Shown piece by piece: positions 1-64,000 of a DNA stretch of 64,000 bases (its first letter is position 1; every line of letters starts with the position of its first letter). A program made the position numbers and the translations under genes. The notes below the pieces were generated by a model. The model searched no databases. It had not been told where the DNA came from and saw nothing but the letters and a program-made list of their open reading frames with translations. Origin of the DNA: Deferribacterales bacterium (GTDB lineage: Bacteria > Chrysiogenota > Deferribacteres > Deferribacterales > Geovibrionaceae); assembly GCA_050251945.1 (NCBI GenBank), contig JBFWLW010000010.1, positions 1-64,000 of the forward strand, written 5' to 3'.

Positions 1-245
1 TAGTACGAGAGGACCGGGATGGACAGATCACTGGTGTTTCAATTGTCCCGCCAGGGGCACTGTTGAGTAGCCACATCTGGAACAGATAACCGCTGAAAGC
101 ATCTAAGCGGGAAACTGGCCCCGAGATTAGATCTCCCTGACGTAAGTCATTGAAGGACACTTGTAGATTACAAGTTTGATAGGCTGGGTGTGTAAGCGTT
201 GTGAGGCGTTGAGCTAACCAGTACTAATAGTCCGTACGGCTTGAT
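1..245 (+). rRNA. rrl: 23S rRNA, 3' end (partial)
   Basis: Begins with the sarcin-ricin loop AGTACGAGAGGACC, followed by conserved domain VI motifs (GATAACCGCTGAAAGCATCTAAGCGGGAAAC, GATAGGCTGGGTGTGTAAGC, TACTAATAG). The 3' end is approximate. Confidence 0.97.
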
Positions 246-337
246 ATAAAAAAACCTGCTTCCCTTAATTTTAAAAGCTCATAGATGGTCGGCTATAAAC
301 ATCGCATAACGGCGTTGTTTCTAACCAGTCAAAGGTT

Positions 338-368
338 GTCTTTGCGAGGGCATAGCCCGAAGCAATCT
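338..368 (+). repeat. REP-like palindrome (GTCTYYGCGAG-N-CGAAGCARTCT family) in the 23S-5S spacer
   Basis: GTCTTTGCGAGGGCATAGCCCGAAGCAATCT differs by one base from the copy at 1050-1080. Confidence 0.85.
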
Positions 369-428
369 CATTGTCTTACAAAAGATGTTTATAACAGTTT
401 AACTGGAATTTATAATAAGTTTATGGAT

Positions 429-550
429 TCCCTGGTGGCTTTAGCGGAGATACTACACCCGTTCCCATTTCGAACACGGAAGTTAAGCTCTCCAGCGCCG
501 AGGATACTGTGTGAAGATTAACACATGGGAGAGTAGGTCGCCGCCAGGGA
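429..550 (+). rRNA. rrf: 5S rRNA
   Basis: Terminal helix TCCCTGGTGGC/GCCGCCAGGGA and conserved CACCCGTTCCCATTTCGAACACGGAAGTTAAG and GGGAGAGTAGGTCG; lies downstream of 23S. Confidence 0.96.
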
Positions 551-699
551 TTTTTTACGTTTAAAATTAGCCTTTATCTACACCGTATAACTTCGTTGTC
601 CTCAAAAAACCTTCCTCATGTATATCTATATACACTCTTCGATTTTTTATCGTCCGCCTTGTTCTGCTTGCGTCTAAAGACTAAGTATAAAACCTCTAT

Positions 700-1082
700 T
701 CGTCTTTGCGAGGAACAGCGTGACGAAGCAATCTGAAATCTTTAGATCGCTTCACCCATAAAGGGTTCGCGAAGACAAACAGTTCATTGTCTTTGCGAGG
801 AATAACGTGACGAAACAATCTGAAATCTTCAGATCGCTTCACCCATAAAGGGTTCGCGAAGACAAACAGTCCATTGTCTTTGCGAGGAATAACGTGACGA
901 AACAATCTGAAATCTTCAGATCGCTTCACCCATAAAGGGTTCGCGAAGACAAACAGTCCATTGTCTTTGCGAGGAACAACGTGACGAAGCAATCTGAAAT
1001 CTTTAGATCGCTTCACCCATAAAGGGTTCGCGAAGACAAACATTCCATTGTCTTTGCGAGGGCAAAGCCCGAAGCAATCTCA
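700..1082. repeat. Tandem array of four 87-bp units plus a partial unit; each unit is two inverted REP-like palindromes (BIME-like)
   Basis: Unit starts at 700, 787, 874, 961 and 1048 (period 87). Each unit contains GTCTTTGCGAGG...GAARCAATCT and the inverted AGATCGCTTC...TCGCGAAGAC. Confidence 0.95.
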
Positions 1083-1130
1083 TAAGCCTTATTCTGCTCG
1101 CATCTAAAGACTAAGTGTAAATCATATGCT

Positions 1131-1245
1131 GTCTTTGCGAGAAACAGCGTGACGAAGCAATCTTAACCGTAAAGCCCATATAAAAGCTCAGGCATATCTA
1201 CACGCCTCATCTGTCTCTGCGAGAAGCGTAGCGACGAAGCAGTCT
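1131..1245 (+). repeat. Two further single REP-like copies (1131-1163, 1213-1245)
   Basis: GTCTTTGCGAGAAACAGCGTGACGAAGCAATCT and GTCTCTGCGAGAAGCGTAGCGACGAAGCAGTCT. Confidence 0.85.
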
Positions 1246-1395
1246 AATTACCTAAGATTTACTTTAATAACTAGCATCTAGCTGTAATATCTTGACTCTA
1301 TAAGGTTAAGAGTCTTGGCTTATTAAATAGTTTACATATTGAAGAGAGAATGTTAGTTTGTAATAACATATCAATAAGTTATTACAGGTGGCTTT

Positions 1396-2094
1396 ATGTT
1401 TATAAGAGTTTTATTTTTAGTAATACTTTGTATTTCATCAATAGCTTGTGCTCCAAAAATTGACTTGTTACAACCTAATGTTAATAAAATTGATGTACCA
1501 ACATTGAATACTGAACAAGTGAGTGAACTTGGGGATACTTTGGTACAAAAAGCATTAGTTTATGAAAATGATGGATTCAGATTAGATAATATAGCAACTG
1601 TTGGAGATGGGTTTTTTATTCAAAAACTAACAATTCAGCCTTCTGATTTGATCGCAAGATATAACCAGGGTGAATGGACATGTTATATTGCTCCAAAAAT
1701 GGAAAGATACGATGGGCTTTTAGGTACATTTAACGTTCTAGGTGGACTTGCAATCAATCGAATAAATACTAATGAATTTAGGTTCTGTCAAGCACGTGTT
1801 ATGCTGCTTTCTCCAAAAGAAATACCAAAACTTGCTCCTATTAAAGTAATAGATATTACTAAACCAAATTTTAATCAAGAAATTATCTATAATGGGAGGA
1901 ATGCTACTTTTTTGAAATTTTTATACAGAGAGTCAACTTCTCAGGTTCTAAGAGTTCCTTTTAGTCAAGACATTCAATATGATTTAAATGATGGTAAAAT
2001 TATTGGATTTAAAGGGGCAAGAATAGAAGTAATTGAAGCGTCAAATACCAAAATAAAGTATAGAGTTTTGTCTAATTTTACTGAAATAAAATAA
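1396..2094 (+). CDS. Hypothetical lipoprotein in an AT-rich islet
   Basis: 232-aa ORF with an upstream AGGTGG SD, a hydrophobic signal ending in a lipobox-like SIAC, and markedly AT-rich codon usage. Confidence 0.8.
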   Translation: MFIRVLFLVILCISSIACAPKIDLLQPNVNKIDVPTLNTEQVSELGDTLVQKALVYENDGFRLDNIATVGDGFFIQKLTIQPSDLIARYNQGEWTCYIAPKMERYDGLLGTFNVLGGLAINRINTNEFRFCQARVMLLSPKEIPKLAPIKVIDITKPNFNQEIIYNGRNATFLKFLYRESTSQVLRVPFSQDIQYDLNDGKIIGFKGARIEVIEASNTKIKYRVLSNFTEIK

Positions 2095-2114
2095 ACTGAA
2101 CTATATGCACTCAT

Positions 2115-2282
2115 TTAGAGCAAGCGGTCATTTGACCGCTTGCTTAGATTCTGCAAGCGGGTTGCCCGTACAAGTGTGAAAGTTGTTCCGTTACACTTTG
2201 AACAGGGAGGAACACGCTCTCCTTTAACGCAGGTAATCTCATTCCCACATTTGGTGCATTTGTAAATGCCTGATTGAGACAC
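2115..2282 (-). CDS. Small zinc-ribbon protein (CxxC...CxxC; YjzC/DUF1451-like); start uncertain
   Basis: Manual translation (not in the ORF track): (V/M)SQSGIYKCTKCGNEITCVKGERVPPCSKCNGTTFTLVRATR... GGAGG lies 4 nt before the GTG, and the frame is open up to 2306. Confidence 0.65.
   Translation of the reverse strand: MSQSGIYKCTKCGNEITCVKGERVPPCSKCNGTTFTLVRATRLQNLSKRSNDRLL
2119..2144. terminator. Hairpin, probable bidirectional terminator
   Basis: AGCAAGCGGTCA-TT-TGACCGCTTGCT perfect inverted repeat between convergent ORFs. Confidence 0.6.
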
Positions 2283-2460
2283 TGAGCCTCCAGTTGATAT
2301 AGTTGACTACGTCACCTACTGTTAACTATTAACAGAGCAAGTTTGGGATTTTAAGACAAACTTCTAGGAAAATATCTAGTTTAAATATGTAACCATGAGA
2401 TTTGATAGTAAACAACATTATCCAATATAACTTATATATTCCCAACGAAGGACATTTACC

Positions 2461-2541
2461 ATGAAATACAACCTTTCCATACTGCACTTAAGCGATGATA
2501 AAAGAGAGCTGAAATACATTGCAGAGGTGAGAGAGAAATAA
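2461..2541 (+). pseudogene. 5' fragment of a DegT/PglE-like aminotransferase gene (copy of the start of 7304..8419)
   Basis: MKYNLSILHLSDDKRELKYIAEVREK* versus MKYSLSVPHLSDDKRELKYIAE at 7304: 19/22 aa and 54/66 nt identical. Confidence 0.9.
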
Positions 2542-2751
2542 AGTCTTTAAAGAATATCTTAAAGGTGGTTTACTATTTCGGCGATCCTGATCACTTCAAA
2601 TATCATTAAAAACTATTCCAACGCTTTTCTTTTATCAAACATATGCGCGTGTTATGTTTTTCAAACCCGCCTTAAACAGCCCTTCTATTCAATTCATAAA
2701 AACTGCATATTTCACACTCATTTATTACATCATGTTTTCTCTTTATAGGCA

Positions 2752-2778
2752 TAGAGTATTGGCTTAAATTTCCGATAT
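2752..2778 (+). promoter_or_regulatory. Sigma28 (FliA)-like promoter
   Basis: TAGAG-N15-CCGATAT resembles the TAAA(G)-N15-(G)CCGATA consensus and lies just upstream of 2802. Confidence 0.5.
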
Positions 2779-2801
2779 ATAGGTTAGTCAAGGAGGCTCG
2801 T

Positions 2802-3011
2802 ATGGACTTAACTACACTTGCGATGGCGGGAACGGTGCTTTCTGCGGGAAAAATACTTTATGAGGTCGGCTCCGCAGTCAACAACATGCTCTCTGACGAT
2901 GAACCGTCAGATGAAGCAGCTCCCACAGTTTTGAGCGGACTTACAGCAGAAGGAGTGAATAATGCTGTGGAGGGCAACGAAACCGGCGCTGTAGTTGATT
3001 TTAAAGCTTAG
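2802..3011 (+). CDS. Small acidic protein, YjfB-like (C-terminal GxxVDxxA motif)
   Basis: Strong AAGGAGG SD; 69 aa ending in TGAVVDFKA. Confidence 0.6.
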   Translation: MDLTTLAMAGTVLSAGKILYEVGSAVNNMLSDDEPSDEAAPTVLSGLTAEGVNNAVEGNETGAVVDFKA

Positions 3012-3077
3012 GAACATATATTAATCGTATTTTCCATACGACCTTAACACATTTTAAACGCCAGTAAGATGCTGTTC

Positions 3078-3092
3078 TGGCATGTTAATTGA
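3078..3092 (+). promoter_or_regulatory. Sigma54-like promoter for flgH
   Basis: TGGCAT-GTTAA-TTGA (-24/-12 spacing, one mismatch at -12). Confidence 0.5.
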
Positions 3093-3127
3093 TATCTCCG
3101 TATTCAAAGATAATACGGAGCAGTCTC

Positions 3128-3814
3128 ATGAAGAATAATGAATTTCTTGTGGTGATGATCTCGGCATTGGCTCTGTGCGGATGTGCCACGGGTGCCAAGT
3201 ATGATAACGACGCAATTTCTAAAAGTTACAAGCATGAAGTTGAAGAATACAATAAGGTTAAGGAGGAGCGCAAACTCTCCCCTTCGCCATCTCTCTGGAC
3301 CAACGGGGGCAATAACAGCAGCCTTTTTCTGGATTATAAGACCAGAAGTATCGGAGAGATAGTCACTATCAATATAATGGAGTCTTCATTCTCCACAAAC
3401 TCAGTGGATACCAACACTACTAAAGAGCAGAGCACAAACAGCTCCGCAGATTCCATATTCGGCATACCTCTTAGTAATTACAACACAAAATCAAACTCTA
3501 ACAGCAAGTTCAAAGGCGGCGGCAAGAGGAGCAAAAGCGACTCTGTAACAGGAACAATGTCCGCAAGGGTAGTAGACGTAATGCCATCAGGCAATGTTGT
3601 GCTGGAAGGTCATAAGGAGATTCTGGTGGACAACCAGCAGCAGGTTATAACCCTGAGCGGAATCGCAAGACTTAAAGACATCACTCTTGACAATACAATC
3701 AACTCGACCGATCTGGCTGATACTAAGATATCATATAACGGCAAAGGTCAACTTTCTCTTGCCAGTATTCCCGGTTGGCTCCTTTCAATTTTGGGGTGGA
3801 TATCACCTTTCTAA
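3128..3814 (+). CDS. flgH: Flagellar L-ring protein FlgH
   Basis: Lipobox LCGC; motifs IGEIVTINIME, GTMSARVVDVMPSGNVVLEGHK, GIARLKDI and C-terminal PGWL...SPF. The ATG at 3128 follows a GGAG SD. Confidence 0.93.
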   Translation: MKNNEFLVVMISALALCGCATGAKYDNDAISKSYKHEVEEYNKVKEERKLSPSPSLWTNGGNNSSLFLDYKTRSIGEIVTINIMESSFSTNSVDTNTTKEQSTNSSADSIFGIPLSNYNTKSNSNSKFKGGGKRSKSDSVTGTMSARVVDVMPSGNVVLEGHKEILVDNQQQVITLSGIARLKDITLDNTINSTDLADTKISYNGKGQLSLASIPGWLLSILGWISPF

Positions 3815-3845
3815 GATACGTTTTGTCCCGTCACTGCTGACGCTG

Positions 3846-3885
3846 AAAAGGTCAGGCGGACTTCTGTTCTGTCTGACCTTTTTTT
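3846..3885 (+). terminator. Intrinsic terminator after flgH
   Basis: AAAAGGTCAGGCGGAC-TTCT-GTTCTGTCTGACC-TTTTTTT. Confidence 0.8.
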
Positions 3886-4031
3886 ATGCCTGAATCCAAA
3901 TGTGAATAAATTGTGTAAACTACTCATGTGTGTGGAAAATATGCATAAATTAAGGAGGTCATTTTTTCCGCGCGGGGGGTAATTATTTCCTAAAATAAAG
4001 GGAAATCCGGTTTTAGGAAAAATACTGAAAA

Positions 4032-4047
4032 TGGCACGTGCGTTGCT
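4032..4047 (+). promoter_or_regulatory. Sigma54 promoter
   Basis: TGGCAC-GTGCG-TTGCT, a perfect -24/-12 consensus. Confidence 0.8.
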
Positions 4048-4150
4048 TTTATATAGTCAGGAAATGCATGATAAGTAATTGTGAAGAAAGAGTGAATTCT
4101 CTTTGAGCAAGAGATGTGCATAGAAAAAGTAAAAAGAAACGGAGGATAAC

Positions 4151-4318
4151 ATGCAAGTTGGTGGATCAACGGCAGCAATTGCCCAAACAAACGAAGTCAA
4201 AAATAGCCAGTCTGTGAAAGCTGCATCGGCGCAGAAGACGCCTGTACAGGAATATGACAAAGCAGAGATTTCAGACAGTGCCAGAGCGATGATGGCAGCG
4301 GCTCAGAAAGCGAAATAG
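4151..4318 (+). CDS. 55-aa protein with an FlgM N-terminal-like D-x-x-E-I-S-x-x-A motif
   Basis: GGAGG SD then MQVGGSTAAIAQTNEVKNSQSVKAASAQKTPVQEYDKAEISDSARAMMAAAQKAK*. Below the ORF-track length cutoff. Confidence 0.75.
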   Translation: MQVGGSTAAIAQTNEVKNSQSVKAASAQKTPVQEYDKAEISDSARAMMAAAQKAK

Positions 4319-4497
4319 TATTTTTGACTAATACCGCCTAAAAGCCGCAGAAAAGCACATAAGAAACAAATTCTGACCTCTTTTCTGCGGCATTCTGGGA
4401 AACAAGGACACAATGCCTGAATTGGCATGGATTTAATGAAAAACCCGTTTGCAGGACACAGTGAAGGTGCGTCCTGCTGACATGAAAAGGAGACAAC

Positions 4498-5286
4498 ATG
4501 CAAAGATCGTTATGGTCGGCAGCATCGGGTATGACAGCACAGCAGATGAATATCGATGTGCTGTCGAACAACCTGTCAAACGTGAACACTGTCGGCTTTA
4601 AAAAATCCAGAGCATTCTTTGAAGATCTCTTTTATCAGGAACTGAAGGCGGCGGGAACCTATTCGGCGGCGGGAATGTCCCACCCGACAGGCATACAGAT
4701 AGGTCTTGGTACGAAGATTTCTGCGGTTGAAAAGGTGCATACTCAGGGCAGTCTGCAGACAACTTCGGTTGAGACCGACGTTGCTATAGAGGGGAAGGGC
4801 TATTTGCAGTTCACTCTTCCAAACGGCGACGTGGGTTATACGAGATCAGGCTCGCTTAAGATTGACGCTAACGGGAACCTGACAAATGAGAACGGCTATC
4901 TTCTGGAACCTGCGGTGACGATACCGGACAACACCACTTCTATATCTATAGGAGAGGACGGGATCATAAGTGTCACCCTCAGCGGCGAGACAGACCCGCA
5001 GGAGGTCGGGCAGATTGAGCTTGCAGAGTTCATAAACCCGTCCGGACTCAGATCCATAGGCAAAAACTTTTATATGCCTTCGGGAGCCAGCGGCGAAGCT
5101 GTAACCGGTACACCCGGAGAGAGCAACTTCGGCACTGTGGAGCAGGGCACGCTGGAGATGTCAAACGTCAGCGTTGTTGAGGACATGGTCAACATGATAA
5201 CGGCTCAGCGCGCTTACGAGATAAATTCAAAGGCGATTCAGACGTCTGACGACATGCTGCAAATACTCAATAATCTGAAAAGGTAA
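4498..5286 (+). CDS. flgG: Flagellar basal-body distal rod protein FlgG
   Basis: MQRSLWSAASGM...NNLSNVNTVGFKK, YTRSG and LEMSNVSVVEDMVNMITAQRAYEINSK. Confidence 0.97.
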   Translation: MQRSLWSAASGMTAQQMNIDVLSNNLSNVNTVGFKKSRAFFEDLFYQELKAAGTYSAAGMSHPTGIQIGLGTKISAVEKVHTQGSLQTTSVETDVAIEGKGYLQFTLPNGDVGYTRSGSLKIDANGNLTNENGYLLEPAVTIPDNTTSISIGEDGIISVTLSGETDPQEVGQIELAEFINPSGLRSIGKNFYMPSGASGEAVTGTPGESNFGTVEQGTLEMSNVSVVEDMVNMITAQRAYEINSKAIQTSDDMLQILNNLKR

Positions 5287-5291
5287 GGACT

Positions 5292-6155
5292 ATGCTTAGG
5301 TTTCTGTTTCTTTTTTCCGCGATGATTCTTTTCAGCGGATACAACTACATAGGCAACGAAGTGCTGATAGATTCCGATTGCATCAAAGTTGCTGATGTCT
5401 TTGTAGGTTCCGACATTGACGAGAACGTCGTATGCGGTCTGGACTATGGTCAGGTAAAAATAGTCAACAGGCTTATGAGCCAGACGCTTATCACAAGATA
5501 CGGTCTTAAAGGTGAAGTTGCAAAAGAAGTTGTTTTCAGGCGTAAAGGTGTGCTTCTCACCGAGGAAAGACTCAGGGCGGATATGAAAAATCTGCTGGTG
5601 ATAATGTATCCGGACATGGAAATAGAGATAGACACCGTCAGAATGGGCAGATCTTATTATCTGCCGGAGAATATGCAGTATTCCATAGATATTCCTCGCA
5701 ACAGGTTCGGAGACATCTCGGTAACACTGGACAACGGCGCACGAAAATACACCTACAGCGTGTCGATAGTGGCCTATTCGGATGCGTATGTTGCAATCAA
5801 GCAGATCAATAAGGGCGACAAGCTTATTCCAGATGAAAACGTCAAGCTGAAAAAGGTAGACCTTTTCAGAGCCAGAGGCACTGTTATGCACGACATCGAA
5901 GGCTATTCGGCGAGGTCGTACATAGGGGCAGGCAAGATAATCACGGAGAACATGGCAGACAGAAAGCCCGATGCGGCGAAAGGTTCTCCAGTTTTCATTC
6001 TGAAAGACCCAAAGGATGAGCCGAAGGCGATGCTGGGAACCCTGCTTGAGGATGCATATCTGGAAAAAAAGGTGCATGTGCTGGATATCAACAGCGGAAT
6101 GATACTCACCGGAACATATATTGAGGCGAAAAAAGTGCTTATAGAACGTCAGTAA
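5292..6155 (+). CDS. flgA: Flagellar P-ring assembly chaperone FlgA
   Basis: Signal peptide, SAF-like region (YVAIKQINKGDKL), C-terminal LEDAYLEKKVHVLDINSG, and position between flgG and flgI. Confidence 0.8.
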   Translation: MLRFLFLFSAMILFSGYNYIGNEVLIDSDCIKVADVFVGSDIDENVVCGLDYGQVKIVNRLMSQTLITRYGLKGEVAKEVVFRRKGVLLTEERLRADMKNLLVIMYPDMEIEIDTVRMGRSYYLPENMQYSIDIPRNRFGDISVTLDNGARKYTYSVSIVAYSDAYVAIKQINKGDKLIPDENVKLKKVDLFRARGTVMHDIEGYSARSYIGAGKIITENMADRKPDAAKGSPVFILKDPKDEPKAMLGTLLEDAYLEKKVHVLDINSGMILTGTYIEAKKVLIERQ

Positions 6156-6165
6156 GGAGGCGTTT

Positions 6166-7233
6166 ATGAAACGGTTAATGTCTGTACTGCTCTTTGTTTT
6201 AATAGTGCAGAATGCTTACGCGCTTGTAAAGGTGCGGGATATATCGAACGTCGAAGGGATAAGGGACAACCAGCTTCTTGGCTACGGGCTGGTGGTGGGT
6301 CTTAACGGAACAGGCGACAAGAGCGGCACGGCGTTCACAACCCAGTCGCTTGCGAACATGATGGAAAGAATGGGTGTCTCTGTTTCAAAGGATGAAATAA
6401 AGATAAAGAATGTTGCGGCGGTGATGGTCACGGCGAAGTTACAGCCTTTTGCCAGACCGGGTTCCAGAATGGATGTGGTGATATCATCGGTGGGCGATTC
6501 AAAAAGTCTTGAAGGCGGCACACTGCTTATGACACCGCTCAGCGCTTCAAACGGAACCGTATATGCCGTGGCGCAGGGTCCTGTTTCGGTCGGCGGTATG
6601 AACGTAGCAGAATCAGGTGCGAAAGCCGTTAAGAACCATCCGACGGTCGGGGCGATACCAAACGGGGCAATAATAGAGCAGGAGGTTCAGTATCAGATGA
6701 ATGAAACGAACATCGTGCTGAACTTCAAAGAGAATAACCTTTCAAATCTCGTCAGGGCAAAGGACGCTATCAATAGTGTCGTCGGTCAGAATGTCGCAGA
6801 TATAACGTCTCCGTCGACCATGGTAATCAGCGTTCCGGAGACGCAGAAGACAAACTATTACAGCTTCATGGACAAGGTGCTGAACACGGAGATAGAGCCT
6901 GCCGATCTTGCCAAAGTTATAATCGACGAAAGAACCGGAACAATAGTAATGGGTGCAGACGTACGCATAAGCACAGTTGCAGTGTCTCACGGAAACCTGA
7001 CCATTACTGTTAAATCCACAATAGATATGGCGAAACCTTCGGAGGGTGCACAGAAGACGGAACTGGGTATTAACGAGGACAAAGGACAGCTTATGATAAT
7101 TCCCGAAGCGCTCAGCATAAGCGACCTTGTAAAAGCGCTGAACTCTGTGGGCGTTACACCCAGAGATATGATATCCATCCTGCAGGCTATAAAATCTGCC
7201 GGAGCGCTCCACGGTGATCTGCAGCTTATGTAG
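6166..7233 (+). CDS. flgI: Flagellar P-ring protein FlgI
   Basis: GIRDNQLLGYGLVVGLNGTGD, SLEGGTLLMTPL and ILQAIKSAGALHG. Confidence 0.97.
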   Translation: MKRLMSVLLFVLIVQNAYALVKVRDISNVEGIRDNQLLGYGLVVGLNGTGDKSGTAFTTQSLANMMERMGVSVSKDEIKIKNVAAVMVTAKLQPFARPGSRMDVVISSVGDSKSLEGGTLLMTPLSASNGTVYAVAQGPVSVGGMNVAESGAKAVKNHPTVGAIPNGAIIEQEVQYQMNETNIVLNFKENNLSNLVRAKDAINSVVGQNVADITSPSTMVISVPETQKTNYYSFMDKVLNTEIEPADLAKVIIDERTGTIVMGADVRISTVAVSHGNLTITVKSTIDMAKPSEGAQKTELGINEDKGQLMIIPEALSISDLVKALNSVGVTPRDMISILQAIKSAGALHGDLQLM

Positions 7234-7303
7234 AGGGATATAAAATACGTTGTACGGCGGCTGATATCGCGATATTATCCTGTAAACAGCAGAGGATAAA
7301 TCT

Positions 7304-8419
7304 ATGAAGTACAGTCTTTCCGTACCGCATTTAAGCGATGATAAACGCGAACTGAAATATATTGCCGAAGCGATTGAGAACAGGAACATCGGTCCTGTGG
7401 GAAGATTCATCGCGGAATTTGAATATGCCGTGAAAAAGCTCACAGGCGCAGGTTATGCGCTTGGTGTCATAAACGGTACGTCCGCCCTGCACCTTGCTCT
7501 CACTGCCATGGGAATAGGGAAAGGTGACGACGTTATGGCGTCCTCTTTCACATATATCGGTTCCGCCGCGCCCATAATGTATGTCGGCGCGAACCCTGTG
7601 TTCATCGACAGCGAGGAGAACACATGGAATCTTGACCCGAATCTGCTGGAAGACGGGCTTAAAAAGCGTGCTAAAGCGCCGAAAGCGCTTATCCTTACGC
7701 ATATATACGGGCAGCCGGCGAATATGGACGACATCCTTATGGTGTGTGACAGATTCGGCGTAAGGCTCGTAGAGGATGCGGCGGAGGCAATCGGTGCGAC
7801 GTTTGACGGCAGACAGTGCGGAACTTTCGGTACTGCGGGCATCTTATCGTTCGCTGGCAATAAACTGCTGACATCAGGCGGCGGTGGTATGCTTCTGACA
7901 GACGACAGGCATTTGGCGGAGACAGCGTCGTATTTCGCATCGAACGCCCGTGAACCTATGATGCATCACGAGCATAACAGCATCGGGTATAACTATCGCA
8001 TGAGCAACCTTCATGCGGCTGTTGGGCTTGCCCAGATGGAACTTGCAAACGAGCGCATCGCGGCTCGGCGCAGAGTTTTTGAACAGTATGAAAAGGCTTT
8101 TGCCGGGGACAGCCGCGTTAAGCTGATGCCTCAGCACCACAAGGCGAAAGGCAACAGGTGGCTTACGGCGGCGCTGTTTGAAGGTGTGGAACCTAAAAAG
8201 CTGATGGTGAAACTGGCAAATCAGGGTATCGAGACGCGTCCGCTGTGGAAACCTATGCACATGCAGCCGGTGTTCAGGGATGCTGAGCGGTATGTCAATG
8301 GGGTGTCTGAAAAACTTTTTGAATCGGGGCTTTGCCTTCCGTCCTGTTCAACAATGTCAGACGGGGACGTGTGCGCCGTTGCGGCGGAGATAACCGGTAT
8401 GCTTGATATTACCGGCTGA
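7304..8419 (+). CDS. DegT/DnrJ/EryC1/StrS (PglE-like) PLP-dependent sugar aminotransferase
   Basis: NGTSALHLAL, EDAAEA, SFAGNKLLTSGGGG, GYNYRMSN and RPLWKPMHMQP. Confidence 0.95.
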   Translation: MKYSLSVPHLSDDKRELKYIAEAIENRNIGPVGRFIAEFEYAVKKLTGAGYALGVINGTSALHLALTAMGIGKGDDVMASSFTYIGSAAPIMYVGANPVFIDSEENTWNLDPNLLEDGLKKRAKAPKALILTHIYGQPANMDDILMVCDRFGVRLVEDAAEAIGATFDGRQCGTFGTAGILSFAGNKLLTSGGGGMLLTDDRHLAETASYFASNAREPMMHHEHNSIGYNYRMSNLHAAVGLAQMELANERIAARRRVFEQYEKAFAGDSRVKLMPQHHKAKGNRWLTAALFEGVEPKKLMVKLANQGIETRPLWKPMHMQPVFRDAERYVNGVSEKLFESGLCLPSCSTMSDGDVCAVAAEITGMLDITG

Positions 8420-9743
8420 TGGAGAATTCTGCCAGCAGGTCGTCCATGAAGCGTTTGTCACTGTCGTCCGCGTTATAAAAAAAGAATTTGCCGTATGCTC
8501 TCTGTACTTCAAGCATTGAGATCATAAAGGTGTATTCCGCTTCTATATATTTCTGACGTGCATAGAAATGCTGTGTTATCAGATTTTTGCGCTCGGAATA
8601 TTTTCTGAGTGCCGAAAGGTCTTTGAATTTTTCCTCCGCTTTTTCCAGCGCTTCCTTTTTCAGCACATAGTCGTGTCCTGCAAGAACCGCTTTGTCTATT
8701 GCCGCGGCGATATTCTCTTTAACCACCTCTTTAACCTGTGCCTTTCTGTTGAAATATGTCAGCAGTTCCGATTGCTTTTCCGACAGTTCGTTCTGTTTTT
8801 TGGTGCCGTCGAAAAGGGGGATGGAGAGCTTAAGGCTCATGTTCCACTGATTTTCGTCCATGGTTTTGAAATATTCGGTGTCAGTATCCTGTCCTTCAAA
8901 ATAGCGGGTGTATTCTCCTGATACGCTTACGTCGGGAACGGTGAATTTCCTTTGTGCGGAAAGGATGTCCCGCCTGTTTATTTTGATAAACTCATCAAGC
9001 GCCATAAGCCGGGGGGACGAGGAGAGAGCTTTATCGGAAAACTTTGATACCAGAGTGTCGATATTAACGCCCTCCGTGGTGAAGAGAAGCATAAGCTCGT
9101 CATTAAGCCTGGTGGCGAATATCCCGGAATACGGCAGAAAAGCATAGCTGTCTATGTTTCTTATGTCTGTGACAAGCTCCATATCAGCTAACACAGACCG
9201 GAGAGATTCTCTCACGGCGGTGTCATCCAGACTATAGGCATTACGTATCTTAAATTTTGCAGCCGCGGCAGAGTATTGCCTGTTTGCTTCCGCATACGCG
9301 TCGAGAAGATTTCTGTATCTGATAACGCTGCAATATCTTTTTGTGGAATCTGAAATGATATCTGTTCGCAGAACCTCTGCTACAAGCCTCTGGGCTTTTG
9401 CTCTGTTCTCGTTTGTGGACATTGCCGCCAGTTTTGAATCGGAAAAAAGAATCTGACTCAGGCGCACTTTGGCACTGGGTATCTTATAAAGCGGGATATC
9501 TTTAAAATCGTCTCTGGATTTATCCGCGGAATTCATCGTTGCGGAAGCCCTTACGGTTGGCACAAAGCTTTCCAGAGCTTCGTCAATCTTATCAATTGCC
9601 GCGTCCCTGTCTTGCTTCATAAGGTTATATTCCGCATCCTGCGAAAGAGAGTTGTCGATAACCCGCGACAGCATAAGGGTATTTTCCTGTGCAAATGCGG
9701 ATGTTGCGGTGAACAGGACGAAAAGGATAAGCAGGCGGTTCAA
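8409..9743 (-). CDS. TolC-family outer membrane protein
   Basis: Signal peptide, two OEP-like halves and the LSIPLFDG motif. Confidence 0.75.
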   Translation of the reverse strand: MNRLLILFVLFTATSAFAQENTLMLSRVIDNSLSQDAEYNLMKQDRDAAIDKIDEALESFVPTVRASATMNSADKSRDDFKDIPLYKIPSAKVRLSQILFSDSKLAAMSTNENRAKAQRLVAEVLRTDIISDSTKRYCSVIRYRNLLDAYAEANRQYSAAAAKFKIRNAYSLDDTAVRESLRSVLADMELVTDIRNIDSYAFLPYSGIFATRLNDELMLLFTTEGVNIDTLVSKFSDKALSSSPRLMALDEFIKINRRDILSAQRKFTVPDVSVSGEYTRYFEGQDTDTEYFKTMDENQWNMSLKLSIPLFDGTKKQNELSEKQSELLTYFNRKAQVKEVVKENIAAAIDKAVLAGHDYVLKKEALEKAEEKFKDLSALRKYSERKNLITQHFYARQKYIEAEYTFMISMLEVQRAYGKFFFYNADDSDKRFMDDLLAEFSISR

Positions 9744-9869
9744 TCTCTCCTCCTTGGGTGTTTAAGATTATATCCATGATGACTGCGAAAGTGTCAAGAA
9801 TGTTCGGGGAAAAAGCACATTGCGGATAAAATAAATCAGCCTGATATTATATAATATCAGGAGAAGAAA

Positions 9870-10355
9870 ATGCTTACTTACGATTATATATTTCCGCTTT
9901 TGAACGGACAGATGCAGGATCTGATGGAATACGAAGGCAAGGTGGTGCTGGTTGTCAACACCGCGAGCAAATGCGGGTTTACACCGCAGTATGAGGGACT
10001 GGAAGAACTTTACAGGCAGTTCAGGGACGACGGATTCGTTATCCTCGGTTTTCCGTGTAACCAGTTCGGTGAACAGGAGCCGGGAACCGAAGACGACATA
10101 ACAAATTTTCTGGAATGTAACTACACAGTGACCTTTCCAGTGTTTAAAAAGGTGCAGGTGAACGGCGAATATGCCAATCCGCTCTTCAAAAAGCTGAAAG
10201 ATATGGCACCCGGAACCATGGGGACGAAAGAAATAAAATGGAATTTCACTAAATTTCTGATAAGCCGCGACAGAAAGAACGTTCTGCGGTTTGCTTCCAC
10301 AAGAACACCGGACAGTATCCGCGGTTATATCGCGGAAGAGCTTCAGAAAATATAA
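9870..10355 (+). CDS. Glutathione peroxidase family protein (Cys type)
   Basis: VNTASKCGFTPQY, GFPCNQFG and IKWNFTKFL. Confidence 0.95.
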   Translation: MLTYDYIFPLLNGQMQDLMEYEGKVVLVVNTASKCGFTPQYEGLEELYRQFRDDGFVILGFPCNQFGEQEPGTEDDITNFLECNYTVTFPVFKKVQVNGEYANPLFKKLKDMAPGTMGTKEIKWNFTKFLISRDRKNVLRFASTRTPDSIRGYIAEELQKI

Positions 10356-10356
10356 A

Positions 10357-10382
10357 GCCGGAGCGGAAATGACCGCTCCGGC
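10357..10382. terminator. Hairpin between convergent genes
   Basis: GCCGGAGCGG-AAATGA-CCGCTCCGGC. Confidence 0.65.
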
Positions 10383-10441
10383 AGTTTTGTTGATTGTTGT
10401 AAGGTACATGAAAGTACCCCGCTGAGCATGTAAAACGGAAA

Positions 10442-10771
10442 CTAGTAGCGATTGCCGCCGCCGTATCCGCCTCTGCCTTCGCGTCCGCCTCTTCCCTCGC
10501 GTCCGCCGCCTGAGCGTGCGGGGCGTTCCTGTCTTGGGCGTGCCTCGTTAACAGTAAGAGGTCTGCCGATAAAGTCTACACCGTTCAGTTCTTCGATGGC
10601 AGCGGCTCCCTGCTCATCGTTTGCCATTTCAACAAAAGCGAATCCTTTTGAGCGGCCGCTTTCGTGGTCTGTGATGATTCTCACAGAGCTTACATCGCCG
10701 AACGACTCGAACATATTGCGAAGTTCGTCCTCTGAGGCTTTGTAAGGAAGGTTTCCTACATAAATGTTCAT
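10442..10771 (-). CDS. RRM RNA-binding protein with a Gly/Arg-rich tail
   Basis: RNP2 IYVGNL, RNP1 KGFAFVEM, and LTVNEARPR. Confidence 0.96.
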   Translation of the reverse strand: MNIYVGNLPYKASEDELRNMFESFGDVSSVRIITDHESGRSKGFAFVEMANDEQGAAAIEELNGVDFIGRPLTVNEARPRQERPARSGGGREGRGGREGRGGYGGGNRY

Positions 10772-11026
10772 GATACTTCTGCTAGTCCTATAAACTTATT
10801 TCGCCATGCCTTGCCAATCGAAAACCGGTCATGGCGAAGGTTGAGCGGTGTCCGATCTCTGCCGTCCCCGCAGGGGGGCGAATTCCGGTTAACGGCTTCA
10901 AAGCCTCTGCCTGTAGCAGTTTGGGCAGATTCGCCGTGTCATACCGAAAAAGTAACAGAGAAATTGACCGTTCGCAAGTTTATTTGAGCAGACCGTGTTT
11001 GACGGTCTGCCCTGTGAATAACGATA

Positions 11027-11848
11027 TTATGAGAGTTTCACTTTTCTGACAATGATTTCGTCTCGCTGTACGCCTCTTTGATATTTGATCGCAGGTTCAC
11101 CGAAAAGGAAGGCGTATGCCAGCTGCATGTCGTCTCCGATGCCGATATTTGTGAGAATTTCAGGGAACGCATTGACGAGATACATCACAAATCCTGCCCA
11201 GACTGTTCCGACACCGAGTGAAGCCGCGGCAAGTTCGGCGTAGGTAAGGGCTATGAACCCGTCCGCAAGCGGTGTCGGGGCTGTTTTAGGTGTCACGGAG
11301 AACATTATATGGGGTGCGCCGCGGAAGATTATGTCTTTGCCGTTTCTGAAATGTTTTGCCATGATGCCGAAAATGGCGGTATGTTCGTTCAGCCTGCCCT
11401 CTTTGTCCGCTTTTTCTATGACGGATATAACCATTTCTTTGAATTTGTCCATTTGCTCTCTGCTGTCTACAGCAACAAGTTGAACCTGATGGTCGTTCTT
11501 GCCTGTGGGCGCGTTGGCGGCTGCTTTGGTTATTTTTTCAATTCTTTCCGCGGATACGTCCGTATTCTTAAATTTGCGGACAGTACGTCTTGTGCGGATG
11601 AGCGCATCTACCTGTTCAAAGTCCGCCGCTTTGTCAGGGCTTACGCAGGTGTCGGGATCCACACCCAATATGGACACTGCGGCTGTAGGGCAGATGGCGA
11701 GACAGTGCTGGCATTTGTAGCACTTTTTCTCGTTCTCAGGCTTTATGAAGGGTATTTTGTCCGTAAGCTCAATTATCATCGCGGGGCAGTCCGCAACGCA
11801 GGCTTTGCATGATGTACATTTGGATTCGCTGACAATAAAATTTAACAT
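11027..11848 (-). CDS. Nitroreductase family protein with an N-terminal 2x[4Fe-4S] ferredoxin domain
   Basis: Two CxxCxxCxxxCP motifs, RRTVRKF, APTGKN and LGVGTVW. Confidence 0.92.
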   Translation of the reverse strand: MLNFIVSESKCTSCKACVADCPAMIIELTDKIPFIKPENEKKCYKCQHCLAICPTAAVSILGVDPDTCVSPDKAADFEQVDALIRTRRTVRKFKNTDVSAERIEKITKAAANAPTGKNDHQVQLVAVDSREQMDKFKEMVISVIEKADKEGRLNEHTAIFGIMAKHFRNGKDIIFRGAPHIMFSVTPKTAPTPLADGFIALTYAELAAASLGVGTVWAGFVMYLVNAFPEILTNIGIGDDMQLAYAFLFGEPAIKYQRGVQRDEIIVRKVKLS

Positions 11849-11859
11849 ATATTACCTCA

Positions 11860-12258
11860 TTATATCCCGAATGCCTGCTCAAGTTCAGGCGGCAGTCCGG
11901 GTCTTCCTTTGCTGTTTATGGCGGTTCCGGTAATCCTTCCCCTCAGCACAATTTTGCCGTCGGAGTTAAAAATATCCTGTACGAAAGTGAAGCGGAGTTT
12001 TGATTCGCGCTCAACGTCAACGCACACCGTGAAAGTGTCGCCGCTTCTCAGCGACGCTTTATATTCAAGCTCCGCCCTGATTACCACCATTATTATGCCT
12101 TTGGCGGTCATCTCCGCGAAATCTATGCCCAGCGTGTGCAGAAACTCATGACGGGCGTGTTCCAGATAGTTCATGTAGGTCGCGTTGTTGACGATTCCCT
12201 CCATGTCGCACTCATAGTCTCTCACTTTAAAATCGAGCCTGAATCTGCTGTCTTTCAT
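11860..12258 (-). CDS. Acyl-CoA thioesterase (4HBT/YbgC family)
   Basis: DMEGIVNNATYMNYLEHAR hotdog-fold motif. Confidence 0.92.
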   Translation of the reverse strand: MKDSRFRLDFKVRDYECDMEGIVNNATYMNYLEHARHEFLHTLGIDFAEMTAKGIIMVVIRAELEYKASLRSGDTFTVCVDVERESKLRFTFVQDIFNSDGKIVLRGRITGTAINSKGRPGLPPELEQAFGI

Positions 12259-12268
12259 ATCTCCTCCT

Positions 12269-13123
12269 TTAAAGCATCTTGGAACGGTGCAGAAATTCTT
12301 CGCGTATGAATGTTATCAGAGTCTGCGCCGACTGAGACCGCAGATTCTGAGATGTGACTATTGAAAGCGTGTTGTCGGGAAGCTGCGGCATGTTGGTCAG
12401 TCTGGTATACAGCCCTTCGTCTCCCAGAACACGGGAGATGCCCACCGGAGAAACCGCTATCCCCGCCCGCACGGCGGAGAGCAGTGCGAAAACGCTGTTG
12501 GCGACAAACGCTATGCGGTAGGGTATCCCTGCCTCTTCCAGAGCGTTTATGCTCCATTTCCTTATGTGGCACCCTTCCGGATAAACCGCCAGCGGCAGGG
12601 GATTCATTTTTGTTGCGCACATACAGCGGGAGGCGACCCATACCACCTTTTCCGTGTATATCTTTTCAAACGGCTCCGGCATGTCGGAGCATATGGCAAC
12701 GTCCAGATCGCCGCTGTCTATCTTCCGCAGCATGGTCTCTTTCATATATGTTGAGAAGTCTATCCTGCTGTTGGGGTATCTGGCATAAAACCTGCGCAGG
12801 GCGTTCGGCAGGAACGACGAAGCGTAAAGCTCCGGCGAACCGACACGGATGTGGTCGTGAATGTCCGGATTGGCGATGACCGAGAGTGCGTCATCGTGAG
12901 CTTTCAGTATGCGCACGGCATGCTCAAGCAGACGTTCGCCTGTGGGGCTTATGGAAAAACGCTTGCCCTGTTTGATGAACAGGGTACCCGTCTGATCCTC
13001 CAGACGTTTCATCTGCATGCTCACTGCGGACTGGGTCATGTTCAGAAGGCAGGACGCCTTCGTATAACTGTTGACCCGCGCAACCGTCACAAAAGTCCTT
13101 AACAGGTCTATAGATAATTCCAT
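12269..13123 (-). CDS. LysR-family transcriptional regulator
   Basis: N-terminal HTH LLRTFVTVA...MTQSAVSMQMKRLE plus a substrate-binding domain. Confidence 0.95.
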   Translation of the reverse strand: MELSIDLLRTFVTVARVNSYTKASCLLNMTQSAVSMQMKRLEDQTGTLFIKQGKRFSISPTGERLLEHAVRILKAHDDALSVIANPDIHDHIRVGSPELYASSFLPNALRRFYARYPNSRIDFSTYMKETMLRKIDSGDLDVAICSDMPEPFEKIYTEKVVWVASRCMCATKMNPLPLAVYPEGCHIRKWSINALEEAGIPYRIAFVANSVFALLSAVRAGIAVSPVGISRVLGDEGLYTRLTNMPQLPDNTLSIVTSQNLRSQSAQTLITFIREEFLHRSKML

Positions 13124-13125
13124 TC

Positions 13126-13140
13126 ATCACCAAATTTGAT
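13126..13140. promoter_or_regulatory. LysR-type binding box (T-N11-A)
   Basis: ATCA-N7-TGAT palindrome in the divergent intergenic region. Confidence 0.55.
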
Positions 13141-13218
13141 AGAAAACATAAAATACATTCGTTTGACTGATGGGTTTTTATACAGTAGAAATCAAGAAAA
13201 TGCAACAGGAGGTGTGGT

Positions 13219-13563
13219 ATGCAATCGCAGATTGAAAGAAGAGAGGAGATTTTTACGCTGGCAAAACAGATGAGAGCAAAGTTTCCTGAGTTTGAAAAAA
13301 ACATGACGGCTAATGACGCTCTCGTTTACGGCGACGGCGCACTGCCCGAATCGGTCAAGAGGATGATGGCGATGGTGGGCGCACTGGTCAGCAGATGTGA
13401 GGGATGTATCCTGTCACAGACTATGCGCGCCATAGACAGCGGCGCAACTGCGGCGGAGATCATCGAGGCGTGTCACGTTGCCATGATGCTTGGCGGAACG
13501 ATGGCGCTCGCAGAAAGCACCAAGGTGCTGGCTCTTCTTAAGGAAAAAGGAATGATAGATTAA
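13219..13563 (+). CDS. Carboxymuconolactone decarboxylase/AhpD-family protein
   Basis: DGALPESVKRMMAM...RCEGC and GATAAEIIEA; divergent from the LysR gene. Confidence 0.9.
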   Translation: MQSQIERREEIFTLAKQMRAKFPEFEKNMTANDALVYGDGALPESVKRMMAMVGALVSRCEGCILSQTMRAIDSGATAAEIIEACHVAMMLGGTMALAESTKVLALLKEKGMID

Positions 13564-13590
13564 AAAAATAAGGGGCGGAATAACCGCCCC

Positions 13591-13731
13591 CAGACTGATG
13601 ATAAAGTCAGGAAAATGCGAGATCGCGTCGTCGCATACACTCCTCGCGAAGACAAAACCCGTCTCTGCGAGGGTTTTAGCCCGAAGCAGTCTAATGTGTG
13701 TGTATGTATAAATTAGTTTGTCAACAAGCTG
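13591..13731 (+). mobile_element. MITE-like element (141 bp) with IS1182-like ends and an internal REP doublet, flanked by a duplicated 19-bp hairpin
   Basis: Imperfect TIRs CAGACTGATGATAAAGT / AGTTTGTCAACAAGCTG; GGGGCGGAATAACCGCCCC on both sides (13572-13590, 13732-13750); homologous copy at 40238-40379. Confidence 0.8.
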
Positions 13732-13757
13732 GGGGCGGAATAACCGCCCCACTGTCT

Positions 13758-15410
13758 TTATAAGAATTTTGCTGCCTGCTCAAGGGCGTCGTCGATATGC
13801 GGGCAGATGTTTTCCCGCCCTATCTTTTCAACGAATTCGGTTTTTTCAAATGTGTGCATAAGCGCTGGTGAAACACCGGACAGTATCAGGCGTATCCCTT
13901 CGCTGTCAGATTTTTTCAGCACCTCTTCCAGAGCCATTACGGCTGTTGCGTCAACAAACGGTACCGTACGCATACGCAGGATGATGACCTTCGGCTTCTT
14001 TTTGACAATGCGCAGGGTGTCCTTGAACTGGTTCACCGCGCCGAAGAAGAACGAACCGAATATCTCGAATATCTCCACCCCTTCGGGTATCCTGTCTTTG
14101 CTGAGAACGTCGTGTGCCTCATAATCCTCGTTCACCTCTTTACCGAGATTCTTAACCTCAGTTGCAACTGCCATGCGGTTCATGAACAGCAGGGCGGAAA
14201 GGACAACGCCGGTTTCGATGGCAACCGTCAGGTCGATGAAAACCGTCAGCAGGAACGTTACAACCATTATGAGTATATCTGCAGGCGGGCTTTTCAGCAG
14301 TTTCAGGAAATGCCGCCATTCACTCATGTGATACGCGACTATTATAAGTACCGCCGCAAGGGTGGGCATGGGAATGAGCTTTGCCCATTTACCGAAGAAC
14401 AGCAGAATGAACAGCAGGGTGAAGGCGTGTACTATTCCCGAAATGGGGGACGTTGCGCCGTTCTGTATGTTCGTTGCGGTTCTGGCGATGGCTCCGGTGG
14501 CGGGGATGCCGCCGAACATCGGAGAAAAGAAATTTGCGACACCCTGACCGATGAGTTCCATATTGCTTCTGTGGCGGGTGGATGTCATACCGTCTGCCAC
14601 CACTGCGGACAGCAGAGATTCTATTGCCGCCAGCAGGGCTATTGTTATTGCGGACGGGAACACCGCAGTTACGATTTCCAGATTTACGGTGGGAAACGCA
14701 GGCAGAGGCAGTGAAGACGGAACGTCGCCGAACTGTGTCTGTATGGTGTCCACGGGCAGGTTGAAAACTGTTACGACCGCCGTGGTGGCGATTATTGCGA
14801 AGATGGAGCCGGGTATCTTTTTGGTGAATTTCGGCATTATGAGAATGATGGCAAGCGCCGCCGCCGCAACCGCTATCGAGTGGGGATTGAAGGTGGACGC
14901 CGATTCAAAATATGCCTGAACCCTGTGGACGAAGCTGGCAGACGCCGGATGCGAGTCCAGTCCGAATATATCCTTAATTTGTGTTGTGCCTATGATGAGA
15001 GCGATGCCGGAGGTGAAACCGACCGTCATCGGGTACGGGATGAATTTTATTACGCCGCCCAGCTTAACAGCGCCCATGGCTATGAGCATGATACCTGCAA
15101 GCATGGTGGCAACGGCAAGCCCGTTGTATCCGAACTTCACCACTATTTCATATACCACCACGATGAAAGCGCCCGTGGGACCGCCTATCTGTACCCGGCT
15201 TCCGCTTAAAAGGCTTATTATGAAACCTGCGATGATGGCTGTGAAAATGCCCTGCTCCGGTTTAACTCCCGAAGCGATGGCGAAAGCGATGGCAAGAGGC
15301 AGGGCAACTATGCCGACCGTTATGCCGGAAACAGTGTCCTTCATCAGCCGTTTTGAGTCGTAACCCTCTTTAAAACAATCATATATTTGCGGGATTAAAC
15401 GAGAACTCAT
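13758..15410 (-). CDS. SulP-family anion transporter with a STAS domain
   Basis: GITVGIVALPLAIAFAIASG, QIGGPTGAF, GAIARTATN and a C-terminal STAS domain. Confidence 0.96.
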   Translation of the reverse strand: MSSRLIPQIYDCFKEGYDSKRLMKDTVSGITVGIVALPLAIAFAIASGVKPEQGIFTAIIAGFIISLLSGSRVQIGGPTGAFIVVVYEIVVKFGYNGLAVATMLAGIMLIAMGAVKLGGVIKFIPYPMTVGFTSGIALIIGTTQIKDIFGLDSHPASASFVHRVQAYFESASTFNPHSIAVAAAALAIILIMPKFTKKIPGSIFAIIATTAVVTVFNLPVDTIQTQFGDVPSSLPLPAFPTVNLEIVTAVFPSAITIALLAAIESLLSAVVADGMTSTRHRSNMELIGQGVANFFSPMFGGIPATGAIARTATNIQNGATSPISGIVHAFTLLFILLFFGKWAKLIPMPTLAAVLIIVAYHMSEWRHFLKLLKSPPADILIMVVTFLLTVFIDLTVAIETGVVLSALLFMNRMAVATEVKNLGKEVNEDYEAHDVLSKDRIPEGVEIFEIFGSFFFGAVNQFKDTLRIVKKKPKVIILRMRTVPFVDATAVMALEEVLKKSDSEGIRLILSGVSPALMHTFEKTEFVEKIGRENICPHIDDALEQAAKFL

Positions 15411-15723
15411 CGGATATAAACCTCCCTATCCGTATAATTCTTCGTTTGTGGTATAAATCGTGGGGTCGGATGGCTTTAAACCATAAGTTAAAAATAGCAG
15501 GATTAAAGTCAGGTGGCCTCAGACAGGTACCAAAACGGTAATCATATCTTTGACATTGTGAAACTTCGGTAAATTAGTTAAAAGCGACGAAATAAGCAAG
15601 TAAAATTTATATATGAAAAATGAAAAAGTTTTTTAACTGAAATAGAATAGCCGTTTTAAAAAATATGCTGTCAAAAAAACTGCGTCTTGTTATAATACGG
15701 TCATTCAAAAGGTTTAAGTGATG

Positions 15724-15796
15724 AGACCGCATCGTCATTTCATTCTTAGCGAAGACCGTGCTTGTCTCTGCGAGGAGTTTAGCGGCGAAGCAGTCT
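15724..15796. repeat. REP doublet upstream of hypE
   Basis: An inverted unit ending GCGAAGAC followed by GTCTCTGCGAGGAGTTTAGCGGCGAAGCAGTCT. Confidence 0.75.
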
Positions 15797-15827
15797 GAAT
15801 TCCCAACAATTTAAGAGGGCAATCAAT

Positions 15828-16814
15828 ATGGACAGAGTTACTCTGGCTGTGGGCGGAGGGGGAGCCTCCACTCAGTCATTTATTTCGGACGTGATATTCT
15901 CAAAGCTGGGCAATCCTCTGCTGAAAAAGGCGGCTGATGCGGCGCTTGTGGAAACGGCAGGCAGAACTGCGTTTACCACCGACAGCTTTGTTGTGCGTCC
16001 CGAATTTTTTCCCGGCGGCGATATAGGCAAGATAGCCGTTTGCGGAACAGTGAACGACCTGCTTGTGTCCGGTGCGATACCTGAATATCTGTCGTTCGGA
16101 CTTGTTATCCCCGAAGGATATCTGCTGAAAGACCTTGAAAGGGTCATTGACAGCATGGCGGCTACCTGTGAAAAGGCGGGTGTCAAAATTGTCTGCGGCG
16201 ATACTAAGGTTGTTGAAAGGGGCGCTTTGGACGGGCTTATCATAAATACCAGCGGAATAGGACGGTCGGTGAAGGATTACACCGACTATGCAAATATAAA
16301 AGAGGGTGACAGGGTAATCCTGACATCCGATGCGGCAAGACACGGCATGAGTGTTCTTCTGGCTCGCGGTGAGCTTGGATTTGACGGCGAGATAGATTCG
16401 GACTGCGCTCCGCTGAATGATGTTTTCGATGCGGTGCGTCCGTTCGGCGTATCGTTTGCAAGGGATGCCACCCGCGGAGGCATTGCAGCCGTGCTTAACG
16501 AGATATCCGCCATGTGCGGCGCCGGGTTTGTCATGGAGGACGATAACATCAACGTGCGCGAAAACGTACGCTACCTCTGCGACATGCTTGGCTTTGACCC
16601 ATTGTCGGTTGCCAACGAGGGTTTAGCTGTTATAATAATCAGAGAGAAAGATGCGGAAAAGGCACTGGAAGCTCTTAAAAAGACGGAGAACGGAGCAGGT
16701 GCGGCAATAGCCGGAACTGTCACCGCCGACGGCAAAGTTATACTTAAAACCTCCATCGGCGGGCGCAGATTTATAGAAATGCCGCGGGGAGAGCTTTTAC
16801 CTCGGATATGCTGA
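15828..16814 (+). CDS. hypE: Hydrogenase maturation carbamoyl dehydratase HypE
   Basis: FTTDSFVVRP, GGDIGKIAVCGTVND, GDTKVV, RDATRGG and the C-terminal LPRIC. Confidence 0.97.
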   Translation: MDRVTLAVGGGGASTQSFISDVIFSKLGNPLLKKAADAALVETAGRTAFTTDSFVVRPEFFPGGDIGKIAVCGTVNDLLVSGAIPEYLSFGLVIPEGYLLKDLERVIDSMAATCEKAGVKIVCGDTKVVERGALDGLIINTSGIGRSVKDYTDYANIKEGDRVILTSDAARHGMSVLLARGELGFDGEIDSDCAPLNDVFDAVRPFGVSFARDATRGGIAAVLNEISAMCGAGFVMEDDNINVRENVRYLCDMLGFDPLSVANEGLAVIIIREKDAEKALEALKKTENGAGAAIAGTVTADGKVILKTSIGGRRFIEMPRGELLPRIC

Positions 16815-17092
16815 CGGTTTCAGGATGAAACCCGCTTGCGTGAGCGAGTGAGGCTTTGCTGAAATGAGCGTTGGCATATTTTCTCCATGGAAGGAGAAAA
16901 TATGTAATATTATAGAAATGCCGCGGGGAGAGCTTTTGCCTCGGATATGCTGACGGTTTCAGGATGAAACCCGCTTGCGTGAGCGAGTGAGGCTTTGCTG
17001 AAATGAGCGTTGGCATATTTTCTCCATGGAAGGAGAAAATATGTAATATTATCGAAATGCCGCGGGGTGAGCTTTTGCCTCGGATATGCTGA
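16771..17092 (+). repeat. 139-bp tandem repeat: hypE 3' 44 bp in three copies, separated by two identical 95-bp hairpin cassettes
   Basis: Tail copies start at 16771, 16910 and 17049; cassettes at 16815-16909 and 16954-17048. Confidence 0.95.
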
Positions 17093-17110
17093 TAATGTTA
17101 AATTGTAATG

Positions 17111-17181
17111 AGACTGCCGCGTCAGCCCGGGGGCTTCCTCGCAGAGACGTCTTCGCGAGGAATGAAATGACGACGCGATCT
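17111..17181. repeat. REP doublet
   Basis: AGACTGCCGCG...CCTCGCAGAGAC directly followed by GTCTTCGCGAGG...ACGCGATCT. Confidence 0.8.
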
Positions 17182-17203
17182 CTTGTTTATATAAGGAACT
17201 AGG

Positions 17204-17533
17204 ATGATAAAGATAGACTGGGAAAAACAGGGCGGACTTATACCCGCCGTGGTGCAGGATGCAGAGACTAAAACCGTTCTGATGCTTGCGTATGTGAACG
17301 AAGAGGCGCTCAGGCTCACATTTGAGACGGGCTATGCCCACTATTATTCCAGAAGCCGCAACGAACTCTGGAAAAAGGGCGGCACCTCCGGACATGTGCA
17401 GAAGATTGAACAGGTGCGGCTGGATTGTGACGGCGATACGCTGCTTTATATAGTCCACCAGACCGGACCCGCCTGCCACACAGGCGCTAAGAGCTGTTTT
17501 TTCACATCGCTTGACAAAGCCGGAGACAACTGA
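17204..17533 (+). CDS. hisI: Phosphoribosyl-AMP cyclohydrolase
   Basis: [20 protein letters not shown] and [10 protein letters not shown]. Confidence 0.96.
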
Positions 17534-17535
17534 TT

Positions 17536-18558
17536 ATGGCAGGTCTTCTTTTAGGTGTGGATGCCGGAGCGGCAAACCTCAAAATAGTCGAACTGAAAGA
17601 GAAAAAGGGCGAATACAGCCTTAAGAATATATTTCTGCGGCAGATGCCGGCAGGTGTTATCGTTGACGGAACTGTGCTTGACCACGGAGCCGCCGCTCAC
17701 GTTATCAAAGAGAGCATTGCCCACGCTAAGGGCTTTTCAAAGGATGCCGCGCTGGGTATGCGCGGTCGCGATACGGTTGTGAAGCACATGGAGATAGCGT
17801 GGAACGGTAAAGGTAATTTTCAGGAATCGTTCGTATGGAACGCTGACCAATATATCGGTATTGCCGCTTCAAAGGCGACGTTTGACGCACAGCTTCTTTC
17901 ATATGATGCCGAAAAGGGAATGGCGGACGCAGTTGTTGCCGCCGCAAACAGAGATAAGGTCGCCGACTGTATAGCCATGGCGGAACTTGCCGGGCTGAAA
18001 CCCGTCGTCGTGGATATAGAGGCGCTGGCGCTGGTCAATCTCGCTTCAAATGTTTTCGGACGCAAATCACATCCCAACGCCATAATAGACATCGGACACG
18101 ACTGCACGAACATCATCTTTTACGAGAATGGTTTCGTCGACATGGTGAAATCCATTCCTAAAGGATGCAAATTCCTCATGGAAGAGATAGCGCAGGATAT
18201 GGATGTGGACATTGACAAGGCGGGCGAGATAATCCGCGATAAAGAGGTCATGACAAATGACGTCGATGCGCAGGCTGCCGCCATGTCGTTCGGGAGCAAC
18301 CTCGGCGCTGAAGTTGAAACCGCTGTTGAAACATACATAACGGACAGACGTAAAGAACCTGTTGACATACACATATGCGGTGCCGGAGCGAATGTGCAGG
18401 TGCTTGTGGATCAGATGGAAATAGCAATGCGGATGTCGCTTCCCCAGCTTAATCCGTTCGCGCATATAGAGGTGCCGGAGCAGTTGAAACCTATCATGGA
18501 TAAGGCGGGTGCGCACGCGTTTGCCGTTGCGGCTGGACTTGCCATGAGAAAGGCATGA
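17536..18558 (+). CDS. PilM-like (actin/FtsA fold) type IV pilus assembly protein
   Basis: LGVDAGAANLKIVEL, AGLKPVVVDIEALAL, IIDIGH and C-terminal AVAAGLAMRK. Confidence 0.8.
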   Translation: MAGLLLGVDAGAANLKIVELKEKKGEYSLKNIFLRQMPAGVIVDGTVLDHGAAAHVIKESIAHAKGFSKDAALGMRGRDTVVKHMEIAWNGKGNFQESFVWNADQYIGIAASKATFDAQLLSYDAEKGMADAVVAAANRDKVADCIAMAELAGLKPVVVDIEALALVNLASNVFGRKSHPNAIIDIGHDCTNIIFYENGFVDMVKSIPKGCKFLMEEIAQDMDVDIDKAGEIIRDKEVMTNDVDAQAAAMSFGSNLGAEVETAVETYITDRRKEPVDIHICGAGANVQVLVDQMEIAMRMSLPQLNPFAHIEVPEQLKPIMDKAGAHAFAVAAGLAMRKA

Positions 18559-19586
18559 AAAAACTCTTTCTGCTGCCGATTATGCTTTTTGCGCTTTGCG
18601 GCTGTTCCTTTAATAATCTCAATGACGATGCGGCGGAAGCCGCTACAAGACTGAAAATCGCCACGCACATTGACATAAGATCAGCACGCAAGGGCGACAC
18701 GCTAACCGTTGATTTTAACGTCGGCGGGCAAATGAAAAATTTCACATCAACAATTGATGAATCAGGTAAGAACGTTGTTATCAGAACGGAAGATATCAGC
18801 GTTTACATTATAAAATCCGAACTCGCCAGCCCTCTGGTGGAGGTTCAGCCGTGGCTGGACGCAGACAGCAACTATATGGTCAAGATGAAGCTGAATCTGA
18901 AATGCAGTATGACCCGCATTGATACGGACAAGGGATTCAGGCTGATATTCAAACTGCTTGAGCCGGACAGGGAATATGCCGCAATGCAGACTTTCGGAAC
19001 TTGGCAGCAGTCCTATGCCGCCGCGACCAGACTTGCGGGAATCAAAAATAAAGCCTCTTCGACGGAAATGACATTCGACGGCACACCCGTCTATTCCGCA
19101 GGCAATAACGGGAATGCCGACTATCTCGATATATACGGCGTCCGCATACCCGCCGGAAATATAAAATACGACGGCGTGGTCTCCTCGGACGTTGCGGGCG
19201 GAAAGACCAGACTGATTTTCAAAGGGAATGCCTCCTTCTGTATCGACGGAACACATATGACGCTGGGCAGAAGCTGCGGCGGTTATATTTCTCTGTTCGG
19301 TGTGACAAAAAAGAAGGACAAGGGAAACGAGAAGTTCATGGTCAGGCTGACGGGCAGACCGGAGATAACCGTTAAGACCATAACGGGAGCGACCGGACTG
19401 GGCATGAAGAACGTCAGGCTTTTCGGCACCGGACTGGTGCGGTATGAAGGCGACGCGGTGTTCAAAACGGAAGTGCGTAAAAGCGGCGGGCTTACATGGA
19501 TAGTGTTCGTACATGATCCGGCGTATAAGTTCCGCAGGTTCTATTCATCCGGCGACGTGCTGAACGTCGTATTTTATAAGGGCTGA
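18555..19586 (+). CDS. Hypothetical lipoprotein, possibly with AMIN-like beta repeats
   Basis: Lipobox LCGC; ATGA overlap with the upstream gene; repeated RLIF / WIVF-type beta motifs. Confidence 0.7.
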   Translation: MKKLFLLPIMLFALCGCSFNNLNDDAAEAATRLKIATHIDIRSARKGDTLTVDFNVGGQMKNFTSTIDESGKNVVIRTEDISVYIIKSELASPLVEVQPWLDADSNYMVKMKLNLKCSMTRIDTDKGFRLIFKLLEPDREYAAMQTFGTWQQSYAAATRLAGIKNKASSTEMTFDGTPVYSAGNNGNADYLDIYGVRIPAGNIKYDGVVSSDVAGGKTRLIFKGNASFCIDGTHMTLGRSCGGYISLFGVTKKKDKGNEKFMVRLTGRPEITVKTITGATGLGMKNVRLFGTGLVRYEGDAVFKTEVRKSGGLTWIVFVHDPAYKFRRFYSSGDVLNVVFYKG

Positions 19587-19589
19587 TAA

Positions 19590-20708
19590 ATGGATAAACT
19601 GAAACTGTTTATTATTGCCGGAGAGAAATCCGGCGACAACCATGCATCCGCAATGGTGCGCGAGCTGAAAAAGATATGCGATGTCGAGTTCTCAGGAACC
19701 GGCGGTGCAGGGCTTAAGGCGCTGGGACAGAAACAGTTTTACGATATAAACGATATGAACGCCATCGGCATTGACGAGGCGCTGAAAAAACTGCCGTTTC
19801 TGCTGAGGGTGAAAGACAAGCTCATCGCAGAAATGAAGGCGGACAGACCCGACGCCGTTGTCCTCGTGGATTATCCGGGATTTAATCTCCGTTTCGCCCG
19901 ATATGCGAAAGAGCTTGGGATTCCGGTTATTTTCTATATCTCACCTACATTCTGGGCGTGGAACTATAAAAGAGTGCATAAACTCAGACAGTTTTGCGAC
20001 CTTGTACTCTGCATCTATCCTTTTGAACCGGAGCTTCTGAAAAAAGAGGGCGTGAATGCCGTTTATGTCGGGAACCCGCTAAAAAGGCAGATAAGCGTCA
20101 AGTGTGCCGATAATCGTGAATTTCTTGAAAGAGGGCATTTTAACGGCAATAAACCCGTTATAGGTCTTTTGCCGGGCAGCAGACGAAGAGAGGTCGAATC
20201 TCTTTTGCCCCTTATGGTGCAGACTGCAAAACTTCTTCCGCAGTATGACTATGTTGTCGGCGTTGCCGATACCATAGACGAAAAACGGGTGCGGGAGCTT
20301 ATCAAAGGTACCAATATCCGTCTTGCCACCGGACTGACCCATGACATAATGAAATATTCGCATCTGCTCTGGATATGCTCCGGAACAGCGACGCTTGAGG
20401 CGGCGATAACCGGAACACCCATGGTTCTGCTTTATAAAACGAGTGCGCTCACCTATATGCTGGGACAGATTTTTGTACGTCTGAAATTCATCGGGATGCC
20501 GAACATTATAATGAAAAGGGCGGTGATTCCCGAACTGATACAGGGCGACGCAAATGTTCGCGCGCTGGCGAAATTTACCGAAAAGATAGAACAGAACTAC
20601 GACGATGTCAGAAAAGACCTTGCCGCAGTGGGCAGTTATTTTCCCGATACGGACTCGTCTGCAGATACCGCCGCGGAAATTTATTCCTTTCTCAAAGACC
20701 TGAAATAA
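19590..20708 (+). CDS. lpxB: Lipid-A-disaccharide synthase
   Basis: AGEKSGD, VDYPGFN, LLPGSRRREV, SGTATLE and PELIQ. Confidence 0.96.
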   Translation: MDKLKLFIIAGEKSGDNHASAMVRELKKICDVEFSGTGGAGLKALGQKQFYDINDMNAIGIDEALKKLPFLLRVKDKLIAEMKADRPDAVVLVDYPGFNLRFARYAKELGIPVIFYISPTFWAWNYKRVHKLRQFCDLVLCIYPFEPELLKKEGVNAVYVGNPLKRQISVKCADNREFLERGHFNGNKPVIGLLPGSRRREVESLLPLMVQTAKLLPQYDYVVGVADTIDEKRVRELIKGTNIRLATGLTHDIMKYSHLLWICSGTATLEAAITGTPMVLLYKTSALTYMLGQIFVRLKFIGMPNIIMKRAVIPELIQGDANVRALAKFTEKIEQNYDDVRKDLAAVGSYFPDTDSSADTAAEIYSFLKDLK

Positions 20709-20762
20709 GGAAATTAATTCCTTCTTCTTTTGAAAAATCCTTAACTATCAATCAGTGCCTGT

Positions 20763-20778
20763 TTGGCACGATTTTTTC
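20763..20778 (+). promoter_or_regulatory. Sigma54-like promoter for fliK-flgD-flgE
   Basis: TTGGCAC-GATTT-TTTC (perfect -24, one mismatch at -12). Confidence 0.6.
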
Positions 20779-20801
20779 TAACACATTGACGGAGGTGCCT
20801 A

Positions 20802-22163
20802 ATGGAGAATCTGTCAATGTTAAAACTTTTCAATTCGGCGGTGAAGGCGGCGGCAACGCAGTCGTCCGGCTCTTCCTCTTCCGCAGGTTCATCATCATCA
20901 GCCTCGGACAGTGATAAGGCCGGATTTGAAGACGTTTTCAAATCCTATCTGGATAAATCAGGCTCCTCTGCATCAAAGAAGACTGAAGCCGTTAAGACCG
21001 AAAAGGAAGCGGAAGCACAGCAGACCGCTGCAGCGGCGGCATCCGATGATATTAAAGTGACAGTATTGGACGCAGACACACCCGAAAAGGTGATTGATAG
21101 TCTTAATATAAGCGATGAAGCGAAGGTCGAACTTAAGAACATGCTCGCGGAGGCGGACACGCAGGAAGAGGCGGACGCTTTTGTCCAGCAGCTTCTTACA
21201 ATGCTCCAGCAGACCGGAATGACGGTTGAACAGGTCGAGGACGTAATGACCGACCTTGCTTCATCAATCATATCTCCTGCGGCAGAAACTCAGCAGCAGG
21301 CTTCGTCCGCTGTTCTTGAATCGGTTCTGGATTCCATTGTAAAAATTCAGGATTCAGGTCAGGAACCAACAGCCAAATTTGTTCTTCCTGAAAAGATTGA
21401 AACCCTGAAACTTCTGGTTGTCGATCAGACAATTGAAAAACAGCAGGAGTATGCTTCGGAAAAACCGGTCGTTGTTCAGCAGTCGGCGGAGCAGACAGAA
21501 GGCGGTAAATTTGCCACGGAGCGGGCGGTTCAGCAGTCAGCGGAACCCGAAGCGGCAGAGGCTGAAGCGGAAGCAGAACCGGAAAGCGGCGTGAAAGTTC
21601 TTGTCGCTCAGGCTGAGGCAGCAGAAGCGGACGAGGCTGTTATTGATCTTGCCGCGAAACGCATTGAGGCAAAGTCAGGTGCACAGCAGCACGACACAGG
21701 TGATTTTTCATCAAAGACACCTATGACGGAAAAAATTATCACCAGCGAGATAAAGATAGATAAACCGCAGGACATCATGAAGTTTGCGGAACTTGTCGAA
21801 ATAGCCAAATCTCAGAACGTAAACAAGATCAATGTTCAGCTCAACCCGCAGGAACTGGGAAAAGTGAATATCGAGCTTACGGAACATTCCGGCAAGGTCA
21901 CGGGCAAAGTGACGTTTGAGTCGGAAACGGCGAGAAATTATTTCTCAAACAATATGGAAGCGCTTAAACAGCAGCTTGCGGATAAGGGTGTGGTCATAGA
22001 GAACCTTGAGTTTCTCTTTAAAGATTTCGATCACCACGAATTCGCAGGATGGGAAAACGGGCAGAAGAAGGGCGGGTCGTCATCCGGTTCCGGTTCTTCT
22101 GACGGTGCATTGACAGAAGAAGAATCCGTTCAGGAAGAGAACGGTTCTGTAATATACGCCTGA
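20802..22163 (+). CDS. fliK: Flagellar hook-length control protein FliK
   Basis: Low-complexity N-terminal region, C-terminal VQLNPQELGKVNIEL...LKQQLADKGV domain, and position upstream of flgD. Confidence 0.9.
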   Translation: MENLSMLKLFNSAVKAAATQSSGSSSSAGSSSSASDSDKAGFEDVFKSYLDKSGSSASKKTEAVKTEKEAEAQQTAAAAASDDIKVTVLDADTPEKVIDSLNISDEAKVELKNMLAEADTQEEADAFVQQLLTMLQQTGMTVEQVEDVMTDLASSIISPAAETQQQASSAVLESVLDSIVKIQDSGQEPTAKFVLPEKIETLKLLVVDQTIEKQQEYASEKPVVVQQSAEQTEGGKFATERAVQQSAEPEAAEAEAEAEPESGVKVLVAQAEAAEADEAVIDLAAKRIEAKSGAQQHDTGDFSSKTPMTEKIITSEIKIDKPQDIMKFAELVEIAKSQNVNKINVQLNPQELGKVNIELTEHSGKVTGKVTFESETARNYFSNNMEALKQQLADKGVVIENLEFLFKDFDHHEFAGWENGQKKGGSSSGSGSSDGALTEEESVQEENGSVIYA

Positions 22164-22182
22164 AAACAGCGGGAGATATAAA

Positions 22183-22875
22183 ATGATAGTCTCAAGCGGC
22201 AGTACTGTAAACACGGATAGATACGATACCTCAAAGATGGATATCGACAACGACCACGGTTCTCTGGACCAGTCCGATTTCCTGAACCTGTTTGTAACAC
22301 AGATGCAGAATCAGGACCCCACGGAGCCGATGGACAGTTCGCAGATGCTCCAGCAGACAGCGACCTTTTCGCAGGTTGAGAGCATGGCTTCCATGAACGA
22401 GAATATGGAGAAGATACTTGACGTTGTCTCCAATTCCTCTGTTCAGAATCAGATGGCGTCCGCTTCAAACTTTATCGGAAAAGTTATGGAGTATGAGGGC
22501 AACGATACCACTCTGACATCGTCAGGCGCGGCTATCTCTTTTGAAGCGTCATCTATTCCGTCGAAAACCAGCGTAACGATACGCGACGAGGACGGCAAAT
22601 ATATCCGGACTCTGACTCCCAGCGTGACCGACACCGACAAGAAATTTATTGTCTGGGACGGAACGGATGCGTCGGGCAACAAGATGGATGCAGGTTCATA
22701 TACGTTCTCTGTCAAGGCATATGATGCCGACGGCAAGGAGATAGAGGTTAAGACCTATTCAAACGGACAGGTCACCGGCGTTGCAACGGATTCTGGCAAA
22801 CTTATTTATGAGGTCGACGGATCATACGAGGTGGCAGCCGAGGATGTCGTTTCCGTCAGAGATCTCACTAATTAA
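22183..22875 (+). CDS. flgD: Flagellar hook cap protein FlgD
   Basis: DFLNLFVTQMQNQDPTEPMD and WDGTDASG...GSYTF. Confidence 0.96.
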   Translation: MIVSSGSTVNTDRYDTSKMDIDNDHGSLDQSDFLNLFVTQMQNQDPTEPMDSSQMLQQTATFSQVESMASMNENMEKILDVVSNSSVQNQMASASNFIGKVMEYEGNDTTLTSSGAAISFEASSIPSKTSVTIRDEDGKYIRTLTPSVTDTDKKFIVWDGTDASGNKMDAGSYTFSVKAYDADGKEIEVKTYSNGQVTGVATDSGKLIYEVDGSYEVAAEDVVSVRDLTN

Positions 22876-22887
22876 CGAGGTGCGGTT

Positions 22888-25404
22888 ATGATGCGATCAC
22901 TTTACTCGGCCATCAGCGGTCTTGGTGTAAACCAGCAGGCGATGGACGTTCTGGGTAACAACATTTCAAACGTTAACACAATAGGTTATAAAGCAGGCAG
23001 AACCATATTTCAGGATATGCTCAGCCAGACAATATCGGGCGGTACGGCGGCGACCAGCTCTGTGGGCAGTACAAACCCCTCACAGATTGGTCTCGGTTCC
23101 GTTCTCGCCACAGTTTCTAACATATTCACAGACGGTACCAACAAGACAACGGACGTTGACACCGACCTTGCAATTCAGGGCGACGGTTTCTTCATTCTGG
23201 AAGGAAGATCCAACAATGAATTTCTGTATACCAGAGCTGGCGACTTCAACTTCGACTCTCTGGGCAATCTGGTTTCAACAGGCGGTTACAGTGTTCAGGG
23301 ATGGATGGCAGATCCTGAAACGGGAGAGATAGTCACCGATACGAACACGGAAGATATCGTTGTGGGAACGGACTATCAGGCGGTTGAGGCGAAGGCAACA
23401 ACGGCAACCACCGTTGCCGGTATCCTCAGTACGGATGCAGACCCCAACGTTCTGGAGTTTCCCACGCTTCTGCACAGTGCGGAAGGGAACAGCAGTATCT
23501 TCTCTGTGTACTCTGCAAACGGCGTTAAGATGGACGTTGCGGATGAGGAACCGATAAAAATAAAAGCACATGCCACAGACCTCACGGACATGAGCAGTGT
23601 TTACAACGATACCGACGTAAGTCTTGGTATAACATCATCAGCGAACAACAGTCTTCTGGTTTATATTAATAACACTGCCGAAACTTTTACATACGGCACA
23701 GATTTCACAACGATGGGCGATCTTGCAACCGCTCTTCAGAACCGTCTTAACACTGCCGCAGGTGCGGCAGACTTCACCGTTTCCGTTACAAACGGAAAAC
23801 TGAGCGTTGCCAAAACAGCGGCGGGCGGTGCGAACGTCACAATCAACTCGTTCAGCGGTTCTGCACGTCTTGCTGTGGGACTCTCAAACCTTGCCGGAAC
23901 TTATGACGATACGTCTGACGTGAGAACCAGTGACCAGCTCTATTTTGAAAGCACCGTCTATGCGGGCAGGGATTTCACCACCCTTTCGGAGCTTGCGGCA
24001 GAGATAGAATCCGCAATTGACGGAAACGTTCTTAACGGTGCCGATTTTTCGGTTACATACGATAACTCCACCGGTAAGTTCGTATATTCCAATACGGGAA
24101 CCGGCACGGCTCCTGATCTGACAGGGTTTTCTTTTGACAAAGCTTACAGCGGCACGGATTTTGAGCTTAACATGGTTACAAGTGATCCGCTGACAGTTGC
24201 GAAAGGCGCCACAGGCAACAGTATGACTTTCCTCCGAGAGGCGAAGGACTCCGATGCGCTTCTTAATCTTTATACAAGCAACGGTTCCTCTCTCGGTCTC
24301 ACAGACGACGCGGTGATGCAGTTTACCTCAGGAATCGGCGGCGAGAACCTCACAGGTACGGGCAGCCAGGCTGTATATTCTGTGGGAACCGACGGTCTTG
24401 CGGGAACGGCAGACGACGTTTACTATACGCTGCAGGATCTCAGGGTCGCTCTTGCCGATTACCTAGGCTATAATTCATCATCCGAATCCGAGCTTGCTCA
24501 GCATGTCGGCAGTTTTGACGAAAATGCCGGAAAGCTTGTGCTGACATCCAACGACGGTGTCCCCAACGAAATAGATTTCCTTAAGTTTGAGATACTGGGC
24601 AGCGGAAACTACAGCAATTTCTACGACTATTATGACTACTCGACAACCCAGAACGCCACAGGCGGCGTTGTTACAACTTCGCAGACCATCTATGATTCAC
24701 AGGGTAACGAGCACACTCTGCAGTATAATTTTGAGATGGTGGACGCCATTGACAACCTCTGGAAACTTACAGTAACCACACCGGAGACAAATTCAACCGT
24801 TGAGTTCAACGAATCCAACGGCGGCAGCGTATATCTGCACTTTAACAGCAACGGTTCGTTCAACTACATGGCAACAGAGGCGGGAACAAGAATTTCGTCT
24901 CTTACGGCAAACTTTGACCCCAATAACGGTGCGGGAGTTATTTCGGATATCTCAATTGACCTCGGAACGCCTTCGATGTTCGACGGTGTGTACCTTTCAT
25001 CAGGTGACGGCGGTATCGAGAAAACAACTCAGGACGGTTATTCCACCGGTACGCTTGAGGACGTTCTCTTCAACACTGCGGGCGAGATAATCGGGTATTA
25101 TTCAAACAGCGAAGTTGTTAAACTCGGTCAGATAGCTCTTGCGACCTTCACAAACCCCAACGGTCTGATCAAATTCGGCGATACAACATTCAAATCGACG
25201 ACCAGCTCCGGTGACGCATCTGTGGGAACACCGGGAACAGGCTCAAGGGGCGACATTGCGTCAGGCGCGCTTGAAAACTCAAACGTGGATCTTTCAAGCG
25301 AGTTTGTAAACATGATCACCACTCAAAGAGGGTTCCAAGCTAACTCAAGGGTAATCACAACCTCGGACGAGATGCTTCAGGAACTTCTCTCTCTGAAACG
25401 TTAA
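22888..25404 (+). CDS. flgE: Flagellar hook protein FlgE (long form, 838 aa)
   Basis: MMRSLYSAISGL...GNNISNVNTIGYK, YTRAGDF and LENSNVDLSSEFVNMITTQRGFQANSR. Confidence 0.96.
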   Translation: MMRSLYSAISGLGVNQQAMDVLGNNISNVNTIGYKAGRTIFQDMLSQTISGGTAATSSVGSTNPSQIGLGSVLATVSNIFTDGTNKTTDVDTDLAIQGDGFFILEGRSNNEFLYTRAGDFNFDSLGNLVSTGGYSVQGWMADPETGEIVTDTNTEDIVVGTDYQAVEAKATTATTVAGILSTDADPNVLEFPTLLHSAEGNSSIFSVYSANGVKMDVADEEPIKIKAHATDLTDMSSVYNDTDVSLGITSSANNSLLVYINNTAETFTYGTDFTTMGDLATALQNRLNTAAGAADFTVSVTNGKLSVAKTAAGGANVTINSFSGSARLAVGLSNLAGTYDDTSDVRTSDQLYFESTVYAGRDFTTLSELAAEIESAIDGNVLNGADFSVTYDNSTGKFVYSNTGTGTAPDLTGFSFDKAYSGTDFELNMVTSDPLTVAKGATGNSMTFLREAKDSDALLNLYTSNGSSLGLTDDAVMQFTSGIGGENLTGTGSQAVYSVGTDGLAGTADDVYYTLQDLRVALADYLGYNSSSESELAQHVGSFDENAGKLVLTSNDGVPNEIDFLKFEILGSGNYSNFYDYYDYSTTQNATGGVVTTSQTIYDSQGNEHTLQYNFEMVDAIDNLWKLTVTTPETNSTVEFNESNGGSVYLHFNSNGSFNYMATEAGTRISSLTANFDPNNGAGVISDISIDLGTPSMFDGVYLSSGDGGIEKTTQDGYSTGTLEDVLFNTAGEIIGYYSNSEVVKLGQIALATFTNPNGLIKFGDTTFKSTTSSGDASVGTPGTGSRGDIASGALENSNVDLSSEFVNMITTQRGFQANSRVITTSDEMLQELLSLKR

Positions 25405-25418
25405 TCAGCTGACATAAA

Positions 25419-25450
25419 GGCTGCGGGTCTCAGCCCCGCAGCCCCCTTTT
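25419..25450 (+). terminator. Intrinsic terminator after flgE
   Basis: GGCTGCGGG-N7-CCCGCAGCC followed by a T-run. Confidence 0.7.
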
Positions 25451-25566
25451 AATCACCTTTTCACCATTATTTCTGTTGACTGCAATGGCTTACATCCTGT
25501 ATCTTTATAATAATTATAAAATTGTCCTGCAAAAGCGGAAGACGTTAATTGCATTTCGGAGAAGTT

Positions 25567-26331
25567 ATGGATATAGCAACCATTGTCGGAATTCTGCTTG
25601 CATATTCTCTTGTTATTGCTGCACTTCTTATGGGACCGGGTCTCGTTCCTTACATAGACATCCCCTCTGTTCTTATCGTTATCGGCGGCAACGCCGGTAT
25701 TATTATGATGTGCGTTCCTCTGGGAACTTTCTTTTCTTTCGGCAAAGTGACGATGAAAGCTTTCAAATATACTTTGGACGATGCCCCGAAACTTATCGCC
25801 CAGCTTGTCGAGTTCGCAGTTAAAGCAAGACGCGACGGCATCCTCTCTCTCGAATCCGCAGGCGACGAGGTTGGGGACGAATTCCTTAAAAAAGGTATCA
25901 GGCTTGCGGTGGACGGCACCGAGCCGGAAGTCATAAAGGGTATCCTTGAAACAGAACTTAATTATATGTCGGAAAGGCATAAAACGGGTGCCAACCTGCT
26001 CGGTTACATCGTAGATTACGGTCCTGCGATGGGTATGATAGGTACGCTGATCGGTCTTGTTGCGATGCTTCAGACCATGGACGACCCAAGTTCCATCGGT
26101 CCCGCCATGGCGGTTGCCCTGCTTACCACCTTTTACGGTGCGATGATGGCGAACCTGTTCGGCGGACCTATTAAGGCAAAGCTGGAAGGACGCTCCGCAC
26201 AGGAGACCCTCATCAGAGAGATCATGATAGCAGGCATTATGGCGATACAGGCGGGAGACAACCCCCGTATCGTGGAGCAGAAGCTTAACGCTTATCTTGC
26301 TCCGAAGGAACGTAAGTCTCAATTTGAGTGA
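25567..26331 (+). CDS. motA: Flagellar stator protein MotA/PomA
   Basis: ARRDGILSLE, GPAMGMIGTLIGL and MAVALLTTFYG; ATG at 25567. Confidence 0.95.
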   Translation: MDIATIVGILLAYSLVIAALLMGPGLVPYIDIPSVLIVIGGNAGIIMMCVPLGTFFSFGKVTMKAFKYTLDDAPKLIAQLVEFAVKARRDGILSLESAGDEVGDEFLKKGIRLAVDGTEPEVIKGILETELNYMSERHKTGANLLGYIVDYGPAMGMIGTLIGLVAMLQTMDDPSSIGPAMAVALLTTFYGAMMANLFGGPIKAKLEGRSAQETLIREIMIAGIMAIQAGDNPRIVEQKLNAYLAPKERKSQFE

Positions 26332-26351
26332 TATTTCCGGAGATTTTTCAA

Positions 26352-27116
26352 ATGGGCGAAAAGAAGTGTCCCGAATGTAAACCGGGTTCCCCGCTTTGGA
26401 TGTCAACCTTTACGGATATGAACCAGCTTCTGCTGACGTTCTTCATCCTGCTGCTCTCCATGGCGTCCATGGATCAGAGAAAGATTAAAGTTGCTCTCGG
26501 TTCGCTGCAGGGTTCGCTCGGTGTACTTAAAGAAGGCTCACAGACGGAGTTTACGAAAGACGACATTATGTCGCGTCTGTCGTTTGTGAAGAATGTCCAA
26601 TCAATGAAAAACAAATTAAGCGAAAATATAAAGACATACGCTCAGCAGGCAAACCTGCAGCAGAACGTTACCGTGTCAGAATCCAAAAAAGGCGTCGCAG
26701 TACGCATAATGGATTCCTCACTGTTTGCGCCCGGAACCGCGGACATAAAACCTGAGGCGTACCCGCTTCTGGATAAGTTCGCCGCAGTTATTTCTGAATC
26801 ACCTTTTAACGTTGTTATCGAGGGGCATACCGACGATTTGCCCATTACCACTGCTCAGTATCCCACAAACTGGGAACTTTCAACTGCAAGAGCGGTCAAC
26901 GTTGTAAAGTACTTTGTAAACAAAGGTGTCGATGCGCAAAAGCTTTCCGCATCCGGCTACGGGTCGTACCATCCTGTTACACCGAACATAAGCCCCGAAA
27001 GCCGTGCGAAGAACAGGCGCGTTGAAATCAACTTTGTCAGCCCGGAATTGGCAGAGTCTAACAAAAATCTGTTTGATGCCGAGGAAGAGGCACAGGCGAC
27101 ACAAGGAGGAAGGTAA
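26352..27116 (+). CDS. motB: Flagellar stator protein MotB
   Basis: WMSTFTDMNQLLLTFFILL, OmpA-like EGHTD, NWELSTARA and NRRVEI. Confidence 0.95.
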   Translation: MGEKKCPECKPGSPLWMSTFTDMNQLLLTFFILLLSMASMDQRKIKVALGSLQGSLGVLKEGSQTEFTKDDIMSRLSFVKNVQSMKNKLSENIKTYAQQANLQQNVTVSESKKGVAVRIMDSSLFAPGTADIKPEAYPLLDKFAAVISESPFNVVIEGHTDDLPITTAQYPTNWELSTARAVNVVKYFVNKGVDAQKLSASGYGSYHPVTPNISPESRAKNRRVEINFVSPELAESNKNLFDAEEEAQATQGGR

Positions 27117-27628
27117 TGGCCGCAGAAGAAGAGAAAAACGCCGAAGAGGGCGGTAAGAAGAAGAAAGGCGGGAAGCTTAAGCTTATTATAATAGTCGTGG
27201 TGCTGTTTATAATTCTCGGCGGAGGCGGTTTTCTTGCTTATAAACTGTTTCAGGCTCCTAAAGACGCAGAGGCAGGCGCAGAAGTCGCTAAAAAAGAGGT
27301 TACTGCCGCGCCCACAAACGAGGTGGGAGCTCTTTATCCTCTCGAGACCTTCATCGTCAATATGGCGGACAACGACGGTTCAAGATATCTGAAAGTTACA
27401 GTTCAGCTTGAACTGGACAAGACCGAAAAACTGAAAGAGGAGCTGGACAAGCGCGTTCCGCAGCTTCGCGATGCAATACTCACAATTTTGTCTGCAAAGA
27501 CTTATGAAGAGGTAAGCTCAGCGCAGGGCAAACTTATTCTTAAACAGGAAATACTCCGGAGGCTGAACTCTCTGCTTCCGTTCGGACAGATAACAAATAT
27601 CTATTTCACAGAATTTGTGGCACAGTAG
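27116..27628 (+). CDS. fliL: Flagellar basal-body protein FliL
   Basis: Single N-terminal TM helix; FIVNMAD, PQLRDAIL and IYFTEFVAQ. Confidence 0.95.
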   Translation: MAAEEEKNAEEGGKKKKGGKLKLIIIVVVLFIILGGGGFLAYKLFQAPKDAEAGAEVAKKEVTAAPTNEVGALYPLETFIVNMADNDGSRYLKVTVQLELDKTEKLKEELDKRVPQLRDAILTILSAKTYEEVSSAQGKLILKQEILRRLNSLLPFGQITNIYFTEFVAQ

Positions 27629-27633
27629 GAAAT

Positions 27634-27921
27634 ATGAAAGATACTCACATTGCCAAACACGAATTCGGAGAGGTTCTTTTCGACATTAAGGTCGAGCTCG
27701 GACGCAAGATGGTGAAAGTCCGCGAGCTTCTGGGCTGGGAAAAGGGAACCATACTGAAATTCAACAAAACGTCCGGCGAACCCGTGGATTTCCTCGTGAA
27801 CGGAAAACCGCTGGCGCTTGGCGAGATAATGGTTCTGGATGACAAATTTGCCATCCGTATCACAGAGATACTGGACAAACAGAAACTTACTGAGATGTAT
27901 AAGAATGGCATGTACCGTTAG
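27634..27921 (+). CDS. fliN: Flagellar C-ring protein FliN (SPOA domain)
   Basis: VELGRK, GEPVDFLVNG and GEIMVLDDKFAIRITEI. Confidence 0.88.
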   Translation: MKDTHIAKHEFGEVLFDIKVELGRKMVKVRELLGWEKGTILKFNKTSGEPVDFLVNGKPLALGEIMVLDDKFAIRITEILDKQKLTEMYKNGMYR

Positions 27922-28693
27922 ATATTTCCTGACAGCGATGCTGTTTCTGGTCAGCTTAACCGCCAATGCGGCGCATCTGACATATGAGATAGACGACGCG
28001 GGGCTCAGGATACAGGTTGATTTTGATCAGGGGTATTCCAATGTGAATACCCTTAAACTTGACAAGAGCTTCGTGGTCAGCTTTGAAACTCCGGAACCCG
28101 TCGTGTTCCAGCAGGAGTTTTGGGATATGCCCGTGGAGAAGCTGTTTGTCACATCCGATGACACAAGAAAAAGGCTTATCACTGATTTTGCCGGAGAGCT
28201 TGTGGTGCCGGAGATAGTTTCCCAGCCGAAACAGCTTAAAATAACCTATTCATTCCCGAAGGTGCAGAAAACCTCAGACCCTGTTGTGGGTACGCAGGCG
28301 TATGCAAGGATGATATGGGGTCTGCTCATTATCCTTGCGGTTATGCTTACTATCTTCTGGGCTTTCAGAAAATATTTCAAAAGACAGGTGTTCACCGATA
28401 TCCCCGGCACAGGAAGACTTCTGGGGAAAGCGGATATCGACCTGCGCAAAAGCCTTTATTTTTACGAAATAGACAACAAAATATACATTCTGGGAGTCAC
28501 CGACACTTCCATGAACCTTATTGATAAGGTTTCGGAAGAGGACGAAGTGACCCGTATCAAGGCGGGATTTACCAAGAAGACCGAATTTGTGAACTATATG
28601 AAGTTCTTCAAGAAGAACCCGGGAGTAAAAGACGAGGTGGAGATCTCCAGAAACTCCATTTCGGAGAGGTTGAAGTCATTAAGAAAGCGCTGA
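27905..28693 (+). CDS. fliO: Flagellar export protein FliO/FliZ with an N-terminal periplasmic extension
   Basis: Signal peptide, TM helix and KIYILGVTDTSMNLI; lies between fliN and fliP. Start approximate. Confidence 0.75.
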   Translation: MACTVRYFLTAMLFLVSLTANAAHLTYEIDDAGLRIQVDFDQGYSNVNTLKLDKSFVVSFETPEPVVFQQEFWDMPVEKLFVTSDDTRKRLITDFAGELVVPEIVSQPKQLKITYSFPKVQKTSDPVVGTQAYARMIWGLLIILAVMLTIFWAFRKYFKRQVFTDIPGTGRLLGKADIDLRKSLYFYEIDNKIYILGVTDTSMNLIDKVSEEDEVTRIKAGFTKKTEFVNYMKFFKKNPGVKDEVEISRNSISERLKSLRKR

Positions 28694-29424
28694 TACTTAT
28701 ACCATTACTTCTGATACCCTTCACCGGAGTTCTGGCGGCGGATCCGGTTCCGTTTCCCGCATTCCGTTTCGGCATGGAGCAGGCGGCAAGCCCGCAGGAT
28801 GTTTCCGTCACTTTGCAGCTGGTCTTCTTTCTGACGATAATTTCCCTTGCGCCGTCGATACTTATACTTATGACATCGTTCACGCGCATAATAATAGTGT
28901 TTTCGCTTTTGAGAACTGCGATGGGAACCACAACAGTGCCGCCCAGTCAGGTTCTGGTGGGTCTGGCGCTCATTCTTACGTTTTATATCATGCAGCCGGT
29001 GTTCAACGAGGCATACACGAAGGGCTACCAGCCGTATATGGCGGGGCAGATAACCTTCGGAGAGATGCTGGCACAGGCGAAACAGCCACTTAGAAAATTC
29101 ATGCTCAAAAATACCAGAAAGAAGGACGTGCGAACCTTCATAGAGATAAGCAACCAGCCCAGACCGAAATCAGCGGCGGATATCCCTGACACTGTTCTTG
29201 TGGCATCGTTTGTTGTGAGCGAGCTTACAACTGCCTTCCAGATGGGATTTCTGATATTTCTGCCGTTTCTCATCATCGACTTTGTGGTGGCGAGCGTTCT
29301 GCTTGCCATGGGTATGATGATGCTTCCGCCTGCGATGGTTTCGCTGCCGTTTAAAATAATGCTGTTCATACTTGTTGACGGGTGGGGACTCATTGTTACA
29401 TCGCTCGTCAAAAGCTTCTGGTGA
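28678..29424 (+). CDS. fliP: Flagellar export gate protein FliP (probable ATT start)
   Basis: MTSFTRIIIV, PPSQVL, ELTTAFQMG, MMMLPP and LVDGW. The upstream in-frame signal peptide begins ATT AAG AAA. Confidence 0.93.
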   Translation: MKKALILIPLLLIPFTGVLAADPVPFPAFRFGMEQAASPQDVSVTLQLVFFLTIISLAPSILILMTSFTRIIIVFSLLRTAMGTTTVPPSQVLVGLALILTFYIMQPVFNEAYTKGYQPYMAGQITFGEMLAQAKQPLRKFMLKNTRKKDVRTFIEISNQPRPKSAADIPDTVLVASFVVSELTTAFQMGFLIFLPFLIIDFVVASVLLAMGMMMLPPAMVSLPFKIMLFILVDGWGLIVTSLVKSFW

Positions 29425-29430
29425 TAACCT

Positions 29431-29703
29431 ATGACACCCGATTTAGTAATCGACATGCTTACAAAAGCTTTGCAGCTTTCACTGCTGATCGCGTCGCCCA
29501 TGCTCCTTTTCGGGCTTGTGATCGGTCTCATAATCAGTATCTTCCAGTCCGTTACGCAGATTCAGGAGATGACACTTACCTTCATCCCTAAAATAATCGG
29601 CGTTATCGTGGCTGTTATGCTGTTCGCGCCATGGATGCTTGATCAGATAATGACATACACCATCCAGCTTTTCGGCAACCTTCATAATTACATAGGAAAG
29701 TGA
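29431..29703 (+). CDS. fliQ: Flagellar export protein FliQ
   Basis: ISIFQSVTQIQEMTLTFIPKI. Confidence 0.97.
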   Translation: MTPDLVIDMLTKALQLSLLIASPMLLFGLVIGLIISIFQSVTQIQEMTLTFIPKIIGVIVAVMLFAPWMLDQIMTYTIQLFGNLHNYIGK

Positions 29704-29704
29704 T

Positions 29705-31030
29705 ATGAAACGTTTTCTGTTGTGCCTGCTGCTGTTCTCTTTCGGGGCTTATGCCGCGGAAAGGGCTGTGGTGCGGATGCCGGACACGCCGGACGATATG
29801 TATTCGTCCAGCCATGCGCTTGTGATAGGCGTTTCGGACTATAACGGCGGCTGGCCTAAACTCCCAGGGGTCAGACAGGATGCGGATGCGGTTGCGGCGG
29901 CACTCACTGCGGAGGGATTTAATGTCAGACGTTCCGCAAACCCCACTGCACAGGATATCAGAACTGCCGTGGACGATTTCATATCGAGATACGCTGAAGA
30001 TCCGAAGGCGAGGATACTCATATATTTCGCGGGACACGGACACACCATAGACGGCACCGGATACGTTGTCGGACGGGATGCAAAAGACCCTGCGAAGGAT
30101 GTTAACGGATTTAAAAAAGGCGCACTTACAATAGATTATTTTGCATCAAGAGCAAAAACTATGGATTCCAGACACGGGCTTTTCGTTTTCGACAGTTGTT
30201 TTTCCGGTACGGTCTTCAAAGCGCTCCGGTCTATTCCCGATTTCAAGGCGGAGATGCTCTCAAGACCGGCAAGGGAATTCATAGCGTCGGGTACCGAAAA
30301 TCAACAGGTTCCTGACGACAGTGTGTTCCGTAAGCGGTTCATAGACGGCATCAACGGCTATGCAGACGCGAACGGCGACGGACTTGTTACGGGAAGCGAG
30401 CTTGGGCAGTTCGTACAGAATGAGGTGTCGGACTATTCAGCAGGCACGCAGACCCCTGTTTACGGCAAACTGTCCGGAAGTGACGGTGAGTTTCTCTTTT
30501 TCAGAGGCAAATCACAGCAGACAGTTTCCGCTCCTGCTCCCGCGGCGGACGGTGAAAAAGAACAGCTTCTTGCCGTGATACGCAGAAGCCCCGGCTCTAT
30601 AGAAGCTAACAACGCACTGAAAAGACTGCGCGAGATAGACGATTCGCTGAAAAACCAGCCTCCGGTGACTGCTCCGGAGCGAAAAGACAGAGTTACGACG
30701 GTGACATCCACAGTTATCTATAACCGACCCGACAGAGATTATCCGTTCGTCGTGATAGCCCCTGTAACAGCATACGTAGGCGGACACAGAATAACGGCGG
30801 CTTTCTCTGTTGAGGCGTTAAACGGCAACGGATACAGAAATCTGCTGAACAGAAAAGAGATGCTTCGTTCCGTTATGGGACACAGAATAGAAGAGGCGGG
30901 GATAACACGAAACGACAGTATGTCGGCTGTGAGGCGGAAAGTTAAGGATGCCGCAGCGAAGGCGATGAACTTTGCATGTCCTAATTGCGGACGATATGCT
31001 CCTGTGCTTAAGGGCTTGATGATAAGATAG
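29705..31030 (+). CDS. Secreted caspase-family (peptidase C14) protein with an extra, possibly FliL-like, C-terminal domain
   Basis: Signal peptide; ALVIGVSDY, catalytic YFAGHG and FDSCFSG; ADANGDGLVT; QTPVYG. Confidence 0.9.
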   Translation: MKRFLLCLLLFSFGAYAAERAVVRMPDTPDDMYSSSHALVIGVSDYNGGWPKLPGVRQDADAVAAALTAEGFNVRRSANPTAQDIRTAVDDFISRYAEDPKARILIYFAGHGHTIDGTGYVVGRDAKDPAKDVNGFKKGALTIDYFASRAKTMDSRHGLFVFDSCFSGTVFKALRSIPDFKAEMLSRPAREFIASGTENQQVPDDSVFRKRFIDGINGYADANGDGLVTGSELGQFVQNEVSDYSAGTQTPVYGKLSGSDGEFLFFRGKSQQTVSAPAPAADGEKEQLLAVIRRSPGSIEANNALKRLREIDDSLKNQPPVTAPERKDRVTTVTSTVIYNRPDRDYPFVVIAPVTAYVGGHRITAAFSVEALNGNGYRNLLNRKEMLRSVMGHRIEEAGITRNDSMSAVRRKVKDAAAKAMNFACPNCGRYAPVLKGLMIR

Positions 31031-31279
31031 TTATTTCTTCCCGACCAGATATTGTGCGATGGCTTTTCTTTCGCCGTTGCTTATGTCCAGTCCGAAGTTT
31101 TCCATTCTTTTGATGGTGTCGAGCCACTGGTCATAAGTCTTTTTCTTTTTCAGAGCCAGTTCGGAACCGTGGCATCTTGAACATTTGGAAATAAACAGTT
31201 CATCGGCTGGAGTTTTCGGAGCGGAACCGCAGGCTGCGCACAGTATGGCTGAAAACATCGCAAGCAAAAAAACTTTCAT
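31031..31279 (-). CDS. Small monoheme c-type cytochrome lipoprotein
   Basis: Lipobox CAAC, CSRCH heme-binding motif and WLDTIKRM. Confidence 0.8.
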   Translation of the reverse strand: MKVFLLAMFSAILCAACGSAPKTPADELFISKCSRCHGSELALKKKKTYDQWLDTIKRMENFGLDISNGERKAIAQYLVGKK

Positions 31280-31857
31280 TTTTCTCCCCTTCTGATGGAT
31301 TTTATATATTCTGCAGTTTCGGCGGAGGCGCCTTCGGAAACAATTCTGGCGGTTATCTCGTCATTATATTTCATGGCGCTGACTGTGTAGTTGTGACTGC
31401 CTATATAGGTTATATTACCATCTATTACTGTTGTTTTGGCATGCAGTCGTTTCTTTTTTGAGTCGTAAACGACTTTAATCCCCGCTTTTTTCAGCTCGTC
31501 GCCTGTTTCTCTGTTTATTTTGCCCGTGATGTCTCTGCTGTTGGAATCATCCATAACAACATATATCTTAACACCGCTTTTAGCCGCTTTTATGAGTGCC
31601 TGCTTGATTATTTCAGTGTCGCCGAGCTTGAAATCAGATGTTTTGAACATGTAGATAGCCATATAGATGGACTGCTTGGCGTTCGATATGTCGTGTACAA
31701 ACACGGGAAGCAACTCTTCATTGGTCAGGATGGACACGGTGGATTCATATTCCTTTATGTCCGCCTTCAGGTTTGTATATACAAACAGGGAGACAAATAT
31801 GGCAAGTATTGAAAATAACTTAAGCCATAACTTCCTGTATTTTCTTCCAAACATCAT
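31276..31857 (-). CDS. Phospholipase D-family protein (single HKD), membrane-anchored
   Basis: HAKTTVID...GSHNYT motif and an N-terminal TM helix. Confidence 0.88.
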   Translation of the reverse strand: MMFGRKYRKLWLKLFSILAIFVSLFVYTNLKADIKEYESTVSILTNEELLPVFVHDISNAKQSIYMAIYMFKTSDFKLGDTEIIKQALIKAAKSGVKIYVVMDDSNSRDITGKINRETGDELKKAGIKVVYDSKKKRLHAKTTVIDGNITYIGSHNYTVSAMKYNDEITARIVSEGASAETAEYIKSIRRGEK

Positions 31858-32392
31858 CTTTTCCTTTTCCTGTGAGTGAGCTGAAAAGCACGAAGGATTC
31901 ACGCGGCAGATTAAGCTGTTTGCTGATTGCGGCGAGTCTGCTTGTGTTCTGGTTGTTTGACAGTTTGTCGCACTTGGTCAGCGCGATTATTGTTCTGATG
32001 TTATAGTGACTGAACCAGAACAGCATCCCAAGGTCGTCATCGTTGGGGTCGCGGCGTATGTCGAGAATAAGTACGCAGGTGGTAAGCTGACGGCGTTCTG
32101 TGAGGTAGTCCTCAATAGTCTCTGCCCATTGCTTTTTTTCTTCTTTGGAAACCTTCGCATATCCGTAGCCGGGCAGGTCGACCAGCATAATGCTGTCCTG
32201 CACAAGAAAAAAGTTTACCAGACGGGTTTTGCCGGGTGTTTTACCGACCTTCACCAGCTTGCGTGTGCCAAGCAGTGTGTTTATCATGCTGGATTTGCCC
32301 ACGTTGCTTCGTCCGCAGAACGCCACTTCGGGGAATTCTGTAACGGGATAACCTTTCGGCTCTTTCGCGGAAGTTATAAATTCAGCTTTCAT
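31820..32392 (-). CDS. engB: Ribosome biogenesis GTPase EngB/YihA/YsxC
   Basis: GRSNVGKSS, PGKT, DLPGYGYA and TKCDK. Confidence 0.96.
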   Translation of the reverse strand: MKAEFITSAKEPKGYPVTEFPEVAFCGRSNVGKSSMINTLLGTRKLVKVGKTPGKTRLVNFFLVQDSIMLVDLPGYGYAKVSKEEKKQWAETIEDYLTERRQLTTCVLILDIRRDPNDDDLGMLFWFSHYNIRTIIALTKCDKLSNNQNTSRLAAISKQLNLPRESFVLFSSLTGKGKDDVWKKIQEVMA

Positions 32393-33236
32393 GTATCACT
32401 CCTATTTCGTGGAGGAAATCCATTGTGCCGAAATCAAAATCGAACGAAAATCCGGCTGCGTTCTTATGTCCGCCTCCGCCGTTCTGTTCCGCCAGTTTCC
32501 GCACGTCCACGGCAGGGCGGGAACGGAGAGACACCTTGCGTCTCTGCATGTTTATGATAATGACGTAATCCATTTCAAGGTCTTTTATAATGTGGTTTCC
32601 CAGTTCGGAACTGTACTCCTCTGCGAAGACCACGAAGAAATCCAGTCCCTGAGCGTCTTTCATGGAGAATCCGGATTTTGATGCAGAGTGGATATATTTA
32701 TCTCTGCGCTCTGTCTCAAGCTCAACGACTATCTGTTCGTCGCTGTTGAAGCCGTTGTACGGTCTGCGGGCGAATCTCTCCATATAGCGCTCAACGCCCA
32801 GTTTCATGAACAGCATGTTCATCTGGAGGCTGTCCTTGCGTTTCAGATGCCACATGTCGAAATCGTTCACGCACTCCGCAAGTTCGCGGTAGGGTTCGAC
32901 GTCCTTTCCCATATCTTTCAGCCATTCAAAAGTAAGCAGAGTTGCGGATTTTTTTATGTCATGTATGCATTCGGTCATCTCGGTGAGCCAGACTGAGGAC
33001 TCGTGGTGGTCGATGATGATCATCTCAATCTCACCCAGAAGTCTTTCAAAGGCGCGTTTGCCGGGAGACATATCGGTTATGAGTATTCTTTCATACTCGG
33101 AGGTGTTCACCTCGGCGAGTATCTGGTCTATCTCGTTATAGTTACAGAAAATGTTGTCAACTTCCCGCAGAAATTTCTTTGTGAGAACGCCGCATGTAAC
33201 GCCGTCCAGATCGTTGTGTGAAATGTGTAAAAGCAT
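32382..33236 (-). CDS. DHH/DHHA1 phosphoesterase (NrnB-like)
   Basis: HNDLDG, IDHH, SLRS and GGGHKNAAG. Confidence 0.9.
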   Translation of the reverse strand: MLLHISHNDLDGVTCGVLTKKFLREVDNIFCNYNEIDQILAEVNTSEYERILITDMSPGKRAFERLLGEIEMIIIDHHESSVWLTEMTECIHDIKKSATLLTFEWLKDMGKDVEPYRELAECVNDFDMWHLKRKDSLQMNMLFMKLGVERYMERFARRPYNGFNSDEQIVVELETERRDKYIHSASKSGFSMKDAQGLDFFVVFAEEYSSELGNHIIKDLEMDYVIIINMQRRKVSLRSRPAVDVRKLAEQNGGGGHKNAAGFSFDFDFGTMDFLHEIGVIHES

Positions 33237-33656
33237 CTATTCCCCGATTATCTTAACAAGAACTCTTTTCTTTCTTCTGCCGTCAAACTCACCGTAGAAG
33301 ATGCTCTCCCACGGTCCGAAATCAAGCCTTCCCTCTGTAACGGCCACAACTACCTCTCGCCCCATTATCTGGCGCTTGTGGTGTGCGTCTCCGTTGTCTT
33401 CGCCCGTGCGGTTGTGTCTGTACAGGCTTAAGGGTTCGTGTGGTGCCAGTTTTTCCAGCCAGTCCTTATAGTCCTGATGAAGTCCTGACTCGTTATCGTT
33501 TATGAAGACCGAAGCGGTTATGTGCATGGCGTTCACCAGACACAACCCCTCTTTTATGCCGCTTTCGCGGAGACATTCCTCCACATCGCGGGTTATGTTC
33601 ACGAATTCCATCCTTGCTGATGTGTTGAACCACAATTCCTTTCTATATGACTTCAT
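33237..33656 (-). CDS. yjbQ: YjbQ/UPF0047 family protein
   Basis: HITASV, DAHHK and [13 protein letters not shown]. Confidence 0.9.
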
Positions 33657-33693
33657 AGTTATAAACTAACAGGAATCTTTTATTATTGAAAGG

Positions 33694-33921
33694 TTATTTT
33701 CTGAAAAACAGGTTCAGTATGATGGTAATGATCACGCTTACGACTATCGACGTGACTATAGGGAAATGGAGTGAGAAATTCTCCCTGCGGATGTTGATAT
33801 CGCCGGGGAGCCTGCCCAGATTAATACCGCCGAATTTGGACAGCAGGAGCATTGCCGCTCCTGCCGCCGCTATTATTATGCCAGCAATTATCAGAAATCT
33901 TGCGATATCGTTTGTCTGCAA
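33694..33921 (-). CDS. DUF2905 small membrane protein
   Basis: LGRLPGDI...FPIVTSIVVS. Confidence 0.85.
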   Translation of the reverse strand: MQTNDIARFLIIAGIIIAAAGAAMLLLSKFGGINLGRLPGDINIRRENFSLHFPIVTSIVVSVIITIILNLFFRK

Positions 33922-33925
33922 GGTA

Positions 33926-35248
33926 TTACACGCCTATCTGGTAATACTCGAACCCGTTCTCCGCCAGCTTTTCTTTTTTGTACTGGTTTCTTCCATCGAA
34001 AATAACTGGGTTTATGAGTGATTTTTTTATCTCTTCAAAGTCGGGGCTTCTGAACTCTTTCCACTCGGTTATGAGTATCATGGCGTCAGCACCCTGAAGA
34101 GCGGTATATTTGCTGTCTACGTATTCAACCGCGTCGTTGCCTTTCAGATAGCAGACCTTTGCCTCATGTACGGCTTTGGGGTCGTATGCCTTTATCTTTG
34201 CACCGAGTGCTGTGAGTTCATTGATGATGGTGATGGAAGCGGCTTCGCGCATGTCGTCTGTTTCGGGTTTGAAAGAGAGACCCCAAACGGCGAATGTCCT
34301 GCCTTTAAGGTCGCTTCCGAAACGCTTGATAACTTTCTGAACTATGACCTTTTTCTGCGCGTAGTTCACGTCCTCGACGGCGTTGAGTATCTTGGGTTCA
34401 TACCCGTTGTTTTTCGCAGAGCGTATTAGCGCCTGTACGTCTTTTGGGAAACAGCTTCCGCCGTATCCGCAACCGGGATAGATGAAGCTGTAGCCTATTC
34501 TGGAGTCGCTGCCTATGCCGCGGCGCACTTTGTTAACGTCCGCGCCGACCTTTTCGCATATGTTTGATATTTCGTTGATGAAGGATATTTTTGTTGCGAG
34601 CATTGCGTTTGCCGCATATTTCGTCATCTCCGCGGAACGGATGTCCATGTCGATGAATCTTTCGTGGTTAACCGTGAAGGGTGCATAGAGTTCGCGCATG
34701 ACATCAAGCGCTTCGTTGTTGTCAGCACCGACAACGACTCTGTCGGGTTTCATGAAGTCGGATACCGCCGCGCCCTCTTTAAGGAATTCGGGGTTTGATA
34801 TAATGTCGAAAGTGAGGTTGCTTCCGCGTTTTTTAAGTGCTGCGGAAACGGTTTCGCGCACTTTGTCCGCAGTGCCGACGGGAACGGTTGATTTGTCTAT
34901 GATGTACATGTGTTTATCCATGTACTGACCGATGCTGTCCGCAACGCGCAGGACGTATTGAAGATCGGCGCTTCCGTCCTCGCCCATGGGGGTTCCCACT
35001 GCGATAAAGCAGATGTTGGATTTTACGAGGGCTTCTTCAATCTTTGTTGTGAAAGACAGGTCGCCTGATTTCACATTATTAAGCACTACGGTATCAAGTC
35101 CCGGTTCATATATCGGGATTATCCCGTTTTTGAGGTTTTCAATCTTTTTTTCGTCAATGTCGACACAGATGACCCTGTTGCCCATTTCTGCAAAACATGC
35201 CCCTGTGACCAGTCCGACATATCCTGTCCCTATAACAGAAATATTCAT
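33926..35248 (-). CDS. ugd: UDP-glucose 6-dehydrogenase
   Basis: [24 protein letters not shown] and [10 protein letters not shown]. Confidence 0.97.
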
Positions 35249-36198
35249 TTAATGTCTCCTTGTTTTCTCAAGAGTTCTTCAAAGTACTTTATTGTGTGTT
35301 TAAGTCCTTCCTCAAGCTGTATCTTCGGTTCCCAGCCCAGCTCTGTTTTGGCGAGGGTGATATCGGGTTTCCTCTGCATGGGGTCGTCCTGCGGCAGAGG
35401 CTGGAATACAAGCCTGCTGCTGCTGCCTATCATATCTATGACCTTCTGCGCAAGCTGTAAAATTGTAAACTCGCCGGGGTTGCCAAGGTTAACGGGTCCC
35501 GTTAAGCCCTCTCTTGAGTTCATCATGCGGATGAAACCCTCAATGAGATCGTCGCAAAAGCAGAAGCTTCGCGTCTGGCTTCCTGTTCCGTATATGGTTA
35601 TGTCCTCGTTCTTCAGTGCCTGAACGATGAAGTTGCTCACCACGCGTCCGTCGTTGGGGTGCATTCTGGGACCGTAGGTGTTGAAGATGCGCACTACCTT
35701 TATGTCGACCTTGTGCTGGCGGTTATAATCGAAAAAGAGAGTTTCCGCACAGCGTTTTCCCTCGTCGTAACATGCTCTGATACCTATGGGGTTCACTGCG
35801 CCGCGATAAGTTTCGGGCTGGGGGTGAATTTCGGGGTCGCCGTATACTTCTGACGTTGAAGCCTGAAATATTCTCACTTTAAGCCTTTTTGCAAGACCCA
35901 GCATGTTTATTGCGCCCATTACAGACGTTTTTGTCGTCTGAACCGGGTCAAACTGGTAATGCACGGGGCTTGCCGGACATGCGAGGTTGTATATCTCGTC
36001 CACTTCCACATAGAGCGGAAAAGTGATATCGTGGCGGAGAATTTCAAAGTTTTTATTATCAAGAAGATGTTTTACGTTGTCTCTTCTTCCGGTGAAGAAG
36101 TTGTCCACGCAGAGAACTTCGTGTCCGTCTTTAAGGAGTCTGTCGCAAAGATGGCTGCCAAGGAAACCGGAGCCGCCGGTGACAAGTATTCTTTTCAT
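35245..36198 (-). CDS. UDP-glucuronate decarboxylase (UDP-xylose synthase)
   Basis: [33 protein letters not shown] and RIFNTYGP. Confidence 0.95.
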
Positions 36199-36317
36199 TT
36201 AACCTTCCGCATTAAAATATAAAAAAATATCTTAGCATAAACGGCGGAGATAAAAAAGAGGTGAAAAAAAAGGGCGGGTGAAAAAACACCAGCCCTCCAT
36301 AGTCGTCAGGATACTTA

Positions 36318-38087
36318 TCAGGAGTACTTGTAGCGTCCTGTTTCTTCCTCAAGCACATGTCCGTCGGTGCTGAGTTCCGTACTCATTTCCGCCAGAACGG
36401 AAGTTGCCTGAGTGATTTCGTCTATGCCGACGGAAACGTTCTGTATTGCCTGTTCCATCTGGGAAATCGCCGCCGCCTGTTGCTGAACTGCGGAGACAAC
36501 CTGCGATATGTTGTCGGATGTGAGAATAGAGTTATTTTTGGTAAGCTGAGCCATCTCTTTCAGGTTGCCCATGAAATCTGAGATGCCGCTTATCATGTTT
36601 ATGTTCTTTTCAACGTTTTTCACTGCGCTTTCGACCTGCTTGTTGTTCTGGTTGATGATATCGGATATCTCTTTTACGGACGATACCGTTCTTTCCGCCA
36701 GCTTACGCACCTCGTCCGCGACAACTGCAAAACCTCTGCCGGCTTCGCCAGCTCTTGCCGCTTCTATTGCTGCGTTAAGGGAAAGCAGGTTTGTCTGGTC
36801 GGCAATATCGTTTATCAGACCAAGTATATCATACATGGATTCCGAGTTGCTTTTCAGAGTATTTATATTGTCTATGAGCGATTTGCTGGACAGAACCATC
36901 TCCCCTGCCAGTTTTTCGCCCTCCTGTGTCTTATGTTCGGAGTTTTCGGCGTATTCGCGGCTCTGTTTCGCCAGATTTTCGGTTTCTGTCACCTTGACCG
37001 CAACGTCTTCAACGCCTGCGTTTATCTGATGCATGGCTGTTGATATCTGGGAAACTTCCTGATTCTGCTGGGTTATATTCGCGCCAAGCTCTTCTGTGGA
37101 AGATGAAAGCGTTGTGGAGCCGAGATTCAGTTTATCCGCCGTTTCTCTGATGCTCTTTATGGAGCGCGCAAGTTTTATGACCATCGCGGAGTTGTATTGA
37201 GTAAGTCTAGAAAATTCATTGTTGGATTTCAGCTCTTTTGAATAGTAACCGCAATCTTCGCATGATTTCAATTCACCGTTTTTCAGCTTTTCGCATTGAA
37301 TCTCCATTCCGAAGTTAGGCGCTTCGCTGCCCACAGTGAGGTAACAGGGTTCGCCCTGAACTCCGTATGCGGAGCAGTTTTTGTCATCGCAGTGCATGTG
37401 ATCGGAACAGCAGGCGCTGAATCCGTGCGTTCCCGTGTATTTCAGGTCGCCCTTTGCAACGCTTACGAAAGAGCTGAGCATCTTTTCGATGTTAGCTTTG
37501 AACAGCCTGACGGTGAGAGCGGTTGAAAGCAGCAGAACGACAAGTCCGCCTATGCTGATGAATACGATATTCCGTTCAACCATGCGGAACGAGGCGAAAA
37601 GCTCGTTAACCTCATATCCTGCGGCGAGTATCCACTTATTGTCCGGCAGGTCGGAATAGTCCACAACCTTTGTCTTGCCGTTGAAATCATATGTTATGGA
37701 GCCGTTTTTGTTTTCCAGCATGGTTTTTATGAAATCATAATTGGCTATACTGGTGCCGATAAGCTGGTGATTTACATGAAAAAGAACGCTGCCCTTTTCG
37801 TCGAGAATGAAAAAATATCCATTTTCGCCAAGTTTGTTTGAATCCACAAACCTGCTTATCTGCGAATATTTTGTGCTTTCAGTAACGTCACTGGCAAGCA
37901 CCTCTTTAACATAATACTCAAGGATGCGGTTCATTTCCGCCGAGCGCATCTGGGCTATGCCTTCGGCATTGATATTGTTATAGTGACGCGTCATCAGAAT
38001 TATGACCGCAAAGATAACGATAGAGATAAGTGTGATAGGCAGCAGAAGCTGCGCGGACACGCTTATCCTGCGTGTGAAACTGCTCAT
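36318..38087 (-). CDS. Methyl-accepting chemotaxis protein with a Cache domain and a Cys-rich insert
   Basis: Two TM helices, Cache GYFFILD and the signalling domain [39 protein letters not shown] before the ATG at 38087. Confidence 0.95.
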
Positions 38088-38284
38088 TATTGCCTCCAAA
38101 TCAAAATATCCGGTGCGAACGTCTAAAAACGTTTGTCAATAAAAAAAGAGGCGTAGGTTGTGTATGAATATTCAGCAATGGTGAAAAATAAAATTGTCGA
38201 ACCATGCTCAATAATAATGTCATACATACAATTATATTGTCAAACGGAAAATATTTGAATGAACGATGGTTGTTAACGGGTTAA

Positions 38285-38851
38285 CTAAGGGTGTGAGATT
38301 ATTAAGTTTATCTTTTTGTTTATCTGTTTGATATATCTGTCCTCTTCGCTGTATATGCACCCGCAGTAAGGCTGTCGGTACATGTTTCTTTCCTTTGAGC
38401 AGTCTATGCCCTTTTGCCAGCCTTCGCGGAAGTCGTGATAGAAAAAATCTATGGCAAAACGTATGGACATTTCCTGAGCGATTTTTTTCATGAGTTCGTG
38501 GTTCTGGTATCTGCTGTAGAAGAGAGTGCTGGAGAACGCGTCAAACCCTTCCTCTTTCGCTTTTTTTGCCGCCGCTTCAAGCCTGACCGTGTAGCAGTAT
38601 GCGCACCGGTTCGCGATATCCTGTGCAACGTTCTTTGTGAACTCCTGAATGCCGTACACGTTGTCGGTTAACAGCGGGATATTCTCGTCTCTGTCAAACT
38701 GCGCAAGAGTCTCAAATCTCTTAAAGTATTCGGTCACGGGGTGGATGTTCGGATTGAACCAATACCCCGAGATGCTGTGTCCCATGCCCTTTAATATCTC
38801 CACAGGGTAAACAGAACAGGGTCCGCAGCATTGGTGCAGAAGTATATTCAT
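38285..38851 (-). CDS. queH: Epoxyqueuosine reductase QueH
   Basis: LLHQCCGPCS, NPNIHP, RCAYCY and YRQPYCGC. Confidence 0.93.
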   Translation of the reverse strand: MNILLHQCCGPCSVYPVEILKGMGHSISGYWFNPNIHPVTEYFKRFETLAQFDRDENIPLLTDNVYGIQEFTKNVAQDIANRCAYCYTVRLEAAAKKAKEEGFDAFSSTLFYSRYQNHELMKKIAQEMSIRFAIDFFYHDFREGWQKGIDCSKERNMYRQPYCGCIYSEEDRYIKQINKKINLIISHP

Positions 38852-39024
38852 TGTATGCTCACTTCAGGCGGATTTTTCAATTTTTTCGGTATATCGCCAG
38901 TGTGAGACAGATCTTTTTCACACTGACCTCCGTTTATAACTTCCGGCGATTTTAATTGATTTATAAGCTTAATTCAATAGAGTTTCGGGCTGTTTTCGTG
39001 GTATTTTATCCTGTGAGGTGAGAT

Positions 39025-39579
39025 ATGAAAAAAGTGCTTGTTATTCTTGCTGACGGATTTGAAGAGATAGAGGCTGTGACAGTCGTTGATATCCTCCGCA
39101 GAGCAGAGATAGACACAGTTACATGCGCGCTGAAAGAGGGGCTTGTGGAGAGCGCCAGAGGGGTGCGTGTTCAGGCGGACACTGAGATTATTAAAATAGA
39201 TGCGAACGACTATGACATGATAGTTTTGCCGGGCGGACTTTTGGGCGCAAAGAATATAGACGAGAACGAACAGGTTCGATATATCGTTGAAAAATATAAT
39301 CGCGAGGAAAGGTTCATTGCGGCTATCTGCGCAGCGCCCTATATGCTGGCCAAAAGCGGGCTTATCAAAGACTGTATGATGACCTGTTATCCGACGTACA
39401 AAGGTATTGTTGAGCAGCTCTGCGACTATCAGGTGGCGGAGGTTGTCGTCGACGAACATATTATAACCAGCCGCGGACCTGCCACTGCTCCGGAGTTTGC
39501 CTTCACTCTGGTGGAACTTCTGAAAAGCGAGGCGGCGGCTCAGAAACTGCGCGAAGCCATGCTTTACGACCAGAAGTAA
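39025..39579 (+). CDS. DJ-1/PfpI (YajL/ThiJ-like) protein
   Basis: GFEEIE, LPGG, AAICAAP and TSRGP. Confidence 0.93.
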   Translation: MKKVLVILADGFEEIEAVTVVDILRRAEIDTVTCALKEGLVESARGVRVQADTEIIKIDANDYDMIVLPGGLLGAKNIDENEQVRYIVEKYNREERFIAAICAAPYMLAKSGLIKDCMMTCYPTYKGIVEQLCDYQVAEVVVDEHIITSRGPATAPEFAFTLVELLKSEAAAQKLREAMLYDQK

Positions 39580-39621
39580 TTAGCACGCAATTTGCTGACA
39601 TTCTGTATACGAGGTGCAATT

Positions 39622-40218
39622 ATGAACAGTATATGGAGTGTTAAAGAAACTGAAAACGACGGGAGCGTTCAGTTCAGAAAACCGTCAACTGTTTCGGAAC
39701 AAGTGGATTTTACATTAATGATGATGAACATGTCCGACACATCGGCTGTGGATTTGTTCAATGACAGCGTGGAAGGAAATGCCTTATCCGGCAATCAGCC
39801 TCTTCTGCCCACACGTCAGAATGTGGAGGAAATTTCCGCCTATATGGAAGATCAGATTAACGATGCCTTTAAAAGAGCCGGCATCAGTACTGACGAGGCG
39901 GTCACTTTCACCGTTGGTTCGGATGGCAGTCTGAAAGTTAACGGTGACAGGGACGATATCGGCGAAATTCAGGAGCTTTTTGAGGATAATCCGGATCTTT
40001 CAAACAAGATGAAGAGTTTCATCGGGCTGGCATCAGAGATGCCCAAATTTGAAAGGGCGATAGAGTTTCAGATAAAATATGAGAACGCGGACAGTAAAAG
40101 GGAGATAGATGCCCTGATGAAAGAATACGCCGACCTGTTCGACGGCAAGGAGCATTATAACTCCACCTTTGCCTTTGACACAGGCGGAATGAATATCGAT
40201 ACCACTTTTACAGCATAA
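39622..40218 (+). CDS. Hypothetical acidic protein
   Basis: GAGGTG SD before the ATG at 39622; long open frame followed by a terminator. Confidence 0.7.
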   Translation: MNSIWSVKETENDGSVQFRKPSTVSEQVDFTLMMMNMSDTSAVDLFNDSVEGNALSGNQPLLPTRQNVEEISAYMEDQINDAFKRAGISTDEAVTFTVGSDGSLKVNGDRDDIGEIQELFEDNPDLSNKMKSFIGLASEMPKFERAIEFQIKYENADSKREIDALMKEYADLFDGKEHYNSTFAFDTGGMNIDTTFTA

Positions 40219-40237
40219 AAAAGGGGCTTTCGCCCCT

Positions 40238-40379
40238 CAGGTTGTTGAAAAAATCAATTTTGATGAAATCCAATGAGACTGCTTCGTCGCCATGCTCCTC
40301 GCAGAGACGTTTTTTTGTCTTCGCGAGGAGCGCATGCGATGACGCGATCTCGCATTTTACGGACTTTGTCATCAGTCTG
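40238..40379 (-). mobile_element. MITE-like element (142 bp), second copy, in inverted orientation
   Basis: The reverse complement begins CAGACTGATGACAAAGTCCGTAAAATGCGAGATCGCGTC, matching 13591. Flanked by AGGGGCTTTCGCCCCT and AGGGGCTTCTTTCGCCCCT. Confidence 0.8.
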
Positions 40380-40404
40380 AGGGGCTTCTTTCGCCCCTTT
40401 TTCT

Positions 40405-40911
40405 TTATTTCTTTATAAAAGCTGTCAGTTTTTCGTAATCTGGAGCGTTTGTGGCTTCGGGAACAATTTCCGCATAGGTCACAACGTCGTTTTTGTCCAC
40501 AACGAAAACGGCGCGTGCCAGAAGACGGAGTTCCTTGATCAGAACACCGAAAGCCGTTCCGAAGGAAGCTTCTTTGTGGTCGCTGAGAGCCACCGCCTTG
40601 TCAATTTCGGCCACTGTGCAGAATCTTTTGATGGCGAACGGGAGATCCATGCTGATGTTCAGCATCACTATGTCGTCGCCCATTGACGCAACCTCTGTGT
40701 TAAGCCTGCGGAGCTGGAAATCGCAGACGGGAGTGTCCAGAGAAGGGGTCACGCTGATAACCTTCGTTTTACCCGCGTAGTCTTTAAGTGTCACGGGGGC
40801 GAGTGTCTGGGAAACTACTGTAAAATCGGGCGCTTTATCGCCGACTTTCACTTCGCCGCCGACAAGTGTCATGGGATTGCCTTTCATGGTTACGATGCCG
40901 GTTCTTTCCAT
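40405..40911 (-). CDS. tpx: Thiol peroxidase Tpx
   Basis: PSLDTPVC, SMDLPFA, RFC and ARAVFVVD. Confidence 0.95.
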   Translation of the reverse strand: MERTGIVTMKGNPMTLVGGEVKVGDKAPDFTVVSQTLAPVTLKDYAGKTKVISVTPSLDTPVCDFQLRRLNTEVASMGDDIVMLNISMDLPFAIKRFCTVAEIDKAVALSDHKEASFGTAFGVLIKELRLLARAVFVVDKNDVVTYAEIVPEATNAPDYEKLTAFIKK

Positions 40912-41120
40912 AAAAATCTCCTTGATTTTGGATGTATGCAATTATACACTTATTTTATCCTGTATCGACAGAAAAAGGTGTTTTTTGTTAACAAACATTT
41001 CCAAAAATCCGATTGCTTAATGCGGACATAGGTTTAAAAGATCAGAGGGTCTTTTGCGCCTTTTTGTCCGTTTCTCAAAACATTAACAATATCATTAACT
41101 TGAAAATACGGAGTATGGAA

Positions 41121-42077
41121 ATGAACGATAGATTCAGAGTTATCTTTGCATCCAGAGAAATTTATGAACTTAAGGGCGGATACCGTGCGGTGCTTTCGGG
41201 CAAATTGAGAAATTCCGCCGGCAGCCTTCCGGTTGTGGGGGATATGGTTATCTGTTCCGACGGATACGTTATAGAGAGTGTTGAGCCACGCAAAACTGAG
41301 CTGAAGCGGAGTAGTCCGTCCGGCGGCGCGGGTATGCAGATTCTGGCGGCGAACGCAACCCATCTGCTCATCGTTATGGCGATTGGTGCGGGATTCAGCA
41401 TCCGCAGGCTGGAACGCTTTCTTGTGCTTGCCGCATCGGCAGGGATACAGCCCGTTGTTGCGCTTACCAAGTGCGATACGGTGAATCCCGTTGATGCTTT
41501 TGTTGCGGAGAGCGAGGTCAAAGACGTAGCGGGTATTCCGGTATTCTGCACAAGTATCGTAACTGGCGAGGGTATCAGTGAGCTTTCCGGTTATTTTTCA
41601 GAAGGGGATATAATCTGCCTCACGGGGCTTTCCGGTGCAGGAAAGTCAAGTCTGCTCAATGCCATATGCAGAACGGATCTTGAAACGTCCGCCGTGCGCG
41701 AAAGCGACGGCAAAGGTAAGCACACAACCACCGCCAGACATTTCATAGAGACCGGAAACGGTTATGCTTTTATAGATACGCCCGGACTTCGGGAGGTCGG
41801 GATTGGCGGAGATGCGGGAGCCGTTGAAGAGGTGTTCGACGACATAGCAAAATATGCGGAAATGTGCCGTTTCTCCGACTGCTCACATACCAACGAGCCG
41901 GATTGCGCCGTTCTTGCCGCTGTGGCGTCCGGTGCGCTGAGTGCTGAAAGACTTGCAAGTATGCATAAGCTGAGAAAAGAGTCCGCGGCGAAGAACGAGG
42001 CGGAGCGGAAAGTCAGGGATAAACAGCTGTCAAAAACGGTGAAACGGATCAAGAAACTGGGCGTGAGCCGCCACTGA
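41121..42077 (+). CDS. rsgA: Ribosome small subunit-dependent GTPase RsgA
   Basis: TKCD, GLSGAGKSSL, GKHTTT, DTPG and zinc finger CRFSDCSHTNEPDC. Confidence 0.93.
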   Translation: MNDRFRVIFASREIYELKGGYRAVLSGKLRNSAGSLPVVGDMVICSDGYVIESVEPRKTELKRSSPSGGAGMQILAANATHLLIVMAIGAGFSIRRLERFLVLAASAGIQPVVALTKCDTVNPVDAFVAESEVKDVAGIPVFCTSIVTGEGISELSGYFSEGDIICLTGLSGAGKSSLLNAICRTDLETSAVRESDGKGKHTTTARHFIETGNGYAFIDTPGLREVGIGGDAGAVEEVFDDIAKYAEMCRFSDCSHTNEPDCAVLAAVASGALSAERLASMHKLRKESAAKNEAERKVRDKQLSKTVKRIKKLGVSRH

Positions 42078-42142
42078 TATAGGCGGTTTCAAAACAGAAC
42101 GAAATATGATATGTTATCTGATGTTTTAATCTGAGGTGTCTT

Positions 42143-42562
42143 ATGCCTAATGTTACAAGAATTACGGTATCCATAGACGAACCGCTTCTGGATCAGTTTG
42201 AGAAATTTCTTGCGGATAACGGCTATCCCACCCGCTCAGAGGGCGTTAAGAGCATAATGCGCAAGGCGCTTATAGAGAGTGAATGGCTGACTGAAAACAC
42301 AGAGGTTGCCGCCACCATAAGTATGGTTTACGACCACCACAAGGCGGGGGTTATGCAGAAACTTACGGATATCCAGCATGATTTCGGCGAACTTGTGGTC
42401 TGCACACAGCACGTTCACCTCGACCATCACAACTGCATGGAAGTTCTTATCCTTAAAGGGCTTGCCTCAAGGATACAGGATTTCCACAATGCGCTGAAAT
42501 CGGTGAAGGGATTGAAACACTGCGCACTGTCCGCCGCCACAACAGGCGAGGACATTCACTGA
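42143..42562 (+). CDS. nikR: Nickel-responsive regulator NikR
   Basis: Ribbon-helix-helix RITVSI...RSE, YDHH and HVHLDHHNC. Confidence 0.96.
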   Translation: MPNVTRITVSIDEPLLDQFEKFLADNGYPTRSEGVKSIMRKALIESEWLTENTEVAATISMVYDHHKAGVMQKLTDIQHDFGELVVCTQHVHLDHHNCMEVLILKGLASRIQDFHNALKSVKGLKHCALSAATTGEDIH

Positions 42563-43314
42563 GCTATAAAAACATCGGCTGCCTGTCCGGCAAGCTGCTG
42601 ACGTAACTTCAATTGTTCGGGTGAATCTATTGCGATGCGTACAGCAAAGTAATAGGTTTCATCCGGACATTCGTACCATCCGATATACCAGCCCGAAGCA
42701 TCTTTTGTCGCCCAGCCTGTTTTCCCGTATTGCGTACAGCCTTTGAAACTGCCTGAGAGCATTGCATCCTGAACGTATCTGACTGCGGTCTGGTTCAAAC
42801 GGAAATAATCTGTGTTGAATTTCTGCAGGAAATCTATCTGCTCAACGGGGCTTATTCTCAGATTGCCGATGAGCCAGAAAGGATATTCGCCGGATACGTC
42901 TTTGTTGCCGTAATTGAAAGCTGAAACGTATACGTTCAGCACATCCTGTCCGAGCCTTTTTCCGACTTCTTCAAACACCCATACGGCGCTTGCCTTTATG
43001 GCTTCTTTCAGCGTCATATCTCTGTTCCATTCGTCTCTTCCGCGTTTTGTTCCGTCCCATTTGAAAACTTCGTCAGGTCTTATAATGCCTGAATCCAGTG
43101 CCGCGAGAGCGTGGGGAACTTTAAACGTGCTGGCGGGGAGCGTTTCGGCTATGGTTTTTTCTCTGTCCGAAACGTAGATGATGCCTTTGGATGCGGGATA
43201 AAAGACTATCGCCGCGTCATAGGGGGCGGCAATCTTTTTAAGAATGTCCGACTGCTGAATTTCATGTGCATGTGCTGTTGAGAAACAAAGGAGCAAAATT
43301 ATTAAATATTTCAT
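42556..43314 (-). CDS. Class D beta-lactamase (OXA-like) / penicillin-binding transpeptidase
   Basis: Signal peptide; PASTFK, SAV, YGN, FWL and KTG motifs. Confidence 0.88.
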   Translation of the reverse strand: MKYLIILLLCFSTAHAHEIQQSDILKKIAAPYDAAIVFYPASKGIIYVSDREKTIAETLPASTFKVPHALAALDSGIIRPDEVFKWDGTKRGRDEWNRDMTLKEAIKASAVWVFEEVGKRLGQDVLNVYVSAFNYGNKDVSGEYPFWLIGNLRISPVEQIDFLQKFNTDYFRLNQTAVRYVQDAMLSGSFKGCTQYGKTGWATKDASGWYIGWYECPDETYYFAVRIAIDSPEQLKLRQQLAGQAADVFIAQ

Positions 43315-43320
43315 GATCTT

Positions 43321-43351
43321 AAAAAGGGACCGCCGTCTGAGCGGCAGTCCC
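43321..43351 (-). terminator. Intrinsic terminator of the arg-glyQ transcript
   Basis: On the minus strand, GGGACTGCCG-CTCAGA-CGGCGGTCCC-TTTTT. Confidence 0.75.
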
Positions 43352-43379
43352 GTGTGTAAAATTTTTGCTGAAACCCATG

Positions 43380-43493
43380 AGACTGCTTCGGGCAAACCCT
43401 CGCAGAGACAGATCAGTCTTCGCGGGGAGCACTAGCCGAAGGCTGAATTAGTCCGCTTTAAACTATTTGTCAGATAAAGCGACGCGGCGATCT
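43380..43493. repeat. REP doublet; the second unit is interrupted by an insert of about 50 bp
   Basis: AGACTGCTTCG...CCTCGCAGAGAC then GTCTTCGCGGGG...[insert]...ACGCGGCGATCT. Confidence 0.7.
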
Positions 43494-43512
43494 CCTGTTT
43501 TCTAAAGGACTG

Positions 43513-44382
43513 TTATCTTCCCAGAAGAGGGAAACCGAGTTCCTCTCTGTGTTTAAGATAGTTTTCCGCGCAAATTTTCGCCAGATAGCGTACGCGGGCT
43601 ATATAACCTGTGCGTTCGGTGACGGATATTGCGCTTCTCGCATCCAGAAGGTTAAAGGTGTGGCTGCATTTCAGGCAGTAGTCATATGCCGGAAGGGGCA
43701 GGTTCACTCCGTTCAGCCTTTTACATTCGTTTTCGTACATATCAAACAGCTTAAACAGCATGTCCGTGTCGGCATGTTCAAAGTTGTGGGCGGAATATTG
43801 AACCTCATTGGCGTGGTAAACGTCTCTGTAGGTTATTTTTTCGTTCCACTTAAGGTCGTAGACTGACTCAACGCCCTGAAGATACATGGTAATACGTTCC
43901 AGTCCGTAGGTTATTTCGCCCGAAACGGGTTTCAGGTCGATACCGCCCGCCTGCTGGAAATAGGTGAACTGGGTGATTTCCATGCCGTCAAGCCAGACCT
44001 CCCAGCCAAGTCCCCATGCGCCGAGGGTGGGGGATTCCCAGTCGTCCTCAACGAAGCGGATGTCGTGTTCCGTCTTGTCTATGCCGAGCTGTTTCAGGGA
44101 CTCAAGGTAGAGTTCCTGAATGTTATCGGGTGAAGGTTTCAGGAGCACCTGAAACTGATAGTAGTGCTGGAGTCTGTTGGGGTTTTCCCCGTATCTGCCG
44201 TCTGTGGGTCTGCGGCTGGGCTCCACATAGCAAACGTTCCATGGTTCAGGTCCCAGACAGCGCAGGAAAGTTGCGGGGTTGAAAGTACCCGCACCCACCT
44301 CTATGTCGTATGGCTGATACACTATACAGCCCTGATCAGCCCAGAATCTTTGAAGTTTCAGTATGACGTCCTGAAAATACAT
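43513..44382 (-). CDS. glyQ: Glycine-tRNA ligase alpha subunit
   Basis: [35 protein letters not shown] and EITYGLERI. Confidence 0.98.
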
Positions 44383-44395
44383 TAGCTTTTCTCCG

Positions 44396-45607
44396 TTATT
44401 TCTTTGCTCTGGCGGCGTGGGCTTTCAGAGGAAGCGCGTGGAGCTTGATGAAGCCCACGGCGTCTGTCTGGTTGTATGCGCCCGAATCGTCTTCCATGGA
44501 AACCACAAGCTGGTTGTACAGCGAGTATTTGGATTCGCGTCCGATGCAAGTAATGTTGCCTTTGTACAGTTCGAGACGGACTTTGCCTGTTACGAACTTC
44601 TGGCTTTCGTCAAGCAGAGCGCGCAGGCAGTCCATTTCAGGGCTGTACCAGTAGCCGTTGTATACCAGAGTTGCGAATCTGGGCATAAGCGTTTCTTTAA
44701 GGTTGATGGTCGCGCCGTCCAGCGTAAGCGCCTCAAGGTCGCGGTGCGCAGCATAAAGGATGGTGCCGCCGGGTGTTTCGTACACGCCGCGGGACTTCAT
44801 GCCCACATATCTGCTTTCAACCATATCTATACGTCCGATGCCGTGTTTTCCGCCTATTTTATTAAGCTCTTTCAGCATTTCTGCCGGAGAGTATTTTTTG
44901 CCGTTCAGTTTGACAGCCACGCCATTCTCAAATTTCAGTTCGATGATCTCCGCCTCGTCGGGGGCGTTTTTCGGATCGACTGTGTATTCAAACATGTCTG
45001 CCGGCGGGCGTTTTGACGGGTCTTCAAGTATGCCTGCTTCAAAGCTTATGTGGAGCAGGTTGTCGTCTGAACTCCATGGTTTGTCAGAAGTCGCCTTAAC
45101 GGGGATGCCGTGTTCCTGTGCGAAGTCCATAGCTTCTTTACGCCCTTTGATGACGTTAAAGAATTCCGGCATTCTCCACGGAACGATGGTTTTCAGTTCG
45201 GGGTTCAGAGCGGCAGCGGTAAGCTCGAAACGAACCTGATCGTTTCCTTTGCCCGTTGCGCCGTGTGCGAGGAATTTTGCGCCTGTTTTCTCTGCCACCT
45301 CAACCATTCCCTTTGCGATGATGGGGCGTGCAAGGGATGTGCCGAGCAGATATCTGCCTTCGTAAACTGCGTTGAATTTCACCGCTTCAAAAACGAAGTC
45401 TTTAACGAACTCTTCTTTGAGGTCGAGTGCATAAAAATCCACAGCGCCGGATTTCATAGCTTTTTCTTTTATGGCGGCAACATCGGGAAGCTGACCGAGG
45501 TCTGCAACGTATGCGACAACGTCATAGCCCTTAAGCTGGAGCCATTTCAGGATAACGGATGTGTCCAGACCGCCGGAATAGGCGAGAACAACTTTATCTT
45601 TTGCCAT
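44396..45607 (-). CDS. argG: Argininosuccinate synthase
   Basis: [24 protein letters not shown] and [11 protein letters not shown]. Confidence 0.98.
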
Positions 45608-45667
45608 TTTGTCCCTCCGAAAATTTGTATATGTCCTTAAGATTGCCGCAGGCGCGGCAGCCTGTGT

Positions 45668-46600
45668 TTACCTGTTTCCCATCACCTTGAGCATCACTGC
45701 TTTCTGGGCGTGGAGTCTGTTCTCCGCCTCGTCCCAGATGATGGAGTTTTTGCCTTCAAGAACGTCCTCTGTCACCTCAAGCCCTCTGTAAGCGGGCAGG
45801 CAGTGCATAAACAACGTTTCTTTGCCTGTCGCCGCCATAAGAGCCGCATTGACCTGATAGTCTTTGAATATCTTCTTGCGCGCCTCTTTTTCGGCTTCCT
45901 GTCCCATGCTCGCCCACACGTCGGTGTAGATGAAGTCCGCGCCTTTAACGGCGTCGTAGGGATCGCGCACCAGCTCTATTTTAGCACCGGTGATCTCCGC
46001 TGTCTTCCTCGCTTCGTCATAAACGTGCTTTTTGCATTCGTAGCCTTCCGGAGATGCCACGCTGATATCTATGCCGAATTTTGCCGCACCGTAAAGCCAT
46101 GACTGAGCCATGTTGTTTCCGTCGCCTATGAACGCAACCTTAACGTCATAAGATTGTTTGTATTCATAGATGGTCTGGAGATCCGCCATCACCTGACATG
46201 GGTGAAAGTCGTCCGTGAGACCGTTGATAACCGGAACGGATGAATACTCTGCCAGCTCCTCGATTATATCGTGTCCCTTGGTTCTGATCATGATGCCGTC
46301 AACGTATCTGGAAAGGGTGCGTGCGGTATCCTTGATAGTCTCGCCTCTGCCCAGCTGTATGTCGTTCGAGCTGAGATAAAGCGGATAGCCGCCCAGCTCG
46401 TACATGCCGGTTTCAAAGGAGACCCTTGTCCTTGTTGAAGGTTTTTCAAAGATCATCGCCAGTTTTTTGCCTTCCAGATGGTGATGGCGTACGTTGTTTC
46501 TGTTTTCCGCTTTAAGTCTGACAGCGGTCTGTATCATCTCTTTAAGGTCTTCTGCGCTCCAGTCTCTGAGCGTTAAAAAGTCTCTTTTCATATCATTCAC
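45668..46600 (-). CDS. argF: Ornithine carbamoyltransferase
   Basis: STRTRVSF, HPCQ, DVWASMG and HCLP. Confidence 0.97.
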   Translation of the reverse strand: MNDMKRDFLTLRDWSAEDLKEMIQTAVRLKAENRNNVRHHHLEGKKLAMIFEKPSTRTRVSFETGMYELGGYPLYLSSNDIQLGRGETIKDTARTLSRYVDGIMIRTKGHDIIEELAEYSSVPVINGLTDDFHPCQVMADLQTIYEYKQSYDVKVAFIGDGNNMAQSWLYGAAKFGIDISVASPEGYECKKHVYDEARKTAEITGAKIELVRDPYDAVKGADFIYTDVWASMGQEAEKEARKKIFKDYQVNAALMAATGKETLFMHCLPAYRGLEVTEDVLEGKNSIIWDEAENRLHAQKAVMLKVMGNR

Positions 46601-47762
46601 CTATACCCATTTCGGACGCAGACTTTCTGATAAGTGCGAGACCTTCGTCAAGCTCTTCGTATGTGACCGTAAGGGGAGGATATATCCTGATTACGTCGTT
46701 TCCTGCCGGAATGACGATAAGTCCGTTGCTCATGCATTTTTCAATGAATTCCTTCTGCCTGCCGGGAACCTTTATGCCTGACATAAGGGCGAGTCCGTGA
46801 ACGGTTACCTCGGTCTGATAGAATATTTCGTTCAGTTTGCCGAGGAAATAGTCGCCCTTCTCGCGCACATCCTGCATGAAGCCTTTTTCCGTCATAACGT
46901 CAAGAACAGCCATTGCCGCGGCACATGCCAGATAGCCGCCGCCGAAGGTGCTTCCGTGTGTACCTGCGGAAAGGTATTCCGCGATTTCGTGCTTCGCCAT
47001 AACGGCGCCCATGGGGATCCCGTTGGCTATGCCCTTCGCCATTGTTATGATGTCCGGCGTGATACCGAAATGCTTATATGCGAAGATGTCTCCGGTGCGT
47101 CCGAATCCTGTCTGTATCTCGTCGAGAATAAGCAGGATATCGTATTTTGCACAGTACTCGGAAACCTCCACAAGAAAATCTCTGGAGATAGGTTCCAGCC
47201 CGCCTTCGCCCTGTATAAGCTCAAGCATGACAGCCGCCACGTCGCCCTTTTTGACTTCGCTCAGAAATTCGCCGAAGTCGTTCTGTCTGATGTGGACAAA
47301 GCAGTCCATCGTAGGCTCGAAGCCATTTTTGACCTTTTCCTGCCCTGTGGCGGAAAGGGTCATGTATGTTCTGCCGTGGAATGAGTTGTGCAGTGTTATC
47401 ACTCTGCGTCTCTTTCCTTCGTATTTTTTGTTGCCGTATATCCTTGCTATTTTAAGCGCCGCTTCGTTTGCCTCGGCGCCTGAGTTACAGAAGAAAACAT
47501 CACCACCGAAACCGCATCGGCTCAGCCTGTCCGCGAGCTGTTCCTGAATGGGGTTGTGATACAGGTTTGACGTGTGTATCAGCGTCTCCGCCTGTTTCTG
47601 AATGGCTTGTGTTACATGCGGGTGGCAGTGTCCGAGGTTCACCACGGAAATTCCGCACCCGAAATCCAGAAATGATCTGCCGTCTGCTTCGGTAAGCCTT
47701 GCTCCTTCACCTTTTACAAAGGTCAGAGGATACCGTGCGTAGTTCTGAAAAATTGCGGACAT
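46593..47762 (-). CDS. argD: Acetylornithine aminotransferase
   Basis: NSGAEANEAA, FHGRT, DEIQTGFGRTG and HGSTFGG; operon with argF and argG. Confidence 0.95.
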   Translation of the reverse strand: MSAIFQNYARYPLTFVKGEGARLTEADGRSFLDFGCGISVVNLGHCHPHVTQAIQKQAETLIHTSNLYHNPIQEQLADRLSRCGFGGDVFFCNSGAEANEAALKIARIYGNKKYEGKRRRVITLHNSFHGRTYMTLSATGQEKVKNGFEPTMDCFVHIRQNDFGEFLSEVKKGDVAAVMLELIQGEGGLEPISRDFLVEVSEYCAKYDILLILDEIQTGFGRTGDIFAYKHFGITPDIITMAKGIANGIPMGAVMAKHEIAEYLSAGTHGSTFGGGYLACAAAMAVLDVMTEKGFMQDVREKGDYFLGKLNEIFYQTEVTVHGLALMSGIKVPGRQKEFIEKCMSNGLIVIPAGNDVIRIYPPLTVTYEELDEGLALIRKSASEMGIGE

Positions 47763-47817
47763 TTTTTACTCCTAAAAGATGAGTTCTGAACATTGTCCGG
47801 CGTATCAGCGCAGTGGT

Positions 47818-47890
47818 GAGATCGCCGCGTCGCTACGCTTCTCGCGAAGACGAAAATACGTCTCTGCGAGGGCTTGTCCCGAAACAGTCT
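47818..47890. repeat. REP doublet upstream of argD
   Basis: AGATCGCCGCG...TCGCGAAGAC plus GTCTCTGCGAGGG...AACAGTCT. Confidence 0.8.
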
Positions 47891-48216
47891 CATTAATTAT
47901 GAGGCTGAAGATTACTTAGCCGAACGCTGTTCGGGAAAGCTCTATTAAAAGCACATTTGTAATGGTAATTCAAGGATTTTTCCCTGTTGTTAAGTATGCC
48001 TGTATAAAAATAACAAGATTTTAAATTTTGGTGTTATAATTAAACATAAAAACATGTGTCCCGATTATTTCTTTTGAAGCCGTACGGTGCTGATCCGGCG
48101 GCGAGGAGCTATGCATGATATCCACTATGTCGCCTTTAATGGTACTTTTGCTTGCCTGCATTTCTGCGGGCGTGTGTCTGGCTGTGTATCTGACTTTTGG
48201 CAAGAAAAGATAACGG

Positions 48217-48945
48217 ATGAAGCAGGCTGCGGTGAACTTATTGCTGTTCCTCTCGATTTTCTACTTTGCAATACTTTCGTCGTGGTACGTATGCTATTCC
48301 AACGACTTCTGTTATCCCATCGCGTATGTAACAGCGGACATGGGCGAAAAGATACAGGAGAGCGTGCAGTCAGATGAAAAATATGCGGCCTTCGCTTCGG
48401 CGGACGCGGGGCAAAGCATAGGTCTTTTCCATCGCCTCCTGAAATGTATCGAGAAAAACGGAGAAGGTCTTAATGAATTGTCCTATACAGACAGCGGCGG
48501 AATACGCCGCAGGTTTCTGAATTCCGCCGAGGCGGAGAGCCTTAACGGTATCGCCGATATGCTTGCACTTCTCAGGAGCATGTTCCGTCCTTTTTTTCTG
48601 CTTCTGGTTCTTGTCTGCGGGTATATGGCGGTAGTAAAAGTGCGCCCTTACGCATGGAGACAGACAGACCGCACATTGTCTTATATTTTTACCGCCTTCA
48701 CGGCGGTTTTTTACGTTTACGGGTTCGACAGGCTTTTGAATTTTATACAGAAAATTATCTTCGGAAGCGGTTTTGAACTGTTGTTCCGCGATGGCAGAGG
48801 TCTTCTTTCGCTGGTCGTGCCTTACCCCTCAATGTATTTTTTTCTGTGGGGGCTTTTTCTGCTGACGGCGCTTGGGTGTTTCGGTCTGTATTATCTGCTG
48901 ACGGGTGCGGTTGTGAACTTTTTTATCGGTAAAAAGTATCAGTGA
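48217..48945 (+). CDS. Multi-pass membrane protein, weakly DUF1461/Lit-like
   Basis: N-terminal TM helix, periplasmic loop and three C-terminal TM helices. Confidence 0.6.
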   Translation: MKQAAVNLLLFLSIFYFAILSSWYVCYSNDFCYPIAYVTADMGEKIQESVQSDEKYAAFASADAGQSIGLFHRLLKCIEKNGEGLNELSYTDSGGIRRRFLNSAEAESLNGIADMLALLRSMFRPFFLLLVLVCGYMAVVKVRPYAWRQTDRTLSYIFTAFTAVFYVYGFDRLLNFIQKIIFGSGFELLFRDGRGLLSLVVPYPSMYFFLWGLFLLTALGCFGLYYLLTGAVVNFFIGKKYQ

Positions 48946-49798
48946 CGTTTCCGTTTTCGTCCATTATCTTTTTGAATCTTTTATGAAGCAGATACCACTG
49001 GTCGGGATATTTGCTTATGATATCCTCGTATACCCCGTTCACCCTGCGCGCAACGTCGTATATTCGCTCCTTGGGCTTAAGGTTCATGTCGGGGGATATT
49101 CTCGGATATATAACCATCTTGTATGACTTTTCCGTGCGTATCAGAAATACGGGCTGAATGTCGGTGTTTCTGCGGACGGAGAGCATGGGGATGCCCTTTA
49201 TGAATGTTGTGTTCAGTCCGAAAAAGGGAACGAAGATGCTGTCCTTCTGTACAGCAGAATGATCCAGCAGTGAGCCGACGTTTATGCCCTTTCCCAGCAG
49301 TTCCGGCACCATTTCTGCGACGTATCTGTGACCTATGTGGATGAGACGGTCGTTCTCTCTCTGTCTTACAAGGAAATCGTTTATTCTGCTGTCTTTCATC
49401 TTCCGTCCGATTACGCCGCACTTTGTATCGAACAGGATAGTGAAGAAAATAGCGGAAAGCTCCCAGCAGCCTATGTGGGCACCGATCAGGAAATAGCTTT
49501 TGGCAGTGTTGATTGATGCGCCGCCGACATATTCGACCTCTATTTCGTCAGCCATCCCGGGTTTTATCCTGTGGCTGTACATTGATTCTGCAAATGTTGC
49601 GAAACTGTGCCTGAAGGAGCTTTTTGCGACCGCTTTCGGGTCTTTGGCTCCGATAACTTCAGCGTTCTTTTCCGCAACTTTCCGGCGTGACGGGCTGGCA
49701 TAATAATAAAGCGTTCCGAATGCCATGCCTATCCGGCGCAGGTTTCTGAAGGACAGCAGGGATGACAGTGCGAAAAGAAGTCTAACCAGCGGATACAC
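48923..49798 (-). CDS. Lipid A late acyltransferase (LpxL/HtrB family)
   Basis: AHIGCWE, LLDH, VPFFG and YPDQWYLLHKRFK. Confidence 0.9.
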   Translation of the reverse strand: MYPLVRLLFALSSLLSFRNLRRIGMAFGTLYYYASPSRRKVAEKNAEVIGAKDPKAVAKSSFRHSFATFAESMYSHRIKPGMADEIEVEYVGGASINTAKSYFLIGAHIGCWELSAIFFTILFDTKCGVIGRKMKDSRINDFLVRQRENDRLIHIGHRYVAEMVPELLGKGINVGSLLDHSAVQKDSIFVPFFGLNTTFIKGIPMLSVRRNTDIQPVFLIRTEKSYKMVIYPRISPDMNLKPKERIYDVARRVNGVYEDIISKYPDQWYLLHKRFKKIMDENGNVTDTFYR

Positions 49799-51005
49799 TT
49801 GTCACCACCTCTTTTATTTTCGCCATTATGCCTTTCTGCTGTGTGTCGATTTCGCTGAAAAAGCCTTTGAAGTCCGCTTCGTCCAGCGGTGACGTGATAT
49901 AGAGGGATATATCGTCAGCGTTGCCGACTGTTACAGCAGCATTGTATTTTGCCGCCATTGAAAAAATCTCTCTGAAATTTGCCATATTGGAACCCACGCA
50001 GACCTGTTTTTCAAACATTGCCGCCTCGTAAATATTGTGTCCGCCGGTATTGTCCAGCGAGCCGCCTACGAATATTCTGTCGGACATTGCGTAAAGCTCG
50101 TCCAGCGTTCCGAATCTGTCTGAAACTATGACCAGAGTATCGGGATTTTGTTCTGTCAGCCTGCTGACGGTCAGTCCCGCTTTTTCCGCAAGGATAACAA
50201 CGTCGCCCACGCGGTTCATGTGTCGGGGCGCGATGACGAGCCTGCCGTCGTAGCCGCTCTTTTTAAAGGCTTCGATTATGATATCCTCTTCGCCTCTGTG
50301 GGTGCTTGCTGCGGAAAATATCTTATATCCTCGGAGATACGCGTATTCTTTCGGTTCCGGTTTCGGTTTGCGCGTCTGAAATTTTATATTGCCCAGTGTC
50401 TCTATGTTTTCCTCTGTGCCTGTAACGGCGGTGAATCTGATTGTGTCTTCAGGGCTTTTCGTATAGATGGTCTGAAATTTCCTGAGAAGCGGTGCGAACA
50501 CGAAGCGGAAGCGGACGTAGCTTTTTGCGCTCCGGTCTGACATTCTGGCGTTAAGCATGAACAGTTTCGTGTGTTTTGCCGCGGAGTTTATCAGATTGTA
50601 CCACAGTTCAGTGTCGATGATTATGAGCGCCCGTACGTTCATGTAATGGATAATGTGCGCCACTGCCAGCGAGTTTTCGATGGGCAGAAGAAAGGCGTGA
50701 TAAGGCAGAATGATCCGCTGTGCCTCCTGTTTGCCTGTGGCTGTTGTGGTGCTTACTATTATTCTGAGGTCGGGGAAATCCGACTTTATCATATCTGTGA
50801 TCAGTTTGAGACTGCGCACTTCGCCGACGCTTGCGCAGTGGAACCAGATGCTTTTTGAGGTCGGTTCGGGAAATGTGACAAATCCCAGCCGTTCAAAGAA
50901 ATCGCCGTCCTCTTTTTTCTTAAGGGCAATGAGATACCCTATCGGCATCAGAAAGGGGATAAGGATGAAAAGTATTATGTTATAAAATATTTTTACAATC
51001 AGCAC
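49782..51005 (-). CDS. waaA: Kdo transferase
   Basis: WFHCASVGE, NARMS, ASTHRGE, APRH and GGHNIYE. Confidence 0.95.
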   Translation of the reverse strand: MLIVKIFYNIILFILIPFLMPIGYLIALKKKEDGDFFERLGFVTFPEPTSKSIWFHCASVGEVRSLKLITDMIKSDFPDLRIIVSTTTATGKQEAQRIILPYHAFLLPIENSLAVAHIIHYMNVRALIIIDTELWYNLINSAAKHTKLFMLNARMSDRSAKSYVRFRFVFAPLLRKFQTIYTKSPEDTIRFTAVTGTEENIETLGNIKFQTRKPKPEPKEYAYLRGYKIFSAASTHRGEEDIIIEAFKKSGYDGRLVIAPRHMNRVGDVVILAEKAGLTVSRLTEQNPDTLVIVSDRFGTLDELYAMSDRIFVGGSLDNTGGHNIYEAAMFEKQVCVGSNMANFREIFSMAAKYNAAVTVGNADDISLYITSPLDEADFKGFFSEIDTQQKGIMAKIKEVVTSVSAG

Positions 51006-51609
51006 TTGTTGCTTCCATCATTTTTTTCTGCACTTCGGAAAGTTCCGCGTCAGTGGTCTCTTTGTCAAGAGAGTCTGAAACGTAAATCGGTTCGGCAAAC
51101 GTCAGGGTTATGCGCGAAAAAGGTTTGGGTATGATAAGATTGTCCCAGCTTCGTGTCCGCCAGAATCTTTTGCAGTCCATCATGATCGGGACAATAATTC
51201 TGTCCGATTTTTTTGCCAGATACAGCCCGCCTGCTTTCACCTGATATTTCGGACCTTTCGGACCGTCCGCAGCCATAGCCCCGTGCCACCCTTTTTCCAT
51301 CCACCTGAGCATTTCAAGAGTGCCTGCCGCCGCACCCTTTGAAGATGATGCGCGCACAACTTTGTTATTGCCCATCGCCTCCGCCACAGGTGCGAAGAGA
51401 TCTCCGTCTTTGCTTCTGGATATCATCGTAACAAATTTATATTTTTTGTTTTTAAAACCGACTATTCCTATAAGCTGATTGTGCCACACCAGAAAAACAG
51501 CTCTTTTGTTTTCTGTCAGCTTATCGAACTCTTTGAGTCCTTTGCAACTGTATCTGAAAGTGGACAGGTACATCTTAACAAGTATTTTAACAAGAAATAC
51601 TTTTATCAT
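50980..51609 (-). CDS. DUF374 / LpxJ-like lysophospholipid acyltransferase
   Basis: WH, SRSKDG, DGPKGP and SWDNLIIPKPF. Confidence 0.88.
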   Translation of the reverse strand: MIKVFLVKILVKMYLSTFRYSCKGLKEFDKLTENKRAVFLVWHNQLIGIVGFKNKKYKFVTMISRSKDGDLFAPVAEAMGNNKVVRASSSKGAAAGTLEMLRWMEKGWHGAMAADGPKGPKYQVKAGGLYLAKKSDRIIVPIMMDCKRFWRTRSWDNLIIPKPFSRITLTFAEPIYVSDSLDKETTDAELSEVQKKMMEATSADCKNIL

Positions 51610-51695
51610 ATCCGCACAATATATGAATGCACACGGCTATGCAAATACAATTTTTCTGTTGCACCTGTTCAGTGGGAAATGGTAAAAACCATGTT

Positions 51696-52226
51696 ATGGA
51701 AATCAGAGGCACAACCGTTATAGCGGTAAAAAAAGACGGAAAGACCGCCATTGGTGCGGACGGACAGGTGACATTCGGAAACACTGTGCTTAAGCACAAT
51801 GCGAAGAAGGTCAGGAAGGTTTACAACAACAAGGTTCTCTGCGGGTTCGCGGGGTCAACTGCGGACGCTTTCACCCTTATGGAGCGGTTCGAGGCAAAGC
51901 TTGAACAGCACGGCGGGCAGCTTCTGCGCGCGGCGGTGGAACTTGCCAAGGACTGGCGCACCGACAGATATCTGCGCAAACTGGAAGCAATGATGGTGGT
52001 GGCCGACGGCAAAGAACTTTATATTATTACAGGCAACGGAGACGTTGTTGAACCGCAGAAAGGAGTGGCGGCAATAGGTTCCGGCGGACCCTACGCGCAG
52101 GCGGCTGCAACGGCTCTCTCCGAAAATACCGAACTTTCCGCATTGCAGATTGTCGAAAAGGCACTGCGTATAGCTGCGGATATCTGCATATATACGAACG
52201 ACAACCTGACCATTGAGGAGATCTAG
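51696..52226 (+). CDS. hslV: ATP-dependent protease subunit HslV
   Basis: [21 protein letters not shown] and ADICIYTN. Confidence 0.97.
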
Positions 52227-53545
52227 TGGAAGACTACACCCCAAAAAAGATAGTTGAAGAACTCGATAAGTATGTGGTGGGGCAGCATAATGCCAAAAAG
52301 GCGGTCGCCATCGCCCTGAGAAACAGATACAGAAGAATGCAGCTGCCGAAGGCAATTCAGGAAGAGATAGCTCCGAAAAACATAATTCTCATCGGACCCA
52401 CCGGCGTCGGAAAGACAGAAGTGGCGCGAAGACTTGCCAAGCTGGCAAAATCCCCGTTCATAAAGGTTGAGGCGAGTAAATACACCGAAGTGGGATACGT
52501 CGGGCGCGACGTTGAAAGCATGGTGCGCGACCTGATGGAGATAGCCGTCGGCATGGTTCGCGACGAAAAGAAAACGTCTGTCATGGACAAAGCGAAGCTG
52601 AACGCAGAGGAGAGACTTCTCGATCTGCTCATTCCGCCCACGACAGGCTTTGCGGAACAGGAGACGGGAACGCGTGAAAAATTCCGCGTGAAACTTCGAG
52701 ACGGCGACCTTGAAGACCGTATAGTCGAAGTGGATGTTGAGGACGCGGCTCCAAATGTTGAGGTATTTACGAATATCGGCATGGAGGATATGTCCTCCGG
52801 CATTTCGGACATGATGAAAAACATCTTTCCTGTGAAAAAACGTAAAAGAAAGATGAAGATCAGCGAGGCTCGCGGTATACTTGAAATGCAGGAATCGGCG
52901 CGCCTTATAGATATGGATGACGTTAAAGACGTCGCCAGACAGAGGGTGCAGCAGAGCGGCATTATTTTTCTGGACGAGATTGATAAGATATGCGCATCTG
53001 CTTCGTCCGGTGCAAAGGGCGGCGACATCTCCCGCGAAGGGGTGCAGCGCGACCTTCTGCCCATCGTCGAAGGTTCCAACGTGAACACGAAATACGGCAT
53101 GGTGCGTACGGATCATATACTTTTTATAGCGGCAGGTGCTTTCCACACCGCAAAACCTACAGACCTTATCCCCGAGCTTCAGGGACGTTTCCCTATCAGG
53201 GTTGAGCTTGAACCGCTGACAGCGGAAGATTTCATCCGCATACTGAAAGAACCGCAGAACAGCCTCACAAAGCAGTACAGCTCGCTTCTCGGCGCAGACG
53301 GCGTTGATGTGGAGTTTACCGAAGACGGCATCGAACGCATAGCGCAGATGGCGGACGAACTTAACCGCTCTCTGGAAAACATCGGTGCAAGAAGACTTTA
53401 TACCATAGTTGAAAAATTGCTTGAGGAAGTTTCCTACGAAGCTCCGGAGATTGAGTGCAGGAAGATTACCGTGGATGCGGCATACGTTGACGGGCATCTT
53501 GCGGAAATAGTTAAGGACAGAGATCTCAGCAGATATGTGCTGTAA
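52226..53545 (+). CDS. hslU: ATP-dependent protease ATPase subunit HslU
   Basis: [24 protein letters not shown] and ENIGARRL. Confidence 0.98.
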
Positions 53546-53556
53546 TTTTTAATATA

Positions 53557-53634
53557 AAATCCCTCCAAACCTCCCTTTTATAAAGGGAGGCTTAAATGCT
53601 CCCTCCTTTGACAAAGGAGGGTTGGGGTGGATTT
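53557..53634. repeat. Second REP-like family (AAATCCCTCCAAACCTCCCTTT / AAAGGAGGGTTGGGGTGGATTT), doublet
   Basis: Two inverted palindromic units that recur at 57037-57136. Confidence 0.85.
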
Positions 53635-53670
53635 TCTTATAATAGCTAACTAACACCGAGGTATAAATTA

Positions 53671-55275
53671 ATGAAGAAACTGATATTTATTCTGGTTCTG
53701 ATGATTCCTCTGGCGGCTTTTGCCAGATTTGAAAAACTGGTCAGCGACATAGATGTTATGTTTGCCAAGATGTCCGGATACGTTGTCAGCTCCGAAGGAG
53801 ATGCCGTTTACACAGACCTTGGCAGGGACAAGGGCGTTTATAACGGTATGACCCTGAAAGTATACAGAGAGAACGAACCCATTATCCATCCCATCACAGG
53901 TGAGGTTCTGGGCAATAAGAAACTTTACGTCGGCGACCTTAAGATAACCGACGTTCAGGAAAAATTCTCTTCCGGTGTCATGACTGTTCAGCAGAGAGCG
54001 CCGCAGAAAGGCGATATAGCAATAGTCACTCCTCCGGTGGATGTTACTGTCAGCATAGAGGAGATGCCTAAACGTCTCGACGTGCTTCTGCGCGAGGATC
54101 TCAGCAAGGCGAACAATATCGTTGTAAAAGATAAGGCAAGACTTGGAATCACCTTTACCCAGAAGGAAGAAGGCGGTATCGAATATAAGATAACCGATTC
54201 TGTGAACAAGACGGTAATCTATTCAAAATACTTCTCTGACGTTGATACGCAGGAAGGGCAGAACATGAACGCCGCAAAGGATATCGTCACCGGCAATCCT
54301 ATCGACAAAGCATACAAAAGCATGGCAGTCGGACATATCAAAAAAGACGACAAAATATACATAGTGACTGCAACAGAAAAGGCAGTTGACTTTTATACCT
54401 TCGACGGCAAAGGTTTCAAGCCTGCGGGTTCTATTGATGCGAAACTCAGAGACATCCAGCACGTTGAGGTTGCTGACCTGAACGGTAACGGTATTGAAGA
54501 GATATTCGTTGTTACTGTAGTTGACGATCAATATGTGAAAACTAAAGTTTTTGAGTTTGACGGTAATAAATTCAAAGAGACCGAAGACAATATTCCCTTC
54601 ATCCTGCGTACTGCATATGTGAAAGGTGTAAAGAAAATAGTTGCACAGCGCATCGGACAGGACGGAACCTATCTCGGCAACGTTCAGGAGCTTGTGTGGC
54701 GCGACGGAAAATATGAAAGAGGTCAGGTTGTTTCTCCCGCTAAAGGCATTAATATTTATGGCTTCGGATACGCGGATATTGACGGTGACGGAACCGACGA
54801 GGTCTTTAATATAAACGAAGATTACAAAATTGACGTTTACAACGGTTCTGCCAGAAAATACACCTCTGTTGAGGAGTTCGGACAGACGCCTTATTACTTC
54901 ACCATGGAAATGGAGAAAGAGGATCAGTTTAAAACAACTGAAAACGACGACCCGTTCATTACTGAAAAGAACAAAAAATACATCAAGGGAAGGGTCTTTG
55001 TTAACTCCGACGGCAATATATACGTTGTGAAAAACTCTGAAAAATATAAGATGCTGAATAAGATGAAGGTCTACGGTTCTTCATACTTCACCATCTTTGG
55101 ATGGGACGGCAGAAGACTGCGTCAGGTATGGTCTTCCGATGTGTTCCAGCCCGTCATAGTTGACTATTTCATGTACGAGGAGTTCGGCAGAACCTATCTG
55201 TTCATGCTCAGAAACTATTCAGACGGTATATTCAGCGGCGACAGGTCGGAACTTATATATATAGAAACAAAATAA
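53671..55275 (+). CDS. Secreted protein with an FlgT C-terminal-like N domain and FG-GAP/VCBS repeats
   Basis: Signal peptide; VYTDLG...HPITGEVLG; DLNGNGIEEI and DIDGDGTDEV. Confidence 0.8.
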   Translation: MKKLIFILVLMIPLAAFARFEKLVSDIDVMFAKMSGYVVSSEGDAVYTDLGRDKGVYNGMTLKVYRENEPIIHPITGEVLGNKKLYVGDLKITDVQEKFSSGVMTVQQRAPQKGDIAIVTPPVDVTVSIEEMPKRLDVLLREDLSKANNIVVKDKARLGITFTQKEEGGIEYKITDSVNKTVIYSKYFSDVDTQEGQNMNAAKDIVTGNPIDKAYKSMAVGHIKKDDKIYIVTATEKAVDFYTFDGKGFKPAGSIDAKLRDIQHVEVADLNGNGIEEIFVVTVVDDQYVKTKVFEFDGNKFKETEDNIPFILRTAYVKGVKKIVAQRIGQDGTYLGNVQELVWRDGKYERGQVVSPAKGINIYGFGYADIDGDGTDEVFNINEDYKIDVYNGSARKYTSVEEFGQTPYYFTMEMEKEDQFKTTENDDPFITEKNKKYIKGRVFVNSDGNIYVVKNSEKYKMLNKMKVYGSSYFTIFGWDGRRLRQVWSSDVFQPVIVDYFMYEEFGRTYLFMLRNYSDGIFSGDRSELIYIETK

Positions 55276-55554
55276 GAGAAATGGATTTTTCTAAAGTTTA
55301 TATAGATATAGGCGATTGTGTAAAAACAGTTCGGATGTTTGACAATTTAACGGTTTATTTCCGGTTTAACCCAATAGTTAATGCTTTGTACGAGAAATAT
55401 GCGGAAGTGATTGACAAAAAACGCACATTTTTTTGACTTGCGTTTAAGTCGTTTTGGGTTTAAATATGCTTTCGCGGATGTTTCGACAGTTGACAGAGAA
55501 CACTTTTCCGGTTAACTATGTGCTGGTTAAAGTAAAAAAAAAGTTGTTTTGATG

Positions 55555-55583
55555 TTGACACGGCAATTTTTGCGTGGTAGCAT
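55555..55583 (+). promoter_or_regulatory. Sigma70 promoter of the porin gene
   Basis: TTGACA-N17-TAGCAT with an extended -10 TG. Confidence 0.65.
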
Positions 55584-55676
55584 CTAAACGATTATAATAG
55601 TAGCGGTAACCCCGCAGGCTAAGAGAACAAAAGGTTACCAAAGACCTTTAAAGTAAAACCTACAGGAGGAAATGAT

Positions 55677-56879
55677 ATGAGGAAACTTTTAGTGGCTCTC
55701 ATGATGGTAGCTTTCGCAGCTACAGCTTTCGCAGCTGATATTACATTCAGCGGTTCTTATGAAGTTGACGGTAAATACGAGAAGAACTACAATCTTGCAA
55801 GTGAAGATGTAGGCACAAGCCAGTACTATGAGCATGACTTCGACCTTTGGATGAATGTTCAGACTGACAAAGACACATTCTTCAAAACAAAACTTGAACT
55901 GCTCGATGGTGACTGGGTTTCTTCTGCCGGCGGCAAAGACTCTGTTTACCAAGACAGCGACCACACTCAGTTCTCTGTACAGAGAGCTTGGCTCGGTCAC
56001 AAATTCGACGGCGTACTTGTTGAAGCTGGTCTTATGAACTCCGGTACATGGGGTTATGCTTTCGCTGACGACGCTGAAGGCAACTACAGAGTTAAAGCTA
56101 CTTTCGACGTAGCCGGCGGCAAACTTTCCATCCTCACTCAGAAATCTGCTGAGCTGAGCGACGGAACTAAAGATTCCAACAAAGATGACTCCGATAAATA
56201 CTCTATCGGCTACAAAGGCACTTTCGGCGGAATCCTTGTTGCTCCTAAACTTGACTATGACATCAAATCAAACTCTGATGTTGACGGCGGCTTCGATGGA
56301 AAAGACACAAAAGTTCTTGACCTTGACGTAGCAGCCGGCGGCAAATTCGGTGCTATCAACCTTGAAACTGAGTTCAAATACAGCAACATCACTTATGCTG
56401 ATGAAGTTGCAAGCACAACTCAGCAAGACTATGACCTTTTCGGTATCTACGCTAACGTTAACTATAACTACGGCGCAGGCGTTGTAGGTTTCCTGACTGC
56501 TTACGGTTCAGCTGACAAAGACGCTCAGAAAGGTTTCGACTTTGACGACGACTTCGACTCAACTTTCATCCTTGGTGATGATCTTGGTCTTGGCGGCGGC
56601 GATGACCTTACTGGTTTCTGGGCAAACGCTCTGTACGCAACTTACGATGTTAACGAAAAACTTAACCTGATGGGTAAAATTGCTTATGCAACTTCTAACT
56701 GGGAAGACAACGCCCTTGAAGATGCATCTGCATGGGAAATTGACGGTGCTGCTACTTACGCAATCACAAAAGAACTTAGCTACTACTTCAACGTAGGTTA
56801 CGCTATGGTTGACCTTGATGCATCTGAAGATCCCGACGATCTTATCCTTGTTAAACACGGTCTGATCCTTAGCTTCTAA
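55677..56879 (+). CDS. Major outer-membrane porin-like beta-barrel
   Basis: Signal peptide, alternating beta strands, C-terminal Phe, strong high-expression codon bias and an AGGAGG SD. Confidence 0.85.
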   Translation: MRKLLVALMMVAFAATAFAADITFSGSYEVDGKYEKNYNLASEDVGTSQYYEHDFDLWMNVQTDKDTFFKTKLELLDGDWVSSAGGKDSVYQDSDHTQFSVQRAWLGHKFDGVLVEAGLMNSGTWGYAFADDAEGNYRVKATFDVAGGKLSILTQKSAELSDGTKDSNKDDSDKYSIGYKGTFGGILVAPKLDYDIKSNSDVDGGFDGKDTKVLDLDVAAGGKFGAINLETEFKYSNITYADEVASTTQQDYDLFGIYANVNYNYGAGVVGFLTAYGSADKDAQKGFDFDDDFDSTFILGDDLGLGGGDDLTGFWANALYATYDVNEKLNLMGKIAYATSNWEDNALEDASAWEIDGAATYAITKELSYYFNVGYAMVDLDASEDPDDLILVKHGLILSF

Positions 56880-56900
56880 TCACTAACGTGATTCAAATAG

Positions 56901-56932
56901 AAAGGCTCGTCAATGCGACGAGCCTTTTTTTT
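56901..56932 (+). terminator. Intrinsic terminator after the porin gene
   Basis: AAAGGCTCGTC-AATGC-GACGAGCC-TTTTTTTT. Confidence 0.88.
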
Positions 56933-56997
56933 GCGCTTTTTGCTGTTTTAACCTTCGCACTTCTGCGTTGTCTCAACCGTGAAAACGAAAGCAAACA

Positions 56998-57136
56998 GTC
57001 TCTGCGAGGAGCGGAGCGACGCGGCAGTCTCATCTTCTCCCCCTCCTTTAACAAAGGAGGGTTGGGGTGGATTTTGTTTTACAGTGCTGTAGGAAATCAA
57101 ATCCCTCCAAACCTCCCTTTGTCTAAAGGGAGGCTT
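56998..57136. repeat. Mixed REP cluster: a family-1 unit (56998-57030) and a family-2 doublet (57037-57136)
   Basis: Direct sequence match to the two families described above. Confidence 0.82.
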
Positions 57137-57229
57137 AGCTCTAAAATGCATCATTATTTGTGGGATACGAGCTAAACAGCAACCCAAGAAACAAAGTGAC
57201 GTAATCTCTTGATTATGCTATCTTATGCC

Positions 57230-57880
57230 ATGCTTGAAATAATTAATCTCAATAAAACATTTGGTAAGGGTGAATCGGCTATACATGTTCTGAACTGCTT
57301 TAATATGACCGTTGCACAGGGCGAACGCGTGGCAATTGTCGGACAGTCCGGCGCAGGGAAATCCACTCTTCTTCAAATTATCGGCGGGCTTGATGCAGCC
57401 GACAGCGGAATAATAAGCTTTAAGAATGAGAACATATTCGATAAAAAGGGCAAAGAGCTGGACAGATACCGCAATCGTGAGGTCGGGTTCGTGTTCCAGT
57501 TTCATTACCTTCTGGATGATTTCACCGCACTGGAAAACGTTATGATGCCTGCTCTGATCGCGGGTGAGGACACTGCGGAGAACAGAGGATACGCTAAGTC
57601 GCTTCTCGCACGTTTCGGGCTTTCAGACAGGGAGACACATTTTCCTTCACAGCTTTCAGGCGGTGAGCAGCAGAGAACCGCACTGGCAAGGGCGCTGATG
57701 AACAGACCTTCGATGATACTGGCGGACGAACCGACAGGCAGTCTGGACAAAAAAAACAGCGAGGAAGTGTTATCAATGTTTGATTCTCTGAAAAATGATG
57801 GTATTACTGTATTAATAGTTACTCACGATGATGAAATTGCAAAATCGTGCGACCGTATTGTGAAAATGGAGAAGGCATGA
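57230..57880 (+). CDS. ABC ATP-binding protein, LolD-like
   Basis: GQSGAGKST, GFVFQFHYLL, LSGGEQQR and ADEPTG. Confidence 0.9.
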   Translation: MLEIINLNKTFGKGESAIHVLNCFNMTVAQGERVAIVGQSGAGKSTLLQIIGGLDAADSGIISFKNENIFDKKGKELDRYRNREVGFVFQFHYLLDDFTALENVMMPALIAGEDTAENRGYAKSLLARFGLSDRETHFPSQLSGGEQQRTALARALMNRPSMILADEPTGSLDKKNSEEVLSMFDSLKNDGITVLIVTHDDEIAKSCDRIVKMEKA

Positions 57881-58668
57881 CAAAGATCGGCATAATCGGC
57901 GGAAGCGGACTTTATGAGATCGAAGGCTTTGAATTTATTGAAGAAGTGAAGGTATCCACTGAATACGGTGATCCGTCCGACAGCTACAGATTTTTCAGAT
58001 ACGGTGAGCTTGAACTCTTTTTTCTTAACAGACATGGCAGAAACCATTCATATCCTCCCCATCTGGTGAATTACAGAGCTAACATCGACGGTTTTTCGCA
58101 GATAGGCGTTAAAGCAATATTCGGTTTCACAGCCACAGGCGGCATAAGCAAAGACTTCAGACCGGGGGATATTATTATTCCCGACAACGGGATAGACTTT
58201 ACTAACGGTCGGAAACATACATATTTTGAAGAGAATAATGTACATCACATAGATTTTACGGAGCCTTTCTGCATTGACCTGCGCAAAATTATGTTTGATG
58301 CGGCGGAGCGTGCAAACGTTCCCGTATGCAGAACAGGAACATACATCTGTACAAACGGACCCCGGCTTGAAACGGCGGCGGAGATACGCGCTTTTGACAG
58401 GATGGGAGCAGACCTTGTGGGAATGACGCTTTTTCCGGAGTGTTCACTGGCGCGGGAAAAAGAGATATGCTATGCAAATATCAGTGTGATAACAAACTTT
58501 GCGGCGGGAACGACAACACAGAAGCTCACGTCCGACGAGGTTGTTGCTGAAATGGGCAAGGCAGGAGAAAAGCTTAAAAGACTGATGAGAAATCTGCCCG
58601 CGAGCTATACCGGTGAACGCACATGCGGATGCGTTAACGCACTTGAAGGCACGAAGATAAGCAAATGA
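57877..58668 (+). CDS. mtnP: S-methyl-5'-thioadenosine/thioinosine phosphorylase
   Basis: IGIIGGSG, RHGRNH, NYRANI, GPRLETAAE and VGMT. Confidence 0.88.
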   Translation: MTKIGIIGGSGLYEIEGFEFIEEVKVSTEYGDPSDSYRFFRYGELELFFLNRHGRNHSYPPHLVNYRANIDGFSQIGVKAIFGFTATGGISKDFRPGDIIIPDNGIDFTNGRKHTYFEENNVHHIDFTEPFCIDLRKIMFDAAERANVPVCRTGTYICTNGPRLETAAEIRAFDRMGADLVGMTLFPECSLAREKEICYANISVITNFAAGTTTQKLTSDEVVAEMGKAGEKLKRLMRNLPASYTGERTCGCVNALEGTKISK

Positions 58669-59528
58669 CGATACAGACCGATGTTGTTTTAAGAGATCAT
58701 TGCAGTTACAGAACAGGCGGTGCGGCGGAGTTTTATGCCGCAGTGCAGACGGACGGCGACCTTGCGCAAGCGCTTGAATTTGCCGCAGAAAAAAAACTTG
58801 AGATAACGGTTATCGGCGGCGGATACAACGTGCTGATAAACGATAAGGGCGTTAAGGGGCTGGTGATAAACACCGCCGGACTTAACTGCCATACGGTGAT
58901 AAACGGTACGGCAGTATATGCCGGAGCCGGCTTTGTTATCGACGAGCTGGCGGCAGAGACCGTTTCACGAGGGCTGGGCGGCATGGAAGACATGTCGGGA
59001 ATTCCCGGCTGTGTTGGCGGTGCGGTCAAAATGAACGCCGGAGCATTTTCAACAGAGATAAAAGATATCGCCGTCTATGTGGACATGATGGACTTTGACG
59101 GCAGAACATACAGGGTTTCAAACGCGGACGCAGGGTTCGGATACAGAAAGGCTGACGGGCTTCACGGTATAGTCCTCGGCGCTATGTTCGGGCTGAAAAA
59201 AGCTGATGCGGAGGAACTTAAAAACAAACGTGCTGAGATACTTGCAAGAAGAGAGGAGAAACAGCCGCTGCATCTTCCCTCCTGCGGGTCGGTCTTTAAA
59301 AGACCGGAAGGCAATTATGCCGGAACTCTCATTGAAAAGTGCGGGCTGAAAGGATACCGGATAGGCGGAGCGCAGGTTGCGGAAAAACACGCAAACTTCA
59401 TACTGAACACTGGCGGTGCCACCGCAGATGACATATACAGGCTGATAAAGCACGTGCAGGACACTGTTGAGAAACAGACAGGAGTCAGGCTTGAAAAAGA
59501 GGTCAGATTCATTGGTTTTGAAGAATAA
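58665..59528 (+). CDS. murB: UDP-N-acetylmuramate dehydrogenase
   Basis: GIPGCVGGAVKMNAGA, QP...SCGSVFKRP and KHANFILN. Confidence 0.96.
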   Translation: MTIQTDVVLRDHCSYRTGGAAEFYAAVQTDGDLAQALEFAAEKKLEITVIGGGYNVLINDKGVKGLVINTAGLNCHTVINGTAVYAGAGFVIDELAAETVSRGLGGMEDMSGIPGCVGGAVKMNAGAFSTEIKDIAVYVDMMDFDGRTYRVSNADAGFGYRKADGLHGIVLGAMFGLKKADAEELKNKRAEILARREEKQPLHLPSCGSVFKRPEGNYAGTLIEKCGLKGYRIGGAQVAEKHANFILNTGGATADDIYRLIKHVQDTVEKQTGVRLEKEVRFIGFEE

Positions 59529-60927
59529 GAACGCGGAACTCACACAGCAGGAGAAGCTGGAGCTTGCAGGTAAGGTTTTCCCTGCGCTTAAGAGCCGTAA
59601 AAAGCATCCTATTTTCAGACTGCTGAGGTTCTCTGTGTCTGCGGTGATGCTGATACTGTGCGCAGCATGTGCAGCCGTTGATGCGCCTGTTCAGCAGTCA
59701 GCTTCAACTATGCCTGCGGCGCATGCAGAAAACAGCCAGCCCAACCTTGTGTCAATGTCCATCAGAAACGGTATCACAAAACCGGACGAACCTGCGGCAT
59801 TTGAGCTTTCAATGCCGGAATCGGATATCTCACTCGCTTCCGTTTATAAATATTCCAAAGAACCCACCATTCTTACGATAGCGCAGGACGCAATTGATTT
59901 TGATTATGAACACGGAATCCTTGTCATCCTTAAAAAAGGTAAACTTGAGAGCAACTACGCAAAATGCGTAAACATAAATCTTAACGGCAGTTTTAACGCT
60001 GTGCAGTTGAGCGGGGGGCTTGTTCTTCTTTCCGGTGAAAAAGAGACCGTTATTGTAGACCTCCAGCAGTGTGGCATTGTCCGTGAATTCAAAGGAGAGG
60101 GCAAGGCCTATTATCTCAGCGGATCGGCTCTGCTTGAAACCGGCCCGAAGCATTATGTCCTTTCGGACAGACTGAAAATCAAAGTTTACAGTGAAAGCGA
60201 TTTTACCGGCGCAGTAATATACGGCGCGCTGGGAACGACCCATATGCTTTTCGCAACCAATACCGGAAAAGTGGCGCTTATGAACATGAAAGACGGCAGG
60301 TTCAATGCGCTGTCACCCGGCAACTACAACATAAAAGACATAAGGTATGTGGATAACGACATATACATCTATACCAAAGAGAACAAACTGCTGATGCTCC
60401 AGCCGGATTTTACCGACGGAACGATAAAGAACATCGGCGAGATGCAGGGCAAAGACGGCTGTTTCTTTCTGAAACGAAGCGGAAAAATGTACTGCGACGG
60501 ATACATAACTGATTTGGACACGGCGGAAAAGGCTCCTTCGGAAGGTGATTCCGGTCTGTATTCCGAAAATATGCTGTTTCTGAAAAAGGACGGTGTGTTG
60601 TCGTTTGTTGATTCGGAAAAGATTTACAGACAGAGCGTTACGCTTGGATCAGCCACGCAGAATCAGGTTTGCGTTAAAGACGGCAGGGGCTATTTCCTCG
60701 ACCTTGACCTCAAGATAAAATATTTCACTGCGGACGGAGTTGAATCTGTTCCGGCGGTGAAGCCTGAATCATGTGATTATGTATTCAATTTCAAAGACGG
60801 TGCCGTGCGTTCTGCCGACGGCAAGATAATATATGAGTTTGCAAAGCCTGTGAACCGCTCTGTGAAGGCAGTCATGCTGAAAAGGATAATCGGTCAGGAT
60901 ATCTACTATTACTTCGAGAAACAGTGA
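59467..60927 (+). CDS. Hypothetical lipoprotein, beta-rich (propeller-like); start uncertain
   Basis: Long ORF with a lipobox-like CAAC after a hydrophobic stretch. Confidence 0.7.
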   Translation: MRNRQESGLKKRSDSLVLKNKNAELTQQEKLELAGKVFPALKSRKKHPIFRLLRFSVSAVMLILCAACAAVDAPVQQSASTMPAAHAENSQPNLVSMSIRNGITKPDEPAAFELSMPESDISLASVYKYSKEPTILTIAQDAIDFDYEHGILVILKKGKLESNYAKCVNINLNGSFNAVQLSGGLVLLSGEKETVIVDLQQCGIVREFKGEGKAYYLSGSALLETGPKHYVLSDRLKIKVYSESDFTGAVIYGALGTTHMLFATNTGKVALMNMKDGRFNALSPGNYNIKDIRYVDNDIYIYTKENKLLMLQPDFTDGTIKNIGEMQGKDGCFFLKRSGKMYCDGYITDLDTAEKAPSEGDSGLYSENMLFLKKDGVLSFVDSEKIYRQSVTLGSATQNQVCVKDGRGYFLDLDLKIKYFTADGVESVPAVKPESCDYVFNFKDGAVRSADGKIIYEFAKPVNRSVKAVMLKRIIGQDIYYYFEKQ

Positions 60928-60933
60928 TTATTT

Positions 60934-60998
60934 AGATTGAGTCGCACCCATTGAAGACGAATCCCGTCTCTGCGAGGTCTGTAAGGACGAAGCAGTCT
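60934..60998. repeat. REP doublet with a degenerate first unit
   Basis: GTCTCTGCGAGGTCTGTAAGGACGAAGCAGTCT preceded by ...GAAGAC. Confidence 0.7.
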
Positions 60999-61006
60999 AT
61001 ATTTTA

Positions 61007-61291
61007 TTATCTGCTGTGTCTCGGACGTTTCTTAACAACGAGCGACGCTTCTTTCATCTTCCTGTAAATTTCTTCATCTGAAACCTTGTTGCGTGCGGCG
61101 TTTACGTTGTGTTCGTTGGTCTGGTAACAGGTGGGCAGTGAGTTTAGAGTTATGGCCATAGTGTCCAGAATGCAGCTTGAGCAGGTGCAGACGTCAGGAT
61201 TATGTTCGAGAAAAATGGGGAAAATCTCCCATGCTCTCTGTTCGTTGACGTTTTTCAGCAATTCTATGTCATATTGATTGATTTTAAGCAT
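61007..61291 (-). CDS. ComFB-family protein
   Basis: NVNE...CTCSSCILDTMAITLNSLPTCY...VKKRPRH. Confidence 0.88.
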   Translation of the reverse strand: MLKINQYDIELLKNVNEQRAWEIFPIFLEHNPDVCTCSSCILDTMAITLNSLPTCYQTNEHNVNAARNKVSDEEIYRKMKEASLVVKKRPRHSR

Positions 61292-61348
61292 AAAAGCACC
61301 TACAATTTTTACTGTGACACATTGAAATATAACACTGCGGGGGGTTCT

Positions 61349-62341
61349 ATGCAAGGGAAAACGGCTGTTATCGGCGGCGGCAACTGGGGTTCGGCTCTGG
61401 CAGCGCTTGCCGCGCAATCTTCAAAAGAGGTAGTGATTTACGCACTTGAAGATGAAGTCGTAAGAAGCATAAACAACGAACATGAGAACGCAGTTTTCAT
61501 GAAAGGCATAAAACTTCCGGAGAACATTGTCTCAAAACCGTTCTCCGAAATACAAAATATTGACACTGACAGGATCATCTGGACGGTTCCCACTCAGTTT
61601 TCCGGCAGAACTGCGAAACAGTATGCAGAGGCACTTTCGGGCAGAAAACTGCTTATAGCCACAAAAGGAATTGAGATAGATACGGGCGATTTGATGATCC
61701 ATGTGCTTGAAAGGGAATTCAAAGGGGATTTTGCCGTAATATCCGGTCCCTCTTTCGCAAAAGAGGTGGCGCAGAAGATGCCCACGGCGGTGAGCATAGC
61801 CGCGAAGGATGAAGAGCATGCCAAATGGTGGCAGAATCTTCTTTCCACAGGCTATTTCCGCTGTTACTACTCCAGTGATATTGTCGGAGTGGAGGTAGGC
61901 GGTGCCATTAAGAACGTTATGGCGATAGCCACAGGCATATCCGACGGGCTTGGCTTCGGTTACAACGCCAGAGCAGGGCTTATCACCCGCGGGTTGACGG
62001 AGATGGCGCGCATGGGCGTGGCGCTTGGCGGCAAACCCGAGACCTTTATGGGGCTTTCGGGTATGGGCGACCTTGTGCTGACCTGTACGGGGGATCTTTC
62101 CAGAAACAGACAGGCGGGGCTTAAGGTGGCTTCCGGCATGACGCTGAAAGAGGTCATAGCCTCAACAAACAACGTAGCGGAGGGTGTTTACACCACAAAA
62201 GCCGCATACCTGCTTGCAAAACGTCTCGGTGTTGATACCCCGATAATAAACGAGGTTTACGACATACTTTATAACGATAAAAAACCGCTGGATTCGGTCA
62301 CAGACCTTATGAAAAGACCGCTGAAGAGTGAAAGCATATGA
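61349..62341 (+). CDS. gpsA: NAD(P)H-dependent glycerol-3-phosphate dehydrogenase
   Basis: IGGGNWGSALA, TKGIE, SGPSFA, GAIKN and GDLVLTCTGDLSRNR. Confidence 0.97.
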   Translation: MQGKTAVIGGGNWGSALAALAAQSSKEVVIYALEDEVVRSINNEHENAVFMKGIKLPENIVSKPFSEIQNIDTDRIIWTVPTQFSGRTAKQYAEALSGRKLLIATKGIEIDTGDLMIHVLEREFKGDFAVISGPSFAKEVAQKMPTAVSIAAKDEEHAKWWQNLLSTGYFRCYYSSDIVGVEVGGAIKNVMAIATGISDGLGFGYNARAGLITRGLTEMARMGVALGGKPETFMGLSGMGDLVLTCTGDLSRNRQAGLKVASGMTLKEVIASTNNVAEGVYTTKAAYLLAKRLGVDTPIINEVYDILYNDKKPLDSVTDLMKRPLKSESI

Positions 62342-64000
62342 AAATAATCATAGACGGCAGCTACATAGCTTTCAGAACGTTTCACAAATCGCCGCCGCTG
62401 ACAAACTCCAAAGGTATACCGACAGGTGTCATCCATGGTGTTCTGAACGTACTTCTGACCCTTTCAAACAGGTTCAGGAAGGAGAACGTTGCCATAGTTT
62501 TTGACCACAAGGGAAAAAACCGCCGCCATGAACAGCACCCTGAATATAAAGCCACGAGGGACGCAACTCCGGAAGATTTAAATATTCAGTTTCAGATACT
62601 GGACGAGCTTATCCCGCTGACAGGAATAGCCTATTACCGCATAGAAGGCTACGAGGGAGACGACATAATGGCAACCCTCGCCGCGCACGCAGAGGGCGAG
62701 GTGGGTATGCTCACCCGCGACAAGGACATCTTTCAGATAGTTGACGACAGAGTTAAAATATACGATTCACAGACAAATGAATTTTTCGGAAAAGAGCTTG
62801 TGTTTGAGAAGTATAAGGTTGTTCCCGATAAGATGGGCGACCTGCTGGCGCTTACTGGGGACACATCCGACAACATCCCCGGCGTTCCGAAAGTGGGCGT
62901 TGTAACGGCGGCAAAGCTGCTGGACGAATTCGGCAGTCTTGACGGCATTTACGCCAATCTGGACAAGATAAAGGGCAAGGTGAAGGAAAACCTTGAGAAT
63001 AATAAAGATCAGGCATATCTGAGCAGACAGCTTGTGGAGCTTGATATTCTGGAAAAGGAGCCTGAACCCGAAGACCGTGAAGACATGGCGCTTCTGATGG
63101 AAAAACTTCAGGAATACGAGCTTAAAAGCGTCATCGTGAAGCTGAATTCCATGGCGGAGCGATCAGATACCGCAGACGAAGAGGAACCGCAGCACGAAGC
63201 GATAGAGATAAAAGAGTGTACGCCGTCTAAGGTCACTCTGGTGCTTTTCGACAGCGGGAAACTATACACCGCCGGAGACGGCTGTTTTTACGAATATGCC
63301 GGACAGCCTCTTGACGATGTCAAATACTTTTATGATATAAAACACATATACAAGCTTACGGGGTTCAGGTCTGGAAAGATATACGACCTGATGCTGGTCA
63401 GCTGGCTGAACGATGCCGACACAGGCGGGCTGGAACGTGCGAAAACAGAGGAACTTCCCGCTTTCATCGCGCGTCTTCTGGCAAAAGCCGAAGCTGAGGT
63501 TCAGGCGCTTGCCGATAACAGGCTTGAAGACATCTACTTCAACATGGAGCTTCCGTGCGCATACGTCCTTGCGGACATGGAGACTGCGGGGATAGCTCTT
63601 GACAGGGGCGTGATGGAGAGTGTTGCGGACAGGCTGCGCGACGAGGTGGGTGCTGTCAGCGATACCATAAAAAACTTCATTGGTCACGATATAAACCTGA
63701 ACTCGCCCAAACAACTGCAGTCGTTCCTGTTTGAAGAGCTTTCGCTGGTGCCGCCCAAAAAGACAAAAACGGGCAACTCCACTGACGAAGAAGCGATAAA
63801 AGCGCTTATCGCGCTTAACCCAATGTACGCGGGCGATCTGGAAAATATACTGAAATACCGTGAACTTACAAAACTGCTGTCAACCTATGCACTGCCGCTT
63901 TGCGATTATGCCGGAGCCGACGGCAGAATACATACGTCGTTCAAACAGACGGGAACCGCCACAGGGAGGCTTTCGTCCGTTAACCCCAATATGCAGAACA
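62338..64000 (+). CDS. polA: DNA polymerase I (5' part, runs off the window)
   Basis: Manual translation: MKIIIDGSYIAFR, EGDD, DNIPGVPKVG, NLNSPKQL and QTGTATGRLSSVNPNMQN. Confidence 0.96.
   Translation, partial: MKIIIDGSYIAFRTFHKSPPLTNSKGIPTGVIHGVLNVLLTLSNRFRKENVAIVFDHKGKNRRHEQHPEYKATRDATPEDLNIQFQILDELIPLTGIAYYRIEGYEGDDIMATLAAHAEGEVGMLTRDKDIFQIVDDRVKIYDSQTNEFFGKELVFEKYKVVPDKMGDLLALTGDTSDNIPGVPKVGVVTAAKLLDEFGSLDGIYANLDKIKGKVKENLENNKDQAYLSRQLVELDILEKEPEPEDREDMALLMEKLQEYELKSVIVKLNSMAERSDTADEEEPQHEAIEIKECTPSKVTLVLFDSGKLYTAGDGCFYEYAGQPLDDVKYFYDIKHIYKLTGFRSGKIYDLMLVSWLNDADTGGLERAKTEELPAFIARLLAKAEAEVQALADNRLEDIYFNMELPCAYVLADMETAGIALDRGVMESVADRLRDEVGAVSDTIKNFIGHDINLNSPKQLQSFLFEELSLVPPKKTKTGNSTDEEAIKALIALNPMYAGDLENILKYRELTKLLSTYALPLCDYAGADGRIHTSFKQTGTATGRLSSVNPNMQN

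Follow-up and report, generated by a model that had tools for sequence, protein, structure and literature searches.

What is a caspase-family protease doing at the end of a run of flagellar motor genes? In the window analysed here, 64,000 nucleotides of a Deferribacterales genome (contig JBFWLW010000010.1, positions 1 to 64,000), a 441-aa open reading frame (29705..31030, + strand) encodes a C14 protease fused to a C-terminal domain with the predicted fold of FliL. The frame starts 1 nt past the TGA (29701-29703) of fliQ (29431..29703, +; PF01313, E 1e-27) and, as the preliminary description had it, closes a run that frames and Pfam assign as motA, motB, fliL, fliN, fliO, fliP and fliQ. The genes for the stator, motA and motB, lie at 25549..27116 (+), and the canonical membrane-anchored fliL (27116..27628, +; PF03748, E 5e-27), the proposed docking partner, is five genes from the FliL-family domain of the fusion gene. 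The reading that we favour, tentatively and with a little less than even confidence, is that a periplasmic protease attaches laterally to FliL-type subunits at the stator, where it is switched on and cuts a part of the motor.

The fusion protein is likely made together with the products of the stator genes. A terminator-like hairpin lies 3' of flgE at 25419-25443, and the terminator scan listed no other from the stop of fliQ to the start of the caspase gene. We also considered an internal sigma-70-like promoter, whose best site in the window (29569-29597, inside fliQ) scores 10 out of 12. This site is evidence neither way, since it tracks coding sequence, its score drops among relatives (7-10 across the 11 genomes with the fusion, 7-8 in 5 without it) and the number of such sites, 8, is near the expected 6.0 ± 2.4. 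In a check on expression, the one run examined yielded two short contigs, both lying outside the gene. At the base after the fusion stop begins a convergent small cytochrome-c-like frame, accompanied by a phospholipase-D-like gene (the two together at 31031-31902, −); in 10 of 11 genomes both lie within 1.5 kb of the fusion and point towards it. At about 254-284 aa, the FliO of this cluster (27839-28693) is a long protein; its start resembles a signal peptide, and additional N-terminal sequence lies ahead of the part matched by Pfam.

The gene had also been described as sitting where fliR usually sits, which proved misleading. All 55 fliQ loci from 61 genomes of the order were read, 4 of which end too soon, and fliR is next to fliQ in none of the 51 readable ones. 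It lies on another contig beside flhB, so that the fusion did not take its place, and displacement of fliR is ruled out. The flhB-fliR pair (L002:6452-10641) is near flhA, flhF, flhG and fliA and apart from fliP-fliQ, a split that holds throughout the order. The slot 3' of fliQ varies across the order, with unrelated genes in most of it; four genomes of a sister clade have a convergent gene there, by eye a glutamate racemase.

The fusion, with its tail, was found in 11 of 68 genomes of the phylum, namely all seven of the window's genus and all four of a second genus, and the other 57 are without the domain. It directly follows fliQ in every one of the 11, with a 1-nt gap in five and an overlap in six; the linkage on which the preliminary description had made its reading depend is therefore present in relatives. 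The two genera, both of anaerobic bacteria and with fusion proteins that are ~45% identical, group together with a support of 99 when five flagellar proteins of 27 genomes are placed in a tree; their sister is formed by the family's two other genera. Because all 11 genomes form one clade, the synteny counts as one evolutionary event and not as eleven. In the tree of catalytic domains the fusion proteins also form their own clade (29/29, support 1.0). Seven pairs, one of them saturated, give a dN/dS of 0.02-0.11 in the catalytic domain; in the tail it is 0.07-0.13, apart from a value of 0.32 in a single pair of very close sequences. The fusion gene, tail included, is under purifying selection. 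The tail probably derives from a duplicated, anchor-less FliL-family gene that acquired a mobile caspase module in a single event, in the common ancestor of both genera.

The restriction to one clade, and the unrelated genes that follow fliQ in most of the order, are what favours a passenger gene at the operon's free end, with no flagellar role and with a tail that is a FliL relic serving folding or another partner. We consider this quite improbable in view of the short distance to fliL, the tight start-stop coupling in 11/11 genomes, the purifying selection on the tail and the second FliL-like gene that occupies the same slot in the sister genus. This last gene, in genome G007, encodes a 148-aa signal-peptide protein directly after fliQ (P0020; L039:1012-1455, − strand), without caspase and without membrane anchor. 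Its likeness to FliL comes from a predicted structure in the Atlas (TM 0.58/0.60) and from the NCBIfam FliL model (E 0.005). No direct sequence link was found between this protein and the fusion tail (P 0.17 and 0.27), so the two may not be orthologous; used as a query, it returned no homologue in the 15 other genomes of the family.

The peptidase C14 domain (residues 33-266; 29801..30502, +) matches PF00656 over residues 37-253 with E 4e-19 and 69.6 bits, against a cut-off of 21.4. The dyad residues H111 (30035-30037, +) and C165 (30197-30199, +) are invariant in 32/32 aligned orthologues, so that the dyad first recognised from the letters is indeed intact. MALT1 and caspases lead both structure searches, and MALT1 is the nearest solved structure; the model of the fusion protein has low confidence over residues 166-282. 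Three acidic residues, D59, D163 and D204, all conserved in 32/32, are candidates for an acidic S1 pocket of the kind that marks C14B, the Arg/Lys-specific para- and metacaspases: D59 aligns with the Asp that starts the first MALT1 helix, D163 is two residues before the Cys, and D204 is assigned by position only. In MALT1, according to the available part of PMC4357240, three acidic residues bind Arg and dimerisation is needed. By analogy with this acidic Arg pocket and dimerisation need, we infer a specificity for Arg or Lys and a proximity activation by dimerisation. The likeness to MALT1 has limits, as the paracaspase has Ig domains, whereas the fusion protein is bacterial, predicted to be periplasmic and without a Pfam match to Ig, its second domain being FliL-fold. 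Type I metacaspases are marked by two extra beta strands that give an active monomer; the matching part of the fusion model has pLDDT <50.

With other secreted bacterial C14 proteins the fusion shares a signal-peptide-like start, the His-Cys dyad and an EF-hand-like loop. This loop (D221 to E232; 30365..30400, +), a candidate calcium site, has a weak Pfam EF-hand match below cut-off (E 0.036), and D221 and E232 are both kept in 32/32 orthologues. A similar pattern occurs in 69 of 89 other, non-orthologous caspase relatives, most of which also have Arg 20 and Arg 175. The loop, together with the conserved Arg 20, 175 and 326, would suggest calcium control and self-processing. The C14 relatives are 43-51% identical to the fusion over the catalytic domain and carry FGE-sulfatase, TPR, PDZ, SEL1 or PEGA tails, whereas the fusion has a FliL-derived tail with a CxxC motif and a gene coupled to fliQ. 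Modular bacterial caspases are already described in the available parts of PMC4933709 and PMC6426788. We also considered an anti-phage role, for which PADLOC gave only a generic caspase match. A second caspase-family gene of the genome (L032:1276-3324, −; G000:C8) encodes 682 aa with a lipoprotein-like start, a PDZ domain and the C14 domain last.

As for location, the protein is likely exported to the periplasm. Residues 1-17, ending in A-Y-A (29755 being the last base of the segment that starts at 29705, + strand), are predicted to form a cleavable Sec signal peptide, as proposed before; the prediction comes from sequence pattern and hydropathy only. The peptide has a strong 11-residue core, and its best 19-residue hydropathy mean is 1.69; the membrane helix of FliL reaches 2.95. 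By hydropathy alone, a cleavable-looking signal peptide is present in all 11 genomic orthologues, and the scan found no hydrophobic 19-residue segment after it in any of the 11. Behind the peptide comes a conserved Arg-Ala pair (residues 20-21), with R20 in 31/32 orthologues.

The tail (residues 345-441; 30737..31027, +) was assigned from its predicted fold and from a FliL-paralogue profile. Its model has a pLDDT of 80.9, FliL is the top match in both Foldseek and VIA-align, and the predicted fold is shared with the FliL of Vibrio (6AHQ) and Helicobacter (7SGN) over 95-99 residues, with the same C-terminal end strand. The FliL similarity that the preliminary description had proposed for the C-terminal domain is thus found in the predicted structure, and, like FliL, the fusion is encoded in the motAB-fliL cluster. 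At the level of sequence, the tail scores 25.2 against the profile for a second family of FliL paralogues, reached by none of 300 shuffles. The score against the FliL profile of the operon is borderline (15.6, with 7 of 200 shuffles as high), and against a larger FliL alignment P is 0.32. The alignment to the operon FliL made earlier by eye stands in part: the profiles reproduce its register for ITAAFSVE and RKEMLRSVM, with the borderline score just given. Likeness to FliL was not detected by Pfam or BLAST: PF03748 did not match the window protein or six orthologous tails, nor did NCBIfam FliL match four full proteins. In contrast to FliL, which stands alone and has an N-terminal membrane anchor before the domain, the fusion tail sits behind a protease, is without an anchor and falls below every FliL family cut-off. 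Searches for distant relatives of the tail gave 5 true matches out of 8 among representatives, all of the fusion family (the other 3 being short-stretch matches), one spurious locus in a metagenome scan, nothing significant in a PDB profile search and no usable match in the ESM Atlas.

To compare surfaces, tail and FliL were put in an inferred register by means of profile alignments, of end-anchoring and of the spacing between hydrophobic residues. In this register the FliL-invariant Asn, Tyr and Gly-Lys are not kept in the tail. The same holds for L115 and L160, belt residues of Vibrio FliL, and the PomB-facing V74 and V165 correspond to tail positions 355 and 439, which are variable (Vibrio residues from the available part of PMC6426602). 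The Helicobacter interface residues K126, D132 and K156 (PMC8794807, available part) would correspond to R383 (32/34), S389 (31/34) and R410 (33/34) in the 34 tails. Over the 10 H. pylori ring-interface positions mapped in this way, two basic residues are kept, an Asp is replaced by a conserved Ser and a Phe stays aliphatic; an Asn, a Tyr and one Lys are lost. Given the conserved R383, S389 and R410 and the missing valines and belt residues, the helical face looks retained, though altered, and the face of the inner strand looks eroded. A CxxC (C425 and C428; 30977..30988, +), not present in FliL, is invariant in 34/34 tails; in 31/32 orthologues the mature chain has no cysteines other than these two and C165. 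A zinc-ribbon identity was rejected, as the Pfam matches were below cut-off and due to the CxxC alone.

These substitutions bear on how the tail might be used. A canonical place in the FliL ring is doubtful, since the membrane anchor, the PomB-facing valines and several ring-interface residues are lost. We regard as unlikely a tail that joins or caps the ring round each stator, with the ring as activation platform and the protease cutting the MotB linker to retire stators. The tether to the stator or FliL ring suggested in the preliminary description would have the predicted FliL fold, without the anchor and these same contacts. The loss of stator-facing valines and beta-strand contacts, with a private surface kept (R383-x-x-M-L-x-S-V, R410 and the CxxC), would also suit a tail that is a self-assembly or activation module only, the oligomerised protease cutting, while the cells are motile, periplasmic or secreted proteins that do not belong to the motor, and never touching the stator. 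SPFH-fold domains form rings in unrelated settings, MALT1-like proteases require dimerisation, and related caspases bear generic tails (FGE-sulfatase, TPR, PDZ, SEL1). This alternative is somewhat unlikely in our judgement, as it leaves unexplained both the fliQ coupling across two genera with such divergent proteins and the presence, in this slot of G007, of a FliL-like gene that has no caspase.

The region between the two domains offers another possibility. A conserved two-helix hairpin (residues 284-313; 30554..30643, +; model helices 284-294 and 299-311) has dN/dS ≤0.03 in the 5 of 7 pairs with usable dS; its profile matches 0/89 other caspases, and a looser pattern finds a similar-looking hairpin in 31/89. 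It is followed by a conserved linker (residues 314-344; 30644..30736, +), poorly modelled (pLDDT <50 for 317-342), with the candidate self-cleavage site E325-R-K-D328 (E325 29/32, R326 29/32, K327 30/32, D328 27/32). Conservation of this site inside a segment modelled as disordered would fit a protease that mainly cuts itself at the linker Arg-Lys, freeing a soluble FliL-like effector that would cap the FliL ring or tune it. The free soluble FliL-like protein in the G007 slot points the same way, and the missing sequence link between that protein and the tail argues against it; we rate self-cleavage of this kind as decidedly unlikely.

Under the lateral docking that we favour, the fusion would be exported to the periplasm, expressed along with the stator genes and bound to FliL-type subunits through the helical face of its tail (R383, S389 and R410). 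Crowding at the stator may then switch the protease on, by dimerisation and perhaps calcium, for a cut after Arg or Lys in a motor part. Our guess for the substrate is, for instance, the linker of MotB, which runs through the FliL ring, or that of FliL, and the cut would lead to stator units being retired or remodelled. MotB K60 (26529-26531), just after the predicted plug, is a Lys in 11/11 genomes with the fusion and basic in 0/8 others aligned, a contrast confounded by clade; since the fusion genomes form one clade, this residue is a candidate cut site only. As precedents for lateral docking we take MotF of Sinorhizobium meliloti, a strongly diverged paralogue of FliL that was recognised from its fold and interacts with both FliL and the stator (PMC9541039, available part), and accessory proteins that clamp the FliL-stator unit (available part of 10.64898/2026.05.29.728556). 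MotF differs from the fusion in having a FliL-like N-terminal helix and no enzyme domain. SPFH scaffold-protease complexes appear among the fold matches of the tail. In HflK/C-FtsH, and in stomatin or QmcA with NfeD, an SPFH-fold module stands next to a protease; these pairs are separate membrane proteins with other protease classes and no flagellar link, whereas the fusion is one soluble chain.

Each of the two domains is already known, and what is new among modular secreted C14 proteases is their fusion and its coupling to fliQ. Neither was found in a literature search covering titles and abstract openings, largely outside subscription journals, and the fusion is not mentioned in the available part of a preprint on ancestral flagella (PMC13277936). 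The search also found no described case of a protease built into a stator scaffold. A motor-targeted protease would, if true, be a new kind of motor control, an outcome with a low probability at present. Even if it does not act on the motor, the protein would be an example of the FliL fold put to another use, soluble and linked to a protease. To our knowledge, for most caspase-family proteases of bacteria neither a substrate nor a pathway is known. The fusion gives both fields a narrow test: there is one candidate location, the candidate substrates are a few and the specificity is predicted to be for Arg/Lys; Denitrovibrio acetiphilus, a member of the clade, is a cultured species.

A second case may exist outside this clade. 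P0051, a 496-aa secreted caspase from one metagenome sequence with no genomic context, has a tail that matches FliL (score 22.6, 0/100 shuffles; NCBIfam FliL, E 0.027). It falls outside the fusion clade, not among its ten nearest neighbours, and is possibly an independent fusion, in which case there would be more than one origin. It is a lead, having been picked as the best of 89 non-orthologous caspase tails by a sequence match; in the search that followed it, the only matches in the 68 phylum genomes were the known fusion genes. The second FliL paralogue (L034:1495-1989, −; G000:C4:300728-301009) is divergent, membrane-anchored and outside the flagellar clusters; it occurs across most of the order, two aflagellate genomes being without it. 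In G013, the fliL gene (L118:3675-3965, −) has an in-frame TAA in the periplasmic domain, which may be an assembly error, and an intact caspase fusion. Finally, the flagellin N-terminal matches in G009, G011, G013 and G015 belong to frames of unusual length, some of about 750-820 aa and others of about 1290 aa.
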